Shown: positions 1 to 64,000 of the stretch, piece by piece | Layout of the letters: the number at the start of each line of letters is the position of its first letter | How positions within the stretch are numbered: the first letter of the stretch is position 1 | Origin: Patescibacteria group bacterium | GTDB lineage: Bacteria > Patescibacteriota > Minisyncoccia > Phycocordibacterales > UBA1550 | Direction of reading: 5' to 3' | Assembly (NCBI GenBank): GCA_038062675.1 | Contig: JBBTWP010000003.1 | Location: 37,934-101,933, forward strand | Length of the DNA: 64,000 nt | The notes under the pieces: model-generated | The model's database searches: none | Seen by the model: the letters and a program-made list of their open reading frames with translations, nothing else | What the model was told of the DNA's origin: nothing | Translations under genes and position numbers: made by a program

Positions 1-101
1 GTTCCAAGGGAGACCCCAGACTTTTTCATTCAAAGCGATTTTCCCCGCTTCTTTTCCTTTTGTATTGTAAATAGTTGCTTCCATAATAGTAGTGATAGAG
101 A

Positions 102-719
102 TTATACTGTTTTGATCTCAAGGATTGCTCCCTTGATTCCCGGTACACAGCCCGACACGAGAATTTTCCCGTTCTGTGTATCAATGCCTAACACGCGAAG
201 ACCTTTGACCGACACTCGATCAGAGCCCATGCGGCCTGCCATGCGCATGCCTTTCGCCACACGACCACCGGCGCGTCCTCCGCCTCCGATTGATCCTGCT
301 TCGCGCTCGGAATGCTTTTGTCCGTGCGAACGAGGTCCTCCATGGAATCCATGGCGTTTAACCACACCTTGGAAACCCTTACCTTTTGAGATTCCCGTTA
401 TTGTCACCTCGTCGCCAATGACAAAAAGTGAAGCATCGAGTTTATCTCCTTTTTTCCAAGCAGATGAATCATCAACACGGAACTCACGAATCGCCGCAAA
501 AGAACCAAGGTCTTTGCTGTGACCCTGTACTGCTTTTGAAATATTTTTTACTGGACGCGTACCAAAACCAATCTGTACGGCATCGTACCCTTGCGTGCTT
601 TTATCCTTCACTTGAGTAACGACTGTAGTGCCAAGAACAATAAGCGTTGCCGCCGTACTCAGGCCGTCGTTACCCATAAAGGTAACCATATTTTCTTTTC
701 TTCCTAAGATAAATTTCAT
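102..719 (-). CDS. rplC: 50S ribosomal protein L3
   Basis: Translation shows the L3 signature 'KGKGFQGVVKRHGF'. The N-terminus 'MKFILGRKENMVTF' aligns to the E. coli L3 start. ATG at 719; the ORF-track start at 740 is a TTG. Confidence 0.9.
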   Translation of the reverse strand: MKFILGRKENMVTFMGNDGLSTAATLIVLGTTVVTQVKDKSTQGYDAVQIGFGTRPVKNISKAVQGHSKDLGSFAAIREFRVDDSSAWKKGDKLDASLFVIGDEVTITGISKGKGFQGVVKRHGFHGGPRSHGQKHSEREAGSIGGGGRAGGRVAKGMRMAGRMGSDRVSVKGLRVLGIDTQNGKILVSGCVPGIKGAILEIKTV

Positions 720-777
720 AACGGGAACCATTGCAACCAATTTTCAGGTTGTTGGCATTTTAGAGAAACCTAATAAA

Positions 778-1113
778 TTACATCATCTTCACGTCGATGT
801 TGACGCCGGATGGAAGGCTCATGTTGGTGAGCGCTTCGATCACTTTTGCGCCCGGATTCAAGATGTCAATCAAACGTTTGTGAATGCGCATCTCGAATTG
901 TTCGCGTGCATTTTTGTAAATGAATGCTGAGCGGTTGACAGTGTACTTCTTGATTTCTGTCGGCAAAGGCGTAGGTCCCTGCACTTCTGCATCGTACCGA
1001 AGTGCCGTGTCAATAATTTGTTTTACCGAATTATCGAGCACTTTGTTTTCGTAGGCACGAATACGAATGCGGAGCTTGTTCGTGACCTCTTTATCTTTTA
1101 CCGATTTTGTCAT
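778..1113 (-). CDS. rpsJ: 30S ribosomal protein S10
   Basis: 'LRIRIRAYE...KQIIDTA...GPTPLPT...HKRLIDIL' matches the S10 family. Start placed at the internal ATG 'MTKSVKDKEV' to give a typical ~110-aa length. Confidence 0.85.
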   Translation of the reverse strand: MTKSVKDKEVTNKLRIRIRAYENKVLDNSVKQIIDTALRYDAEVQGPTPLPTEIKKYTVNRSAFIYKNAREQFEMRIHKRLIDILNPGAKVIEALTNMSLPSGVNIDVKMM

Positions 1114-1137
1114 AGATGTAAAAATGAACGGGGTCAA

Positions 1138-2331
1138 TTAAGCGATGATTTTTGTTACCACGCCGGCACCTACAGTACGTCCACCCTCGCGAATAGCAAA
1201 GCGCTGTTCAGCTTCAAGAGCAACTGGAGCAATGAGCTTAACTTTAAGCTTCACCGTATCTCCCGGCATAACCATTTCGGTTCCTGCAGGAATAGTTGCG
1301 TCACCGGTTACGTCCGTTGTACGGATGTAGAACTGAGGTTTGTAACCATTAAAGAATGGCGTGTGGCGACCACCTTCCTCCTTTGTAAGGATGTATACCT
1401 CTGCCTCAAACTCAGTATGAGGAGTAACAGAACCCGGCTTGGTGAGCACCTGACCGCGCGTAATGTCTTCTTTCTTGATACCGCGAACAAGAATACCTGC
1501 ATTGTCGCCGGCGATACCTTCGTTCAAAGACTTGTTGAACATTTCGATACCGGTTACCGTTGTTTTTACCGTATCCTTGATACCAACGATTTCAATTTCT
1601 TCGCCTACTTTAATAGTACCGCGTTCAATACGACCGGTAACCACTGTTCCGCGTCCTTCGATTGAGAATACATCTTCAACAGGCATCAAGAATGGTTTCT
1701 TGATATCGCGTTCTGGAATAGGAATGTATGTGTCGAGAGCACTTGCGAGCTCAAGAATTTTCTTTGCCCATTCATCATCAGCTGACTTTGCCTCAAGAGC
1801 CTTGAGTGCCGAACCGCGGATAACTGGTGCGTTCTTGCCGTCAAAGTGGTATTTTGTCAAAAGATCGCGTACTTCCTCTTCAACGAGGTCGATAAGATCT
1901 TTGTCGTCAACCATGTCGCATTTATTGAGGAAAATGATGATTTTTGGAACACCAATCTGCTCTGCAAGAAGGATGTGCTCTCGTGTCTGAGGCATCACAC
2001 CGTCCGTTGCTGCAACTACGAGGATAGCGCCGTCCATTTGTGCGGCACCCGTAATCATGTTTTTAATGTAGTCGGCGTGGCCCGGAGCGTCGATGTGCGC
2101 GTAGTGACGAGCTGCTGTCGAGTACTCGTTGTGAGAAAGCGCAATAGTAATACCGCGCGCCTTTTCCTCGGGAGCTGAGTCAATCTGGTCAACTGACTTC
2201 ATTTTCACCTGCTGTCCTGAAAGGTGGAGCACGTTCAAAATTGCCGCGGTGAGGGTTGTCTTGCCGTGATCAACGTGACCAATGGTACCTACGTTGACGT
2301 GTGGCTTGGAACGATCAAATGCTTCTGCCAT
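1138..2331 (-). CDS. tuf: Elongation factor Tu
   Basis: '[31 protein letters not shown]' is a canonical EF-Tu G-domain with P-loop 'GHVDHGKTT'. 397 aa from the ATG at 2331. Confidence 0.95.
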
Positions 2332-2541
2332 AATATTGTTGTAGGTTGCGATCAAAAATCCTTACACGAGAGAATCCTCAAAGACTTTTTACCGCAACGC
2401 AAAATTAATAAACTTTAATAAATATGCGCCAAAATGGCACAAAACGAAACAAAAATACCGCACCACGCGATACAGAAGACATCTTACCAAATCGTCAAGA
2501 ATAGTCAAGGGGTGAAGTAGAAACAGGCAGTTCTCTAGATC

Positions 2542-2610
2542 AGAACCCTGCCCCAAAAAGATAAAACACCGCCCAATGGGCGGTGTTTTATCTTTTTGGG
2601 GCAGGGTTCT
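2542..2610. promoter_or_regulatory. 69-bp perfect palindrome in the fusA-tuf intergenic spacer (stem-loop; attenuator/terminator/processing site candidate)
   Basis: Read directly: 'agaaccctgccccaaaaagataaaacaccgccca a tgggcggtgttttatctttttggggcagggttct'. The arms are exact reverse complements (34-bp stem, 1-nt loop). Confidence 0.6.
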
Positions 2611-2622
2611 CTTTTCTAAAAA

Positions 2623-4767
2623 CTACTTCCTTGCCGCAATAATCGTCGTTGCCACGTTTTGGGGAACAATGTCATAGTGGTCAAACTCCATGGTGGATGA
2701 TGCGCGGCCTTCCGTCATGGAACGAAGTGCGGTAACATATCCAAACATTTCAGAAAGTGGAACTTTTGCAGTAATAACTTTCATACCACCTCGCTCTCCC
2801 ATGCCTTCGATTTGTGCGCGCTTTGAAGAAAGGTTGCCGGCAACGTCGCCCATGAATTGCTCTGGCATAACTACTTCTACTTTCATGATGGGTTCAAGGA
2901 TAACGGGACCTGCTTTTTGTGCAGCTTCCTTGAATGCCATGGATGCGGCGATTTTGAAGGCGATTTCTGAGGAGTCGACTTCGTGGAACGAACCGTCGTA
3001 GAGCTCGGCTGAGATGTCTACCACCTTGTACCCAGCTTGAATACCGCGATCCATTGCTTCACGAAGACCTTTTTCAATAGGACTGATGTATTCCTGAGGA
3101 ATGACGCCACCTCTAATCGCATTCACGAATTCGAAGTGATCGCCATCACGCTTGGTGTTCTTTGGAAGATCTTCCTTGTCCACTGTCTTGTCGATTGGTC
3201 GCAGGCGGATCTTTACGTGACCGTACTGACCGCGTCCACCTGTTTGTTTAATATATTTATAATCAGACTCCGCTTCGCGCGTAATAGTCTCTTTGTAAGC
3301 AACCTGTGGTTTTCCGACATTTGCTTCTACATTAAATTCACGCTTCATGCGATCAACGAGAATTTCCAAGTGAAGCTCTCCCATGCCTGAAATGATGGTC
3401 TCCAGTGTTTCCTCGTCAGTTGAGATACGGAATGTTGGATCCTCGTCAGCAAGCTTGCGGAGCGCAAGGCCAATCTTTTCCTGATCTGCTTTTGTTTTTG
3501 GCTCAATACGAAGGGAAATAACTGGCTCTGGAAATTTAATCTGCTCGAGGATAATTGGTTTTTCTTCACTACAAAGTGTGTGTGAGGTTTTGGTGTTTTT
3601 GAGTCCAACCATGGCAGCAATTTCTCCCGCGTATACCTTTTTTACTTCCTCGCGCTGATCAGCCTGAAGGCGCACCATACGGCCTACACGTTCGCGGTCA
3701 CCGGTGGTTGCATTATATACATACGAACCCGCTTCGATAGTACCTGAGTATACACGGAAGAAGGTAAGCTGTCCCACGAATGGGTCTGCTTGAAGCTTAA
3801 ATGCAAGCGCCGCAAATGGCTCTGCGTCTGAAGGAGAGCGTGTGATAGTCTCGCCAGTATGAGGATCGAGTCCGCTTACCGCCGCAATATCGAGCGGTGA
3901 AGGACAGAAATCAACCACAGCATCGAGCACAAGCTGGACACCTTTGTTTTTGAGCGCCGAACCTGCATACACAGGAAAAATCTCGTTTTTGATCACCGCC
4001 TTGCGCATCGTCGCTTTCAAAACATCCATCGGGACTTCCTTCCCGTCGAGATAATCCGCCATGAGTTTTTCGTCATTCTCAACAATGCGCTCAATCAATT
4101 CTGAGCGATATTTTTTTGCATCAGCAAGATATTTCTCAGGAATTTCTTTTTCAATAACTTTGATACCCATATCGCCTTCAAAGAAAAAGGCTTTCATTTT
4201 GAGAAGGTCGATAACACCCTCGAACTCATCTTCGAGTCCGATAGGAATTTGCATACGAACTGCCTTCTTGTTCAAACGATCCAAAATAGATGCGTACGAA
4301 CGCTCGAATGAAGCGCCGGTACGATCAAGCTTGTTAATGAAACAAATGCGAGGAACCTGTGCTTCGTCGGCATAGCGCCAGTTGGTTTCAGACTGTGGCT
4401 CTACTCCGGCAACACCGTCAAACACCACCACAGCACCATCGAGCACACGAAGACTGCGCTTCACTTCAACCGTAAAGTCGATGTGCCCCGGTGTATCAAT
4501 AATATTAAAACGATACATGTTTTCCTTTGCTTTTTCAACATCGGTCTTGTTCCAAAAACAGGTGATCGCGGCGGCAGTAATCGTAATGCCACGCTCACGC
4601 TCCTGCTCCATCCAGTCGGTCACTGTTCCTCCGTCATGCACTTCACCAATCTTATGCGTCATGCCCGTATAAAACAAAATGCGCTCAGACGTTGTCGTCT
4701 TACCGGCATCAATATGCGCAATGATTCCAAAGTTTCTTACTTTTTGAAGGGGGTAGTCTCGTTCCAT
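2623..4767 (-). CDS. fusA: Elongation factor G
   Basis: '[24 protein letters not shown]...[13 protein letters not shown]' is the EF-G G-domain. 714 aa full length. Confidence 0.95.
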
Positions 4768-4996
4768 AAATGTTTAATGAATAAATTATTTTTAAAAATG
4801 GGAAATTAGGGATTCGGTGCGGGGTAAAACTTCTATGAAGGCGGTGACTTGTATAGTACATTATTCTCATCAAAAATAGGTTATTTTTAATGTAGCACGA
4901 GGCGCAAAAATCGCGGAGTGGTGAGCCGTACAAAAGTACGGTGAACCAAAACGTGATTTTTTAGCAACAAAGTGCTACGCAAAAATTACGTATTTT

Positions 4997-5467
4997 TTAG
5001 AAGGCGAAGTGAGCAAAGGCTTTATTCGCCTCCGCCATCTTGTGCACATTCTCACGCTTTTTCACTGCCTCACCCTCATTCTTGCTTGCAGAGAGAATCT
5101 CGTCAGCAAGCTTCATGTGCATGGGGCGGCCCTTTTTGGATTTTGCAGCGTCGATAATCCAGCCCATTGACAATGCGAGGCGACGCTCTGGACGTACTTC
5201 GCGAGGCACTTGGTAGTTTGCACCACCAACGCGTCGTGAGCGCACTTCCATAAGCGGGCCTGTGTTTTTCATTGCCAAATCAAAAACTTCGAGAGCCTCG
5301 ATTTCCTTGTTCTTTTCCTTAATAATATCAAAAGCTCCGTACACGATAGTACGTGCAGTGTTTTTCTTGCCGGATTGCATGACATAGTTAATGAACTTCT
5401 CAACTTTGGTTGAGCCGTACACAAGGTCTGGTCCTACAATATTACGATTTTTTACTTTTCTACGCAT
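4997..5467 (-). CDS. rpsG: 30S ribosomal protein S7
   Basis: 156 aa; 'VMQSGKKNTARTIVYGAFD...MEVRSRRVGGANYQVP' is the S7 family. Confidence 0.9.
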   Translation of the reverse strand: MRRKVKNRNIVGPDLVYGSTKVEKFINYVMQSGKKNTARTIVYGAFDIIKEKNKEIEALEVFDLAMKNTGPLMEVRSRRVGGANYQVPREVRPERRLALSMGWIIDAAKSKKGRPMHMKLADEILSASKNEGEAVKKRENVHKMAEANKAFAHFAF

Positions 5468-5489
5468 GAATTAAATGGATATAAGGGAA

Positions 5490-5921
5490 TTATTTTTTTG
5501 CTGCACCTCCTGCCTTTGGACGCTTGTTACCGTAAAGACTGCGTCCCTTGCGACGACTTTCAACACCAGTAGCATCAAGCACACCACGAACAATGTGATA
5601 GCGTACACCGCCCAAGTCCTTTACGCGTCCTCCACGAATCATCACTACCGAGTGCTCCTGAAGTTTGTGTCCCATACCGGGAATATATGCCGTGACTTCC
5701 ATGCCGTTCGTCAAGCGCACACGGGCGATCTTGCGGAGCGCTGAGTTTGGTTTCTTTGGTGTCGTGGTGGTAACTTTGGTACAAACGCCGCGTTTAAATG
5801 GTGAATTGTGGTACACCGGACGATTTACGAGAGTATTAAAGCTTTTTCCGAGCGCAGCAGAACGAGACTTCTGAATAGGAGTCTTGCGAGCACGTTTTGT
5901 TAATTGACTGATGGTAGGCAT
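5490..5921 (-). CDS. rpsL: 30S ribosomal protein S12
   Basis: '[13 protein letters not shown]...KKPNSALRK...[18 protein letters not shown]'-like S12 signature. Confidence 0.95.
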
Positions 5922-6025
5922 AATTTAAATTAAAACTGTGTCGTCACGCGACAACACAAGGTGCTCCTACTCTACTATGAAGGCAAAAAAAATGCAAGCT
6001 GGTGGCTCGACACCCTCTTATTTTT

Positions 6026-6655
6026 TTACTGGCCGGTCACCGCGCTAAAAAATAAACCTGAAATTGGAAGAATAATATACTGCGCGAAAAAGAATACGAA
6101 AACAAGGAAAACAATCCAATTGCGTTCCATCGTGTCGTGAATAGCCTCAAAACGCTGAGGAAGCAACGAAAAAAGGACTTTTGCGCCATCAAGAGGTGGA
6201 ATAGGAATAAGGTTAAAGACTCCCAAAATAATATTAGTCCACACAATCGTCCCTAATATTTCATAAAATGCGCTTCCCCCAACAATCCCCAACTCCGCAT
6301 GAAAACGAATCATGAGCCCAAAAATAATAGCAATGAGAAAGTTTGCCGCAACTCCTGCCACCCCTACGAGAGTAACCCCAAGACGACCGTGCCGAAGATT
6401 GTACGGATTATACGGTACCGGCTTTGCCCATCCAAACGCAAACGGATGCCCAACAGCACTTGAACCCACAAGCATGAGAGCGGGAAGAATGATTGATCCC
6501 AATGGATCAATGTGGGGTACTGGGTTCAACGTAAGCCTTCCCGCCAAACGTGCCGTTGGATCACCAAGCTGGTCAGCGACAACCCCATGCGCGATCTCAT
6601 GAATAATGATCGAGAAAATAAGGATAACGAGAAAAAAAAGTGTTGCTATTTCCAT
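6026..6655 (-). CDS. Site-2 protease family (M50) zinc metalloprotease, membrane
   Basis: 'HEIAHG' HExxH motif in a TM helix plus downstream 'NLIPIPPLDG' (LDG motif). Multiple TM helices. Confidence 0.75.
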   Translation of the reverse strand: MEIATLFFLVILIFSIIIHEIAHGVVADQLGDPTARLAGRLTLNPVPHIDPLGSIILPALMLVGSSAVGHPFAFGWAKPVPYNPYNLRHGRLGVTLVGVAGVAANFLIAIIFGLMIRFHAELGIVGGSAFYEILGTIVWTNIILGVFNLIPIPPLDGAKVLFSLLPQRFEAIHDTMERNWIVFLVFVFFFAQYIILPISGLFFSAVTGQ

Positions 6656-6771
6656 ATAATATATACTGTATTTATTACGATCAAAGGGACAAAAATGAGT
6701 ATTTTTACTCCCCCGCTTGCATAATGTTCAATTTATGATAGCATAAGCCGACATAGATAAGAAATATCCGT

Positions 6772-6972
6772 ATGGCAAAATCATGTCCAATCTGTAATAA
6801 AGGCACCATCATCGCGGGAGGTTACTCCAACCGCGTGCGTGCAACCAAGTTCAATCCTGTCGGAAAGAACCGCAAATACCCAAATCTTCAGTGGGCACCG
6901 CTCGCCGACGGCTCACGCCTCAAAGTATGCACTCGTTGCATGAAGGCCGGAAAACACTTGGAAATTAAGTAG
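6772..6972 (+). CDS. rpmB: 50S ribosomal protein L28
   Basis: 66 aa; 'CPICNKG...TKFNPV...PNLQ...KVCTRCMKAGK' is the L28 family pattern. Confidence 0.85.
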   Translation: MAKSCPICNKGTIIAGGYSNRVRATKFNPVGKNRKYPNLQWAPLADGSRLKVCTRCMKAGKHLEIK

Positions 6973-7040
6973 TTTATCAACTGCCCCCACAAAGAAAAAG
7001 GAGGTTGCCCTTGGGCAACCTCCTTTTTCTTTGTGGGGGC
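6891..7040 (+). repeat. Direct repeat copy 1 (rpmB 3' end plus terminator, ~150 bp)
   Basis: Near-identical to 7792..7941, with a few substitutions. The substitutions include compensatory changes in the hairpin stem and an inverted loop ('cccttggg' versus 'cccaaggg'). Confidence 0.9.
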
Positions 7041-7042
7041 AG
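6981..7042 (+). terminator. Long GC-rich hairpin terminator after rpmB
   Basis: 'ctgcccccacaaagaaaaaggaggttgccc ttgg gcaacctcctttttctttgtgggggcag' has perfect ~29-bp arms. Confidence 0.6.
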
Positions 7043-7076
7043 TTACCGAGGATCGTCCTTGTCACCAGAAGTAAAA

Positions 7077-7364
7077 CTACGTCAACTGCACACTCTTTCC
7101 TAATGCATGCGCAACACGATTAAGCGTTCCGAGTGAGATGCTGTGCTTTCCGCTCTCAATACGTGCAACAACAGACTGGGGCATTTGCGCCTTTTTTGCA
7201 AAAGTTTCTTGGGTCAACTTCTTTTGAAGGCGGAGATGCTTTATCTCGCTTGCAATTTTTAACCTAAAAAATTCTTCGTCGTATGCTTCTCTAAATTTTG
7301 GAGACTTTAATTGTTTTTTAAGTATTTGTTCAAACGTTTTAGTTTTTGGAAGTTTTTGTGCCAT
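7077..7364 (-). CDS. HTH XRE-family antitoxin (HigA-like)
   Basis: 95 aa; C-terminal HTH 'LTQETFAKKAQMPQSVVARIESGKHSISLGTLNRVAHALG' is XRE type. Lies immediately downstream of the toxin-like ORF. Confidence 0.65.
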   Translation of the reverse strand: MAQKLPKTKTFEQILKKQLKSPKFREAYDEEFFRLKIASEIKHLRLQKKLTQETFAKKAQMPQSVVARIESGKHSISLGTLNRVAHALGKSVQLT

Positions 7365-7416
7365 ATATTTGTGTTCCTATAATTATGAACCTATATTGAA
7401 ATGCGCCTAAATATTT

Positions 7417-7719
7417 TTATTTCATCATTTTATAAACATTCACTGCTCTCTGTATTTCCTGTGGTGGCGTCTTTTGAGTTTTCTTGATAAACCCTGATAC
7501 AAAATAAATTGCATCTTTCTTTACAAAGAAGAGAATTCTGTACCTTTTTACAATCAACTCGCGAATGGGACTTTTAAGCAATTTTGTATAAACATTATCA
7601 AAATTTGTCTCCATCATTTTGATACTTGCTGAGACTTTCGCGCGATCTGTTTCAGGAATTTGCTCAAAAAAGCTCAGTGCGTCATCAAAGAACTTAATGT
7701 TAAATTTCTTCACAACCAT
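7417..7719 (-). CDS. RelE/ParE-superfamily toxin, phage Gp49/HigB-like (DUF891-type)
   Basis: 100 aa; '...RYRILFFVKKDAIYFVSGFIKKTQKTPPQEI' matches the conserved 'hhhhhGFiKKTQKTP' C-terminal signature of Gp49-like addiction-module killers. Toxin-first order with a downstream XRE HTH gives HigBA-like architecture. Confidence 0.55.
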   Translation of the reverse strand: MVVKKFNIKFFDDALSFFEQIPETDRAKVSASIKMMETNFDNVYTKLLKSPIRELIVKRYRILFFVKKDAIYFVSGFIKKTQKTPPQEIQRAVNVYKMMK

Positions 7720-7791
7720 TATTCCTGCAATAATTAATATAATCGACCCAAGTTGAGTATAGCAAAATTGCTATACTCATGTCAAACGAAT

Positions 7792-7941
7792 GTGGGCACC
7801 GCTCGCCGACGGCTCACGCCTCAAAGTATGCACTCGTTGCATGAAGGCCGGAAAACACTTGGAGATTAAATAATTTACCAACTGCCCCCACAAGGAAAAA
7901 GGAGGTTGCCCAAGGGCAACCTCCTTTTTCCTTGTGGGGGC
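7792..7941 (+). repeat. Direct repeat copy 2 (orphan duplicate of rpmB 3' end plus terminator hairpin)
   Basis: Encodes the same C-terminal peptide '...WAPLADGSRLKVCTRCMKAGKHLEIK*' as rpmB but lacks the 5' part of the gene. Hairpin at 7882..7943. Confidence 0.9.
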
Positions 7942-8031
7942 ACAAAACTATTTCAAAATTACACCACAAACCTTTTTCCCCAAGGTCTCACCTCGGGTGT
8001 CCACGAGGACGATCCTTACCATGGGCTATCT

Positions 8032-11000
8032 CTAATACACCTTAAAAATACCTTGAGTCCCATCGACGCCACCGTCGTCGCAATAATTTACAGCTGAGGA
8101 GGAAACGAGTTCAACTCTCTCTATTTTCTCTGTTTGCAACGTGCTGAGTCCTACTCGCTTTAAAATTGCCCTCATTAGTGGGAGTGACGGAACTGTCGGA
8201 TTTCCGGCATGTGCACAGTATCCACTTCCTGCGCCAGGCCATCCAGGGTAACCACTTCGCGCCCATTCACAATACTGACCTTCATATACTTCCGCAAGAT
8301 TGGCATTTTTAGCATAAGAGCACCTAAAATAGAGCGTAATAGGTGTCCGAATCGTCACCGTCACCGATTTTGACACGGTTCTATTATTGCCTCCCAAGCA
8401 TACTAATTTGTAAGTGTGGCTTGAGGTAAGGGACCCTGTATAATAAACCCCACCAGAACTAAACTTAACTCCATCCCAATCCCCCCCACCACCAGACCCT
8501 GTGCAGGAAATAACATCTTTTGACGACCACACGAGGGTTGTCTCCGCCCCAGCATAGGAAACATCGGGACTAGCGGAAGTCAACGTAACCGTCGGGTCCT
8601 TTATCTTTACCGTTATTTTCTTTTCCACAGAACCCGCGGCATTTGTACACGTTAGTGTATATGGAGTGTCCTTATTAATAGGGCTGAGTGTTTGTCCCGT
8701 AACGACAAAACTGGTAATATTTTGATTGTCATTCCACCCTGTAGCAGAGCAAGAATCCGCATTATAGACTGTCCATTCAATTTTTGGTGTCCCATTTAAT
8801 CCGATTTGAAAACAATCTCCATCTGAAGAACTGCAGGGGTTTAGTTTGTTTTCGTCAGCAACATATGTCGACTTGTCATGATTGGCGGTAAAGGATAGTA
8901 TCCCTGGTTTCACCTTTACGGTCACCGATTTCTCAACAAGACCACCGGGACCCGTACAGGTGAGAATGTAATTTGCCGTCTTTTGGAGTCCGGATATCGT
9001 CTGTTGCTTGCTCAATTCCGGCTTGTTTATGTCGTACACTACCCCACTCCACCCCCCAGACGCAGTACACGAAGTTGTGTCGGCAGAAGGATTCCAGAAA
9101 AGAGTGGCCGAGTTATTGTAATCCACGACAATACTAGGGTTACTGCCACTACCACTGCTTACATCAGTTGTGCCATTTACACCCTTTGCAATCAGCGTCC
9201 CCGTAGGAAGCGCAAGGAGCTTCACGGTGACAGGAGTGACAGATTTAGTCCCTCCGGGTCCTGTACAGCTCAAAGTATAAGTCTTGTAGGTGTTAGCAGG
9301 ACGCGTAATAGCCGCGACCGTACTGGTTCCAGAGACAGGCTTTGCTCCACTCCATCCACCACCTGCCGTACACTGTGTTGCATTTTCAATATTCCAGACA
9401 AGTTTGGGTTGTGTCCCAGAAACAATTTCTGTCGCCTCGGCATAAAAATCACCCTTAGGAAGAACTTTGATGGTCACTGACTGTGGTTTGGACTCCCCGC
9501 CGGCACCAGAGCAGGTAAGAACGAGTGCCTGCGTGGTGGTAAACGGACCCACAATCATCGTACCAGAAATCTCCTTTGTGCCACTCCAAGGTTTTGTCAA
9601 ATTCTCACCACCGGATGCAGTACATGAAGTGGCACCCTTTCCTGCTGTCCATGTGATATTGGTCGTCTCGCCGTCTGGCACCTGGTTCGGACTTGCACGC
9701 AAAGCACCTGCTGTCGGAAGGGCAACAACACTCACGCTGACTGATTTTGAAACTGAACCGCCCGCGCCCCGGCAATTTAGACTATACGTTGTTGCGCGAG
9801 TGGTAGGAGCCGGTGTTTCTGAGCCCGAAGATTCTTTCATGCCTGTCCACCCCCCAGATGCGGTACATGAACTCGTTCCCTCAGAAGACCATACGAGTGT
9901 AGGGCTTGTGCCATACGGGATTGATATTGACTCTGCAGAAAACTCCATTGTGGGCTTTACAGAAGGCGATCCCGCCAAAACTTGTGCTTCCACTCTTATG
10001 GTAACTGTCTGCGGAACAGAATCTCCCCCCGGTCCGGTGCAGGTTAAAATATACTTCTGTGTGGCAGTGAGTGGGCCAACAACTTCACTGCCTTCAGCTG
10101 TCTTCATGCCATTCCAAGCTCCGCTTGCCGTACACGAAGCTGCATTACCAGTAGCAGACCACGTGAGTGTTGCGTTGCCATTGTAGGGAACAATATTTGG
10201 CTCCGCAACCAGCGTCCCTTTTGGCACACCGAGCACTCTAACGGTTACCGACTTTGTCGTCACCCCTCCGCGCCCAGTACACTTTAGAACATACGTCTTC
10301 GAGGAGACAAGCGGACCAGTGGATTCCGTTCCTGTGGTTGCTTTTCTTCCACGCCAAGACCCAGAAGCATCACACACCGTCGCATCAGACGAAGACCATG
10401 CAAGGGTAGTGGTGCCTTTATAGGGCACAGGATTTGGCTCTGCAGTCAAACTCCCTGAAGGAAGAGGAATGACACTCACCGTCACCGAAGAAGTTACACT
10501 TCCACCCCGCCCTGTACATTTAAGAAGGTATGTCTTCGTTGACAACAATCCGCTTTCTTTTTGATTCCCCGCTATCTTTTTCTCTCCACTCCATCCCCCT
10601 GATGCGACACACGACTCGGTTTCATTCGACGAAGACCACGTAAGCATAGTGTTGCCATTGTAGGGAATAGGGTTTGGGCTTGCATCTAGTCTTCCTGTAG
10701 GAAGTGGGATAACATTCACCGTAAGAGACTCAACTAAAGACTCACCGTTTTCTCCGGTGCATTTCAGGTCATAGGTACGTGCGGAAGTAAGGGGACCAGT
10801 AGAGAATGTTCCTGAGGTTGCTTGCTTTCCTTCCCAACCGTCGAGAGCAAGACAAGAAGTACTGTTGACGGAAGACCATGAGAGAACTGCTTGGCCATTG
10901 TAAGGAACAATAGTTGAGTCGGCACTGAGCACGGCTTTGGGATAGAGAACCTCAGGTCGAGGTGCAAACGGTGTGGGAAACGGATCCACGAATGCGGTTG

Positions 11001-11112
11001 GTCCGTCTATGGGAGTTTTTGGGGTTGCCACCAAAACATAGGCAATGATTGCCCCCACAAGAACAATGACCACCAGTCCAATAATTTTAAATGCGAGAGG
11101 AATATCTTTCAT
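8032..11112 (-). CDS. Large cell-surface protein with N-terminal TM anchor and ~10 tandem ~85-aa Ig-like repeats
   Basis: Start at 'MKDIPLAFKIIGLVVIVLVGAIIAYVLVA' (hydrophobic anchor). Repeats follow the form 'PYNGxxxLxWSSxNATSCxASGGWSGxK...KTYxLxCTGxGG...VTVxV', each with two conserved Cys. The C-terminal ~100 aa is Cys/Trp-containing and non-repetitive. Confidence 0.7.
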   Translation of the reverse strand: MKDIPLAFKIIGLVVIVLVGAIIAYVLVATPKTPIDGPTAFVDPFPTPFAPRPEVLYPKAVLSADSTIVPYNGQAVLSWSSVNSTSCLALDGWEGKQATSGTFSTGPLTSARTYDLKCTGENGESLVESLTVNVIPLPTGRLDASPNPIPYNGNTMLTWSSSNETESCVASGGWSGEKKIAGNQKESGLLSTKTYLLKCTGRGGSVTSSVTVSVIPLPSGSLTAEPNPVPYKGTTTLAWSSSDATVCDASGSWRGRKATTGTESTGPLVSSKTYVLKCTGRGGVTTKSVTVRVLGVPKGTLVAEPNIVPYNGNATLTWSATGNAASCTASGAWNGMKTAEGSEVVGPLTATQKYILTCTGPGGDSVPQTVTIRVEAQVLAGSPSVKPTMEFSAESISIPYGTSPTLVWSSEGTSSCTASGGWTGMKESSGSETPAPTTRATTYSLNCRGAGGSVSKSVSVSVVALPTAGALRASPNQVPDGETTNITWTAGKGATSCTASGGENLTKPWSGTKEISGTMIVGPFTTTQALVLTCSGAGGESKPQSVTIKVLPKGDFYAEATEIVSGTQPKLVWNIENATQCTAGGGWSGAKPVSGTSTVAAITRPANTYKTYTLSCTGPGGTKSVTPVTVKLLALPTGTLIAKGVNGTTDVSSGSGSNPSIVVDYNNSATLFWNPSADTTSCTASGGWSGVVYDINKPELSKQQTISGLQKTANYILTCTGPGGLVEKSVTVKVKPGILSFTANHDKSTYVADENKLNPCSSSDGDCFQIGLNGTPKIEWTVYNADSCSATGWNDNQNITSFVVTGQTLSPINKDTPYTLTCTNAAGSVEKKITVKIKDPTVTLTSASPDVSYAGAETTLVWSSKDVISCTGSGGGGDWDGVKFSSGGVYYTGSLTSSHTYKLVCLGGNNRTVSKSVTVTIRTPITLYFRCSYAKNANLAEVYEGQYCEWARSGYPGWPGAGSGYCAHAGNPTVPSLPLMRAILKRVGLSTLQTEKIERVELVSSSAVNYCDDGGVDGTQGIFKVY

Positions 11113-11279
11113 GAAGTAATGTTCCGTGTTTACCGTCAATAACAATTGTCAGTAAACCTACCCCCTACAGTATACAAGCATCTTGATTTTTGGGCAATGC
11201 GAAATGTGCAAAACAAAAACCCCCCGAGGCAAAGCCTCGGGGGGTTTTTGTTTTGTTTGCATGCACAACTATATTATTT

Positions 11280-12623
11280 TTACTTCGAAGTAACTGTCTC
11301 AACTGTCTCGATACTTGGGAATCCTTTGCAGGTAAGGTTGAAAATGGCTATTCCAGAAAGTGAAACAGTTGAGAAACTAACCGCTTGTGTTCCTGAGAGA
11401 GCTTTTGCGCCACTCCAGTTGCCTGACGCCGCACATGAAACCGCGCCCACCGTTGACCATGTTACCGTCTTTGCTGGCCTGTTGATACTGAAGTTAACCA
11501 AAGGGGGTATCATGACCGAAGATGGAGCCGAGGTACCTCCAGGTCCAGAACATGTCAGAGAGAATGAAGTTGGGGAACTAATACCCGTGACACCCTGCTG
11601 TCCAGAGAGCCCTTTTCCTCCCGCCCATCCACCGGATGCAGCACAAGAAGTTGCGTTTGCAGATGACCAAGTAAGAGTTGCGTAGTATTTTGTAGTCAGC
11701 TTGCCCGCATTTTTGTACGAAAGGGATGCTGTTGGTGCAGAGATGGTAACGGTTACTGTTTTTGGAACACTTGCGCCGCCGACCCCATTGCACGTTATTG
11801 TGTAATCTCTTGGGGAAGTAGTTATGTTGGAAATCGTTTGATTCCCTGCAGTATCTATAGTTGTCCCCGCCCACGCACCACTAGTCGTGCATGAAGTTGC
11901 ATCAGTCGAGGTCCATGAAAGCACCGTGCTCCCCCCAAGAGAGACAGGGTTTGAACTTGCAGTGAATGATGTTACTGTTGGAACAGGAGGTGGGGAGACA
12001 AAGGGAGCGACAGTAATATTTATTACATCAATATCTATATCAGTAGGTTCAGTGCCCGCTCCTCTTGTACACGTTAAGGTATATGTGGCACTTGTCGTAA
12101 GAGTGCCAAGCGGTAAACTTCCTGAGAGTTCTTGTGGTCCCGACCAAGAAAGGGACTCTCCCCCAGACGCTACGCACAAATCTGCGTTTGTTGATGTCCA
12201 GCGGAGCGTAGTGGACTCTCCCCAAGCAACACTCGCAAGATCTGAATAAAATGTATCAATAGAGACAGGGGGAGAAGGAGGTGTGCCCCCGCCCACTGAT
12301 GGCGTCGTCCAACCTACCCCACTTGAAGTATACTCACCTTTTGCGTTTTGGGTTGGAGCGACAAACGTAAGCACTTGCCCCAGAGCCCCCCCAGGAACAA
12401 CAAGCCCTGTTGTAACCAAAACAGCGGGTTTTGAGGTGTCGCCACTATCAATGACCAAGTTTCCCTTCTTTGTCTGTTGTACACTTCCCGTCGTCAAAGG
12501 CGCATCCGCATTTCCATTGGGTGGTGCAGCAGTAGGAAGAACCCATGCTGAAGCAAAACTAATGCCAAACGATAGGATGACAGCAAGAGCAATGAGTTTA
12601 ACGTTTTGAGCGATGTTTTTCAT
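11280..12623 (-). CDS. Secreted protein with the same Ig-like repeat family (paralogue of 8032..11112)
   Basis: Signal peptide 'MKNIAQNVKLIALAVILSFGISFASA'. Repeats such as 'LxWxSTNAxxCxASGG...TLTC'. Confidence 0.65.
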   Translation of the reverse strand: MKNIAQNVKLIALAVILSFGISFASAWVLPTAAPPNGNADAPLTTGSVQQTKKGNLVIDSGDTSKPAVLVTTGLVVPGGALGQVLTFVAPTQNAKGEYTSSGVGWTTPSVGGGTPPSPPVSIDTFYSDLASVAWGESTTLRWTSTNADLCVASGGESLSWSGPQELSGSLPLGTLTTSATYTLTCTRGAGTEPTDIDIDVINITVAPFVSPPPVPTVTSFTASSNPVSLGGSTVLSWTSTDATSCTTSGAWAGTTIDTAGNQTISNITTSPRDYTITCNGVGGASVPKTVTVTISAPTASLSYKNAGKLTTKYYATLTWSSANATSCAASGGWAGGKGLSGQQGVTGISSPTSFSLTCSGPGGTSAPSSVMIPPLVNFSINRPAKTVTWSTVGAVSCAASGNWSGAKALSGTQAVSFSTVSLSGIAIFNLTCKGFPSIETVETVTSK

Positions 12624-12702
12624 AATATGATAAATGATGATTGATTAGATAATACTTCTTTAGTATATCAGTGTGGAAGCAGGAATACTATGTGGAGGTG
12701 TG

Positions 12703-12724
12703 GATAAGTGAGTTACCGAGGACG
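12703..12724. repeat. Palindromic motif 'TTACCGAGGACGGTCCTCGGTA' (copy A)
   Basis: Perfect palindrome. A near-identical palindrome 'TTACCTAGGACGGTCCTAGGTAA' occurs at 27760..27782. Degenerate halves occur at 7043..7059 and 8008..8025. Confidence 0.7.
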
Positions 12725-12731
12725 GTCCTCG

Positions 12732-12767
12732 GTATGTGGGTAAAAAGATAAGAGGCCTTGCGTGAGC
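12732..12767 (-). terminator. Rho-independent terminator after the lipoprotein gene
   Basis: The minus-strand read gives stem 'aagaggc...gcctctt' followed by a U-run (plus-strand 'aaaaaga'). Confidence 0.5.
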
Positions 12768-12798
12768 AAAGCCTCTTGAAATAAACAAATGTACAAAA

Positions 12799-14619
12799 CT
12801 AAGGGATGATTGCTTGAGTGTTAATGAAGGATCCCTCAAATTCCATTACTCTGATTTGGTTCCCTCCATCAGCATCAGCAATGGCAACCGGTGTATATGA
12901 AGAATCACGAAAGAATGAAGAGAAAAAGAAATCCTGTTGAAAAGATATCCTTCCATCTGATATCCACCGCGGACTGCTTCCCTCACCAATCTCCGTAAAG
13001 CCGGATCCATCTGTATTCACCGTAGCAAGGATTTCCTTTTCGTGCATAAAGGCGAAATCTTGCATCTTTGCAGGACTGCTGTAACCAAAAACCAACTTTT
13101 TTCCATCAGGTGACAGCGACATGCCAAGTTCCTGTCCACCCCAATTGACTATATGCCAATCTGCGCCCGTAATGACTTCCGTAATTGGACCCAGATCTCC
13201 CGTTGCCAGATCGATTGATCGCTTGAAGATACCGCACGCCGGACGACAAGAGGTAAAATATTCTTCCCTGCCATCACCAGAAAAGACCGCACTGTAGTCT
13301 TTGTAAGTATCATTGGTAACCGAACCGACCTGGTTAGGAGAGATGCGTGTAAGCAAAATATCTCTTGTTCCCTCAGAACTTACCCCACTGCAAGCGATTT
13401 CATTCTCACTGGGAGACAAACTCATACCTCCGCGACAATCATTACTTGAAACAATCTGCAACCCCTTGTTACATCCTGCAGACAAAGGAACAACTCCTGC
13501 CATATCGTCAGCTGTGCATCCTGCTCCATCTGTATCCAGAATACCCATCTTCTGGCTATTACTATCATTTGCCTTAAAGACAATCTTACCATTGCGCGAA
13601 ACAATTAAACCTTCACTGTAGCGACTAAGGTGAACAAGTGGCAAATAGGTCAAAATATCCTCTTTGCCTGTCTCCATGTCGAACCGGATGATTTCATCAT
13701 TTCTCACAAAAAACGCTTCCTCTGTTGCAATACGAGCAAAACCAACTTCCAAGGGAAACGTATTGGCAAAGACTATCCTCTGTTCCGTCGAAATATCCTT
13801 TACTTCAGAGATAGTAAAGACAACATCGCGGACGGCATCAGACACACCGAAAGGTGGTATTTCTGAAAAGCTTGCTTCCAAAATAATGGTCGCAACCTCC
13901 TGGTAAATGTAGGAACTAAAATCACCATCCACGCCACCAACTTGCCATAAAAAGCTGGAGACAGGATTACTAAGGATTAGTGATGCCTGTCCATTTACCA
14001 CGGTAGCTGTCACGTACTCCGTAGGATTTCCAAGGAAATCCCATTCATTTCGCGAAGTCCCTCTGGCTCTCACCTCTGTAACATACGGAGCAAGAGCACC
14101 ACTGACAGTCAGCACAACCCCTGAAGATGAAAATTTATTCTCAGGGAAAAAGTTGCACTGCCCAACCTTCACAAATCCTTGCGGTTTGCGAGAGATGAGC
14201 ACCCCAGGACCACACGAAGCAGCGACAGCAATAGGCGGAGGAATTGGCACTACAACAACAACTGACGCACTAACAATACCCTCACCAAGATCCATACACG
14301 TCAAATTAAGCGTATATGTTGTACCCGCATTTAGTCCAGACAAAGTGTAATTACTATTATTAACCGTGTAGCTTTTTTCCCACTCCCACCCGCTTGCTCC
14401 TGAAGCACTGCACGAGCTAACATTTGCTGTTGTCCAGGACAACTTTACACTTGCGGACGAACCAACAATAACTGGGGCACTTGCGACGAGCTCCAAGCTT
14501 GGTGTTGGCACTACTACCGGTGGCGGAGGCCCTGAATCAGACCCTCCCCCACTCTTACAACCAGCAACACCGAGAACCAGAACCGCGAAAAGACAGACTG
14601 CCTTTGAGAGCGTCTTCAT
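12799..14619 (-). CDS. Lipoprotein: one Ig-like repeat plus a TolB/PD40-like beta-propeller region
   Basis: Lipobox 'LVLGVAGC'. One 'LSWTTANVSSCSASGASGWEWEK...TYTLNLTC' repeat, then PD40-like 'SPDGKKLVFGYSS' and 'SVSPDG'-type blades. Confidence 0.6.
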   Translation of the reverse strand: MKTLSKAVCLFAVLVLGVAGCKSGGGSDSGPPPPVVVPTPSLELVASAPVIVGSSASVKLSWTTANVSSCSASGASGWEWEKSYTVNNSNYTLSGLNAGTTYTLNLTCMDLGEGIVSASVVVVVPIPPPIAVAASCGPGVLISRKPQGFVKVGQCNFFPENKFSSSGVVLTVSGALAPYVTEVRARGTSRNEWDFLGNPTEYVTATVVNGQASLILSNPVSSFLWQVGGVDGDFSSYIYQEVATIILEASFSEIPPFGVSDAVRDVVFTISEVKDISTEQRIVFANTFPLEVGFARIATEEAFFVRNDEIIRFDMETGKEDILTYLPLVHLSRYSEGLIVSRNGKIVFKANDSNSQKMGILDTDGAGCTADDMAGVVPLSAGCNKGLQIVSSNDCRGGMSLSPSENEIACSGVSSEGTRDILLTRISPNQVGSVTNDTYKDYSAVFSGDGREEYFTSCRPACGIFKRSIDLATGDLGPITEVITGADWHIVNWGGQELGMSLSPDGKKLVFGYSSPAKMQDFAFMHEKEILATVNTDGSGFTEIGEGSSPRWISDGRISFQQDFFFSSFFRDSSYTPVAIADADGGNQIRVMEFEGSFINTQAIIP

Positions 14620-14837
14620 AGTAAACCTCCAGACACATTGAGTTGAGATGGCACCGTGCCATCATTGATTGACAAGGTACTCTTTCTTCCATATAAGAAA
14701 ATTTCCTTTATGTAGTATATCCAATTACAGATTGTAATCTGAAAGATTATGTTTGTCAAGGGGGGGGTTATCCACAGTGGGGGCTACGCGCTATTTTTAA
14801 CAAACGATAGGGGCGCGACCGTGGGCCGCACCCCCTG

Positions 14838-15710
14838 TCATTTGTGCTCCCCACGCACCGTTTCCCCATCACTCTTAAAAATGAGTGTCCCTTGTTCGGC
14901 AGTGCTCCGCGCAGAAATCTTCAATTCTTCCAAAAGCGCAGTCACTTCTTTGTGTGGGTGCCCATACTTGTTGTCTTTGCCTGCGGAAATGATTGCGTAC
15001 TCTGGATTTACTGCCGAAAGGAATTCACACGAGCTCGATGTGCGCGAGCCGTGGTGCCCCAATTTCAAAACATCAGTTTTAAGTAGACCACCCTCCCTTC
15101 CCACCAGATACTTTTCGATAGCGATGGGCGAATCCCCCGTAAACAAAAAAGAGGTGTTGCCATACGAGAGTCGCGCAACAATTGAACCCATATTGGTTTC
15201 CCACCCTGCAGTACTTTGGGCAGGGAACAAAATTTCAAGCACCACACCCTCGTCGAGAATAATGCGTTCGCCAGTGCGTGCCAAAATCCGCTTCGCATGT
15301 TCGCGCTCGATGGCATTCTCAAACGCAGCATATGCTCCCGTATCCGATGTGTTCTCGGTCGTCACCACACCATCCACACTCAGACGGTCGAGCACTGACG
15401 GCAACCCACCAACATGATCTTGGTCAGGGTGCGTCGCCAGCACGAGATCAAGCGAACGATCAAAAAACGGCATGACACGCCCAAGCGGTCGCAAGATCGC
15501 CCCACTCGACACACCACCATCAATCAGCATTTGATTCCCGTTCGGCGCTTCTATATAAATAGCATCTCCCTGCCCCACACCCAGAAACGCCACCGTCAGC
15601 ACACCATGCCGATCCGCGCGCATCGTCGCAGTCCAAATAAAAATATTGAGTACCAACAAAATGCCGAGCACTGTCCACGATGCATAATGTTTTGAAATTG
15701 TGCGATTCAT
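14838..15710 (-). CDS. Membrane-anchored metallo-beta-lactamase fold protein, ComEC C-terminal-domain-like
   Basis: 'LATHPDQDHVGG' (HxHxDH-type) and 'LKLGHHGSRTSSS' are typical of the ComEC/Rec2 MBL domain. N-terminal TM helix. Start chosen at the 'MNRTIS' ATG to avoid overlap with the divergent gene. Confidence 0.6.
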   Translation of the reverse strand: MNRTISKHYASWTVLGILLVLNIFIWTATMRADRHGVLTVAFLGVGQGDAIYIEAPNGNQMLIDGGVSSGAILRPLGRVMPFFDRSLDLVLATHPDQDHVGGLPSVLDRLSVDGVVTTENTSDTGAYAAFENAIEREHAKRILARTGERIILDEGVVLEILFPAQSTAGWETNMGSIVARLSYGNTSFLFTGDSPIAIEKYLVGREGGLLKTDVLKLGHHGSRTSSSCEFLSAVNPEYAIISAGKDNKYGHPHKEVTALLEELKISARSTAEQGTLIFKSDGETVRGEHK

Positions 15711-15759
15711 AAATCCACCATACTGAATTCTGCCAACATGATATGATGGGTATATTACC

Positions 15760-16353
15760 ATGATTCCCGACACATCCATCGAAACCATTATCGCCTTCGC
15801 AGGTTATGCAGGAATTTTCCTGCTCATGATCGCAAACGGGGCGGTGTCATTTCCATCAAGCCAAATCCTCTACATCATTGTCGGGTACTTCATTGCACAG
15901 GGTGACCTCGCGCTCGTCCCCGCAGCGCTCGCTGGTTCGGCAGGAAACGCCGTGGGTAATGTCATCCTCTATGAACTCGTTCGTGCACGTGGTCGCGCAT
16001 TCGTCGAGCGCATGAAACTTTTCCCCGCACGCGAACTCGCAAAAGTCGAAATCGCATTCAAGAAAAAAGGTGCGTGGTTTGTTTTCATCGGCAAGCTCCT
16101 CCCTGCTATCAAAGTGTTTGTCCCCATTCCCGCCGGACTCGGCAAAATGCACCGCGGATGTTTTGCGAGCATCATGTTTGTCGCATCATTTATTTGGTCG
16201 CTCGGCTTCATCTCCATCGGCTACTTCTTTGGCAAGTCATCTGACCTCTTTGGCAAATACGCCATCGTCCTCGTCATCGTCGCCGCACTTGTCCTCCTCT
16301 TTTTCTACCGCTACATCAACAGCGAAGAAATCGTCCGCGAGGTGGAGAAATAA
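15760..16353 (+). CDS. DedA / VTT-domain (SNARE-associated) membrane protein
   Basis: 197 aa with multiple TM helices and a DedA-like core 'FIGKLLPAIKVFVPIPAGLGKM'. Confidence 0.6.
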   Translation: MIPDTSIETIIAFAGYAGIFLLMIANGAVSFPSSQILYIIVGYFIAQGDLALVPAALAGSAGNAVGNVILYELVRARGRAFVERMKLFPARELAKVEIAFKKKGAWFVFIGKLLPAIKVFVPIPAGLGKMHRGCFASIMFVASFIWSLGFISIGYFFGKSSDLFGKYAIVLVIVAALVLLFFYRYINSEEIVREVEK

Positions 16354-16370
16354 ATTCCACTCTCAAAATC

Positions 16371-18185
16371 CTAAACCTTCAAAACTGCATCCAAAAAATT
16401 TACAATCTTTGGGTATGCATCGAGGCGATTCTTTAATTTTTTCAACCCGTGCCCCTCGTCGGCATACACCAAAAGCTCTGATTTTTTTCCTGATTCAATA
16501 AGTTTTTTGTGCATCTGCTCCGCCTCAGAAAGTGGCACACGCGGATCATTTGCTCCGTGAACGATGAGGAGTGGCGCTTGAATGTCTTCAATAAAATTGA
16601 TGGGCGAGATTGATTGCAAAAATTCGCGGTCGGTCGCAAGTGAGCCGTATTCCGCCTCCCTATTCTCGCGCCGGTATGGCGATGTGTTTTCGAGGAATGA
16701 AACGAAATTTGAAATTCCCACAATATCAACACCCGCTGCCCACAACTCGGGACGAAACGTCAGCCCTGCGAGCACCATGTAGCCACCATAGCTAACGCCC
16801 AAAAGCGCAACCTTCTTCGCATCAAATCTCCCGTCTTGCTCCAAAAACTTGTGAAAATACTCAAGGTCTGTGACGGAGTCCATTCTTTTTTTTACATCAT
16901 CAAGCGCCATATAGGCCTTGCCGTACCCAGAACTCCCGCGTACGTTCGGCAAAACTACCGCATATCCATGATGCACAAAGTATTGAGCAAGAGCATTAAA
17001 CCTGGGGCGGGATTGATCAGTAGGACCACCATGAATGTCAACAATAACGGGAATTTTTTGCCCGCTCGATTGGACTTTTGGCGTATACACAAACACGGGA
17101 ACTTGCAACCCATCAAATGACGGATATTTCACGAGCTCGGGCTCCACAAAAACTTCCTCAGGAACGCGACGCGGACTATGAGTAATTTGCCAATATTTAT
17201 TTTCCTCCTTGGACCACACCCACACGTCGCCATTTTTTGCTCCACTTGCTAAAGAAAAGGCAATGTGGCTCCCATCAGACGACCATGTTGCTCCACTTAT
17301 CATCCCTTTAGGAAAGTTTTGCTTGCTGACCGGTTGCAAATTTTTTGTTTCATAAACCGTAAGCGTGTTGTATCCATCTTTATTGACCATCACCATCAGA
17401 TGTTCCCCATCTCTGGTTATACTAATGCCATCAATGTCATGCTCCGGCACCAGCACATACAAACTCTTTTTGGTGGCAAGATCAAAAAAAGATACTCCAC
17501 AAAAATCCCGACCTCTATTTTGCACAAAAAAGAAACCACGCTCATCAGGAAGCCACCTTGGTGGCCCAATGATACCTTTTTCGTCTTCAGGAGTGAGGAG
17601 CTCAGCAACACCACTTGCAACATCCACAAGGTGCAAATCATTTCTTCCTGCTCCATAATTTTTCGTCACCACCAACTTACTCCCCGTCGGTGAAAAACTA
17701 TAACTCCAACACGAGCCACCCTCACCATAGACCATCCGAGACACCCCCGTTTCAACATCCATTATGTACACATCGACATCTTTCCCGTTCCGAACATTAG
17801 AGTGGTAAGTAATAAATTTTCCATCACGGGACCAGCCACCAAAATTATGAAATGCTGTTGGCTCACTGGTGAGCATGCGCACCGACTTCGAGGCAACATC
17901 AAGTAGAAAAAGTTGCACATTTTCGTTTCCTCCTTTTGCCATACCGAACACAATTTCGTTGTTAATTGGGGAAAATGAAACAGACGAAACAGAATCCTCA
18001 TATGCAGTTAGCTGCTCGGGCTCACCTCCGGTACGAGGCACGACATAAAGCTGGAACACTCCCGTCACGTTGCTCAAAAACGCCACCGTGTTTCCATCAG
18101 GACTGAACGACGGAGCTACCGCAGACTTGATATCCAAAAAATCTTCAATAGTATATTGTGGTTGCATAAATGGTATTTTAATCAA
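16371..18185 (-). CDS. S9 family peptidase (prolyl oligopeptidase / acylaminoacyl-peptidase type): N-terminal beta-propeller plus alpha/beta hydrolase
   Basis: Nucleophile elbow 'GVSYGGYM' (GxSxGG), downstream 'HGANDPRVP' and 'DEGHG' (Asp and His of the triad). PD40-like propeller repeats in the N-terminal half. Confidence 0.75.
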   Translation of the reverse strand: MIKIPFMQPQYTIEDFLDIKSAVAPSFSPDGNTVAFLSNVTGVFQLYVVPRTGGEPEQLTAYEDSVSSVSFSPINNEIVFGMAKGGNENVQLFLLDVASKSVRMLTSEPTAFHNFGGWSRDGKFITYHSNVRNGKDVDVYIMDVETGVSRMVYGEGGSCWSYSFSPTGSKLVVTKNYGAGRNDLHLVDVASGVAELLTPEDEKGIIGPPRWLPDERGFFFVQNRGRDFCGVSFFDLATKKSLYVLVPEHDIDGISITRDGEHLMVMVNKDGYNTLTVYETKNLQPVSKQNFPKGMISGATWSSDGSHIAFSLASGAKNGDVWVWSKEENKYWQITHSPRRVPEEVFVEPELVKYPSFDGLQVPVFVYTPKVQSSGQKIPVIVDIHGGPTDQSRPRFNALAQYFVHHGYAVVLPNVRGSSGYGKAYMALDDVKKRMDSVTDLEYFHKFLEQDGRFDAKKVALLGVSYGGYMVLAGLTFRPELWAAGVDIVGISNFVSFLENTSPYRRENREAEYGSLATDREFLQSISPINFIEDIQAPLLIVHGANDPRVPLSEAEQMHKKLIESGKKSELLVYADEGHGLKKLKNRLDAYPKIVNFLDAVLKV

Positions 18186-18233
18186 GAAAACATTTTTTTG
18201 CTAATTGTTACAAAACTCAACTCACTCTCAAGT

Positions 18234-18263
18234 ATAAAAAATCCCCGCAAAATTCACGGGGAT
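18234..18263 (-). terminator. Rho-independent terminator closing the small-peptide cassette
   Basis: Minus-strand 'atccccg tgaatttt gcggggat' followed by 'tttttat'. Confidence 0.6.
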
Positions 18264-18286
18264 CTTGATCGCATAGTTAGTGTCTA

Positions 18287-18376
18287 CTAACCGTCGCAAT
18301 CACCATCACACCAACTACCGCCAGGACCGCAATCACCACCGCAGCTTTCGGCATACATCTTGTGTGTCGTTTCCAT
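18287..18376 (-). CDS. Small Cys/Gly/Asp-rich peptide 1 (29 aa) 'METTHKMYAESCGGDCGPGGSWCDGDCDG'
   Basis: Hand-translated; too short for the ORF track. SD 'AAGGAG' sits 7 nt upstream of the ATG, with the conserved 39-bp leader repeat immediately upstream. Confidence 0.45.
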   Translation of the reverse strand: METTHKMYAESCGGDCGPGGSWCDGDCDG

Positions 18377-18410
18377 AAAGAAACTCCTTCAGCAAGAAAC
18401 AAAACAAAAC

Positions 18411-18449
18411 AAAACATTAGCGTTATCGAGACCCTCTCGAAGTTGGGCC
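18411..18449. repeat. 39-bp conserved leader element, copy A
   Basis: 'aaaacattagcgttatcgagaccctctcgaagttgggcc' is an exact direct repeat of 18570..18608. It contains the internal hairpin 'cgagaccctctcg'. Confidence 0.85.
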
Positions 18450-18487
18450 GCTAGTGTCAGTAATATTTTTCATCGTCACGGAAGGGG

Positions 18488-18553
18488 TTAAGGGGTATCA
18501 CAACCGCCCTCACACCCATTCACGGGGCATTCACCCTCTGGATGATTACTCAT
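18488..18553 (-). CDS. Small Cys-rich peptide 2 (21 aa) 'MSNHPEGECPVNGCEGGCDTP'
   Basis: Hand-translated. SD 'GGAGG' 6 nt upstream of the ATG; preceded by the second copy of the 39-bp leader repeat. Confidence 0.45.
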   Translation of the reverse strand: MSNHPEGECPVNGCEGGCDTP

Positions 18554-18569
18554 ATCACACCTCCACAAG

Positions 18570-18608
18570 AAACATTAGCGTTATCGAGACCCTCTCGAAG
18601 TTGGGCCA
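18570..18608. repeat. 39-bp conserved leader element, copy B
   Basis: Same sequence as copy A. Each copy sits just 5' (on the minus strand) of a Cys-rich micro-ORF. Confidence 0.85.
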
Positions 18609-18646
18609 CTCATGCTTTCAAATAAAGTACCGCCACACGACTTTGA

Positions 18647-18706
18647 CTAAGGGATGCACCCATCGTCAACTTCGTTTCCACCCTCACAACCACCATCATC
18701 AGTCAT
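18647..18706 (-). CDS. Small Cys-containing peptide 3 (19 aa) 'MTDDGGCEGGNEVDDGCIP'
   Basis: Hand-translated. 'AGAGG' 5 nt upstream of the ATG. Confidence 0.35.
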   Translation of the reverse strand: MTDDGGCEGGNEVDDGCIP

Positions 18707-18734
18707 ATCAACCTCTGCTCGTGATTAACATTGA

Positions 18735-18869
18735 TTAAAACAAATCGCCATCAAATGCTGGCGCGTGCTCAAACTCGTCAAATGACGGTCCTGCACCTTG
18801 GTTACGCATCCCTGCTCGATCAATCTCGACCGGGGAACTCGTAGACCAAGGAAGTTCTGGCGTCTTCAT
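18735..18869 (-). CDS. Small ORF 4 (44 aa, no Cys) 'MKTPELPWSTSSPVEIDRAGMRNQGAGPSFDEFEHAPAFDGDLF'
   Basis: Hand-translated. SD 'GAGGAG' 8 nt upstream. First gene of the same-strand cassette. Confidence 0.35.
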   Translation of the reverse strand: MKTPELPWSTSSPVEIDRAGMRNQGAGPSFDEFEHAPAFDGDLF

Positions 18870-19139
18870 GGCAAAGAACTCCTCTCGTTGAACGAATGCC
18901 TGTAGTTATTGGGCCGATCCCAGAACCAACATTCGTTATTACCTATGCTCATCTTACAAACTACAAAAGTGTTGTCAAAGACTAACAACATGCACGCCAA
19001 ATTCCGCCATGGGTGTCAAAAATTGTCACGACAGGTTGTAAAATAATGCCCATATTTAAAGGTTTATGACTAAAATTAACGACCTGTTGTTGGCAGTTGA
19101 CAACAGTCTCTGTTCCTGTATTCTGTGCAGTAAGGCTAT

Positions 19140-19937
19140 TTGTTAAAAGCTGACAACATGGATATCAACAAAGTATTACAAAATTTTGAATTCTCCGACA
19201 AGGAAATTGCCGTGTATCTTGGCCTGCTTGAGCTCGAAACAGGAACCGCGACACAGATTGCCGACCAGTCACAAATAAACAGAAGCACGGTATATGTCAT
19301 CATTGAAGCACTTCAAAAGAGGGGACTTATTAGCATCAACAAAGAAGAAGCGAGTATCACAAAATACGTCGCATCTCCCCCTGAGCGTCTCTTGCAACTT
19401 GCCGAAGAGGAAACGAAGCGATATCAGACCCTAGTCGGGCAAATTCATTCAGTTCTTCCTGAACTCAAATCTCGCTATCGGGGAAACAAACCTCGACCCA
19501 AAGTAAGACTTTACGAAGGGAAAGAGGGACTAATAAGTGCGTACGAAGACACTCTAACATCAAGTGAGCCAATACGTGCCTACGCATCAATTGAAAACAT
19601 GCACAAAGCTCTCCCTGGATATTTCCCAGATTACTACAAACGACGTGCTGAAAAAGGGATCGCTATACGTTCCGTTCATCCCGACACTGAAGAAGCTCGT
19701 AAAAGAACAATTCACAACTCGGAAGAGCGTCGCGACTCGGCGCTTGTCCCACCAAGCGAGTATAGCTTCTCTCCTGAGATAAATATTTACGATAACAAAA
19801 TTGTCTTTATGTCACTCATCGAAAAATTTTCACTCATCATAGAAAGCAAAGAACTTGCAGATGCACTTAAAAAAGTATTCGAACTTTCGTGGAAGGAGGC
19901 GGTACGACTTGATAATCTCTCAAAAAAGAAAAAATGA
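19140..19937 (+). CDS. TrmB-family transcriptional regulator
   Basis: N-terminal winged HTH 'FSDKEIAVYLGLLELETGTATQIADQSQINRSTVYVIIEALQKRGLI' plus a TrmB-like C-terminal domain. Start is uncertain: TTG at 19140 or ATG at 19158. Confidence 0.6.
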   Translation: MLKADNMDINKVLQNFEFSDKEIAVYLGLLELETGTATQIADQSQINRSTVYVIIEALQKRGLISINKEEASITKYVASPPERLLQLAEEETKRYQTLVGQIHSVLPELKSRYRGNKPRPKVRLYEGKEGLISAYEDTLTSSEPIRAYASIENMHKALPGYFPDYYKRRAEKGIAIRSVHPDTEEARKRTIHNSEERRDSALVPPSEYSFSPEINIYDNKIVFMSLIEKFSLIIESKELADALKKVFELSWKEAVRLDNLSKKKK

Positions 19938-20779
19938 ACACTCCAACACCCATCATAAAAATTGATGCGCTCTCATCCAAATACCCCGATATTCGCATGT
20001 ATATTAAGGACGAGAGTGTAAACCCTTACGGAACAATTAAGGACCGTCGCAATGCACACATCGCAAAAGAGGCTCTTCGCCTTGGTGTCGACAAACTAGC
20101 AATGATCACTTCTGGGAACAACGGGTATAGTCTTTCAAGGCTTGCGAGTGAAACCAATATCAAAGTCACTTGCATTGTAGACAAGACGGTTAGCGAAGAT
20201 GTTCACAAGAAACTTTCTGAGGTTGCATATCAAGTGATTAAAATAAATCTTCAAGATAAAATTTTGCGTACTGAAGAAATTATTTCCTTTGCGCGCGATC
20301 GCGACGATGAGGTCATTTGGGATGTCACCAATGGGTATGAAGAATCGTACGGCATTGTGGTAAACGAAATTCTTGCGCAACTACCACATGTTGATTACAT
20401 TGTAGTCCCCTTGGGGAGCGGTGGGATCTTTGTGGGCATTGCAGAGCAACTTTCCAAATCTAATCACATTGCAAAAGTAATCGGCGTTGGACCCAAAGCA
20501 AACTATCGGAGCTTTGCTGATAAACTTTCGACACCATGGTCCCCATACACGAAAGCAATCGAAGGGTATGAGAAGCGCGGGCACACTGTTATTCGCCTAT
20601 CCGAATCAGAAATACAAAAAACTTATTTACATTGTCGCAACATCTGCAACTGCGAACCTTCGGCGTCGATTGTTTTTGCAGCACTTGAACATTTTAATTT
20701 CAAAAAAGAAGATACGGTTGTTTTTATAAACTCCGGCAATTCTGAGGCGACAAATTTTTTACATCGATCAATTTCCTAA
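19934..20779 (+). CDS. PLP-dependent fold-type II enzyme (threonine synthase / cysteine synthase superfamily)
   Basis: 'KDESVNPYGTIKDRRNAHI' matches the PALP lysine motif (K-x-E-x-x-N-P-x-G-S/T-x-K-D-R). Glycine-rich 'VVPLGSGG'. Start overlaps the TrmB stop (ATGA). Confidence 0.6.
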   Translation: MNTPTPIIKIDALSSKYPDIRMYIKDESVNPYGTIKDRRNAHIAKEALRLGVDKLAMITSGNNGYSLSRLASETNIKVTCIVDKTVSEDVHKKLSEVAYQVIKINLQDKILRTEEIISFARDRDDEVIWDVTNGYEESYGIVVNEILAQLPHVDYIVVPLGSGGIFVGIAEQLSKSNHIAKVIGVGPKANYRSFADKLSTPWSPYTKAIEGYEKRGHTVIRLSESEIQKTYLHCRNICNCEPSASIVFAALEHFNFKKEDTVVFINSGNSEATNFLHRSIS

Positions 20780-22329
20780 AACTCGTGCTCAGATATTTTT
20801 TTGTTTGGTGAAGTTGTGGTGCGGGGGAAATTTTTTACGACGATGTAGCCGAGGGCGACGTATGACAAAATGAGGAGTGTGAGCGGAAATGTTTTCAAGT
20901 GAAGTGAGCCGTACGGAACTTTTGCAAAAAGTTCGACGATGGAAATAATGTACGCAAGAATGATGTAAGAAATGTATCCGAGCATCGCACCCAAGAGCGG
21001 CACCCATGCGAAGCACGCAACAAGAAGTGCAGCGAGCATCGCAAGTGGGACAGCGGGTAAGACAATGAGGTTGGTGATGAGCCCAACCACCGACGCACTG
21101 CCCATGTGGTAGAGAAGAAGTGGCAGTACAAAAATTTGTGTGGCGACAGTGGCAAGAAAAATCTCGCGCATCATGCTTGGTGTCCGTGAGCGTGAAACAC
21201 CAAAAAAATATTTCTCGAGAATAGGGACCAACACAACAAGCGCGAGTGTAGCCACAAACGAGAGTTGAAATGAAACATCATGAAAAAGAATCATGGGGTT
21301 GTGAAGCACCATGAGTGTACCTGCGAGGACGAGTACACGAAGCGCACTACTCTCGCGACCAAGTGCGCGCGCAATGATGACGACGAGCACCATGATGGTC
21401 GCGCGCACCACCGTGGCCCCACCACCGACAAGCATAGCAAACATCACAATGCCGAACGCGCTCATCACAAGGCGAAGCGTAAACGAAAGCGACCCAGCGA
21501 CGCGCGCGAGCGCGCTCGCAACAATGGCGATGTTGTATCCCGAAAGCACGACAATGTGCACCACTCCCGTTTCACGAAATTTCTGTAACAGCTCTTCGCC
21601 GAGTGATTGTTTGGCACCAAGCAAGACTCCGCCCGCAAGCGACGCCTCAGGCTCGGGAATGACGCGGTTAATATTCTTGAGTAGCACATCTTTCAATGCA
21701 AACAATTTCTCATACACCATGTTTCCTTTATGTTGTGAAGCAACCTCAACTACTGGATAGAGCATCTGATAGAAGATATCGTCGCGTGCAAGATATGAAC
21801 GATAGTCGAACATGCGCGTCTCGGTTTCGCTTGTGAAATTTTTTGGCACCAACATCTTGCCCTGCACGCGCACAACATCACCATACTGAAGTCGCGGGTA
21901 CTCTGCCGTACGCACGAGCACGCGCACACGCTCGTCAAGGACATGGATCGACGGTTGTCCAATAGAACTGACCGATACAACTTCAAAGACAACGTTCGTG
22001 TAGGCGTCGCGAGCATCCACTTCGCGCACTACCAATCCCTCGAGCGTCACGGATTTTCCCACCAGCGAATCCAACACGTGCATGTTTCTCAACAGGCGCT
22101 CGTTGTTAAACTCCTGCCGAAAAACTCCGAGAGCACACGATATCAAGATGCATGAAACAAAGAAACGCTTTCGCGCCTCTCGACCAACGCCGTGCATCAC
22201 CAACAACATGCACGCAAGAAGAAGCAAGAAAAAAATGAACGCCGACCCAAAACGAAAGAGTGACTCGAGAGCCACCCCAACAACGAAACTTATTGTGAAA
22301 CCGTAAAAATAATTGTTCCCCATACTCAC
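20776..22329 (-). CDS. comEC: ComEC/Rec2-family DNA internalization channel protein (transmembrane competence domain, no MBL domain)
   Basis: 517 aa polytopic membrane protein with an N-terminal OB-fold-like region 'YGDVVRVQGKMLVPKNFTSETETRMFDYRSYLARDDIFYQM' characteristic of ComEC (DUF4131 plus competence domain). Confidence 0.65.
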   Translation of the reverse strand: MSMGNNYFYGFTISFVVGVALESLFRFGSAFIFFLLLLACMLLVMHGVGREARKRFFVSCILISCALGVFRQEFNNERLLRNMHVLDSLVGKSVTLEGLVVREVDARDAYTNVVFEVVSVSSIGQPSIHVLDERVRVLVRTAEYPRLQYGDVVRVQGKMLVPKNFTSETETRMFDYRSYLARDDIFYQMLYPVVEVASQHKGNMVYEKLFALKDVLLKNINRVIPEPEASLAGGVLLGAKQSLGEELLQKFRETGVVHIVVLSGYNIAIVASALARVAGSLSFTLRLVMSAFGIVMFAMLVGGGATVVRATIMVLVVIIARALGRESSALRVLVLAGTLMVLHNPMILFHDVSFQLSFVATLALVVLVPILEKYFFGVSRSRTPSMMREIFLATVATQIFVLPLLLYHMGSASVVGLITNLIVLPAVPLAMLAALLVACFAWVPLLGAMLGYISYIILAYIISIVELFAKVPYGSLHLKTFPLTLLILSYVALGYIVVKNFPRTTTSPNKKISEHEF

Positions 22330-22351
22330 TTATTCCATCAAAAGGACATGC

Positions 22352-23095
22352 CTATCGGACACCCCATGCGCTCATAATCGCTCGCTCGTCGTCCGCACTC
22401 GTCGACTTTTTGAACTTCGTTCCCGGCACTCCCTTCACCCGCTTCTCACACTCCGCCCACGTAGCATGCTTCATGAGTTTGCCACCGACGAGACTCAAGT
22501 ATGAATATGCCTTCACTCCGGATTTCGATTTTGATTTTGTTTTCTTTGCGGCAAGTTTTTTTGCGTCACCTTCGACTGGAGTGAGGTCAACTTCATACGT
22601 ACTCCGCGCTCCGTCAAAAAGCTGTGGGAACATTTTGTCCGCACACATCGTCGCAATCTCGTCCGCGCGTTCGTTTCCCGGAATGCCCGCGTGTCCCGGT
22701 GCATAGTTCCATGCGATTGTGCATCCACTCATTTTGAGATCAGCTACCGCGAGTACAAGTTCTTCCCACAAGTCGCGATTGATTACGTCTTCTTTTTTAC
22801 TATTTACCCATCCGTTTTTTTGCCACCCAAACACCCACTTCGTGATGCCATTCAAAACATAGCTCGAGTCTGCACGCACATCGATTGAAAATTCGCTCCC
22901 AAGGTCGCGCACAAATGAGAGTCCCGCGATCGCGGCGCGAAGTTCCATGCGATTGTTTGTCGTGCGCTCTTCACCACCGCCGAGCTCGACGACACGCTCA
23001 CGTGTTGCAACAATCGTTCCCCATCCACCCGGCCCCGGATTCCCGCGCGATGACCCATCCGTGTATATTAAAATTTCTGGTTTCTTCATCATCAC
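22352..23095 (-). CDS. rnhA: Ribonuclease HI with a C-terminal hybrid-binding-like extension
   Basis: 'ILIYTDGSSRGNPGPGGWG...TNNRMELRAAI...WVNSKKEDVINRDLWEEL...NERADEIA' is the RNase H catalytic core. The C-terminal 'KAYSYLSLVGGKLMKHATWAECEKRVKGVPGTKFKKSTSADDE' resembles the RNase H1 hybrid-binding (viroplasmin-like) domain. Confidence 0.75.
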   Translation of the reverse strand: MMMKKPEILIYTDGSSRGNPGPGGWGTIVATRERVVELGGGEERTTNNRMELRAAIAGLSFVRDLGSEFSIDVRADSSYVLNGITKWVFGWQKNGWVNSKKEDVINRDLWEELVLAVADLKMSGCTIAWNYAPGHAGIPGNERADEIATMCADKMFPQLFDGARSTYEVDLTPVEGDAKKLAAKKTKSKSKSGVKAYSYLSLVGGKLMKHATWAECEKRVKGVPGTKFKKSTSADDERAIMSAWGVR

Positions 23096-23098
23096 AGT

Positions 23099-24784
23099 TT
23101 AGCTTTTTTTCATCACGTTCACAATTCGAAGTCGAAGCTCGCGCTTCCCACGAAATGTGTTGAGGTCGAATGTTGCAACAAGGTCGACCTTGTCACCCGA
23201 GACCAACGCTTCATATTTTTTATCCGTCGCAAAAAATAAAATGGCGAGCACGCGAACACCACGTGAGTTTTCGAATGCGAGCTCGAGATGCGCGCGCTCT
23301 TTTCCAAAACGTCGCACGTCGGCAAGATGCACCCCCTCGAACAAAAATGTTGGCTTGGGATTTCCAATTCCGAACGGCGCAAACTGTTCGATGATTTTCC
23401 ATGTCGACCAATTCACGTCGTCGAACGAAAGTGTCGCGTCGATAGTCCACTCCGCTTTTTCTTTTTCAAAACGCACCTTCTGGTACGCACGTACAAGCTC
23501 GTCTTCCATCGTGTGCACACCATCTTGAAGAAGCGAAAAACCTCCCGCGAGTGCGTGACCTCCCACGTTCACAAAAAAACCTTCCGTCACACTCGTCATG
23601 AGTTCAACAAGATTCACCGTACCATCGGAACGACACGAACCTTTGATCGTTCCGTCTTCCGCGCGACCCCACACAAACACCGGACGCGCGTACGCTTCGA
23701 CCAAAGATGACGCAACGAGTCCCGCGAGTCCGGGTCGCCACTCTGGATTACCGATCACGATCACTCCGCGCAAATCTTCATTCGTGTTCCGATGCTCGAT
23801 GTGCTTGCGTGCCTCCTTCACCATACTCGCCACCAAACCTTTTCGTGTTTCGTTTAAGTGCGTGAGGTGGTCCGCAAATTCTTCTGCCTCGCGTTCGTCG
23901 GTTGATGCGAGCAGACGAAACGCGTCGATGGGATTTCCCATGCGGCTTGCGGCGTTGATGCGCGGACCGATCATGAACCCAACATCGTCCTCTACAATAT
24001 TCGCCTGTGGCATGTCCATCTTTGCGAGAAGTTTTTTGAGCCCGAGTCGTGGTGACTTGCGGAGCACTTTGAGACCAAAATACGCAATCGCACGATTTTC
24101 ATTTTTGAGTGGCACCATGTCTGCGATTGTTGAGAGACCCGCCATGTCGAGGAGCCATTTCTCCCAACCCACGGGGACACTCCACGCCTCGCGCCTTCGT
24201 GCAAGAAGCGCACACGAAAGTTTCCATGCTACCCCTGCCCCGCAGAGCATGTTGTCGGGATAGGGATCCGTCGCCTGTTTTGAATTGAGAATCGTGTATG
24301 CCCGTGGCACCACGTCTTGTGGCAAGTGGTGGTCGGTAATGATGACATCCATACCGAGTTCATTTGCACGTGCCACTTCATGTACGTCCGTGATACCACA
24401 ATCCACGGTAATCATGAGGGTCACCCCCTCCCCTGCGAGTTTTTCCACTGCCCCCACATTGAGCCCATACCCTTCGTTGTGCCGATGAGGAATGTAGTTT
24501 TGAAAATGTGCGTAGCTTATCTTTTTGAAAAAATCATGAAGCACCACGGAGCCCGGAATCCCATCGCAATCGTAATCGCCATAAATGACGATTTTTTCGT
24601 TCGCGTCCATCGCCTGCAAAATGCGCTCGACTGCCCGCTCCATATTAAGCATAAGAAATGGATCGTAGATATCGCGCTCATAACTTGGATTCAAAAACTT
24701 TTCCGCCGCCTCTTCCGTCAAAATCCCCCTGTTTTTGAGGAGCGTTTGCGCAAGGAGTGGATATTTCGCCAATTCAGGTGACAT
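23099..24784 (-). CDS. recJ: Single-stranded-DNA-specific exonuclease RecJ (DHH/DHHA1)
   Basis: 'IVIYGDYDCDGIPGSVVL' and 'ITDHHLP' are DHH motifs. Start placed at 'MSPELAKYPLL' (ATG 24784) rather than the extended ORF start at 24907. Confidence 0.8.
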   Translation of the reverse strand: MSPELAKYPLLAQTLLKNRGILTEEAAEKFLNPSYERDIYDPFLMLNMERAVERILQAMDANEKIVIYGDYDCDGIPGSVVLHDFFKKISYAHFQNYIPHRHNEGYGLNVGAVEKLAGEGVTLMITVDCGITDVHEVARANELGMDVIITDHHLPQDVVPRAYTILNSKQATDPYPDNMLCGAGVAWKLSCALLARRREAWSVPVGWEKWLLDMAGLSTIADMVPLKNENRAIAYFGLKVLRKSPRLGLKKLLAKMDMPQANIVEDDVGFMIGPRINAASRMGNPIDAFRLLASTDEREAEEFADHLTHLNETRKGLVASMVKEARKHIEHRNTNEDLRGVIVIGNPEWRPGLAGLVASSLVEAYARPVFVWGRAEDGTIKGSCRSDGTVNLVELMTSVTEGFFVNVGGHALAGGFSLLQDGVHTMEDELVRAYQKVRFEKEKAEWTIDATLSFDDVNWSTWKIIEQFAPFGIGNPKPTFLFEGVHLADVRRFGKERAHLELAFENSRGVRVLAILFFATDKKYEALVSGDKVDLVATFDLNTFRGKRELRLRIVNVMKKS

Positions 24785-24812
24785 AATGGGCATTCTACCA
24801 TATACTGTAAAG

Positions 24813-25631
24813 ATGACTGATTGTCTATTTTGCAAAATCATTGCAGGGAACATTCCCACCGAAAAAGTGTACGAGGATGCAGAGTGTTTTGCATTTCTTG
24901 ACATCAACCCCGTAAATATTGGTCATACACTTCTTGTCCCGAAAGCACACCATGCAAACCTCTATGAAACACCGGATGAAATCCTCGCTCACCTAGCACC
25001 CATCATCAAAAAACTTGCCATCGTGGTCAAAAAAGCCGTACTCGCCGACGGCATCAACATCGAAATGAACAACGACTCTGCGGCAAGCCAGCTCATTTTT
25101 CACACCCACATCCACATTATTCCTCGTTTTTTGAATGACGAGGCGCACTACTGGAAACACAAAGGAAAGTATCATGACGGGGAGATGGCAAGCATAGGGA
25201 AAAAGATGCAAGAAAATTTTAAAATTTTTGAGAATCCCCCATTGGACAGATTTGACACATGGAACATGGCCAAGAAAAAACTCCACGAAGAGACAGATGT
25301 TCCTGACAGATTCCCAAAGGAAGGCGAGGTGTGGATGAGCGTGCTCGGGAAAAATATTGGCTACGAACAAAATGGCGGAGGTGATAATTTCTCGAGACCT
25401 TTATTGATTATCAAAAAGTTTAACAATCACATGTTTTGGGCAATACCACTTTCTACCACACAAAAAAGTCTAGATTTTTATTACAACTTTATTGACCCTA
25501 ACCAGAATTCTGTTTCTGCAATCATCGCACAGCTAAAACTTGTGAGCCTAAAAAGGTTAAAAAGAAAACTTTACGACATGCCTCAAGAAAAACTAGAGGA
25601 CATAAAACGTAAAACGACAGAGCTCTTCTAA
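24813..25631 (+). CDS. HIT (histidine triad) domain fused to a C-terminal MazF/PemK-like domain
   Basis: N-terminus 'MTDCLFCKIIAGNIPTEKVYED...HTHIHIIPRF' is a HIT domain with the HxHxHxx triad. C-terminal ~110 aa 'PKEGEVWMSVLGKNIGYEQNGGGDNFSRPLLIIKKFNNHMFWAIPLSTTQKS...' aligns to the MazF/PemK pattern 'GxhhxVxhxPxxGxEQxGxRPxhVhSxxxxNxxxxxhhhhPhTS'. Single uninterrupted frame. Confidence 0.55.
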   Translation: MTDCLFCKIIAGNIPTEKVYEDAECFAFLDINPVNIGHTLLVPKAHHANLYETPDEILAHLAPIIKKLAIVVKKAVLADGINIEMNNDSAASQLIFHTHIHIIPRFLNDEAHYWKHKGKYHDGEMASIGKKMQENFKIFENPPLDRFDTWNMAKKKLHEETDVPDRFPKEGEVWMSVLGKNIGYEQNGGGDNFSRPLLIIKKFNNHMFWAIPLSTTQKSLDFYYNFIDPNQNSVSAIIAQLKLVSLKRLKRKLYDMPQEKLEDIKRKTTELF

Positions 25632-25784
25632 AACTCGAAACCCCGCCAATTGGCGGGGTTTCTCGGAGCCTTACGGCACTTTATAATTTCATCTTATACC
25701 CAACTGTTGAGTAAGTCAAGTTTTTCTGCAATATGTAATACCAAAGCGAAAAGTGCACCCCTTCCATTATTCTGCCCCACCATC

Positions 25785-26933
25785 CTACCTCTTCTTACAC
25801 TTCAAAATCGCGTCAATCCCCGGAAGCTTACCGTCAGCAAGAAAATCGAGTGTTGCACCACCGCCAGTTGAAACAAATGAGAATTTTGCATCCAAACCGA
25901 GTTTGCCCACGACTGCCGCTGTGTCGCCACCACCAATGATTGATGTTGCGCGGGTTTCTGAGATTGCTTTCAAAAGTGAGATTGTTCCTTTATCAAACCC
26001 TTGCTCGTAGTAGCCAAGTGGACCATTCCACACAATAAGTTTTGCTTTCTTTAGAAGCGGTCCAAGGTTACGAATCGTCTCGGGACCGACATCCATAATG
26101 CTTTCACCTGCCCCAACTTCATCTACATTTTTTACGACCGTCTTCTTTGCGCCACCCTGCACCACGACATCTGTTGGTAATATAATCTTGCCGCCTTTCA
26201 AAAGGCGCGTGAGATCTACTTTATGCTTATCCACAAAAGATTTTCCCACTTCAAGTCCCTCATCTTGAAAGAAATCGTTGGCAAGAATACCCCCCACAAA
26301 CACATGGTCAGCAATTTTCAAAAACTTTTTCATAAGTGGCATCTTGGTCTCAAATTTTGCTCCGCCCAAAATAAACAAGAAGGGATGTTTTGGATTGAGT
26401 GCAAGCGAGAGGTTCTTCACTTCGTCGGCAATCAAAAACCCTGCATAGCTCGGCAAATATTTCGTAATTCCTACCACGGAGGCGTGTGCACGGTGCGACA
26501 CAGCAAACGCATCATTCACATAAATATCTCCAAATGAGGCGAGATGTTTTGCAAATGCAGGGTCATTTTGTGTTTCGCGTTCATCCAGACGCAAATTTTC
26601 AAACAAAACTACACCGCCTTCTGGTAAACCATTCACAATGGCTTGTGCGTTCTCAGAACGAAAATCGGGTGCGAATCCAATATCCATAGTCTTGCTTAGG
26701 TAGCGCGCAATCGGTTTAAGAGACGAGGTTGCGTCCTTGCCAATGTGTGAAAAAATAACAATACGCGCTTTTTTCTTGCGTAAATATTCGATAGTAGGAA
26801 TCACGCGATCAATTCGCATCGTTTCCATGATTTTTCCATTTTTCATTGGAACGTTGAAGTCGAGGCGAAGCACCACCCGCTTCCCTTTGATGTTTTTCAA
26901 ATCTTTAATTGTTGGCAGTATTTGTTTGCTCAT
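25785..26933 (-). CDS. pgk: Phosphoglycerate kinase
   Basis: 'RLDFNVPMKNGKI', 'GGGDTAAVV' and 'STGGGA' are PGK signatures. 382 aa. Confidence 0.9.
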   Translation of the reverse strand: MSKQILPTIKDLKNIKGKRVVLRLDFNVPMKNGKIMETMRIDRVIPTIEYLRKKKARIVIFSHIGKDATSSLKPIARYLSKTMDIGFAPDFRSENAQAIVNGLPEGGVVLFENLRLDERETQNDPAFAKHLASFGDIYVNDAFAVSHRAHASVVGITKYLPSYAGFLIADEVKNLSLALNPKHPFLFILGGAKFETKMPLMKKFLKIADHVFVGGILANDFFQDEGLEVGKSFVDKHKVDLTRLLKGGKIILPTDVVVQGGAKKTVVKNVDEVGAGESIMDVGPETIRNLGPLLKKAKLIVWNGPLGYYEQGFDKGTISLLKAISETRATSIIGGGDTAAVVGKLGLDAKFSFVSTGGGATLDFLADGKLPGIDAILKCKKR

Positions 26934-26952
26934 AAATTTATGATATCACACC

Positions 26953-27717
26953 TTAACGAGCCGTCTTCTCCGCACTTTTTAAAATTGCCGCAAACACCTT
27001 CGGGTCCAAACTCGAACGCCCAACGAGAAGCCCTTGTACTTGAGATTTCGCAAGAAAATCTCCTGCGTTTTGTGCATCAACTGAGCCACCGTACAAAACA
27101 GGAATGTTGAAACTCCCTTGCCCATACAAATCGGCAAGTGTTTTGCGGATAAGAATAGTGACTTCAAGTGCGTCGTCTGTTGATGCAGCACGTACAGCAT
27201 TTTTACCAATAGCCCAAATGGGCTCGTAGGCAATTACCACGTTTGCCAAATCCTTTTTAGAAACTCCCTTCAATGCAAAAAGAATTTGTTCACCAATATA
27301 TTTCAAATATTCACCATCAGCGTCCCGAGTGCGTTCTCCCACGCAAAGCACTGCCGTGAGACCGGCTTTGATCGCAGCGTGGACTTTCCTATTTACCAAT
27401 TCATCCGTTTCGCCGAGTGCACGTCGTTCAGAATGTCCGATAATAACGTATGAAACTCCCAATGACATCAACATGTCGGGGGAAACTTCCCCTGTGTATG
27501 CGCCACTTTCTTCAGTCCACGCATTTTGAGCCCCCAAGACGCATCGATGCCCCGTTACCAGCTTTTTCAAATCACCCATATACACAAAGGGCGGGCAAAC
27601 AACTGTTTGTACATTACGAAGAGCCGCCGCTTCTTTTTTGATTGCTGTGAATTTATCGCGCGCCTCTTTTGCACTCACGGGGAACATTTTCCAATTACCA
27701 ATAATCAGTTTCTTCAT
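26953..27717 (-). CDS. tpiA: Triosephosphate isomerase
   Basis: 'VIAYEPIWAIGKN' (AYEPxWAIGTG-type active-site motif) and 'IGHSERR'. 254 aa. Confidence 0.9.
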   Translation of the reverse strand: MKKLIIGNWKMFPVSAKEARDKFTAIKKEAAALRNVQTVVCPPFVYMGDLKKLVTGHRCVLGAQNAWTEESGAYTGEVSPDMLMSLGVSYVIIGHSERRALGETDELVNRKVHAAIKAGLTAVLCVGERTRDADGEYLKYIGEQILFALKGVSKKDLANVVIAYEPIWAIGKNAVRAASTDDALEVTILIRKTLADLYGQGSFNIPVLYGGSVDAQNAGDFLAKSQVQGLLVGRSSLDPKVFAAILKSAEKTAR

Positions 27718-27759
27718 AGCCGTATTGTAGCATACGACACACAGAGGGCAGAAATGAAA

Positions 27760-27782
27760 TTACCTAGGACGGTCCTAGGTAA
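27760..27782. repeat. Palindromic motif 'TTACCTAGGACGGTCCTAGGTAA' (copy B)
   Basis: Perfect palindrome. Differs from copy A (12703) only by compensating A/T versus G/C changes at symmetric positions. Confidence 0.7.
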
Positions 27783-27783
27783 C

Positions 27784-27845
27784 ACGACCCATGGGGTGAG
27801 AAAATGCGCGGGCATGCCCGCGCATTTTCTCACCCCATGGGTCGT
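27784..27845. terminator. 62-bp perfect palindrome (bidirectional terminator / cruciform candidate)
   Basis: 'acgacccatggggtgagaaaatgcgcgggcatg|catgcccgcgcattttctcaccccatgggtcgt' has no loop and is centred on 'GCATGC'. Lies between the pilus cluster 3' end and the tpiA start. Confidence 0.55.
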
Positions 27846-27869
27846 ACTCATTACTGATTTCACCAACAC

Positions 27870-29222
27870 TCACAGAGCCTCGCGCCAATCATACACCACC
27901 CAAGGGGTTAGCACCGCAGGAGGTCCCGCATAAATAAGCATATTTTGGAGATTATTGGTATAATTAATCTTGGCACGATCCTCCATGGTAACTTTATATC
28001 CAACCATATCCGTCATCTGAGCATCGTCTTTTAATTTAACTTCACCATAGGGCGCATACACAATAAGATTTCCAAGCGTGTCATCTTCCACCTCAATCGC
28101 GGTGTTACCACCCCCCGTCGAGGCGCTCGTGTTCCATGAAGCAAGTATGACCTGCGCAAAAGGATTTTGCCCCACATTAAACTCCGCGTCTTGCTCAATA
28201 GTAATTTTCCCTTTTGTCAGACGCAAAAGAGCGGTTCCGGGATCCGCGAGTATTGGCACGCTCTGTGCGCCAAGCGCCAGATCAACATTTACCGAGCCAC
28301 CCGCTTTAATTTCAACATCACCCGTCACCCACACTACTGCACCAAGTGTCAAAGTACTACCGCCATTTATTCGCAAATCGCAATCTATCTTTGTTGGCAC
28401 TGAAATTGTTTCTGATGAACTTACTTGGTATTTCCCTCCTGTGCAGGCTTTCGTGGCTCCGTTCGTGATGACAACGTCTTTCCAACCACCCGAGCCGACC
28501 ATTTGCGTATCTGTTATTGGAAACGCCCTATCTGCAACAGGAGTGAGCAGACTGCACACAGCAGTGACAAGAGGAGACCCCATCTGTGAACTTGGAGCAG
28601 ACCAACAATATGGAACCCCTGTTATAGTTGAATTTGAAATTGTTCCCGCACGCATACTATTAGTCCCCTGATTAATAATTCGAGTAATACTCCCATTCAA
28701 CCCCGTCGTTCCACGAGAAGTCACACTTCCGGTAATAATTGAATTATTTCCCAAAATAGAGCCCCGCGAAAAGACACTCCCATCAATATTCGTACTGCCG
28801 CTCATCGTAAGACCTCCTGCGCCAACATATCCACCGTAGTCAAAAGAAGCTATTGTTGATTGCGTAAGTATCGCAGACGCCTTTCGCACAACATTCCCTG
28901 CAGTTGTCGCCACAGAAGAAACGAGTTTCCCTTCAGGGACATCGGTGATGGTAGTCACCACAGTGTTACCATCAAGGGTGATGGTCTCAGTAGGTCCAAC
29001 CGGAGGTGCGGGTGATTGTTTCAGGCGATACATTGCGTCTTCGAGTCCTGCTTCCGCCAAGTAGTATGCATTTTTTGAAGTCTGGAAATCTCGATATGAC
29101 AAATAGTCACGCATAAATGAAGAGGATGTCCCTAAGACTAAAATCATTGATATGATAACAAAAAAAAGAACGGCAATGAGGACTGCAGCACCACGTTTTT
29201 TTAATATAATATTTTTTTTCAT
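27870..29222 (-). CDS. Type IV pilus-associated large protein, PilX-like N-terminus
   Basis: N-terminal TM 'AAVLIAVLFFVIISMILVLGTSSSF' then 'AYYLAEAGLEDAMYRL' typical of the PilX N-terminal domain. Long Gly/Thr/Ser-rich body. First gene of the minus-strand pilus operon's distal end. Confidence 0.5.
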   Translation of the reverse strand: MKKNIILKKRGAAVLIAVLFFVIISMILVLGTSSSFMRDYLSYRDFQTSKNAYYLAEAGLEDAMYRLKQSPAPPVGPTETITLDGNTVVTTITDVPEGKLVSSVATTAGNVVRKASAILTQSTIASFDYGGYVGAGGLTMSGSTNIDGSVFSRGSILGNNSIITGSVTSRGTTGLNGSITRIINQGTNSMRAGTISNSTITGVPYCWSAPSSQMGSPLVTAVCSLLTPVADRAFPITDTQMVGSGGWKDVVITNGATKACTGGKYQVSSSETISVPTKIDCDLRINGGSTLTLGAVVWVTGDVEIKAGGSVNVDLALGAQSVPILADPGTALLRLTKGKITIEQDAEFNVGQNPFAQVILASWNTSASTGGGNTAIEVEDDTLGNLIVYAPYGEVKLKDDAQMTDMVGYKVTMEDRAKINYTNNLQNMLIYAGPPAVLTPWVVYDWREAL

Positions 29223-29238
29223 AAAATAGATTTAATAA

Positions 29239-29757
29239 TTAATGCGATTGACCCCGCAGTGCAACAATGCCTTGAACTACCGATGTTCCGGTTTCTGGGG
29301 AATATAATCTAAGAGACACTTGGACTGTAAGGATGGTATTACTCAAAACAATAACAGAAAGAGCAACTACCTGCACACCATTCCCCACCAAAACCCCTTT
29401 ATCAACCCCACCCTCTTTCACAATAAGTTCTCCCGCACTGTTCACCGAGAATTCAATGGTGGTGTTTGTCCCTGTTGCTAGATCTTTCTTTAAAAGTACT
29501 AGTTTATGGGGAGGAATATGAAAGTTGCTGTTTGCGTAATCAATACCGTAGGCGTTTCTTGTTTCACGAAGAATACGCTCAATGGCAGTATTCGCAGAAT
29601 GATTGAGTGCGCGCTGGGCGCGGAGTGTATAAAAACCATTAGTAAGAACGAGAAGTGATTGAACTACGAGACCAGAAAAAATAACCATGAACGCAATGTA
29701 AATGAGCGTCTCAACCAATGTAAACCCCTTTTTATTCCCAATGTGTTTTATGAACAT
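29239..29757 (-). CDS. Prepilin-type minor pilin/pseudopilin
   Basis: Class III signal 'KKGFTLVETLIYIAFMVIF' (G|FTLxE cleavage/methylation motif). Confidence 0.65.
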   Translation of the reverse strand: MFIKHIGNKKGFTLVETLIYIAFMVIFSGLVVQSLLVLTNGFYTLRAQRALNHSANTAIERILRETRNAYGIDYANSNFHIPPHKLVLLKKDLATGTNTTIEFSVNSAGELIVKEGGVDKGVLVGNGVQVVALSVIVLSNTILTVQVSLRLYSPETGTSVVQGIVALRGQSH

Positions 29758-29772
29758 GTTTGTACAAAAAAA

Positions 29773-30297
29773 TTACTGGACATTCCAAAAGTTAGTCATA
29801 TAGGTCACCACTGACTTTGTGGTAGTGCCATTTTTGCCAGCCCATGACACTGAAATCGTTACTTTTCGGGTATTTGGGTCATCCGCACCACCCGCAGTCA
29901 CAATGTCTTTTGTTGCCGCATCACGATTCACATAAGCAGTAACGACCTTCCGTTCAAATCTATATCCATCTAAGGTGTACGGCGCGACAATAGACCATCT
30001 GGAACCACTGAAAGAGAGGTAATACGAAACTCCCGGAGTTAACCCAGCAAGACAAAGACCGTTGCAAAGGGAAGTCCACCCCTCTGCGCGCAAAAGCCCA
30101 ACAATTTCAACGCTCGAAGTGAGGGCCAAGTCCGCTTCAACTATTTTTCGATTGAAATTTGAAAGTTCAAGCGTTTTTTGAAAGAAGAAGAAGACGCTCA
30201 GCATGACAAGAGAGATAATCCCCGCGCCGGTAATAATTTCGATTAAACCAAACCCTCGGTTCTGTGGTGCTTGCGAAGATTTAAAGAGTGGCGACAT
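29773..30297 (-). CDS. Prepilin-type minor pilin/pseudopilin
   Basis: 'NRGFGLIEIITGAGIISLVML' prepilin leader motif. Confidence 0.6.
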   Translation of the reverse strand: MSPLFKSSQAPQNRGFGLIEIITGAGIISLVMLSVFFFFQKTLELSNFNRKIVEADLALTSSVEIVGLLRAEGWTSLCNGLCLAGLTPGVSYYLSFSGSRWSIVAPYTLDGYRFERKVVTAYVNRDAATKDIVTAGGADDPNTRKVTISVSWAGKNGTTTKSVVTYMTNFWNVQ

Positions 30298-30339
30298 AGG
30301 AAAATTATACCATATTATAAACTTTTGTTTGCAAAAAAA

Positions 30340-30831
30340 TTAATCCAAATATACAACTCCCGATGGTCGTACTACAATTGTCGAACTTGCCTGAGGTCGC
30401 CCGACGACACTCAGAGTTGTCGTTGCATTGTTTGATGTCGCGCCGGTGAAAAAATCAAACAAAATATCACTTCCGCCACCATTAACCACAATAGAAGAGA
30501 GTGTTAAATGAGAGTCAAGCAAACGCACTTCATTAGTAACAGCTGTCGAACTATAAGATGCTCCCTGAAAAAGGACAATTCTGTCATCCTGCAAATGTAC
30601 ACCATACTGAAGTCCTCCCTTGGAAGCCATGGTTCCGAGGCGTGCCTTATTCAAAGTAGTCACAATATCTTCCGCACCAACACCCAACAATGTCTGTTGT
30701 CGAAATGTCAAAAAAGGAAGTGTGATCACTGACGCAATAATACCAATAATGCCAGCAACAATAACCAACTCGAGCAATGTAAACCCTCGAGAGAGTCTCT
30801 TGCGCTGACACAAATGAGAAAGTGATTGCAT
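30340..30831 (-). CDS. Prepilin-type minor pilin (GspH/FimT-like)
   Basis: 'SRGFTLLELVIVAGIIGIIASV' prepilin leader motif. Confidence 0.65.
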   Translation of the reverse strand: MQSLSHLCQRKRLSRGFTLLELVIVAGIIGIIASVITLPFLTFRQQTLLGVGAEDIVTTLNKARLGTMASKGGLQYGVHLQDDRIVLFQGASYSSTAVTNEVRLLDSHLTLSSIVVNGGGSDILFDFFTGATSNNATTTLSVVGRPQASSTIVVRPSGVVYLD

Positions 30832-30835
30832 ACTA

Positions 30836-32056
30836 TTAAATACCGCTCAAGAGCGAGTACATCGGCGTAATCATCGAGACTGCAAAAAATCCAACGCCAC
30901 CACCGACCACCACCATGAGGAGCGGTTCAATGATTGTGGTCATGTTTTTTGTCGCCGAATCAACTTCATCCTCATAAAAAAGTGCCACATTCATAAGCAT
31001 GTCCGACAATTTCCCCGTTTCTTCGCCCACTTCCACCATTTCTCCCACGAAAAGCGGGTAGATATGTTCGTACTCGGCAAACACCGACGACAGGGTAATA
31101 CCCTTCTGCACACGCTCCCCTGCAACCTTGAGCGCGTCCTTGTAAAAAGAATTCTGAAGCACGTCACGCGTAATCGTAATCGCTTCAAGCATATCGACAC
31201 CCGAAGACAGGAGTGACGAAAGCGTACGTGTGGTGCGTGCCGAATTCGATTGGCGCACCAACGACCCAACTATAGGAAGGTGGAAAAGGGCTTTTTCAAA
31301 AAGACGATGCCCTGTTTTGGTCCCCAGCCACATTTTTACCGCAATAACAGATGCTATCAACAGCACGACACCAAGCAACGCATGATTGTTTAGAAAATCA
31401 CTAATCCAAATGATGACCTTGGTGCTCGTAGGCAACGCAACATTAAGCTCTTTGAAAGTCGCCGTGAGTGTTGGCACCACATACACAAACATCAAAAGAC
31501 CGATGAGTATCATGACGGAAATCACCACCACGGGATAGATAAGCGCGCCTTTTATTTTCTTTTTAAGTAAGTAACTTTTTTCAAGCTGATCTCCCACCAC
31601 TTTGAGCACCTCGGAAAGATTCCCCGACTCTTCTCCTGCACGCACCATTGATACAACAAGGGGTTCAAACACCGTGGGATGCTTCCCCATGCCACTCGAA
31701 AGCGTGTTACCACGATTGATCTCTTGCGCCAAACCCAAAATGGTCTCTTTGAATTTTTTGTTTTTTGTTTGTCGTTCCAAAATAGAGAGCACGCGCGACA
31801 GCGAAAGTCCAGCACTCATCATGATGCTCAGGTTGTGATAGAACACGATAAGCTCGTGCATTTTTACACGTCCAAGAAAGTTGTCGATAAAATCAAGTCC
31901 GGGGATGGTGATGGATTTTGATTCTTCTATAGAGATGATAAATTTCCCCGACCCCTTGAGCTCGGCGGCAAGCGAAAAACGATCGACAGCGGCGGCGATA
32001 CCCGATGTCTCTTCGCCCGTTGCCCCTGCACGAACTTTATATTTAAATTTAGGCAT
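30836..32056 (-). CDS. pilC: Type IV pilus / T2SS inner-membrane platform protein (PilC/GspF family)
   Basis: 406 aa with two GspF-type repeats and three TM segments. Positioned between pilB and the pilins. Confidence 0.75.
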   Translation of the reverse strand: MPKFKYKVRAGATGEETSGIAAAVDRFSLAAELKGSGKFIISIEESKSITIPGLDFIDNFLGRVKMHELIVFYHNLSIMMSAGLSLSRVLSILERQTKNKKFKETILGLAQEINRGNTLSSGMGKHPTVFEPLVVSMVRAGEESGNLSEVLKVVGDQLEKSYLLKKKIKGALIYPVVVISVMILIGLLMFVYVVPTLTATFKELNVALPTSTKVIIWISDFLNNHALLGVVLLIASVIAVKMWLGTKTGHRLFEKALFHLPIVGSLVRQSNSARTTRTLSSLLSSGVDMLEAITITRDVLQNSFYKDALKVAGERVQKGITLSSVFAEYEHIYPLFVGEMVEVGEETGKLSDMLMNVALFYEDEVDSATKNMTTIIEPLLMVVVGGGVGFFAVSMITPMYSLLSGI

Positions 32057-32099
32057 TACTCATTCTATTATCGCGCATTATTTACCAGTCTGCAAGAAA

Positions 32100-33851
32100 T
32101 TATTCAGAAACCACGCGCAACACTTCTTCAATGGTTGTGATTCCTTGTGTCGCCTTCATGATTCCATCTTCAAGCATCGTTGTCATCCCTTCTTTTTTTG
32201 CCTGCTCTTCAATGGCGGAGGCAGTAGCCCCACCAAGAATGAGTGCACGAATCGTTGGTGTCATCTTCAACACTTCATGAATTCCCACACGACCTTTGTA
32301 ACCATCTTCAGACTCGGCCGATTTCTTTGGTCGGAAAAATGGCACTTCGCTCCACGTTGTTCCGGGGCCAACAACTGCCTCGTCTTTCAAAACCTTCATC
32401 ACGCGATCAAGGTCAATTGTCTTCTTGAGCGTCTCAATTTCCGTCTTTGTGAGGAAATATTTTTCTTTCGCCGCCGACAAACGACGCACCAAGCGCTGAC
32501 CAATCATGACATTGACTGTTGATACAATAAGAAACGGTTCAATTCCCATATCGATCAAGCGAGGCATGGTCGCCGCAGCGGAGTTGGTGTGGAGGGTTGA
32601 AAGAACAAGGTGTCCCGTGAGCGCCGCATTCACCGCAAGAGATGCTGTTTCAGTATCACGAATTTCTCCCACCATAATAATATCCGGATCCTGACGCACC
32701 AACGAGCGCATACCGCTCGCAAACGTGAGTCCAATTTCCGGCTTTACTTGCGTTTGATTGACGCGCACCATTTGATATTCAACAGGGTCCTCGATGGTAG
32801 AAATATTTACATCTGGCTGATTTAAAATTTCAAGAATCGTGTAAAGGGTTGTTGATTTACCCGACCCGGTTGGTCCTGTGGTTAAAATCATTCCCACGCG
32901 TTGTTTTGTCGCCGCATAAATGCGCTCGAGCCCAACACCATGAAAGCCAAGTGCTTCGAGCGTAAATCCCTCCACCGCTTCACGAAGTAAGCGCATAACA
33001 GTCTTTTCCCCGTAATACACAGGAAGTGTCGAAACGCGAAATGCAACGTTTTCTCCGCCTTGCTGGACCTTAAAGCGACCGTCCTGTGGCAATCGTTTTT
33101 CATCGAGCTTTAAATTGGCGAGCACTTTAATACGAGCCACAATTCCCGCCGCCGCCGTTTTTGGTAAAATCATCGCATCATGCAAAAGTCCGTCGATACG
33201 ATAACGAATCACCACCTGGGTATCCATCGGTTCAATATGAATATCGGATGCACCTTGCAAAATAGCATGATTGAGGAGCGTATCGACAATTTTTACCACG
33301 GGCAAATCCTCGGCTAACTTCTTGAGCTCTTCTGCACTTTGAGCCTCTCCCCCTCCCTCTCCGACCATCTTGAGTGCCGATGCTTCTTTTTCAATAATAT
33401 CTCCAAACTCCGCCTTGAGACTTTTTTGATATTGGACGAGCGCCGACTTCATTGAATCTTTGTCGGTCAGGCGGGGTAAAATCCTTAATCCAACTTTTTT
33501 CTTTATAAACTCAATGGCTTCAAGATTGTTGGTGTCGAGCATGGCAACCTCAAGTACGGTTGGTGTTTTCTTGAATGCGATAACATTGTACTTGCGCGCG
33601 ATAGGCTCAGGAATCAATGAGAGTACTTCGAAATCAATCTTTTGTCCCTTAAGCCCGATAAAGGGTATGCCCATAATATACGCTTCGGTTCGACGGAGAT
33701 CGTCTTCGGTGAGTTTTCCTTCAGCAACCAACAAATCGCCGAGATAAGATTTCTTTTCTCCTGCACGTTTATTCGCGTCATCAACATCAGCGCGAGCAAT
33801 AAGCTCTGAGTCAACGAGAAATTCTTTCAGCTGTTCATTGTTAATGGTCAT
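32100..33851 (-). CDS. pilB: Type IV pilus assembly ATPase (PilB/GspE family)
   Basis: Walker A 'TGPTGSGKSTTL', Asp box and His box region 'MVGEIRD...STLHTNSAA'. N-terminal GSPII_E_N-like domain. Confidence 0.85.
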   Translation of the reverse strand: MTINNEQLKEFLVDSELIARADVDDANKRAGEKKSYLGDLLVAEGKLTEDDLRRTEAYIMGIPFIGLKGQKIDFEVLSLIPEPIARKYNVIAFKKTPTVLEVAMLDTNNLEAIEFIKKKVGLRILPRLTDKDSMKSALVQYQKSLKAEFGDIIEKEASALKMVGEGGGEAQSAEELKKLAEDLPVVKIVDTLLNHAILQGASDIHIEPMDTQVVIRYRIDGLLHDAMILPKTAAAGIVARIKVLANLKLDEKRLPQDGRFKVQQGGENVAFRVSTLPVYYGEKTVMRLLREAVEGFTLEALGFHGVGLERIYAATKQRVGMILTTGPTGSGKSTTLYTILEILNQPDVNISTIEDPVEYQMVRVNQTQVKPEIGLTFASGMRSLVRQDPDIIMVGEIRDTETASLAVNAALTGHLVLSTLHTNSAAATMPRLIDMGIEPFLIVSTVNVMIGQRLVRRLSAAKEKYFLTKTEIETLKKTIDLDRVMKVLKDEAVVGPGTTWSEVPFFRPKKSAESEDGYKGRVGIHEVLKMTPTIRALILGGATASAIEEQAKKEGMTTMLEDGIMKATQGITTIEEVLRVVSE

Positions 33852-34100
33852 AGGATTTCAAATGTTCTCTATCAGTATACCAAACAGATGACCAGAAAAG
33901 AATGTGTATAACATTTTCTCTGCATTAAAATGATTTACAAACCTTGAATTATAAAACTCGTCGAGGCGCACCATTTTAAGGGGGTTTCGAGCGTGACGAC
34001 GCGAGAACTTCAGGATTTTTTAAGCTTCAAAAAATCCGTACCCTTAAAATGATGTGTCGAGTAAGGAGTTTTGTAATTCAAAGTACAATAACTATCTGCA

Positions 34101-34134
34101 AAAAATACCCTGTGCAAAGGCAGGGTATTTTTTG
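34101..34134. terminator. Bidirectional rho-independent terminator after the major pilin gene
   Basis: 'aaaaaataccctg tgcaaagg cagggtattttttg' has an A-run and a T-run flanking a 9-bp stem. Confidence 0.6.
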
Positions 34135-34328
34135 TTTACTATTTATGTTTGCTTAATCAAGCAGAGGGTTCCGTTCGTCAAAAGAAATTTTTTGTTGCTC
34201 TATTCTACGTTCTTCTTTCATTTCATTCAATTCTCCCATAAGAGTCTCTCCTCTTGGTTGAACAAAAAAACAACTTCTGTGTATTAGTGTACTGCTCATG
34301 GTAGAGAAGTCAAGAAATAGCAAAGATG

Positions 34329-34883
34329 TTATGTAGAAATCTTTATCACCCCCTCCCCTCCTGCTGTTGGCCAAGAGCCATCTCCCCGCATGTTTCCCGT
34401 CGTCAAATCTCCATCATCAAGAATTTTGTCGATCGCCAACAAAACGTCCCGTGGTATTCGTCCACCATTATCACTATCTCCAAGACCTGGTCGATCATCG
34501 TTAAGCACAATTATTGAATCATTTATCCCATCCCCGTCAATATCATACCCGTCGTCTATGCCAAAATGTCCACCCCACGAATGGGCATTATTATAAAGAG
34601 ATCCATAGGGACCTTCCCACCCAGCAACGCCGAGATCAGCAACAAAAGGGTCAGTTAGAATAGTACATACATCCCTGCATGTTGCCGGATAAGTTCCTGT
34701 GTCTGCGTAGTACTTAGCAATAATCTTACTAATTTCCTTTACCTCCAAAACAACTTTTGCAATCTGCGCCCTTTCTCGAGCTTTTGTGACACTCGCCAAA
34801 ACAATCCCCGCCAAAATACCAACAATCGCAATAATAAGAAGGAGCTCAATAAGCGAAAATCCGCGCTGGTAATGTAACTTCAT
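34329..34883 (-). CDS. Type IV major pilin-like protein
   Basis: 'MKLHYQRGFSLIELLLIIAIVGILAGIVL' is a class III prepilin leader plus N-terminal helix. Start placed at this ATG (34883) rather than the longer ORF-track start. Confidence 0.65.
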   Translation of the reverse strand: MKLHYQRGFSLIELLLIIAIVGILAGIVLASVTKARERAQIAKVVLEVKEISKIIAKYYADTGTYPATCRDVCTILTDPFVADLGVAGWEGPYGSLYNNAHSWGGHFGIDDGYDIDGDGINDSIIVLNDDRPGLGDSDNGGRIPRDVLLAIDKILDDGDLTTGNMRGDGSWPTAGGEGVIKIST

Positions 34884-35000
34884 ATTTACATAATCATACC
34901 TTATGCTCGTCGAATCACAAAATAGAAAAACATATACTCTTGCTAACGAAAGAAGCTGCCTGAGAGACAAATCGCTCTAATACGCCATACCACATTCAAT

Positions 35001-35030
35001 TTGACACACCTACCCCAACTTTGGTATACT
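35001..35030 (+). promoter_or_regulatory. Sigma70-like promoter upstream of nusA
   Basis: 'TTGACA' (35001-06), 18-bp spacer, 'TATACT' (35025-30). Confidence 0.45.
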
Positions 35031-35177
35031 TAAAAAGTTAATGTCCGTCTCGAAAACGGGCAATTTTTATTAGCGACGTAGGGCTCGGAACAAGAAAAGA
35101 GCACTTTTCATGTTCCGAGCCGAGGAGCTAATATAAGAATTAGTATCGCTTTTATTAAAAAATCGAAAAAAAACAAC

Positions 35178-36380
35178 ATGTTGGACCTAAAAACCATGGG
35201 CTCGGCGCTTGACCAGCTCGAAGCAGAACGCGGAATTCCCCGCGCAAAAATCATCGAGGCAATAGAGCAGGCGCTCGCTGCCGCCTACAAAAAAGACTAC
35301 GGCAAAAAAGGACAAATTGTTCGTGCGGTTTTTGATATTAACTCCGGAAAAACTGAATTCGTACAGGTCAAAATCGTTGTTGACGAAAAGGCAGTACGCA
35401 TGCCCGAAGACAGCGACGAAGACGCAGAAGCGAAAGAGGAGGAGCTTAACGAAGATGTTCCCGAGGGAGAAGAGGTGACTCTTCGCCGTTTCAATCCTGA
35501 GCACGACCTCATCCTCACCGATGCACGCCGTATTAAAAAAGACGCAGTGTCCGGAGACGAAATCGTCTTTCCTCTTGAAGCGCACGACAACTATGGCCGT
35601 ATTGCTGCACAAACCGCAAAGCAAGTGATCATCCAGCGTATCCGTGAAGCCGAGAAAGTTTCTATTATTGGAGAGTATGGCAAACGCCAAGGTGAAATCG
35701 TTCAAGGAACCGTTCAACGTATGGAGCGCGGCAATATCTTTGTCGACCTCGACAAAACGACAGGGCTCCTCGGTTACGAAGACCAGATCCCGGGCGAACG
35801 CTACAAGCAGGGTGAACGTATTCGCGCATATCTCTACAAAGTAGAAGAAACTCCACGTGGAATCGACGTGCGCCTTTCACGTTCACATCCAAAAATGATC
35901 GAGAAACTTTTCGCACAAGAAGCACCCGAGGTTGCCGCAGGAACCGTCATTATTAAAATGGTTGCGCGCGAAGCAGGATCCCGCTCAAAAGTTGCCGTTG
36001 CTTCATCCGACTCGCACATCGACCCAATCGGCTCATGCGTAGGACAGCGCGGTGTGCGTGTTTCAACGGTCATGAGTGAACTCGGTGGAGAAAAAATTGA
36101 CCTTATTCTCTGGTCTGAAAATACCAAAAAATTCATTGAGGACTCACTCTCTCCTGCAAATGTTATGAGTGTTGAACTCGACGAAGCAAAACACCAAGCA
36201 ACAGTAACCGTTGCCGCCGACCAGCAGTCTCTCGCCATCGGACGCGGCGGACAAAATGTGCGCCTCGCTGCAAAACTCACCGGATGGAAGCTCGACATTG
36301 TAAGCGCAGCGGGCGAAACACTCGCAGAAGCAACCACCGACGGCACCGTCGCAACACCGACAGAGCCAGCAAAAGAGTAA
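35178..36380 (+). CDS. nusA: Transcription termination/antitermination factor NusA
   Basis: NusA N-terminal domain 'LEAERGIPRAKIIEAIEQALAAAYKK', S1-like domain and two KH domains ('GSRSKVAV...DPIGSCVGQRG', 'LAIGRGGQNVRLAAKLTGW'). Acidic insertion near residues 70-100. Confidence 0.85.
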   Translation: MLDLKTMGSALDQLEAERGIPRAKIIEAIEQALAAAYKKDYGKKGQIVRAVFDINSGKTEFVQVKIVVDEKAVRMPEDSDEDAEAKEEELNEDVPEGEEVTLRRFNPEHDLILTDARRIKKDAVSGDEIVFPLEAHDNYGRIAAQTAKQVIIQRIREAEKVSIIGEYGKRQGEIVQGTVQRMERGNIFVDLDKTTGLLGYEDQIPGERYKQGERIRAYLYKVEETPRGIDVRLSRSHPKMIEKLFAQEAPEVAAGTVIIKMVAREAGSRSKVAVASSDSHIDPIGSCVGQRGVRVSTVMSELGGEKIDLILWSENTKKFIEDSLSPANVMSVELDEAKHQATVTVAADQQSLAIGRGGQNVRLAAKLTGWKLDIVSAAGETLAEATTDGTVATPTEPAKE

Positions 36381-36522
36381 CGTTTGATTTAACTCAGGCT
36401 ACGAAACAATTTTGAGGCTGGTCATTTTTGTGGGGCTGGGTAAGGTTTGGCAAGCAAAAATGACCACCGAAAAAAATGTTTCGCAATTCAACATTATCCA
36501 ATCATCTAACTTAAAAAACACC

Positions 36523-37053
36523 ATGAACCTTTGGCATGATATTCCTTTAAGCAAAAAAAGTCCTGCAGAAATCAACGTGATTGTTGAGATTAACAAGGGC
36601 TCAAAAAACAAATACGAAATTGACAAAGAAACCGGTCTCATTGCCCTTGACCGCGCAATGCACACTTCCCAAGACTACCCATTTGACTATGGCTTTGTGC
36701 CACAAACACTCTGGGACGACAACGATGCGCTTGATGTTGTACTCCTCACCACGTACCCGCTTTTCCCTGGTATTCTCGTCTCAGCGCGCCCTGTTGCCAT
36801 CATGCACATGACCGACTGTGGCGAAGACGACGACAAAATAATCGCCGTACCGGTCGGCGACCCGCGCTGGGAAGATGTCAAAGATTTAAAAGACATCAAT
36901 AAGCACACCCTCAAAGAAATCGAGCACTTTTTCATGACCTACAAGAAGATTCAGAAGAAAGAAGTGCATGTTTCGGGCTTTGAGGGAATGGTTGCCGCAC
37001 AAGAAGCAGTCACGCGCAGCATAAAACTCTACAACGAAAAATTCGAGAAGTAG
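36523..37053 (+). CDS. ppa: Inorganic pyrophosphatase (family I)
   Basis: 'DYPFDYGFVPQTLWDDNDALDVVLL' and 'DDKIIAV' are PPase active-site motifs. Start at 'MNLWHDIPL'. Confidence 0.85.
   Translation: MNLWHDIPLSKKSPAEINVIVEINKGSKNKYEIDKETGLIALDRAMHTSQDYPFDYGFVPQTLWDDNDALDVVLLTTYPLFPGILVSARPVAIMHMTDCGEDDDKIIAVPVGDPRWEDVKDLKDINKHTLKEIEHFFMTYKKIQKKEVHVSGFEGMVAAQEAVTRSIKLYNEKFEK
37003..37053 (+). repeat. Direct repeat copy 1 (ppa 3' end, ~51 bp)
   Basis: 'gaagcagtcacgcgcagcataaaactctacaacgaaaaattcgagaagtag' is ~46/51 identical to 48236..48287. Confidence 0.8.
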
Positions 37054-37207
37054 GGAAAAACACCCAGTGATTCACTAGCCCTACTAATTTAACCAGTACC
37101 ACACTGGAATAATTCAATCCCGTGACAAGATGGGTGCAGGTGAATCAAAATCCATGCGACAAAACCCACAGAAAATCGAGTTATAAGAAAAAACCTAATA
37201 TTGGATT

Positions 37208-37660
37208 ATGAAAATTAAACTGCTTTCACGGGTGGTAACCTACGACAAAAATCTTGGAAAAATCCTCCTTGTGAAAAACAAGGGGATGAATTTTTGGTAT
37301 GCTCCAGGCGGTGGTTGGGAGTATGAGAGTGAAAATATTTTAGAGTGCGCAAAACGAGAAGTTCATGAGGAAACAGGCTTACATGTGGATATCAAGAAAA
37401 TGCTTTATGTTCAAGAGTTCCATGAATCATCCGAGTCAATTTTCTTCGAAACATTTTGGCTTGCTGAACCTAGCCATGATCAATCGCTGAACCAAAACCA
37501 TGTCGACCTTGACCCAAATGGAAACGTTGAGGCTGCGCAATGGTTTAATAAAGAAGAACTGCAAGAACTTAAAGTGTTCCCCAAGCGACTAAAAAATACT
37601 TTCTGGGATAACATTGCCTCAGTGCTTGATAGCGAAGATTCATTTATCGGGGTGAATTAG
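37208..37660 (+). CDS. NUDIX hydrolase
   Basis: Nudix box 'GGGWEYESENILECAKREVHEETGL' (Gx5Ex7REUxEExGU). Confidence 0.75.
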   Translation: MKIKLLSRVVTYDKNLGKILLVKNKGMNFWYAPGGGWEYESENILECAKREVHEETGLHVDIKKMLYVQEFHESSESIFFETFWLAEPSHDQSLNQNHVDLDPNGNVEAAQWFNKEELQELKVFPKRLKNTFWDNIASVLDSEDSFIGVN

Positions 37661-37680
37661 CGTTGGTCATATTTTTAATG

Positions 37681-37718
37681 AAAAAGCCTTCTTTGCGTTT
37701 TCGCAAGAAGGCTTTTTG
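37681..37718. terminator. Bidirectional terminator between the NUDIX gene and the converging DUF45 gene
   Basis: 'aaaaagccttctttgcg tttt cgcaagaaggcttttt'. Confidence 0.55.
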
Positions 37719-37894
37719 CAACTAAAGTCCGAGCACCTGTAGTATTCTTCTGTGAATCTCAAGGGGTGACTTGGCGCCGTCAATTACGACCCAATTCCTA
37801 GAAGTGGCAATGGCTACATTCAACTCTGAAATGCAATTTCTCTTTTTGGCAATCAAAGAGATGGCGAGACTGTTGCAGGTTGAAGACTTTATAT

Positions 37895-38617
37895 TTACAC
37901 AGCATACATCTCTAGTTTGTCCTTCACTTTTTCCCATTTTGGGTATTTTTCATCCAAAAATTGTAAGAACTTTTTATCATGGTTTTTATATTTTACATGA
38001 CACAATTCATGAGTAATAACGTAATCAATACAATCTTTAGGCACGTGTATTAATTTGGGGTTAAGGATAATCTTATCCTTATTCACAAAGCTCCCCCACC
38101 GACGTTTCATGTCTAGAAGTTCGAGTTTCGGCATATTTTTGTACTCAAAATTCTCCATTACTTCTTCAAATCGCTCTTGGAATACTCGAGTCGCTTTCTC
38201 TTTGTACCACTCAGAAATAAGTTTCTTAGTATGGTTGCTGTCCGACACAGCTCTTGTTGTGCGCACCAACAACACTCCCCTCAAAAGCGAGACCTCCTCC
38301 TCAAGCGCACGCTTCACAACAAGCTGGTGTTGTCGACCTAGGTAATAAAAACTTTCCCCGGAAACATACTCTTTTTTATGCTCTTTCCGCTGATATTTTC
38401 CAAAAAAAGCTAGTTGTTTTTGCATCCAGAACCACTTTTTTTTTAAAAAAATTTCTATACGATCCTCGCTTGCGCGATAAGGACATTTTACGCATATCCG
38501 CAAGTCTGGCATAATCGTAAGGCTCAATGTTTTTCTATTTTGTTTTACGAGATCATAACAATAGACAAAAGAGCCGTATATAAATTCTTTTCTTTCTGAA
38601 CTAGGAAAAGATTTCAT
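37895..38617 (-). CDS. DUF45/YgjP-like M48-family zinc metallopeptidase (R-M-associated)
   Basis: 'YVITHELCHVKYKNH' HExxH motif in a ~240-aa protein. This family is classically located directly downstream of hsdR. Confidence 0.65.
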   Translation of the reverse strand: MKSFPSSERKEFIYGSFVYCYDLVKQNRKTLSLTIMPDLRICVKCPYRASEDRIEIFLKKKWFWMQKQLAFFGKYQRKEHKKEYVSGESFYYLGRQHQLVVKRALEEEVSLLRGVLLVRTTRAVSDSNHTKKLISEWYKEKATRVFQERFEEVMENFEYKNMPKLELLDMKRRWGSFVNKDKIILNPKLIHVPKDCIDYVITHELCHVKYKNHDKKFLQFLDEKYPKWEKVKDKLEMYAV

Positions 38618-41600
38618 AATTATTTTCAGATAATAACATTACATTAGCGATGATTTTTTTCATATCCTCGTCGGAAAGTTCAATGCCTTTTTGTTTTTTC
38701 ACAACATCATACAGGTAATCATCAATTGTATTTATTATTCGCCTTTTAACATCAGCATTTTTATGCCAATCAACGATCGCTTCATGTTTTACAATGTTGA
38801 AAGTATCAATGATAACAGAAACAAAAACTTCTTCCTTTATTTCGAAACCTTTAAAGTTTCCACGAAGATTGCGGTAGAAAATATCAGATCCTTTGTTTTC
38901 TTGAATAAGTACAGGGATGCTATCGTCTTTCTTTTGAACAACATCATCCTTAGCTAACTTCATTTGCCGTAACGCTTCGACGTCCGCGAGTTTCCCGTCG
39001 CGCATTCTCTGCAATATCTCAGAAATTTTCTTTGAAAAACGATCGTAGAACTCAGGGTCAGTATCCATTTTCTCAGTGATTGTTTTTTGGGTTTGTGCAG
39101 CAATTGCCTCAGCTTTAGATTTATCGGACCCAAGGTCTTCAATTGCCTGTTCGAATTGCTTACGGTCAGTGATATTGATTTGCTTGGTTAAAAGCTCCAC
39201 TCCGCGTGCATCAACATATTTATCAAGAATATTTACAAGCGACTGTTTGTACTCAGAGAGATTAACCCGGTCTGCATATTTAAGGCTGGCGGTCTTGCGA
39301 AGTTCCATAAATTTCTTGAGCTCCATCTTATACATATCAAGATGCTTAAACTCATGCACAAAATCCTGAAGCACGAAACATTCATTAAGATTTCTTATAA
39401 ATGAGTTGAGTGACTTATAAAAAATCTCACGCTTTGGGGCATCATTAAGAAGTCGCAAAAATGCTTCGTCATCAGATGACCCCTTGATCTCCTTGAAAAC
39501 ATCGTGCACTAAGCTATAACTCTGTTCGAGTTCCTGCACCTTTTCAGCAACATCAATAAGTGCCCCCTTAACATCACTTTCATCATAATTCCCAAAAAGC
39601 TTCATCGCCATATTGATGTTCTTTGCATTCTCCGAGTAGTCAACAATATACCCCACCGTCTTTGGAAGTTTTTTATTTTCATAAAGACGATTCACCCTCG
39701 CAATTGCTTGGAGTAAATTGTGATCTTTTAAATCTTTGGCAAGATAAAGGACTGTGTTGCGCGGGGCGTCAAAGCCAGTTAAAAGTTTATCGACGACAAT
39801 AATCATCTCAATACCGTCCTCGTTGTGCTTAAAGCTGTCAATAACATCCTTCTCGTACTTCGCGACACTGCTGTGATGTTTGCGAACCCCATCAAGATAC
39901 CCCACAACTTCCTTTTTGTGTGTGTCTTCTTCGTCACCATCATCATGTTCATCAGAAATAACTACAGCAGTACGAACATTCCCTCGAGTTTCAAAAAACT
40001 TTTGAAACAATATGGCTGAGTATTTAGATGGTGCGACAATCTGCGCCTTGAGCCCGGTATTTTGGAAGTATTCAATGAAATGATTCTCAATATCATACGA
40101 AATTTCAATGATTCGTTGTGGATTATTCTTAATAATCTTCGTCCCCGCATATCTCTGCAATTCTTTTTTCTGCTTATCATTCAAATCCTGAGTAATACGC
40201 TCCATGTGCCGATCAATCTGTTCTTCATTTTGCGTCAAATCAACATATCTCCCTTCATAAATAAGTGGCAAAACAATTTTATCTGCAAGTGCATCGTCAA
40301 TCGTGTATGTATCAATATATCCACCGAACTTTCTCCAGCTTTCTTTCTCGCCTTTCATGAGAGGAGTGCCAGTAAAGCCTATGTAGCACGCATTTGGGAT
40401 AATACGATTCATTTCCAGGCTCGCAATACCACCCTGACTGCGGTGTGCCTCATCTATCAAAACAAATATATTTTGATCAGTATCAACAAGCCCTGTTTTC
40501 TTTTTTGCGGCAGACTCAAATTTATGCACAAGAGTAGTTATCACCGCAAGATTTTTTTCTTTAATAAGATCAAGGAGTTCCTGTCCGCTCATGGCCTGCA
40601 CCACCTCTTTTTTCAAATTACAATTCTTAAAGGTGTCTTTAATCTGTTTATCCAAGTCCTTACGATCAGTGACAATGATTACGCGCGGATTACTAATGTG
40701 TGGATTTTCAATAAGCGCCTTAACAAACATCACCATCGTGAGAGATTTACCAGACCCCTGTGTGTGCCAAACGAGCCCGCCGCGACGGCGAGGGGCACCC
40801 CTAACAACCTCTTTTTCTCCAATCCGCTCCATCATCTTATGAATTGCAAAATACTGTTGATAGCGCGACAGTTTTTTCACTCCTGCATCAAAAAGCGTGT
40901 AGTTTTTAACAAGGTCAAGAAGACGAGCAGGTTCAAAAAGCGCAACGATTCCCCTATCCTGCTCTGTCGGAAGTCGTTCAGTTTTTTGTACATGCCCTTC
41001 CGTATATCCGTTGAGATCAGTCAAAATCTGTTCGTAAACAGACCCATCAATCTTCTTCGCGATTAAAGCAATTACTCGCTTGTTTACGTCTTCCTCCGAA
41101 GTCCCTTTTTCCTTCCATCCCGCATAAAATTTATTCAGCGTCCCTGTTGTCCCATACAGTAGTTCTTTACTATTAGTCCCCACAAGAAGCTGTGCGTAAG
41201 TAAAGAGCTTTGGACAAAATTCGGAACCTTGGTTGCGATTCATTTGGTTCAAAGCTTCAACAACATCAACGCTTGATTTCTTGTTCTCAATAATCGCGAA
41301 CGGAATACCGTTCACAAAACACACAACATCGGGACGAATGTTCTGCTTCCCACTAACAGCAAACTCCGCCGTCACATGAAAAGCGTTGCTTTGGGGATTC
41401 TCAAAATCGATAAAACGGAAATTTTTTGACATTGTTTTTCCTCCCGCACTCACTTTAATGGTCTTGCCTCCGCTTGTCGGCATAATGATGTTAAAAATTT
41501 TCTGCGCGGTATCAATAAGCCCCTCGTATTGAATATGTTCGAGCTCATCAATTGCATCGCGCACATCTTTCTCACTAAATTTATATTCTCTCCCGCGAAC

Positions 41601-41783
41601 CTCATACCCATTGATATCCATGAGCTTTTTCTCGGCAATATCAGCAAGAATGAAATTGCTTGTGTCTCCACCACGCTGACGCAACGTCTCTTCAGCAGAA
41701 ATATATTTGTACCCCATTGCCAAAAGAAGCTCCAGTGCCGGAAGTTGAGATTGTTTTGCTTCGTCGAAGTGTACTTTTTCCAT
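38601..41783 (-). CDS. hsdR: Type I restriction enzyme R subunit
   Basis: 1060 aa with an HsdR_N nuclease region ('VVCFVNGIPFAIIENKKSS'). SF2 helicase motifs 'VWHTQGSGKSLTM' (Walker A) and 'VLIDEAHRSQ' (DEAH). Confidence 0.85.
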   Translation of the reverse strand: MEKVHFDEAKQSQLPALELLLAMGYKYISAEETLRQRGGDTSNFILADIAEKKLMDINGYEVRGREYKFSEKDVRDAIDELEHIQYEGLIDTAQKIFNIIMPTSGGKTIKVSAGGKTMSKNFRFIDFENPQSNAFHVTAEFAVSGKQNIRPDVVCFVNGIPFAIIENKKSSVDVVEALNQMNRNQGSEFCPKLFTYAQLLVGTNSKELLYGTTGTLNKFYAGWKEKGTSEEDVNKRVIALIAKKIDGSVYEQILTDLNGYTEGHVQKTERLPTEQDRGIVALFEPARLLDLVKNYTLFDAGVKKLSRYQQYFAIHKMMERIGEKEVVRGAPRRRGGLVWHTQGSGKSLTMVMFVKALIENPHISNPRVIIVTDRKDLDKQIKDTFKNCNLKKEVVQAMSGQELLDLIKEKNLAVITTLVHKFESAAKKKTGLVDTDQNIFVLIDEAHRSQGGIASLEMNRIIPNACYIGFTGTPLMKGEKESWRKFGGYIDTYTIDDALADKIVLPLIYEGRYVDLTQNEEQIDRHMERITQDLNDKQKKELQRYAGTKIIKNNPQRIIEISYDIENHFIEYFQNTGLKAQIVAPSKYSAILFQKFFETRGNVRTAVVISDEHDDGDEEDTHKKEVVGYLDGVRKHHSSVAKYEKDVIDSFKHNEDGIEMIIVVDKLLTGFDAPRNTVLYLAKDLKDHNLLQAIARVNRLYENKKLPKTVGYIVDYSENAKNINMAMKLFGNYDESDVKGALIDVAEKVQELEQSYSLVHDVFKEIKGSSDDEAFLRLLNDAPKREIFYKSLNSFIRNLNECFVLQDFVHEFKHLDMYKMELKKFMELRKTASLKYADRVNLSEYKQSLVNILDKYVDARGVELLTKQINITDRKQFEQAIEDLGSDKSKAEAIAAQTQKTITEKMDTDPEFYDRFSKKISEILQRMRDGKLADVEALRQMKLAKDDVVQKKDDSIPVLIQENKGSDIFYRNLRGNFKGFEIKEEVFVSVIIDTFNIVKHEAIVDWHKNADVKRRIINTIDDYLYDVVKKQKGIELSDEDMKKIIANVMLLSENNYEIFS

Positions 41784-41787
41784 ACAA

Positions 41788-42627
41788 TTATATTAATTTT
41801 TTCTTGCTTGGTGGTAAATAATTATCACCCGTCACGACCTTTTTACCCGTTTTTTCTTCTAATGCCACCCGCGCGTCTTTTGCAATTTTTCCGCCACGCT
41901 TTGCGGGTATCTTATTTTCCTCAAGACCTTTTGCTTCCATATTCTCCGCAATCTGGCGAGTAGAGAGCTCAGCGAGTGCGGTAAAGATGAGTTCAGCTTC
42001 TGACATATGATCACGTAAATTTGTAGACTTGCCCAAACCTTTTACTTTCTTATGATCTTGCACACCCAGATCGCTCCATTCGTGATGAATAATATTTGTA
42101 AGAATTGCATATCCTTTACCTTCTTCTACTCCGGCATCTTTCCAATAATCGGTAAGCTTGTTGCGAGTTTCCTGCCCCATCATTCTCTGCTGTATCCATT
42201 TATCACTTCGTCCGTGCTTCTTCCAATACTCGCGTGAACGATTGAGGGCAAGCTCTGGGTTCATCATTTCATCGATTCGTTCTTGCCCCACCTTTGCAAG
42301 CCATTGTTTAAACGGTTCTGCTTTTGGTGACGGAATAGATTGAATAATACGAAAAATACTCTGTAGATTAGCCACATCGGTAAGATAGCTTTTACCATCA
42401 AGAGACATCAGTTTCAGTTGTCCGATTTTCTCGGACAACTGACTTCCCTCGTCCTTAAGCTTTCTTTTGAGATCATCCCAGTATTTTCTAGGCCTTTCAC
42501 TTCCTGACAGGACTGCAACAACATCAATCACAGAAAAATACCACTGCTCGTGATGCCATGTTCTACGGACATCTTTTTCTTCAAAAATCGCTGGCGTAAT
42601 ATTCCTTTTTGTTTGTGGTTTTTTCAT
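41788..42627 (-). CDS. DinD / Bro-N-domain family protein (DNA-damage-inducible protein D-like)
   Basis: 'FEEKDVRRTWHHEQWYFSVIDVVAVLSGSERPRKYW...' plus C-terminal '...LRDHMSEAELIFTALAELSTRQ' parallel E. coli DinD ('FEEIRHY...EFWSARELAPLLGY' and 'DHMGSTELAANLFRATQ'). Start set at 'MKKPQTKRNIT' (42627) to avoid overlap with hsdS. Confidence 0.5.
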   Translation of the reverse strand: MKKPQTKRNITPAIFEEKDVRRTWHHEQWYFSVIDVVAVLSGSERPRKYWDDLKRKLKDEGSQLSEKIGQLKLMSLDGKSYLTDVANLQSIFRIIQSIPSPKAEPFKQWLAKVGQERIDEMMNPELALNRSREYWKKHGRSDKWIQQRMMGQETRNKLTDYWKDAGVEEGKGYAILTNIIHHEWSDLGVQDHKKVKGLGKSTNLRDHMSEAELIFTALAELSTRQIAENMEAKGLEENKIPAKRGGKIAKDARVALEEKTGKKVVTGDNYLPPSKKKLI

Positions 42628-42631
42628 AAAG

Positions 42632-43864
42632 TTATTTGTTAATTGATAATGTTTCAGGGGTTCTAATGGTGCCAGTGATGAGATTGTTGAGGAGGTACTT
42701 TTTCTGGTCCTTGAGGAGGGAGAGTTTATTTTCGAGTTTGGAGATTTCATTGTCTGCGGTAGTGAGGATGGTGGCAACTGCGGTTTGTTCCTCTTTTGAC
42801 GTTGGGATTACTATTTCAATTTCTGATAAATCAGTGCAATTTATCGCTGGGTAGTTTGAACCCGTGCACCTATCTATAACTTTATTAACAAATTCATCTG
42901 TATGTAATAAATAATATAAATAACGAGCAGAACCTTTTGCCCTGATTTGCGCATAGCCAGTCGATGCAACATAATCTCCTTTTTTATCAAAAAATAAATT
43001 ATTCTTCTGATAGGGCCTGACCACCTGAAAAATAATGTCTTCGTGCCTCAAAAGCCTCTGGGCTCGGCTAGGAGCTCCGGTTAAATTTATTATATTTTCT
43101 TTTAAAAGATTGCCGCGCTCAACACTTTCAAGGTCAATATATACAAAAGTATTCGGCAAGCTTTCACTTTTAGGATTCATTTCGCAAGCATCACCCAATC
43201 GAATACTCTCCCACTTATCCTTAAGCCAACCCAATCGCTTTTTCCCAGTAAGCAAATCCTGCATCAAACCTTTTTTGATTTCCTTTTTGATTTCAATTTT
43301 CTTCCTCAATTTTTCAATCGCCTTATCCCAAGCCTCCAGCACCGCCACAATCCGATTTTGTTCAGGCGTTGAAGGGAGTTTAATATTTACATGATTAAGT
43401 GAAGTGCCGCTAGTTAACGCTCTTGTTGTATATGAGCTTTTTTCTATTATTTCTTTACGTGCTAAATGAGTTTTGAAGTAATACTTAGAGTAACCAAGAG
43501 TCAGTGACTTTCCTTTTGGTCTTGCACGAAGAACAAAACCGCTAAAAACTGTGTCTTTGAAATCATCAAGTGCTACCGCGGAGAATCCTATTTCTTTAAG
43601 AGTTTCGGAAGTTCTAGTAAAGAACACATCTCCTTTTTTTACATTAAACCTATCGAGCTCGGATTTATTCACGTCAACTCTACCTAGAATAGTATTTGTG
43701 TATAAACCTCCACCTTTATAAACATCCGTATAATTAATTATTGGAGTACCGTGACCAAAGTAGTGTTTCTCTTTATTTAGTCCATTTTTAAATTCAAAAA
43801 TACTCGCAAGTTTTAATTCTTGCCACCCTTCAGGAATATTTTTTTGTAGTTGATTATTTTTCAT
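42632..43864 (-). CDS. hsdS: Type I restriction-modification specificity subunit (two TRDs)
   Basis: 410 aa; N-terminus 'IPEGWQELKLASIFEFKNG' and two TRD plus conserved-repeat units typical of HsdS. Confidence 0.8.
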   Translation of the reverse strand: MKNNQLQKNIPEGWQELKLASIFEFKNGLNKEKHYFGHGTPIINYTDVYKGGGLYTNTILGRVDVNKSELDRFNVKKGDVFFTRTSETLKEIGFSAVALDDFKDTVFSGFVLRARPKGKSLTLGYSKYYFKTHLARKEIIEKSSYTTRALTSGTSLNHVNIKLPSTPEQNRIVAVLEAWDKAIEKLRKKIEIKKEIKKGLMQDLLTGKKRLGWLKDKWESIRLGDACEMNPKSESLPNTFVYIDLESVERGNLLKENIINLTGAPSRAQRLLRHEDIIFQVVRPYQKNNLFFDKKGDYVASTGYAQIRAKGSARYLYYLLHTDEFVNKVIDRCTGSNYPAINCTDLSEIEIVIPTSKEEQTAVATILTTADNEISKLENKLSLLKDQKKYLLNNLITGTIRTPETLSINK

Positions 43865-44468
43865 GTTTTAGTCTCAATCTTTCTGGCAGAAACCAGTCAA
43901 TCTCTTCATCCGACAAAGTAAATTCTTCTCCTTGGACCTCTCCTCTTTTATTTAGTCTTTTCTGTGCTTCGGTATATTCTTTGGGTCCAGTTTGTGGAGC
44001 AAGATCACTGATGACCTGGTACTCTCTTTGCAACAAGTCTCTTCGAGAGATAATTTGGTCCGTGGGGACTGATTCACTCATAACATCTGCAATTAATGAA
44101 CGATAAGCATCTCTAAGTCCCATATACTTAAGAGCTGAGTTTTTATGCATAACTACTCGTTGTTCAAAGCTGAATGTAAGCTGGATGATAAGAAAAATTA
44201 CTTCAGCAACAGTAATCCCAGCACCTATATATGAAAACAAAAGAACTTCTGGCTTAGTAGCTTGGATGATCAATAAAATTAAAACAATAGAAACTAATAC
44301 AATGTTTACTATCTTAATAGTGAATACATTTTTTTCTTGATTTTCTGCAGCAACTTCTTGTACTTTGTGAGTAAAGACTGTACTTGCAAATGATTGTCTA
44401 ATGATTGAAAGATTTTCTTTGTTCATATATTTAAAATTTAGATCCATAAATTTCTCTCCACTTGCCAT
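43854..44468 (-). CDS. SLATT-like 2TM effector protein
   Basis: ~200 aa with exactly two adjacent TM helices ('FTIKIVNIVLVSIVLILLII', 'LLFSYIGAGITVAEVIFLIIQLTF') after a short N-terminal region. Polar C-terminal tail. Sits directly downstream of, and overlapping, the SMODS-like NTase. Start may be an internal ATG (44447 or 44426). Confidence 0.5.
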   Translation of the reverse strand: MASGEKFMDLNFKYMNKENLSIIRQSFASTVFTHKVQEVAAENQEKNVFTIKIVNIVLVSIVLILLIIQATKPEVLLFSYIGAGITVAEVIFLIIQLTFSFEQRVVMHKNSALKYMGLRDAYRSLIADVMSESVPTDQIISRRDLLQREYQVISDLAPQTGPKEYTEAQKRLNKRGEVQGEEFTLSDEEIDWFLPERLRLKHEK

Positions 44469-45321
44469 TAGCTGAGGAAGGCATTTCTCTCACCTCGTAA
44501 TCTATTGCCTCATTTGCAATATTAAAACCACGCAGTGCTTTGAATTGAAAATCTCCTTTCTTGTAAACATATTGACCACTACCTACTGCAAGCCAGTATG
44601 TTTTATCTTTGTCTTGGTTTTTAAGATATTCAAAAAAATCACGAGTCATCCAATCATAATAAAGATAAGAGTCATTTCTCTGAGCCCATGTTTTCAAGAA
44701 CTGGTATGCAAGAGTATCTATCAGTAAACCTCCCATTGGAACATCCCACTTATCTTTCCACGCTCTTGCCATTCTACATAAGTTCTTTAAATTTCCATTG
44801 AGTGTTTCGTTTGTTTTTCGAACCTCTTCAATTTCTGGTTTTGGGTTTGTTGTTTTCCAACTACCGCCATTATTTGAATCAGGATAAGTATAACTTCCAT
44901 TGTCATTCATGAAACAAGGAACAATTTCAAAACTGACACCATCTTCAAATTTAATTGCGACAATTTGTCCATCACCACTTATATGAGTTGTTGAGTAAGT
45001 ATTTTTTAATGAGTCTCTAACTTCCGAAAGCAGGGCAGATTGACCATTCCCTGAATGCTTATTGATTCTTTCATATACGGAATATGGGAGTTGAAATAAA
45101 ACATCAATATCACTAACATGGATATCAGTGTCTCTACCGTAAGATCCGACATACAGACTGTGAGCCGTATTTGATTCTGTGCTCCAAAAATCTTTATTCA
45201 ATTGTTTTGTGATTCTTTTATAGCGATACGAAATATCACCAGCAACACTTGAAGTGATACGGATGCTTGAACAAAAATTTTGGAATTTAGTTGATACACT
45301 CATAATCTTATTTTGAATCAC
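44431..45321 (-). CDS. SMODS / CD-NTase-like nucleotidyltransferase (pol-beta fold)
   Basis: 'LYVGSYGRDTDIHVSDIDVLF' is the [GS]-x(9-13)-DhD nucleotidyltransferase motif. A further acidic 'FEIVPC' strand lies downstream. ~296 aa. Confidence 0.6.
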   Translation of the reverse strand: MIQNKIMSVSTKFQNFCSSIRITSSVAGDISYRYKRITKQLNKDFWSTESNTAHSLYVGSYGRDTDIHVSDIDVLFQLPYSVYERINKHSGNGQSALLSEVRDSLKNTYSTTHISGDGQIVAIKFEDGVSFEIVPCFMNDNGSYTYPDSNNGGSWKTTNPKPEIEEVRKTNETLNGNLKNLCRMARAWKDKWDVPMGGLLIDTLAYQFLKTWAQRNDSYLYYDWMTRDFFEYLKNQDKDKTYWLAVGSGQYVYKKGDFQFKALRGFNIANEAIDYEVREMPSSANGKWREIYGSKF

Positions 45322-46006
45322 GCTTTTCTACCGCATCCTTTGCGCCACCAGGAAGACCATCATAAAAGGAATCTATTTCTTTCAACTCTGTTATCATCTT
45401 TTCAGCAATAAAATTGATGAGGCTGAATAACTTTATTACTCGATCCGTATCCTCGGTCAGATCTAACTCACCTGGGTGGACAGCGTTGTTCCCTGCGATA
45501 CGGAGTGCATCGAGAGATTTCTGAATAGCAGGATTCAATCCCTTCTTTACCAATGAAGCAATATCATCATTTATATTTTGTCCCTTTTCCCCAAGTTGAA
45601 CGCAGAGTTTCTGGAGAGCGAGACGCAAAATAGCAGCCGCTGAGCGAGGCGAATCACTAAGCACATTTGCTGCTTCTAAATAGTCATTCTGAATATCCTC
45701 GTTGAGATCGTTGTTCGGTTGAGCAACTTGAATTGTTCTCGGATAGACAATTGATGTTGCCAACCAGATGACATTACGACCACAATGCTCGCACTTTGAT
45801 ACAGACCATTCTTCATTAAAGTTTCCACTAAATGTGGTCATTCCGTAGATGTTTGACTGACGATTTACACCATACTGATTTCTCTCCGTATAAATATCAT
45901 CCACAGCGCTCAGGTGTGACCATCGCTGTTTTGCATAGACACCACAACGCGGACAGTGGAATTGCCCTTTTGCGTGTATTGGTGGAAAATGTTGTTCTTT
46001 GTTCAT
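45308..46006 (-). CDS. Zn-ribbon plus DUF4145 domain protein (R-M/Abi-associated)
   Basis: N-terminal 'CPRCG...CEHCG' zinc ribbon. C-terminal 'SAAAILRLALQKL...LRIAGNNAVHPGE' matches the DUF4145 helical module commonly appended to or beside type I R-M genes. Confidence 0.55.
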   Translation of the reverse strand: MNKEQHFPPIHAKGQFHCPRCGVYAKQRWSHLSAVDDIYTERNQYGVNRQSNIYGMTTFSGNFNEEWSVSKCEHCGRNVIWLATSIVYPRTIQVAQPNNDLNEDIQNDYLEAANVLSDSPRSAAAILRLALQKLCVQLGEKGQNINDDIASLVKKGLNPAIQKSLDALRIAGNNAVHPGELDLTEDTDRVIKLFSLINFIAEKMITELKEIDSFYDGLPGGAKDAVEKRDSK

Positions 46007-46010
46007 ATAT

Positions 46011-47525
46011 TTATTTAATCCCTAATTCCTTTAAATATTCGACCATTTGTTTTTCGAGTTTCTGAAGCTCGGGTTCGAGAGCTGCAAGCTCCTTTAGATT
46101 TGCTTGAATATCAACAGGAGCTTCCTCCTCGAAAGTATCCACATAGCGAGTGATGTTGAGGTTAAAATCGTTTTCTTCAATTTCTTTGAAATCTACTTTG
46201 CGTGAAAACTTTTCAACATCTTTACGCTTTTTGTAGGTGTCAAAAATCTTGGCAATATTTTCTTCAGTGAGGGTGTTCTTTGCCTTGCCAGATTTGAACT
46301 CTTTTGATGCTTCAATAAAAAGCACGTCCTTTTTCTTCTCGTTCGCACCGCCCTTTTCACGCGAGCGATCAATCACGAGGATAGCGACAGGAATACCTGT
46401 CGTCTGAAAGAGTCCCGCAGGTAGTCCAATCACTGTGTCAATAATATTCTCTTTAAGAAGCTGTGTGCGGATTTTCCCTTCTGAACCACCGCGGAAAAGC
46501 ACGCCGTGCGGTACAATCACCGCGACCCTGCCCGTCTTTGGTTTTGCGGTTTCAATCATGTGCGTAATAAAAGCAAAATCCCCTTTATCCTTTGGCGGAA
46601 CTCCGCGCCAAAAGCGATTGTACTTATCAGCCTCGGCATTTTCTGCACCCCACTTTTTCAAGGAAAATGGAGGGTTCGCCACGATTGTGTCGAAGTGCAT
46701 GAGCTGGTCATTTTCTACCAACCGCGGACTGTTAAGAGTGTCTCCCCATTCAATACGTGCGGAGTCCTTGCCGTGGAGAAACATATTCATACGAGCAAGC
46801 TGAAATGTTGAGCCTGTGGACTCTTGCCCGTAGAGTGCGTAGTTTTTTGAGCCCTGCTTTTCTACTTCTTCCCCAGCGAGGAGAAGGAGGTTCGCCGACC
46901 CGCAACACGGATCACAAATACGATCCCCTTCTTTAGGCTCAGCAAGTTTTGCAACCAATCGCGCAACACTCGTCACCGTGAAGAACTCTCCAGCTTTTTT
47001 ACCAGCATCCGAACCAAACTTTTCAATCATGTACATGTACGCATTTCCAATGACATCATCGCCAACATCCGAGAGGTCTATTTTGGCAAAGTCATTGATG
47101 AGGTGGCGAAGCATCTTGTTGCGTTGCTCAAGTTTCCCAAGTATTGATTCGGAGTTGAAGTCAACACTGAATACCCCTTCAAGCTTTTCTTTGTTCGCAT
47201 CTTCAATACGATGGAGCGCTTTGTTTATTTCCTCACCAATATTGTCTTCTTCAACTTTGCCATATAGATAGTCAAACGATGACTTTGGAGGAAGGTAAAA
47301 GCGGTCGAGCTTCATCTTTTCCTCAATACGCTTTTCGTCATCACCAAAACGCTCTTTGTATTCAGCATGTCTCTTTTTATTTAAATCGCTGAGATACTTC
47401 ATGAAAAGCATCGTCAACGCATAGTCTTTGTAGACACCACCATCCACACTACTACGAGAAGAATCAGCCGCTGCCCAGAGCGTCTTGTTGAGTTCTTCTT
47501 GTGTGTATTTTTTTTGAGTAGGCAT
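46011..47525 (-). CDS. hsdM: Type I restriction-modification N6-adenine DNA methyltransferase subunit
   Basis: Motif I 'DPCCGSANLLL' and motif IV 'IVANPPF'. N-terminal HsdM_N region. Confidence 0.85.
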   Translation of the reverse strand: MPTQKKYTQEELNKTLWAAADSSRSSVDGGVYKDYALTMLFMKYLSDLNKKRHAEYKERFGDDEKRIEEKMKLDRFYLPPKSSFDYLYGKVEEDNIGEEINKALHRIEDANKEKLEGVFSVDFNSESILGKLEQRNKMLRHLINDFAKIDLSDVGDDVIGNAYMYMIEKFGSDAGKKAGEFFTVTSVARLVAKLAEPKEGDRICDPCCGSANLLLLAGEEVEKQGSKNYALYGQESTGSTFQLARMNMFLHGKDSARIEWGDTLNSPRLVENDQLMHFDTIVANPPFSLKKWGAENAEADKYNRFWRGVPPKDKGDFAFITHMIETAKPKTGRVAVIVPHGVLFRGGSEGKIRTQLLKENIIDTVIGLPAGLFQTTGIPVAILVIDRSREKGGANEKKKDVLFIEASKEFKSGKAKNTLTEENIAKIFDTYKKRKDVEKFSRKVDFKEIEENDFNLNITRYVDTFEEEAPVDIQANLKELAALEPELQKLEKQMVEYLKELGIK

Positions 47526-47529
47526 GGAT

Positions 47530-48117
47530 TTATTTGGTGGTTAAATTTTTAAAAGTTGCGCTGATAATGTTTTTTTTGAGGTAGCTTTTTCGCTCAAGTA
47601 TCTCTTCTTGCCTTTTGATATTTTCGTGTAATGCGATGATTGATTTTTGTTTTATCATTGGCGGTATTGGGATATCTATGTCCTCTAAATTCTTTCGGAG
47701 GATACTTTGTATATATGACCCGCCCGTGACAACCTGTGAAATCTTTTTTTGCCCATCATCTGAGTTCAGATACAAAGAAATGTATTTGGGTAATACGGTC
47801 ACATCTTTGATGCGGATAATGTGTACTGATGACGAAGCGATAACATTCGTTTCGTCGAGCGCAAAAACAGTTGCACGAAAAGAGCCCAATCCTGAACCCC
47901 TAGAAACAAGGAGTACGTCGTTGTATTCCAAATATGACATAGCTCGAGGGGGTTCCGAAGAAATCCGAGCGAACTCGCCGGTCTCTGTAATATCCCGCGC
48001 ACTATCCACATTCGTTGCTTGCAGTACGAAAACCTTGCCGTTTGGGTCCTTTTCGACAGGACTGCGGAAAGTGTACCCCGAAATGACCTGAGCGATATCC
48101 TGTACTTTCTTTTGCAT
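47530..48117 (-). CDS. Half-size HsdS-like specificity protein (single TRD)
   Basis: 195 aa; 'IAQVISGYTF' TRD start and the conserved HsdS central/C-terminal helix 'IIALHENIKRQEEILERK'. First gene of the operon. Confidence 0.55.
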   Translation of the reverse strand: MQKKVQDIAQVISGYTFRSPVEKDPNGKVFVLQATNVDSARDITETGEFARISSEPPRAMSYLEYNDVLLVSRGSGLGSFRATVFALDETNVIASSSVHIIRIKDVTVLPKYISLYLNSDDGQKKISQVVTGGSYIQSILRKNLEDIDIPIPPMIKQKSIIALHENIKRQEEILERKSYLKKNIISATFKNLTTK

Positions 48118-48235
48118 GTAGAGAGTATACTGTGTTTTATGTAAAATTGCAACAAGCTGGCGACTTTGAGCAACAAAAAGGGCGAGTGTGTCAATTTTTT
48201 TCTATAGCTCAAGTGTATAAAGTATTCTGTGATTA

Positions 48236-48287
48236 GAAGCCGTCACCCGCAGCATAAAACTCTACAACGAAAAGTTTGGGAAGTAAA
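48236..48287 (+). repeat. Direct repeat copy 2 (orphan remnant of ppa 3' end)
   Basis: 'gaagccgtcacccgcagcataaaactctacaacgaaaagtttgggaagtaa' would encode 'AVTRSIKLYNEKFGK*', against the ppa C-terminus 'AVTRSIKLYNEKFEK*'. Confidence 0.8.
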
Positions 48288-48504
48288 TATTTTTCAAAAT
48301 AGCAAAAAAATACTTAAAACAAAGGGTAAATGGCGCCAAGGATTCGATCCTTGGCGCCATTTATTATTACACCACACCAACCCCCTGTACTCCCAACCTC
48401 ATTGCGATATACTCAATTAAGAGCCTGTCTCGACAGGCTCTTAATTGCAAAAGGCATCATTATGTTTCTTTTGCTACATAACACATTCTAGAATAATAAA
48501 TCTT

Positions 48505-49260
48505 ATGAAAAAAATTATCATCTCAGGTATTGCAGTCGGTATTATGGCAACGTCGTCAGTTGTTTTTGCAACCACTACGGTTGCGACGTCGACTGCAACA
48601 ACCACACCACAAGCGAACACGTGGAAAGATACGCGTGACGAACAAAAAGATTTCCGCAAGGATCTCAAAAACGAAAAGAAGGAACTCCAAAAGGATTTCC
48701 GTAAGGAAGACAAGGAAATGAAGAGGGACGACCGCGAAGACAGAAAAGAACTTCGAGGAGTACTCAAAGAGGAGCGGAAGGAGGCCCGTGAGGGTAAGCG
48801 CTTCCGCACCGCAACAACTACAAGCACGTCTACTGCACAAAGACGAAATGACGCCAATGAGCGAATGGAGGAACGCCGCAAAAAGGCTGGCATTATGCGA
48901 GCAGAATACCTTGTGAAACGCCTCGAGCGCAATGTCGCAATGCTTGAAAACTATGCAGTGAGAATTGAAACGAGACTCGCCACACTCTTTGGGAAGGGTT
49001 TTGACGTCACCAAGGCGCGCACAAACCTTGCCCTTGCACGCACCAAGATTGCTGATGCAAAGAATAAAGTTGCTATCGTAAAGACAGGTGTCACAGCAGC
49101 CACAACAGCACCGAATGTTAACGAGGCACTCAAAGCACTTAAGCCGAAAATAAAAGCTGCTGAGAATGCGACAAAAGACGCACAGCACGCACTCAAAAGC
49201 GCAATGAATCTTCGCTTTGCAGGAATTGCAACTTCAACCGCAACCACGACAGCTCAATAG
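48505..49260 (+). CDS. Secreted Lys/Arg/Glu-rich coiled-coil protein, hypothetical
   Basis: Signal peptide 'MKKIIISGIAVGIMATSSVVFA'. Thr-rich linker then charged repeats 'KDFRKDLKNEKKELQKDFRKEDKEMKRDDREDRKELR'. Confidence 0.5.
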   Translation: MKKIIISGIAVGIMATSSVVFATTTVATSTATTTPQANTWKDTRDEQKDFRKDLKNEKKELQKDFRKEDKEMKRDDREDRKELRGVLKEERKEAREGKRFRTATTTSTSTAQRRNDANERMEERRKKAGIMRAEYLVKRLERNVAMLENYAVRIETRLATLFGKGFDVTKARTNLALARTKIADAKNKVAIVKTGVTAATTAPNVNEALKALKPKIKAAENATKDAQHALKSAMNLRFAGIATSTATTTAQ

Positions 49261-49379
49261 TCAAAAGAAAAAGCTAAAAATATGCAACAAAAAGACGCGC
49301 GGGCGAAGCCCGCGCGTCTTTTTGTCCTACCTTTGCCCCGCCTTGCAAAACACTCTCCAAAACGCTACACTGTGAAACT

Positions 49380-50396
49380 ATGAATGACATCAAAACATCG
49401 TTAAAAAATATCTCAGAAAACGAGATTGAAATTACCTGCGAAATCGCAACTGAAACATTCGAAAAACATCGCGCAAAGGCACTTGAGCGCGTCGCGGAAG
49501 AAGTTTCTCTCCCCGGTTTTCGCAAGGGGCACGTTCCCGAAAATATCCTCATCCAAAAATTCGGCGAGGCCCTTATCCTCGAAGAAATGGCAAATCTCGC
49601 CATTGATAGCGCATACTCGGGCATCATCAAGGAACACAGCATCCGCGCAATCACCACACCTACAGTAACCATCAAGAAGCTCGCCAAGGGAAATCCTTTT
49701 GAATTTACTCTTCTCTACTCGGTCATGCCGGAAATCAAACTCCCTGATTATAAAAAGATTGCGAAGGACGTCATGAAACAAGAAGACATGCTCGAAGTGT
49801 CCGAAGACGACATTACAAAAGCAGTCGACCGCGTACGATCACAGTTCGCAACCAAGGACGCGGATGGCAAAGAAGTGCTCCCTGACCTCACGCTCGAGTT
49901 TGTGGTGAAATTTGGCGCATTCAAAACAGTCGCTGAATTCACCGACAAGGTTCGCGAATCATTGGTGCAAGAAAAGAAGGATCGCGCGCGTGAAAAAAAG
50001 CGAAAAGAAATCGTGGACAACATCGCAAATGAAATCAGCGTAAAACTTCCCCGCATGCTCATCGACGGCGAACTCGAGCACATGAGCAGAGTATTCAAAC
50101 AAGACGTTGAGCGTATGGGCATGAAATTTGAAGACTATCTCACCGCTAGCAAGAAAACTCTCGAGGATATGAAGAAAGAATGGGAAACCGATGCTGAAAA
50201 AAGTGTGAAAATTCAAATCGCATTGAATGAGATTGCAACGGAGGAAAAACTTAAAGTTGAACCCGAAGCCATTGAGCGTGAAACTGCATACCTCCTTGAA
50301 AATGCTAAAGGTGCTGATCCTGCACGTGCGCGTCTCCATGTGGAAAACCTCCTCATGAACGACGCAACCTTCAAATTCTTGGAGGAACAAAAATAG
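49380..50396 (+). CDS. tig: Trigger factor lacking the PPIase domain
   Basis: 'GFRKGHVP' is the TF ribosome-binding signature. The N domain then runs directly into C-domain-like sequence ('LTLEFVVKFGAFKTVAEFTDKVRESL'). 338 aa versus ~430 aa typical. Confidence 0.7.
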   Translation: MNDIKTSLKNISENEIEITCEIATETFEKHRAKALERVAEEVSLPGFRKGHVPENILIQKFGEALILEEMANLAIDSAYSGIIKEHSIRAITTPTVTIKKLAKGNPFEFTLLYSVMPEIKLPDYKKIAKDVMKQEDMLEVSEDDITKAVDRVRSQFATKDADGKEVLPDLTLEFVVKFGAFKTVAEFTDKVRESLVQEKKDRAREKKRKEIVDNIANEISVKLPRMLIDGELEHMSRVFKQDVERMGMKFEDYLTASKKTLEDMKKEWETDAEKSVKIQIALNEIATEEKLKVEPEAIERETAYLLENAKGADPARARLHVENLLMNDATFKFLEEQK

Positions 50397-50529
50397 TATA
50401 GGCGTTGCTGTAATTCAGGCTTGAAAAACTCAGGAACTATTGTTGACATTGCACCCTCTTTCCCCCATACTTCCCTACTAGAAGTATTCTTATCGTTGAC
50501 ATACCAACACAACAAGCATCGGAGGTTTT

Positions 50530-50988
50530 ATGTCCGAAGAATCAGGCACATTATCAACAACTCCCGCCCCCGGAACAAGCACAATGATCGTCGGGATGTT
50601 CTTCATCCTGATATTTGACTTCCAACTCCTTGCGCTGATCACCTCGCTCAACATGAGTAGAGAAGAAGCACTCTCAAGCACTTTTATGTGTGTTGTTCTC
50701 TGGGCAAACACTGCTTGTTGCGCAGTCCTTGCCCTCGAGGGAATTTGGGACTCGCTTACCAACACAGGAATCAAAGCGGACAACAAAGACATCGTCACAT
50801 TCTCTCTAAACAAAAAGGAAGATGACGCCGACTCCAACATTGGCGAGATTTTCGTATTCGTCTTTCTTGCCATGTTTTCAATCCTTGGATTAAATAGTGT
50901 CGCCATAATGTCTTTCTCCCTTTTGATCAGCACCGTGCTATGGGCAGTTGCATGCTTCATTCCCTTCATTCCCACCGAAAAAGAGTAG
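50530..50988 (+). CDS. Small polytopic membrane protein, hypothetical
   Basis: 152 aa, ~4 TM helices. 'GGAGG' SD 5 nt before the ATG. Possible promoter 'TTGACA'-17-'CATACT' at 50444..50472. Confidence 0.5.
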   Translation: MSEESGTLSTTPAPGTSTMIVGMFFILIFDFQLLALITSLNMSREEALSSTFMCVVLWANTACCAVLALEGIWDSLTNTGIKADNKDIVTFSLNKKEDDADSNIGEIFVFVFLAMFSILGLNSVAIMSFSLLISTVLWAVACFIPFIPTEKE

Positions 50989-51128
50989 CATCGCAACATA
51001 CATGGCGCTATCAACCTGATAGCGCCATTTCTTTTGCAAGCAATTGATAAACAACGAGCAATTTGCTATGCTCACAAAAGACGCTGGCTCCCCAACCAAC
51101 AAGCTCACGCTGAAACTGGAGACATATT

Positions 51129-51584
51129 ATGAATGCACCGACCGTCAAAGAGTTGGTATATGTTGCAACATCCCTAAATTTCGCCTCTCGTGCCCTGCTC
51201 ATCATCATGACAGGAACCGGAGCAGTACTGATCCTTTCGCTCATCTCTGAAATGCTGGCGGGGGTAGGCCGCGCGATGATTGTCGCAACCTTTGTGTCTG
51301 CTCCATTCTTTTGGGCATTTCTCACCATCGACAGTTGGAGAGAAGCAACAAAACAGGGCGCCTCGGGTCATACATGGCGACTCTTTTTGTTTCTTGCCAC
51401 ACTCACACTCCTCTCAGCAATCAGTTTGATGCCAGCAAAAAGCACATCGTACACCTACTACATCCCCTTGGGATTTACATTCTTTTTAAGTGTAATAGCT
51501 CCCGTGATACTGTTCTTTGTGCTTGGTGTCGCCTTGTTTAAAGTAGGGGCTCTCAAAAAGTATTTTGGCTTGACGGATGACTGA
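51129..51584 (+). CDS. Small polytopic membrane protein, hypothetical
   Basis: 151 aa, ~4 TM helices. Confidence 0.45.
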   Translation: MNAPTVKELVYVATSLNFASRALLIIMTGTGAVLILSLISEMLAGVGRAMIVATFVSAPFFWAFLTIDSWREATKQGASGHTWRLFLFLATLTLLSAISLMPAKSTSYTYYIPLGFTFFLSVIAPVILFFVLGVALFKVGALKKYFGLTDD

Positions 51585-51756
51585 CCAATCTGTGTAGCGG
51601 AACCAACGCGCGCCTTCCCTCTTGCTCCCAGAAGAGGGAAGGCGCGCGTTTTCTTTTATACTTTATACACATTGTGAAACAACGAAAAACCTGTTAGTCT
51701 AAGCACGGGACGAAGCGTAGTACATTTTAAAAAATCCACAAAAGGAGGAGGTTGGA

Positions 51757-52152
51757 ATGGGTATAGATAATAAAATCTATGGAATTTTCTGGAGAAGCAT
51801 CGTCAGCATCGGGCATACCTTGGTTATTATCCTGTATTTACTACTAATGATACTGGAGGTACGTCTTCCCTTCGCAAACTATTCACCAACGACCGTCGAC
51901 CTACTCATGGGGATTGGCGCACTTCTGTGGGTAATTTTTGTGTTTGACCCACTCGTCACGCAAACAAAACACTGGGCAGCACCAATATATCTATCGGTGA
52001 TAATCTTGACGCTCATTTCAGTTGTGGCAGTATTCCTCGACGACACTAACCCACTAACCCAGTTGGCACGTTGGCTAAACGCAGGAATATCGGTCGTTCT
52101 TTTCTTCATCTGTTCGTACCGAATCCACAAAAGTCAAATGGAGTATCTATAA
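51757..52152 (+). CDS. Small polytopic membrane protein, hypothetical
   Basis: 131 aa, ~4 TM helices. Preceded by 'aaaaggaggagg' SD. Confidence 0.5.
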   Translation: MGIDNKIYGIFWRSIVSIGHTLVIILYLLLMILEVRLPFANYSPTTVDLLMGIGALLWVIFVFDPLVTQTKHWAAPIYLSVIILTLISVVAVFLDDTNPLTQLARWLNAGISVVLFFICSYRIHKSQMEYL

Positions 52153-52160
52153 AACTCAAA

Positions 52161-52190
52161 CCGGCACCCCTTACAAGGTGCCGGTTTTTT
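52161..52190 (+). terminator. Rho-independent terminator
   Basis: 'ccggcacc ccttacaa ggtgccgg tttttt'. Confidence 0.7.
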
Positions 52191-52302
52191 AATGTCACAA
52201 GACTACTCTTCAAAAAATCCTCGCAATAATGACGCTTTCTTCCCTGCACAATTTTTACATCCGCGTTGTGGAGCGAGCTTGCCTTGCGTGAACAGATCAA
52301 CA

Positions 52303-53550
52303 TTAAAACGACGCCGAACCTGGCATTGCCTCTATTTCTACTACTACTACCGGCTTCTCCATAACTTCGCCTGACAAGGCGTAGATGTAATACGTTTGTG
52401 CCGTCTTGCGCATCCCCGGAATGCGCAAAAGATCTAAAGCGAAATGACCTCGCACTGCGCCGTCACTGCCTACTGCGCTGTAGCTCGGCGCGTACACCGT
52501 AAAGCGAGTGACAAATCCGTCGATGCTTCCAAGTATTACCAGCGTAATTGGGATCACTGAGCTTGGTGCAGCCTCAAGTTGTTTTAACTTCTCGTCACGA
52601 TTCGTTTGCAGCCAAGCTTGTACATTTTTGTCGTCACGACTCTGCGCCTCGATGCGCGCGCGCCAGGCATCCGGCGTTAACTGCTCGGATACGAGTGGTT
52701 TCAAACAAAACGCGCCGTAAAGCGGAATAGCCGTATCGTTGCGTAGTGTGTTTGTGAGTGCGACGGTGAGCGCAATGCCAAGCGCGCTCGGCGATGATGG
52801 AGATTCCTTCAACGCCCGGTAATTCGGCAGCGGATCACCCGGCAATGGACTCATGAGTTGCGACATTGCTCCCGCATTTGCCGCACGTCCAGATTGGTCC
52901 GCACCCGTTCCTTTCGGAAAAGTGATTTCCGTGTTGAGCGGACCAAATATCTGGTCCTGCAGCGCAACGTAAAATGAATAGCGACCGGCCCGCCAGGGAA
53001 AGCCCAATCGAGTGCGAGCGTCGAAGACCTCGTACTTGGCATAACTCCCCTCGGGAGTCTCCAGCGGTTCACCCGGCAATGATACCGGTGCTCTCGCGAC
53101 ATAGTTGTCCTCTTGTTCGATCGCTTTATTCGCATAGGCAATATTTCGTTCGTGATCGATACCGATCACCGTCGCATGTTTTGCGAAATTCGCTTTGCCG
53201 CCCTGGTCGAAGGTTCTGTGTTCAACCGCAAGTATCGGCAAACGGTCACGCAAAACACCGTCAACTTTTTTTGGTGCGTCGATGAAAATTCCGAGTATAT
53301 TTTTGTCCGACAATACATCTCCTATTGCTTCGGCTTCATCCGAGAAATCTCGATAGTATTGATCGTCGGAGATGTTGATAATTTTGCTCGTCATGGGTGT
53401 ATTGCCTCCTGCATCGGCAAATTCGTTTTTATCTGCTCTGTTCTCACACACACTCCACGCTGCGCCCAAAACAAGAATGCTCGTAAGCACAATTCCGCGC
53501 CACAGACGCAATCGCACTGGTTTTTGTTGCAAGCTCAGCTGAATTCGCAT
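52303..53550 (-). CDS. Secreted hypothetical protein (GC-richer than surroundings)
   Basis: 415 aa with an N-terminal signal/TM 'LRLWRGIVLTSILVLGAAWSV'. No motif I recognise. Sequence is visibly more GC-rich than neighbours. Confidence 0.45.
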   Translation of the reverse strand: MRIQLSLQQKPVRLRLWRGIVLTSILVLGAAWSVCENRADKNEFADAGGNTPMTSKIINISDDQYYRDFSDEAEAIGDVLSDKNILGIFIDAPKKVDGVLRDRLPILAVEHRTFDQGGKANFAKHATVIGIDHERNIAYANKAIEQEDNYVARAPVSLPGEPLETPEGSYAKYEVFDARTRLGFPWRAGRYSFYVALQDQIFGPLNTEITFPKGTGADQSGRAANAGAMSQLMSPLPGDPLPNYRALKESPSSPSALGIALTVALTNTLRNDTAIPLYGAFCLKPLVSEQLTPDAWRARIEAQSRDDKNVQAWLQTNRDEKLKQLEAAPSSVIPITLVILGSIDGFVTRFTVYAPSYSAVGSDGAVRGHFALDLLRIPGMRKTAQTYYIYALSGEVMEKPVVVVEIEAMPGSASF

Positions 53551-53861
53551 TGTGATGGTTCTTACGCATCTTTAGCATCACAACCATCCACCCGGGCACT
53601 CCGTTGACATAGTACGCCCCTGACAGCATATGATAAGTAGTGATTGGTTAAATAATACTCTTTAGTATTATAACAGAGGGAGTAAGTGATTACCATGGAA
53701 GAATGTTGATAAGTGGAGCGCAGAGGGTCATCCTCGGCGCTCTGGGTAAAATTCATTCCAAAAAATTCTTCTAAACTAAGAAAGCTCTGTATGGAAAACA
53801 TATGTTTGCAAACCCTCAAAAATCTGCTACGATACGAACATCACGTAACCAATACAATTTT

Positions 53862-54458
53862 ATGTCATATCTTATACCAACCGTTATTGAGAAATCCCAG
53901 TCAGGTGAGCGCGCCTACGATATTTACTCGCGCCTTTTGAAGGAGCGCATTATTTTCCTATCAGGAACCATCGACGACGATACAGCAAACATCACCATCG
54001 CACAGCTCCTCTTCCTTGAATCCGAAGACCCAAAGAAAGATATTTATTTGTATATCAACTCCCCGGGTGGATCTGTATCCGCTGGAATGGCACTCTACGA
54101 CACCATGCAACACGTGAAGCCCGATGTCTCAACCATCTGTGTGGGTATGGCAGCGTCAATGGGTGCAGTACTCCTCTCTGCGGGTGCAAAAGGTAAACGC
54201 TTCATTCTCCCCAACGCCGAGGTGATGATTCACCAACCACTCGGTGGAACCGAAGGACAAGCATCCGACATTGCCATCACCGCAAAGCATATTTTGAAAA
54301 TAAAAGAGAACCTCAACAAGATTCTCGCAAAGAACACCGGCAAACCTTTGGCGCAAATAGAAAAAGACACTGACCGCGACTTCTTTATGTCCGCCGACGA
54401 GGCAAAAAAATACGGCATCATCGACGAAATCTACAAACCAAAGAATCCGAGAAGTTAG
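53862..54458 (+). CDS. clpP: ATP-dependent Clp protease proteolytic subunit
   Basis: '[18 protein letters not shown]', '[19 protein letters not shown]' and '[11 protein letters not shown]' (Ser) / 'MIHQP' (His) are catalytic motifs. Start at 'MSYLIPTV'. Confidence 0.9.
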
Positions 54459-54654
54459 CCAAACCCTACTTAAAACAAAGCCTCCGCAAAAATCCGCCCG
54501 CAAGGCGGATTTTGGCTAGAGCTCGACAGAACCCAAAATCAAAGGTAGTATGAGAGTGGTTCACATTACATTATATTTGACACATTATTATAGAGGCTAG
54601 TCACCCTTTTGATTCGGAGAAAATGCTTGATTTTCAAGAATTACTGGGTTTTAT

Positions 54655-56187
54655 ATGGACATAAATATTGCACTTACGCTTGGAGGCGTGATGGCGATTC
54701 TGGTTGGCGCAACTCTTGGCTACTTGTTACGTTGGTTCATTTCTGTGAGCCAGCGCGGGTCAGTCGAGATTGAAATAAAGCAAATGCTGCTCTCTGCGAA
54801 AGAGGAAGCACAAAAAATTATTGAAAATGCCGACAAGAAAGCCGCAACGCGAGAAAAAGAACTTAAAGAAGAGGAAAAAGAAAGCGAGGAACGATTCAAG
54901 AAAACAGAAAACCGCCTTATAAAAAAGGAAGAGTTGTTGGACAATCGACAGCTCGACATCGACCACGAGAGCGAGCGATTGAAAGAAAAAGAAGAGGAAG
55001 TAAAAACCATTCGAGAGCAGACTCTCAAAGAGAAAAATTCTGCAATAGAGGAACTGGAGCGAATCGCACGTCTCAATGAATCAGCTGCGAAAGAAGAGTT
55101 GCTTAAACATGTTGAAAAAAATCATGCTGAGGATTTTTTGGTGCGCATGAGAAAACTTGAACTTGAAGGAGTAGCGCGTCTCGACCGCACCGCGCGCGAC
55201 ATCCTCGCAACGTCAATTCAACGCCTTGCCACATCAACCGCATCTGAAATGATGGCCACAACGGTTCCTATCCCCTCAGATGAAGTTAAGGGGAAAATTA
55301 TCGGCAAAGAAGGGAGAAATATCCGAGCATTTGAACGCGCGGCAGGAGTCGAAGTAGTTATCGACGACACACCGGGATCAATTCTGATATCTTCATTCGA
55401 CCCGATTCGCCGACAAATCGCCCGTGTAGCACTTGAAGCCCTCATCACCGACGGACGTATCCAACCGCTCAAAATAGAAGAGGCTGTCGCAAAGGCAACG
55501 GAGGATATTGGGAAAATTACCAAGGAAAAAGGCGAGCAAGCGGCATATGAATGTGGCGTGTTCAACCTCGACCCGCGCATCATCGCCATTCTCGGCAGAC
55601 TCCATTTTCGTACGAGCTACGGTCAAAATGTTCTCCAGCATTCTATCGAAATGGCACACATTTCCGGAATCATCGCCGAGGAACTTGGCGCAAATGTTGC
55701 GGTTGCAAAAGCGGGAGCACTTCTCCACGACCTCGGCAAAGCGGTTGACCACGAAGTCGAGGGAACGCATGTGGAAATCGGTCGCCGAATCCTCCAAAAG
55801 TTTGGTGTGGACACCCAGATCATCCAAGCGATGCAATCGCACCACGAAGAATATCCGTACGAAACACTCGAATCGATTATTGTACAGACAGCGGACTCGA
55901 TTTCTGGCGGTCGCCCCGGCGCACGTCGCGATTCAGTCGAGAGCTATGTAAAACGCTTAAAAGATCTTGAGGGGATTGCTAAATCTTTCTCCGCAGTCGA
56001 GAAAACCTATGCAATTCAGGCAGGGCGAGAGCTTCGTGTGTTTGTAAAACCTCAGGAAATTACGGATATAGAGGCACAACATCTTGCACGTGAAATCGCC
56101 GTCCGAATCGAGAAAGAGCTAAAATACCCAGGAGAAATAAGGGTTGCGGTCATTCGTGAGTCTCGCGCTATTGAATACGCACGTTAA
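54655..56187 (+). CDS. rny: Ribonuclease Y
   Basis: N-terminal TM, coiled coil, KH domain 'KGKIIGKEGRNIRAFE', HD domain 'LLHDLGKAVDHE...H'. Confidence 0.85.
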   Translation: MDINIALTLGGVMAILVGATLGYLLRWFISVSQRGSVEIEIKQMLLSAKEEAQKIIENADKKAATREKELKEEEKESEERFKKTENRLIKKEELLDNRQLDIDHESERLKEKEEEVKTIREQTLKEKNSAIEELERIARLNESAAKEELLKHVEKNHAEDFLVRMRKLELEGVARLDRTARDILATSIQRLATSTASEMMATTVPIPSDEVKGKIIGKEGRNIRAFERAAGVEVVIDDTPGSILISSFDPIRRQIARVALEALITDGRIQPLKIEEAVAKATEDIGKITKEKGEQAAYECGVFNLDPRIIAILGRLHFRTSYGQNVLQHSIEMAHISGIIAEELGANVAVAKAGALLHDLGKAVDHEVEGTHVEIGRRILQKFGVDTQIIQAMQSHHEEYPYETLESIIVQTADSISGGRPGARRDSVESYVKRLKDLEGIAKSFSAVEKTYAIQAGRELRVFVKPQEITDIEAQHLAREIAVRIEKELKYPGEIRVAVIRESRAIEYAR

Positions 56188-56423
56188 AAATCGTTCTTTT
56201 GTAGCATGCCGGAGAAAATACAAAAAATAGGGTTGTAATTATGCAACATGTTAAATTCTTTTGCAAATTACTTAAATACCCTTATTGCTATTGCGTAAAA
56301 AATACCATGGGGTATAATACTCAACAAGGGGGTCTGGGCGATTAAAGACTTCGCAGGAAGGCCGCAAGGTCACAACAAGAGGTAATCTTGTTTTCGTATT
56401 AAAAGGTTAATTAGATAATTATT

Positions 56424-56696
56424 ATGAATAAATCAGCTATCGTTGAAGTTCTCCACGAGAAAGTAGGTGGCACCAAAGTAGGAGCAGAGCAAGCATTTGA
56501 CGCAATCCTCGAAGCAATGGTAAACACATTGAAGAAAGGTGAAGAAGTTTCAATCGCAGGACTCGGCATCTTTTCTGTAAAACCTCGCGCAGCTCGCACA
56601 GCTCGCAACCCAAAGACTGGCGAAGCAATTCAGGTTCCTGCTACCAAGGTTCCTAAATTCCGCGCAGCGAAGGCACTCAAAGACGCAGTAAAATAA
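56424..56696 (+). CDS. hup: HU-family DNA-binding protein
   Basis: 90 aa; '...AGLGIFSVKPRAARTARNPKTGEAIQVPATKVPKFRAAKALKDAV' is the HU/IHF arm. Confidence 0.9.
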   Translation: MNKSAIVEVLHEKVGGTKVGAEQAFDAILEAMVNTLKKGEEVSIAGLGIFSVKPRAARTARNPKTGEAIQVPATKVPKFRAAKALKDAVK

Positions 56697-56707
56697 TTCG
56701 CGCAAGT

Positions 56708-56765
56708 GTAACACCAGCAAAAGAAAATCGCCCCGTAGGGGGCGATTTTCTTTTGCTGGTGTTAC
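56708..56765. terminator. 58-bp perfect palindrome shared by converging hup and PAS genes
   Basis: 'gtaacaccagcaaaagaaaatcgcccc gtag ggggcgattttcttttgctggtgttac'. Confidence 0.65.
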
Positions 56766-57310
56766 GCCTTATGTCCAGATTTACATTCCGCAAGCTCAAC
56801 CTCCATCTTTTTCATTTTCTCTTTGATCTCCACCATCTTCAACTCTCGGTCAACCATAAGCCTGTTCAATTTTTCTGTTTCTTCGATGCGATTATTTATT
56901 TCTTTTTCAGCCAACTTCTTTTCCGTTATCAGCAACCGAACCGCGACATATTTTTCTATTTTCCCATCAGCATCAAAAATCGGAGAGATTGTTGCATCCA
57001 CCCAATACGGTGTTCCATCTTTAGCTCTATTCTTCACATCCCCTCTCCACATCCTTCCTTCCGAGATTGTTTTCCACATATCGGCATACAGCTCACGAAA
57101 TTCATCTCCCCATTTTAAGATACGGTGATTTTGCCCCAAAAGTTCATAAAAAGAATATTGAGAGACCTCAACAAATTTTTTATTAACATAAATAATATCC
57201 CCCTTAGCGTCTGTTATAGCGACAAGTGCACTTTGATCAAGTGCGGCTAAAAGCGCGTTGAGGTCATTCTCCGTAAGTTTATAGAGTGTTTGTTGGTTTG
57301 TATCATTCAT
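56762..57310 (-). CDS. PAS-domain protein with C-terminal coiled coil
   Basis: 'LVAITDAKGDIIYVNKKFVEVSQYSFYELLGQNHRILKWG...DGTPYWVDATISPIFDADGKIEKYVAV' is the PAS fold. The start at 'MNDTNQQ' overlaps the upstream gene by 8 nt. Confidence 0.65.
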   Translation of the reverse strand: MNDTNQQTLYKLTENDLNALLAALDQSALVAITDAKGDIIYVNKKFVEVSQYSFYELLGQNHRILKWGDEFRELYADMWKTISEGRMWRGDVKNRAKDGTPYWVDATISPIFDADGKIEKYVAVRLLITEKKLAEKEINNRIEETEKLNRLMVDRELKMVEIKEKMKKMEVELAECKSGHKA

Positions 57311-57995
57311 AGCCAGTAAATTCTTCTGCGCGCACCTGTGCATCCAGTATACCAAGATTATGCAATTCTTGCATTACGCGAGAAACCATCCCCGGCGGTC
57401 CTGCAACATAATAAAGTGCTTCCTTTGAGTTTTCTCCATCAACTATCAAGTGCTTTTGCTCCACTGAACCCAAAATATAACGCACTGAAATAAGATTATT
57501 TTGTCGCGAAAGTTCATCGAGCGCTCCACGATATGCCGTACTTTCTAAGGTGCTGTTAAAGTATACAAACGTAATGTGATAAGGGGTCTGGTTTTCCACA
57601 GCAAAACGCATCATGCTTAAAAATGGAGCAACGCCAACACCACCGGCAATAAGCACCAAAGAAGCTGGGATGGGCTCAGGAAGAGTAAATACACCCTTTG
57701 GCCCCTCTATGGTGACCATAGCGCCCACAGGGAGACTTATCAATGCTGTCTTAAAAATACTTTTTGAAACACGAAAAACAATCGCAATACTATCTTTGTA
57801 GCTTGGTGAAGATGCGATTGAGAAATCATGAAATTTATCCATAATACGCTCCCCTTCAAGCCCTGGGAGTGTAATGCTCACATATTGTCCAGCGGTGAAG
57901 GAAAAATTGCTTTCAGGAATACCAAAGACGACCTCAAGAGTATTTTCTGCAACGATTATTTTGGCCAAGATTGGCGCATGAATAGTGTGTCTCAT
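57303..57995 (-). CDS. FAD/NAD(P)-binding oxidoreductase (ferredoxin-NADP reductase-like)
   Basis: FAD-binding beta-barrel 'FTAGQYVSITLP...FSIASSP' and NAD-binding 'LVLIAGGVGVAPFLSMM' (GGxGxxP). Confidence 0.65.
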   Translation of the reverse strand: MRHTIHAPILAKIIVAENTLEVVFGIPESNFSFTAGQYVSITLPGLEGERIMDKFHDFSIASSPSYKDSIAIVFRVSKSIFKTALISLPVGAMVTIEGPKGVFTLPEPIPASLVLIAGGVGVAPFLSMMRFAVENQTPYHITFVYFNSTLESTAYRGALDELSRQNNLISVRYILGSVEQKHLIVDGENSKEALYYVAGPPGMVSRVMQELHNLGILDAQVRAEEFTGYE

Positions 57996-58041
57996 CTCGC
58001 AATCTTAACACCTTGCAGGCTGTCGCGCAAAAGAAAAGAAA

Positions 58042-58085
58042 GGCGCCTTGCTCATCCCGCATTCGCTCGCTTTGTGCGGGATGGG
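58042..58085. repeat. Partial duplicate of the region spanning the tRNA-Gly 3' end
   Basis: 'ggcgccttgctcatcccgca' and 'tgtgcgggatgggag' recur at 58219..58238 and 58271..58285. The second block is the tRNA-Gly 3' acceptor/T-stem. Confidence 0.7.
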
Positions 58086-58227
58086 AGTTCGGTCACGAGT
58101 TACTAGGTGTGCTCGGGCGGTTACACCCTGCGCGCGCCAAGTACTCTCGACCCCGCCTCATAGTTTTTGAGTACAAAAACATATTCCGGCTTTCGATTCC
58201 CCACGCAAGGCGCGCAGGCGCCTTGCT

Positions 58228-58285
58228 CATCCCGCACAAAATGAAAACTCCCAAGCCGAAAGGCTTGGGAGTTTTCATTTTGTGC
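58228..58285 (-). terminator. Perfect 28-bp stem / GAAA-tetraloop hairpin immediately 3' of tRNA-Gly
   Basis: 'tcccgcacaaaatgaaaactcccaagcc gaaa ggcttgggagttttcattttgtgcggga'. The outer part of the stem is formed by the tRNA 3' end itself. Confidence 0.5.
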
Positions 58286-58343
58286 GGGATGGGAGAATCG
58301 AACTCCCGATTTCAGTTTGGAAAACTGAAGTTATACCATTTAA
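58273..58343 (-). tRNA. tRNA-Gly (anticodon TCC)
   Basis: Hand-folded: acceptor GCGGGAT/ATCCCGC, D-arm GTTA-AATGGTA-TAAC, anticodon arm TCAGT-TTTCCAA-ACTGA, T-arm GGGAG-TTCGATT-CTCCC, discriminator A. CCA is not encoded. Confidence 0.8.
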
Positions 58344-58530
58344 CTAATCCCGCCCCATATATGCCTCACGAGAAGCAAGACCTATACTTCGGCCCTAAAG
58401 TGGGGTGTGCAGGAAAACCCGCTCACCTTATCCACTCCGGAGCAAAAAAGAACGTCTTGGGCTATCATAGCAGGACTGCGAATATTTCGCAATTCAAAAT
58501 ATCCAAAAATAAAGATTGAATTAGTTCACT

Positions 58531-59409
58531 CTAGCCGACAACCGAATGTACCTTCTCCACAATTTCATCAAGTGTAAAGTTTGCCTTGACCATGAAGTCT
58601 TGAGCACCAAGTGATTTTGCACGATCTACGTCTTCTTTTTGCCCCAAATTACTCAAAATAATAACGGGGATATCGGCGGTTGCCTGATCAGCCTTAACGC
58701 GTGCAAGGATATCGAAGCCACTTACTCCCGGCAAAATAAGATCCAAAAGAATGATGTCTGGTTTTTTGTCTTTCAAAATAGCAAAAGCTCCTTCAGCGTC
58801 AATGGCACTTTCAACGGTAAATTTTTCTGCCAAAAGTTTTCTTACCAAAAGTTCACGCAAAAATTTATCGTCCTCAACCACCAATACGAAAATATTTGCA
58901 CCTGTTGAAACAACAACCTTAGGAGATGGAGCCTTCTCCTCCACTGGAGGAAGTCCAACTTTTTGCACCATATCTCCTCCCGGCAAAATTCCTGCCCCGC
59001 TATCCAAAACCCATTTCAACTTTTCAATCACTTCATCAGGATTAAAAAGTTCTTTAATCAAAAACTCTTGAACACCCATTTCCTTTGCGCGATCAATCTC
59101 ACTTGCCTGACTTGAACTTGCAATCATAACCACGGGAATCTTTTTGAGTTCAGGATCTAGGGCAAGTTCTTCGAGAATTTCTATGCCACTTTTTCTTGGA
59201 GTAAGGAGCTCAAGAAGAATTACCTGCGGTTTGGTAACCCGAATTTTCTCCATAGCCACAACTCCGTTTCCCGCATAGTCAACATGGTAACCTCCCGACT
59301 CAATCTTTCTAACAAGGATGTCCCGAAGGGTCGTGTCATGCTCAACCACCATGATTCTCTTTTTGTCATCCATAAGTATTTTTATTATATCACAAACATT
59401 TTTATCCAT
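58531..59409 (-). CDS. Response regulator with two tandem receiver domains and no output domain
   Basis: REC1 'RIMVVEHDTTLRD...PQVILLELLTPRKSG', REC2 'IFVLVVEDDKFLRE...PDIILLDLILPGVSG'. Both carry the phospho-acceptor Asp context. Confidence 0.75.
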   Translation of the reverse strand: MDKNVCDIIKILMDDKKRIMVVEHDTTLRDILVRKIESGGYHVDYAGNGVVAMEKIRVTKPQVILLELLTPRKSGIEILEELALDPELKKIPVVMIASSSQASEIDRAKEMGVQEFLIKELFNPDEVIEKLKWVLDSGAGILPGGDMVQKVGLPPVEEKAPSPKVVVSTGANIFVLVVEDDKFLRELLVRKLLAEKFTVESAIDAEGAFAILKDKKPDIILLDLILPGVSGFDILARVKADQATADIPVIILSNLGQKEDVDRAKSLGAQDFMVKANFTLDEIVEKVHSVVG

Positions 59410-59442
59410 CCACCTATATCGTGCAAACGCCCCGAACGAATT

Positions 59443-61356
59443 TTAAATAACAGTCCCCACTGCATGACCCAAGCCACCCACACCCCCTTTCCACCCACCC
59501 TCTTCTTTGGGGATTAGGTTCTCAAGAAGTGGTACGGTCATAGTGAACGTAGTCCCTTTTCCTTCAACAGAACTCACGGATATTTGTCCTCCATGGCGCA
59601 AAATAATGCTTTTTGCGATAAACAGACCCAATCCCGACCCTTCGGTTTGAAGATGTATTACATTCACCGCGCGGAAGAATTTTGCAAAAAGTTTTGGTAT
59701 CTCATCTTTAGGAATGCCGACTCCGGTATCACTCACCTTTACTTCAAGATAATCTCCTTGCTGCTCCATAGTAACGATGACGCTCCCTCCGGGAAGGGTG
59801 TATTTTATTGCATTATCGACAATATTCTGAAACGCAATAAGGAGTTTTTCGGCATCAAAAACAAATGGTGCAACTCCGCGAGCACGGTTATCGAAACGTA
59901 AATTGATATTATGTTCCTTGCAAGTAAGCTCTGAATTATATATTAGCGTTTCCATGAATTTTTGTATGTCATTACGCTCAAGCTTGTATCCAAACTTTCC
60001 ATTCTCGATACGTGATACGTTCAAAAGTCCGTCTACCAGTTCTGCCATTTTCTCACTGGTCTCATGTCCGCGCTTAAGCATCTCGCGTTGATCTTCGGAC
60101 AGCTGCCCCAAATCCTCATCAAGCAAGAGCTTGAACACCCACCGGATCCCCGAGAGTGGCGTACGCAGCTGGTGTGCCGCCACGGAAAGGAACCCTGATT
60201 TCATACGATCAAATTCACGCAAGTTTGCCAGCATGGAATTGAAGACGTCACCAAAGCGACCGATTTCATCATTTGAGACATGCTCCACTGTTTGATTAAA
60301 GTCTCCATCAGCAACACGTTGTGCAATGAGAGAATATTTCTTGATGGGATCGGTAACTTTTTTACGCAAAACAATAGCGAGAATGATGACGATGAGTATC
60401 GTAAAAACAACCTGAATAATCGCGAGGCGCATCTTGAGTGTTTCTATTTTGTCCTTATATGCAGAAGTTGAGACCTGTGTTTCAAAAACCCCAATATGCT
60501 TCACCTTGCCTCCGGAGGCTATGCTGAGTGGCAATACACGAACAAGCACCTCCTGCTCGCCATCAATGCGCGAATAAGTAGCATCAGGGATTTTACCCGA
60601 AAGCACATCTTCGCGATACTGTTGGTATTCAGATACGACCTCCTGCGTCTTACCCTCTAATGGTTCGTTGCTTGCCAACATCCCCAAACGACTGTTAAAA
60701 ACAGTGGCTGTACGAAGAAAACCTATATTTTGTATGTTCGCCATTGTGCCAACTACCGTATCAAAATTTTTCTGAATATCTTCCACGAGTGGCCGGATAT
60801 TTTGATTTACACTTGCCACTACTAAATTTAAAATCTCTTGAGCCTGTCGCAAATCATTGGGTTCTTTTGAATTTGTCGTCACTTGCACCTTGGCAACATT
60901 CACTGAATCAGGTCGACCATCCTCTCCTTTCACGATAACGGGAATACGTTCTTCAAACTCGAAAAAAGTTTTTTGATTATTCACCGCGGACGCCTTCCCA
61001 TTTTTTATCGCCGAGAGAAGTAAAGCATTTTCTTTCTCCGTAGCTCGCGTCCCCACAAGTGCAGTTCTGGAGGAAGTCACATAAAAACCAGTTGAGCTCA
61101 GCACGCTCACCTCGGTAACATTGCTGATTTTTGCAAGTTCAGCAACTGCAATACGAAGACGCTCCTGCTTTGGGTACGCTTGCCCAAGAGTTCGTTCAAT
61201 ATCAGAACGCAAGATATCAGTGACCGCATCAGCGTCAGTTAAAATCTGTCGTTCAATCCCCCGAGAATCCACAAGCGTTGAAACAAAGAAGCCCAGCGAG
61301 AGAACCACTGCCGTGATTGCAACAAGCATCAGATTAATCTTCGTGCCAAGATTCAT
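59443..61356 (-). CDS. Sensor histidine kinase (TM, extracytoplasmic domain, HAMP, HisKA, HATPase_c)
   Basis: H-box 'SVAAHQLRTPLSGI', N-box 'FQNIVDNAIKYT', G-boxes 'DTGVGIPKDE' and 'GSGLGLFIAKSII'. Two TM helices flank a ~270-aa external domain. Confidence 0.8.
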   Translation of the reverse strand: MNLGTKINLMLVAITAVVLSLGFFVSTLVDSRGIERQILTDADAVTDILRSDIERTLGQAYPKQERLRIAVAELAKISNVTEVSVLSSTGFYVTSSRTALVGTRATEKENALLLSAIKNGKASAVNNQKTFFEFEERIPVIVKGEDGRPDSVNVAKVQVTTNSKEPNDLRQAQEILNLVVASVNQNIRPLVEDIQKNFDTVVGTMANIQNIGFLRTATVFNSRLGMLASNEPLEGKTQEVVSEYQQYREDVLSGKIPDATYSRIDGEQEVLVRVLPLSIASGGKVKHIGVFETQVSTSAYKDKIETLKMRLAIIQVVFTILIVIILAIVLRKKVTDPIKKYSLIAQRVADGDFNQTVEHVSNDEIGRFGDVFNSMLANLREFDRMKSGFLSVAAHQLRTPLSGIRWVFKLLLDEDLGQLSEDQREMLKRGHETSEKMAELVDGLLNVSRIENGKFGYKLERNDIQKFMETLIYNSELTCKEHNINLRFDNRARGVAPFVFDAEKLLIAFQNIVDNAIKYTLPGGSVIVTMEQQGDYLEVKVSDTGVGIPKDEIPKLFAKFFRAVNVIHLQTEGSGLGLFIAKSIILRHGGQISVSSVEGKGTTFTMTVPLLENLIPKEEGGWKGGVGGLGHAVGTVI

Positions 61357-61416
61357 ATCTTCTTATTATACACTGAAATAAACAAAATTGAGATAGCAAA
61401 AACTGCGCGTTCCGTA

Positions 61417-62250
61417 CTACACAAGAAAAACAATACCGACAACCATCAATACAAACGCAACAACTTTTACAATGAAACGTTTTTCCTTAAAAAATACATT
61501 TCCTGAAAGAATTGACCACAGCACCTCCCCAGATCGTTTAATAGTGGTGATAATCGAAGCTGACGCAAGGTTGTAGGCGAAACTTACCAACACCCCGCCC
61601 GCGCCACGCAGAACTGACTGAGCAAGTAGTTTTTTATTCCCAAATGCACGAAATGGGTTTTCTTTGCTTATAAATATCGCCATAAACAGGAAGTACGCTA
61701 CAAGAATTACGAATACTCCGATTTGCTCTGCTGCAACTGAATTGTAATGTGTAATATCGTATTTGTAGAGCGAAATTGTTGCAACAGCGTTTATAGCACC
61801 AAAAAGCACGAGACCACTCCCCTTTTTCCTAATCCCGTGATTTATAAACAAGAAAATAAACGCAAAGACAATAAAACCAACGCCGATCACTTGGTGTACG
61901 GTGAGCGCATAACCCAAGATTGCGTCGACCAAAAGGAGGAGTGGTAGTGTCAACACACGAAGAAAACCCTGTGTACTCCTATCTGCTTCAGAAAGTGCCA
62001 TCATGGCGGCGTAAGCCTGCAATATCTCCAAAAACGAACGCAGTGCAAACGTAGGGAGCGACGCGGAAGAAAAAATAAACTCTTGGTTAAAGAAAATGAC
62101 CGAACCGCACAAAATAAGTGCGCCAAACAACGTGTTGAGGAAGCCAATAGTATAAACACTCGCAACCCGAGCAAGAATATGCTGCTTTGCAAACGATGCA
62201 CCCAGTTCTTCAAAAAACCCACCAATTACAGTTACTAACAAGGGAATCAT
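61417..62250 (-). CDS. Polytopic membrane protein (DMT/EamA-like, tentative)
   Basis: 277 aa with ~8-9 TM helices. Weak resemblance to EamA-type duplicated 4-5 TM units. Confidence 0.35.
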   Translation of the reverse strand: MIPLLVTVIGGFFEELGASFAKQHILARVASVYTIGFLNTLFGALILCGSVIFFNQEFIFSSASLPTFALRSFLEILQAYAAMMALSEADRSTQGFLRVLTLPLLLLVDAILGYALTVHQVIGVGFIVFAFIFLFINHGIRKKGSGLVLFGAINAVATISLYKYDITHYNSVAAEQIGVFVILVAYFLFMAIFISKENPFRAFGNKKLLAQSVLRGAGGVLVSFAYNLASASIITTIKRSGEVLWSILSGNVFFKEKRFIVKVVAFVLMVVGIVFLV

Positions 62251-62309
62251 AGGTTTTTACAGTATATCACGCAACTAAAAACTTGCCGAAAAAGAATATT
62301 GCTCGTTTG

Positions 62310-62381
62310 TGCGCCCGCGAGGAATTGAACCTCGATCTCAGCCTTCGGAGGGCTGTGTTCTATCCGTTGTACTACGGGCGC
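62310..62381 (-). tRNA. tRNA-Arg (anticodon CCG)
   Basis: Hand-folded: acceptor GCGCCCG/CGGGCGC, anticodon arm CAGCC-CTCCGAA-GGCTG, T-arm CGAGG-TTCAATT-CCTCG, discriminator A. One D-stem mismatch. Confidence 0.75.
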
Positions 62382-62399
62382 AATTTTTCAAAAATAACC

Positions 62400-63443
62400 T
62401 TAATTGATTTCGATATCAATATGCCGCACCGTGGGCATATCTTTTTTAATACGCGCTTCAAGCTCATCAATGCGTGTACCTATTACACGTGGCACACGAT
62501 CAGTAAACTCAACACAAAAACGCACAAATTCACTATAATCCCCTTTTACCGCCTCATAATCATCCTTTAGCATTGCTCCATTAGAAACTTCCTTAAAGAG
62601 TGCCGAGCCGTTTACTTCTACTTCACATTTTGCACGATATTTCCCCAGCTCCACCACTGATGACTTAAAATCATAGACGCGCTCTATCATGGGATCGGCC
62701 AAAAGTAGCTCTATAATTCGCTCTTTCACATCCTCTGGTATCGACTTTTCAACCAAAAAACGCTTATTTTTCAATATCAAAACTATAGCAACCCACGCCA
62801 AGAGTACGCCAATAACAATAGAACCTATTGAATCCCAAACGGGGTTTCCGGTTAGGTATGAAAGCCCCACAGACATCAATGCAACAAGCACACCAAACAC
62901 AGCAACCCCATCCTCGTACACCACTGCTAAAACGGTTGGGTCCCCGTCTCGAAGGGTTTCACTAAGACTTGCACCAACTTCCCTCCCGCTCCAAAGCTCA
63001 CGAAACGCGATTGAAAGCGTAGCAAACTCAACAACAAAGGAAATAATGAGGATAATGAATACTTCTGGCCTGAAGATGAGCTCCCCCGGATGAAGAAGTG
63101 TTGTAACTCCATGATAGACAGTAACACCCGCACCAACAAAAAACACGCCACATGCAGAAATTAAGGCCCAAAAAAATCGTTCGAGCCCATAACCATATGA
63201 AGAATCTTCGTCAGGAGCTCGCCGACTTTTCATAATGCCCACCATAAGGAGTGCCTGATTCGCCGTATCAGCAAGACTATGTATCGCCTCGGAAAAAAGT
63301 GAACTTGAACCCGAAAGTATAAATCCGATGGTTTTTAAGATCGTAATAGCAAAGTTCCCTGCAAGTGCTGAAACGACTGAAACAAAACCAGGCTCGCGTT
63401 TGCGGGCAAATACCTTGCTGTCAAATTTTTCTATGTTGTTCAT
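62400..63443 (-). CDS. Cation diffusion facilitator family transporter
   Basis: 'ALAGNFAITILKTIGFILSGSSSLFSEAIHSLADT' is the CDF signature in TM1-2. Six TM helices plus a cytoplasmic C-terminal domain. Confidence 0.8.
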   Translation of the reverse strand: MNNIEKFDSKVFARKREPGFVSVVSALAGNFAITILKTIGFILSGSSSLFSEAIHSLADTANQALLMVGIMKSRRAPDEDSSYGYGLERFFWALISACGVFFVGAGVTVYHGVTTLLHPGELIFRPEVFIILIISFVVEFATLSIAFRELWSGREVGASLSETLRDGDPTVLAVVYEDGVAVFGVLVALMSVGLSYLTGNPVWDSIGSIVIGVLLAWVAIVLILKNKRFLVEKSIPEDVKERIIELLLADPMIERVYDFKSSVVELGKYRAKCEVEVNGSALFKEVSNGAMLKDDYEAVKGDYSEFVRFCVEFTDRVPRVIGTRIDELEARIKKDMPTVRHIDIEIN

Positions 63444-63479
63444 AAAGCGCTCTTCTGTAGAGCTTTAATCAAAAACTAT

Positions 63480-63513
63480 GTCGGGGCGCCGAGAATCGAA
63501 CTCGGTCTATCTA
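63480..63513 (-). repeat. Duplicated 3' half of tRNA-Pro (T-arm plus acceptor), att-like fragment
   Basis: 'gtcggggcgccgagaatcgaactcggtctatct' is identical to 63568..63600, as is the preceding 'agcttta'. A further fragment of the tRNA 5' end ('tactacgccccgac') recurs at 63686..63699. Confidence 0.7.
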
Positions 63514-63569
63514 AATTTCTTATTGAAATTTCCACGGAAGTGTTTAGACACTTCCGGTTAAAGCTTTAG

Positions 63570-63640
63570 TCGGGGCGCCGAGAATCGAACTCGGTCTATC
63601 TGCTCCCAAAGCAGACGTACTACCGGTATACTACGCCCCG
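63570..63640 (-). tRNA. tRNA-Pro (anticodon TGG)
   Basis: Hand-folded: C1-G72 acceptor (CGGGGCG/CGCCCCG, typical of bacterial tRNA-Pro), anticodon arm TCTGC-TTTGGGA-GCAGA, T-arm CCGAG-TTCGATT-CTCGG, discriminator A. Confidence 0.75.
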
Positions 63641-64000
63641 ACTAAAGCTTCAACCCCACGCAGATGTACCACCACAGCATACTACGCCCCGACATAAATT
63701 TCGACAAACCAACAACACCCCCCCCACTCACATTACTCAAACAACGTTTCATGCGAAACAATAAAAGAATAGTAGCACAACGAATGATTTTTACAAAATA
63801 AGGTTTTCAAGAAACTTTACTCGTGCCCGCCTTGTAGTTATGTTGATTTGCACGGTTATGGCGTGGAATTCCCAAATAGGCTCATTCAGGGGAAACTTTT
63901 CCAATAAATACGCTTGAATTGTTCGTGCTAGCCGTTTAAGCTTTTGTGGGTGAATATTGTCCTCTGGACGATGATCATCCGTTACACGGGAAACATTTTC

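Follow-up and report, generated by a model that had tools for sequence, protein, structure and literature searches.

The window analysed here – the whole stretch of DNA, 64,000 nucleotides long – comes from an uncultured Patescibacteria bacterium represented by a groundwater MAG. On its minus strand we identified an operon of nine genes, running from 48117 to 37895, that encodes in order a half-HsdS, HsdM, RAZR, a CD-NTase, a SLATT_4 protein, HsdS, a Bro-N/PDC-S13 protein, HsdR and a YgjP-like peptidase. The operon and its flanking signals comprise the following features, each given with the evidence on which it was called:

48124..48152, minus strand: promoter-like site TTGCAA-17-TATACT, just upstream of the operon's first gene (consensus scan)
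47530..48117, minus strand: half-size HsdS, 195 aa, one target-recognition domain, the operon's first gene (Pfam, PADLOC)
46011..47525, minus strand: HsdM, type I restriction–modification (R-M) methyltransferase subunit, 504 aa (Pfam, TIGR00497)
45308..46006, minus strand: RAZR / PD-T7-4 homologue, 232 aa (PADLOC, Pfam, PDB alignment)
44431..45303, minus strand: CD-NTase (SMODS family), 290 aa, predicted signal synthase of a type I CBASS (Pfam SMODS, PADLOC, AF2/Foldseek)
43854..44426, minus strand: SLATT_4 two-TM effector, 190 aa (Pfam, NCBIfam, PADLOC)
42632..43864, minus strand: full-length HsdS, 410 aa, two target-recognition domains (Pfam, PADLOC, junction sequence)
41788..42627, minus strand: Bro-N domain protein, 279 aa, matching phage-defence candidate PDC-S13 (Pfam, PADLOC)
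38601..41783, minus strand: HsdR, type I restriction endonuclease/translocase subunit, 1060 aa (Pfam domains, TIGR00348)
37895..38617, minus strand: YgjP-like zinc metallopeptidase, 240 aa, the operon's last gene (Pfam YgjP-like, E 2.7e-52)
37681..37717, minus strand: GC-rich hairpin followed by a T-run, likely a bidirectional terminator (direct sequence reading)

Operon packing and the host restriction–modification genes

An earlier note on this DNA had described five overlapping minus-strand genes: hsdM, a Zn-ribbon/DUF4145 gene, an NTase gene, a two-TM protein gene and hsdS. All five open reading frames are present with the ends it gave, though they form part of a larger unit of nine genes that also takes in the half-hsdS, Bro-N/PDC-S13, hsdR and YgjP-like peptidase genes. 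The overlaps held only in part. For the NTase, the start codon is the ATG at 45303 (MSVSTKF) rather than the GTG at 45321; this start is common to 20 of 20 aligned homologues, and public gene calls on identical contigs likewise give a protein of 290 aa. The SLATT gene starts at 44426 (MNKENLS, 190 aa) rather than 44468, and the start of the Bro-N gene (42627) was taken from public gene calls. With the NTase and SLATT starts corrected, most neighbours lie 4 nt apart: six of the eight junctions have the form TAA, exactly 4 nt, ATG. Overlaps are confined to two junctions, where the first 11 nt of hsdS lie within the end of the SLATT gene, as the earlier note had it, and the YgjP-like gene has its first 17 nt within the end of hsdR.

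A strong hairpin terminator (48327-48363) closes the gene preceding the operon, and the promoter-like site at 48124..48152 lies downstream of this hairpin. Sites of this type are not enriched over shuffles, so the promoter call is weak. Within the unit, a terminator hairpin occurs only after the last gene, where 37681..37717 (plus-strand version in the scan, 37692-37707) separates the operon from a convergent NUDIX gene. This organization suggests that the nine genes are co-transcribed. The NTase–SLATT_4 pair lacks its own promoter region and is carried inside the type I R-M operon, between hsdM and hsdS and tightly packed with its neighbours, as originally proposed. Three different nested modules occupy two junctions of this one operon. 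The GC content of the island is low relative to its flanks.

The R-M genes themselves are readily assigned. The half-HsdS matches Pfam Methylase_S (E 1.7e-08) and the PADLOC type I specificity subunit (E 1.2e-18), and a half-S plus hsdM layout is also found in related locus L006 and the P0014 locus. HsdM carries HsdM_N and N6_Mtase domains (E 6.7e-101), scores 276 bits against TIGR00497 (cut-off 242.75) and contains an NPPF motif; the full-length HsdS matches Methylase_S in two stretches (E 4.9e-26) and the PADLOC specificity subunit (E 1.1e-76), which bears out the earlier assignment of both flanks. HsdR has HSDR_N, SWI2_SNF2 and T1R_D3-like domains, scores 487 bits against TIGR00348 (cut-off 284.55) and shows GSGKS, DEAH and D...ENK motifs, the last fitting the D...ExK pattern. 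With HsdM, HsdS and HsdR genes all present and their catalytic motifs in place, the host type I R-M operon looks intact. Nested between hsdS and hsdR is the Bro-N gene (Pfam Bro-N, E 3.7e-10; PADLOC PDC-S13, E 4.8e-119), and a YgjP-like gene also follows hsdR in loci L001, L006, L087, L092 and L093.

The NTase–SLATT_4 pair and its RAZR neighbour

Consistent with the open reading frame at 44431..45321 encoding a SMODS/CD-NTase, as the earlier note had predicted from a motif (GSYGRDTDIHVSDIDVLF) that is indeed present, profile searches matched the NTase to Pfam SMODS PF18144 (E 1.1e-51, whole model covered) and to the PADLOC CBASS cyclase PDLC00786 (E 2.9e-137). Its AF2 model (pLDDT 87.8) adopts a pol-beta, CD-NTase fold. 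Foldseek identified Pseudomonas aeruginosa CdnD as the best PDB match (6p82, TM 0.80), and the top 50 matches are all CD-NTases. The GS...[DE]x[DE]...[DE] active site is intact – G53-S54, D65, D67 and, as third acidic residue, E126 – and invariant among 21 homologues, with D65/D67 aligning to D62/D64 of CdnD. Neither the AF2 model nor the fold search revealed an extra domain beyond the catalytic core in this 290-aa protein. The NTase falls below the cut-off of the NCBIfam equivalog CBASS_cyclase_b (NF041117; 109.4 bits against 200, E 2.4e-31) and is a relative of that subfamily rather than a member; its wider CD-NTase/SMODS membership is unaffected.

The downstream open reading frame (43854..44468 before its start was corrected) proved to be a SLATT two-TM protein, again as predicted: it matches Pfam SLATT_4 PF18186 (E 6.5e-31; 107.7 bits against a gathering threshold of 27), NCBIfam SLATT_4 (112.8 bits, cut-off 55) and the PADLOC CBASS '2TM' effector (E 3.5e-38). 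The hydropathy profile has two peaks and the all-helical AF2 model (pLDDT 83) two long helices, which place TM1 at about residues 34-56 (44259-44327) and TM2 at about residues 61-85 (44172-44246); the C-terminal domain is conserved, cytoplasmic and helical. Foldseek found no solved structural relative of the model (best E 0.54), so the predicted ligand binding and pore formation are drawn solely from family annotation. Both genes are under strong purifying selection, with dN/dS of 0.03-0.05 for the NTase and 0.036 for the SLATT gene.

Pfam and PADLOC searches with the nine operon proteins gave no match to Cap2/Cap3, HORMA/TRIP13, type IV or other ancillary CBASS models, and the pair is therefore a minimal type I CBASS. 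Its two genes are adjacent, with the SLATT_4 start 4 nt past the NTase stop, and this adjacency is conserved, with SLATT the next gene after the NTase in ~70 of 80 related loci; these span many phyla and are mostly outside R-M operons. The expectation that homologues co-occur as a pair is thus borne out.

The gene immediately upstream of the pair (45308..46006) belongs to the DUF4145 family, as first read (Pfam E 1.6e-16), and encodes a RAZR homologue. The protein combines an N-terminal Cys4 zinc ribbon (C18, C21, C72, C75) with a C-terminal DUF4145 HEPN-like RNase domain; it aligns to positions 3-208 of the 211-position PADLOC PD-T7-4 model (E 6.1e-81) and to PDB 9y9c (E 1.2e-48), with R169 and H177 at the catalytic R146 and H154 of Escherichia coli RAZR. 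RAZR/PD-T7-4 is an experimentally characterised stand-alone abortive-infection RNase that defends alone, although the switching on of RNA cleavage by assembly on phage ring proteins is known only for the E. coli protein (PMC13017515). Judging from its sequence, the gene here is probably an independent nested defence gene encoding an autonomous HEPN RNase. tblastn found 0 RAZR matches in 80 related CBASS loci, and in the ten closest metagenomic loci the homologue is absent and hsdM directly abuts the NTase gene. Absence from related loci refutes a conserved association of the DUF4145 gene with CBASS.

Distribution of the cassette and possible roles of embedding

Embedding in type I R-M operons is concentrated among close relatives of the pair. 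Among informative loci with an NTase identity of 71% or more, 12 of 14 are embedded, compared with 4 of 46 distant relatives (odds ratio 63; Fisher p 1e-7, without correction for phylogeny). A monophyletic NTase clade of nine members sits at the hsdM–hsdS junction in every case (9/9), so that the position highlighted in the earlier note recurs in this clade, whereas the family at large is seldom found in R-M operons. Almost exclusive embedding, as in PrrC, therefore describes the closest relatives and not the wider family. Elsewhere, the cassette occupies hsdS–hsdR junctions or an R-M-[pair]-S arrangement. Non-embedded relatives (L004, 73%; L091, 75%; L008, 68%) keep both genes and have an upstream intergenic region of their own.

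The cassette lineage is recurrently resident in type I R-M operons of unrelated families. The window and L085 share NTase and SLATT proteins that are 90% and 92% identical, against 35% for HsdM and 27% for HsdR; for L006 the relation is reversed, with HsdM and HsdR at 84% and 80% and the NTase at 71%. At least five R-M backbones (HsdM 24-37%, HsdR 23-33% identical), differing in HsdR domain architecture, carry cassettes whose NTases are 66-96% identical. Cassette phylogeny is discordant with backbone phylogeny, in contrast to the partnership with a single R-M family expected of a PrrC-like module. Since the host backbones are unrelated, the cassette has moved between operons. Several carrier loci adjoin recombinases, conjugation genes or TA modules.

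We consider it probable that the locus holds an autonomous type I CBASS – the 290-aa CD-NTase with its 190-aa SLATT_4 two-TM effector – riding in a type I R-M operon, where embedding would serve co-expression and co-transfer in a layered defence, not a direct biochemical link between the pair and the R-M enzyme. The operon would then stack four defences in a single transcription unit. The type I R-M system (half-S, M, S and R, with the YgjP-like accessory) would cut incoming unmodified DNA, and RAZR would sense assembled phage ring proteins, such as portal, and then degrade RNA. Upon an infection cue, the CD-NTase would make a cyclic oligonucleotide, in response to which the SLATT_4 protein would permeabilise the inner membrane, aborting infection and protecting against phage. 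The Bro-N/PDC-S13 gene is a further candidate defence in the stack.

Counted against an autonomous system is that the embedding is tighter than mere clustering in an island and could reflect functional dependence. Such dependence would be direct if the CD-NTase acted as a PrrC-like guard that monitors the type I R-M complex, with SLATT firing only when restriction fails and the cue being, for example, inhibition by an anti-restriction protein (Ocr and ArdA are candidates), the enzyme stalling during translocation, or the DNA products of that enzyme. PrrC offers a precedent – it is activated when T4 Stp inhibits EcoprrI (PMC12707154) and, in a survey of embedded defences, is embedded almost exclusively in type I R-M (bioRxiv 10.1101/2024.01.29.577857) – and the lineage-specific embedding, the uniform position of the monophyletic nine and the lack of independent promoter space for the pair all fit a guard. 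A specific protein contact would, however, have to tolerate at least five divergent backbones for cassettes with NTases 74-90% identical, and a variable cassette position; non-embedded sisters keep both genes, and the NTase is a bare catalytic core. The evidence leans against the gating of the abortive response by R-M status that the earlier note had suggested, and we regard such a guard as unlikely. It is quite unlikely, too, that the hsdM–hsdS clade is a dedicated back-up for type I restriction whose NTase is triggered according to the condition of the R-M machinery, such as anti-restriction blockage, stalled translocation, or released DNA or ATP-turnover products. If that were true, the trigger of a minimal type I CBASS would be defined, and the PrrC principle would gain a second case, one that works through nucleotide signalling.

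Alternatively, a toxic cassette might use type I R-M operons as a safe harbour and vehicle, or serve as an addiction-like stabiliser, with no defence synergy and with co-location marking only where insertions are tolerated and spread. The discordant phylogenies, the mobility and TA genes beside several carriers, the low GC of the island and the many unrelated inserts accepted at type I R-M junctions (bioRxiv 10.1101/2024.01.29.577857) would all be expected, and this account overlaps that of an autonomous CBASS except on the benefit of co-location. It nonetheless leaves the rarity of the lineage elsewhere unexplained, and because purifying selection on both genes is strong and phage defence is known for related SLATT_4 CBASS systems (PMC11381338), a defence role is the simpler reading; we find the alternative distinctly unlikely. 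Finally, a three-gene system in which the Zn-ribbon/DUF4145 protein acts as sensor or regulator of the pair, a role the earlier note had raised, is very improbable: the RAZR gene does lie immediately upstream of the NTase in the same operon, with a 4-nt spacer, but it encodes a full-length homologue, catalytic R and H included, of a protein that defends alone (PMC13017515), is missing from the 80 related and ten closest loci, and has plasmid homologues that sit outside both R-M and CBASS contexts.

On the autonomous reading, the locus packs four layers of defence into a compact operon of a small-genome Patescibacteria bacterium, with known parts and a known style of organisation. Its useful piece is the comparative result – a CBASS lineage found almost only in type I R-M operons that yet hops between unrelated backbones. 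This cassette lineage offers a clean natural test of whether defence nesting reflects co-regulation, co-transfer or true coupling, and the two-gene system is suited to probing the trigger of a minimal CBASS cyclase with and without its R-M host.

Comparison with known systems

Each part of the locus, and nesting itself, is of an already known kind. SLATT4 is counted among CBASS effector classes (PMC12480259), and lactococcal plasmids carry a type I CBASS with a SLATT_4 effector that is listed as a verified antiphage system (PMC11381338). That system, Lactococcus pUCCL631_167/168, likewise consists of two genes, for a CD-NTase and a ~190-aa PF18186 SLATT_4 two-TM protein, lacks Cap2/Cap3 and HORMA/TRIP13, and presumably aborts infection via membrane damage. 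Its cyclase, however, has 408 aa and an AGS-C sensor domain, in contrast to the bare 290-aa core here, and it is plasmid-borne and stand-alone, whereas the present pair lies between hsdM/RAZR and hsdS with no promoter region of its own.

The nearest solved CD-NTase, P. aeruginosa CdnD (PDB 6P82/6P8J), shares the fold, GS motif and DxD of the NTase and is similar in size (300 aa), but is only 22-23% identical and has Asp rather than Glu as third acidic residue; it belongs to a type III CBASS with HORMA/TRIP13 regulation and a nuclease effector, none of which occurs in this operon. The RAZR homologue keeps the Cys4 zinc ribbon, DUF4145 HEPN domain and catalytic R/H of RAZR (PMC13017515; PDB 9y9c), and differs in ~21 extra residues in the zinc-ribbon region and in being nested in an R-M operon.

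PrrC-EcoprrI, from a type IC R-M locus, is likewise an abortive-infection module inside a type I R-M operon, and our closest clade, like the anticodon nuclease PrrC, is almost always embedded. PrrC is nonetheless a single ABC-ATPase/nuclease that stays latent while bound to the R-M enzyme until a phage anti-restriction peptide releases it, whereas the module here is a nucleotide-signalling pair that does not co-evolve with its R-M backbone and whose wider family is mostly non-embedded.

The earlier note had taken the arrangement to be undescribed. This overstates its novelty, because nested defence genes in type I R-M operons are already documented. According to a systematic 'guilt-by-embedding' survey (bioRxiv 10.1101/2024.01.29.577857), known defences nest in type I R-M, BREX, DISARM and Hma operons, embedding is a general feature of type I R-M operons, the orientation being the same in 96.7%, and PDC candidates are defined by embedding in R-M/BREX/DISARM operons; CBASS goes unnamed in its main text and in the supplements consulted. 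Tested cases are DarTG2 in the EPEC RRDM island (PMC12255303), TgvAB in Vibrio cholerae VPI-2 (PMC11411939) and PrrC. DarTG2 and TgvAB are other systems, located between hsdS and hsdR, but, as with the surveyed systems and this locus, an independent defence sits between hsd genes on the same strand, and the survey's own candidate PDC-S13 is matched here by the Bro-N gene.

Organization of the operon and its surroundings

The minus-strand ORFs form an unbroken run across the region, and the NTase–SLATT pair occupies the middle of a nine-gene operon.

Genes of the operon, from first to last
47530-48117, minus strand: half-size hsdS, the first operon gene, with one target-recognition domain, before hsdM
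second gene of the operon, minus strand: hsdM, passing the NCBIfam equivalog/subfamily cut-off, catalytic motifs present
45308..46006, minus strand: Zn-ribbon/DUF4145 gene (RAZR), DUF4145 E 1.6e-16
44431..45303 (ORF 44431..45321), minus strand: NTase, matching Pfam SMODS (PF18144) and the PADLOC CBASS cyclase model
43854..44426 (ORF 43854..44468), minus strand: SLATT_4 gene, matching SLATT_4 (PF18186) and the PADLOC CBASS ‘2TM’ effector
42632-43864, minus strand: full-length hsdS, after the CBASS pair
41788-42627, minus strand: Bro-N gene, matching PADLOC candidate PDC-S13 (E 4.8e-119), between hsdS and hsdR
between the Bro-N and YgjP-like genes, minus strand: hsdR, passing the NCBIfam equivalog/subfamily cut-off, catalytic motifs present
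37895-38617, minus strand: YgjP-like metallopeptidase gene, the last operon gene

Pfam, PADLOC and NCBIfam searches bore out all five family labels proposed in an earlier note (SMODS, SLATT, DUF4145, HsdM and HsdS). The ORFs were likewise present as labelled, but two of their starts were wrong. We place the NTase start at 45303 because all 20 aligned homologues share the MSVSTKF start and the public gene calls for identical contigs likewise give 290 aa; the SLATT start moves to 44426 (MNKENLS), which gives a protein of 190 aa. With these corrections, six of the eight operon junctions consist of TAA, 4 nt and ATG, and the overlapping genes described earlier come down to two overlaps, of 11 and 17 nt. 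No Shine-Dalgarno sequence is evident at the junctions with exactly 4 nt (window 37895-48117), and the same spacing recurs at several junctions of two compared loci, L085 and L087. It resembles termination-reinitiation operon packing, possibly typical of such small genomes.

A promoter scan placed a promoter-like site just 5' of half-size hsdS – a weak assignment, because the scan found no enrichment of promoter-like sites over shuffles – and a GC-rich hairpin with a T-run lies 3' of the last operon gene. Just upstream of the promoter-like site, at 48327-48363 on the minus strand, a hairpin with a 17-bp perfect stem (8 GC pairs) is followed by a T-rich tail and is probably a terminator that shields the operon from upstream transcription. 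The island (window 38000-46000) has a GC content of 34–41%, against roughly 45–50% for the housekeeping genes around it, a difference that fits horizontal acquisition of the entire island. One flank holds nusA, a pyrophosphatase and a NUDIX gene, the other trigger factor and clpP. NCBI records identical proteins for a Patescibacteria MAG, and identical contigs come from groundwater metagenomes. Two sizeable ORFs beside the island (48445-49260 and 52303-53550) lack a Pfam match: the N-terminus of one product (271 aa) is Thr/Ala-rich and signal-like, and its repeat region is K/E/R-rich and highly charged; the other product has 415 aa.

Several of these features recur elsewhere. The operon carries two specificity genes, and its half-size hsdS plus hsdM layout is also found in the compared loci L006 and P0014 and on Arcobacter plasmid CP146529 (L096). 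A Bro-N/PDC-S13 homologue (45% identical) lies downstream of hsdR at 15471-16300 of L023, a Patescibacteria MAG locus whose R-M operon likewise carries a CBASS. In most of the type I R-M operons compared, regardless of backbone family, the gene for the YgjP-like zinc metallopeptidase comes right after hsdR or overlaps it (here and in L001, L006, L087, L092 and L093).

The NTase, its SLATT partner and the DUF4145 neighbour

The NTase ORF matches Pfam SMODS end-to-end (E 1.1e-51) and the PADLOC CBASS cyclase model at E 2.9e-137. Its predicted structure is confident (pLDDT 87.8), and the top 50 PDB fold matches of the model are all CD-NTases, with Pseudomonas aeruginosa CdnD (TM 0.80) ranking first and CdnB, CdnC, CdnE and DncV next; a family profile search also recovers CdnD at E 1e-15. 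In the alignment, D65 and D67 fall on CdnD D62 and D64, both of them mutated in 6P8J, and E126 falls on the third acidic residue. These three positions and G53-S54 are invariant among 21 homologues.

The SLATT ORF matches SLATT_4 at E 6.5e-31 and the PADLOC ‘2TM’ effector at E 3.5e-38. The protein has hydrophobic helices at residues ~34–56 and ~61–85 and a strongly conserved C-terminal cytoplasmic helical domain. The SLATT_4 model has no significant fold match in the PDB (best E 0.54), and a sequence search against PDB gave none either, so how the protein acts is predicted from its family annotation. SLATT_4 is a recognised class of CBASS effector (PMC12480259), and a SLATT_4 type I CBASS of lactococcal plasmids appears in a table of verified systems (PMC11381338). 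As Cap2/Cap3, HORMA/TRIP13 and other CBASS accessory genes are absent from the operon, we classify the pair as a minimal type I CBASS. With dN/dS of about 0.03–0.05, both cassette genes are, by this measure, under strong purifying selection. We reject a pseudogene reading: the ORFs are intact, the catalytic residues invariant and dN/dS about 0.04.

The adjacent DUF4145 gene is not part of the NTase–SLATT pair. It matches PADLOC PD-T7-4 over its full length (E 6.1e-81) and, at E 1.2e-48, the solved structure 9y9c of a ‘DUF4145 domain-containing protein’. PD-T7-4, renamed RAZR, is a stand-alone abortive-infection protein combining a Cys4 zinc finger with a HEPN-like DUF4145 RNase; it forms a 24-mer encircling phage ring proteins, the T7 portal among them, and then cleaves RNA (PMC13017515). 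In the window homologue all four cysteines are retained, and R169 and H177 occupy the positions of catalytic R146 and H154 in the alignment. A tblastn search for RAZR homologues in 80 related CBASS loci returned no matches; the NTase gene of each of the ten closest metagenomic loci lies immediately next to hsdM or hsdS, and two RAZR homologues inspected on plasmids lie in unrelated contexts. The suggestion that this protein serves the CBASS pair as sensor or regulator is therefore rejected. A 2013 tabulation had already listed zinc-ribbon DUF4145 ‘in operon with R-M’ (PMC3710099).

Distribution of the pair and histories of cassette and backbone

A survey limited to one genome per species yielded 224 relatives, of which we analysed the best 80 loci. 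These span many phyla. In about 70 of the 80 the SLATT gene comes directly after that of the NTase; the pairing is conserved. A Pfam scan of immediate neighbours found N6_Mtase (5), Methylase_S (3) and HSDR_N (1) upstream (n=72) and Methylase_S (5) and HSDR_N (2) downstream (n=69), the other neighbours being a typical defence-island and mobile-element mix. Some non-embedded relatives have a second SMODS-family NTase adjoining the pair: in L091 (4633-7397), on an element with a serine recombinase, a 435-aa SMODS+AGS_C protein lies directly upstream, and in L033 and L029 an NTase-like match lies downstream of SLATT.

We extended the survey with ten metagenomic contexts and rescanned it with hsd queries from six backbones. 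Embedding proved sharply lineage-dependent. Where the NTase is at least 71% identical to that of the window, 12 of 14 informative loci are embedded, ten between hsdM and hsdS – the position queried in the earlier note – and two between hsdS and hsdR; the exceptions are L004 and L091. Among more distant relatives, hsd genes flank the pair on both sides in only 4 of 46 loci (odds ratio 63, Fisher p 1e-7, uncorrected for relatedness and so descriptive only). In a neighbour-joining tree, the nine loci embedded between hsdM and hsdS that have NTases at least 76% identical form one clade (L003 is only partly informative); L006, embedded in the same position, falls outside it. An Arcobacter plasmid likewise carries a more distant NTase–SLATT pair (43% identical) within a type I R-M operon.

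The R-M backbones do not follow the cassette. Across ten embedded loci NTase identity is 66–96%, whereas their HsdM proteins form at least five groups mutually only 24–37% identical, and HsdR is 23–33% identical between groups, with differing domain architectures. The window and L085 share 90% identity in NTase and 92% in SLATT but only 35% in HsdM and 27% in HsdR; conversely, L006 matches the window at 84% in HsdM and 80% in HsdR but at only 71% in NTase. These mismatches show that cassette and backbone have different histories, and, as judged from such comparisons, the cassette moves among R-M backbones. Effectors are also swapped within the cassette: in L002 (1410-2880) the NTase is 81% identical to that of the window and SLATT only 44%; the corresponding values for L003 are 79% and 90%.

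We considered a site-specific cassette boundary, given the junction TAA AATT ATG common to L001, L002, L003 and L085, and rejected it: junctions across the embedded loci vary between 4-nt gaps, 3-nt gaps and ATGA overlaps and so give no sign of a site-specific insertion mechanism. The 4-nt spacing looks like operon packing rather than a recombination site.

Predicted function and known nested defences

On the best-supported interpretation, the operon stacks several defences and the pair contributes one layer: a type I CBASS that works autonomously and depends on the hsd promoter for its expression. That promoter would drive the pair, co-transcribed with the operon; the NTase would synthesise a nucleotide upon some cue, and the SLATT protein would permeabilise the membrane. 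Nesting would then serve co-expression and co-transfer. Upstream of non-embedded relatives is an intergenic region with promoter-like or ribosome-binding-site-like sequence, which the embedded ones lack. The close attachment of the lineage to R-M operons makes a PrrC-like dependence of the pair on the R-M enzyme conceivable, though we regard it as improbable: the diversity of the backbones, the varying insertion position, the existence of non-embedded relatives and an NTase with no extra domain all speak against a specific physical partnership.

The arrangement is not new in kind: type I R-M operons are already established as hosts of other, independent defences. PrrC is nested in EcoprrI (PMC12707154), DarTG2 lies between hsdS and hsdR in EPEC (PMC12255303), and TgvAB is nested in the type I R-M operon of Vibrio cholerae VPI-2 (PMC11411939). 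A systematic survey showed that known defences often reside inside type I R-M, BREX, DISARM and Hma systems, 96.7% in the same orientation, and the PDC candidates, PDC-S13 included, stem from that survey; the terms ‘cbass’, ‘PD-T7-4’, ‘PDC-S13’ and ‘SLATT’ are absent from this ‘guilt-by-embedding’ preprint and 11 supplements (bioRxiv 10.1101/2024.01.29.577857). Among the papers searched on CBASS and type I R-M embedding or synergy, none describes such an arrangement, names a CBASS inside an operon of this type or reports an R-M-resident CBASS lineage. Burroughs et al. 2015, which defined SMODS and SLATT, reportedly mentions R-M associations. With nesting established and no CBASS-in-R-M paper found, we conclude that the locus is built of known kinds, and that the comparative observation of an R-M-resident lineage is modestly new.
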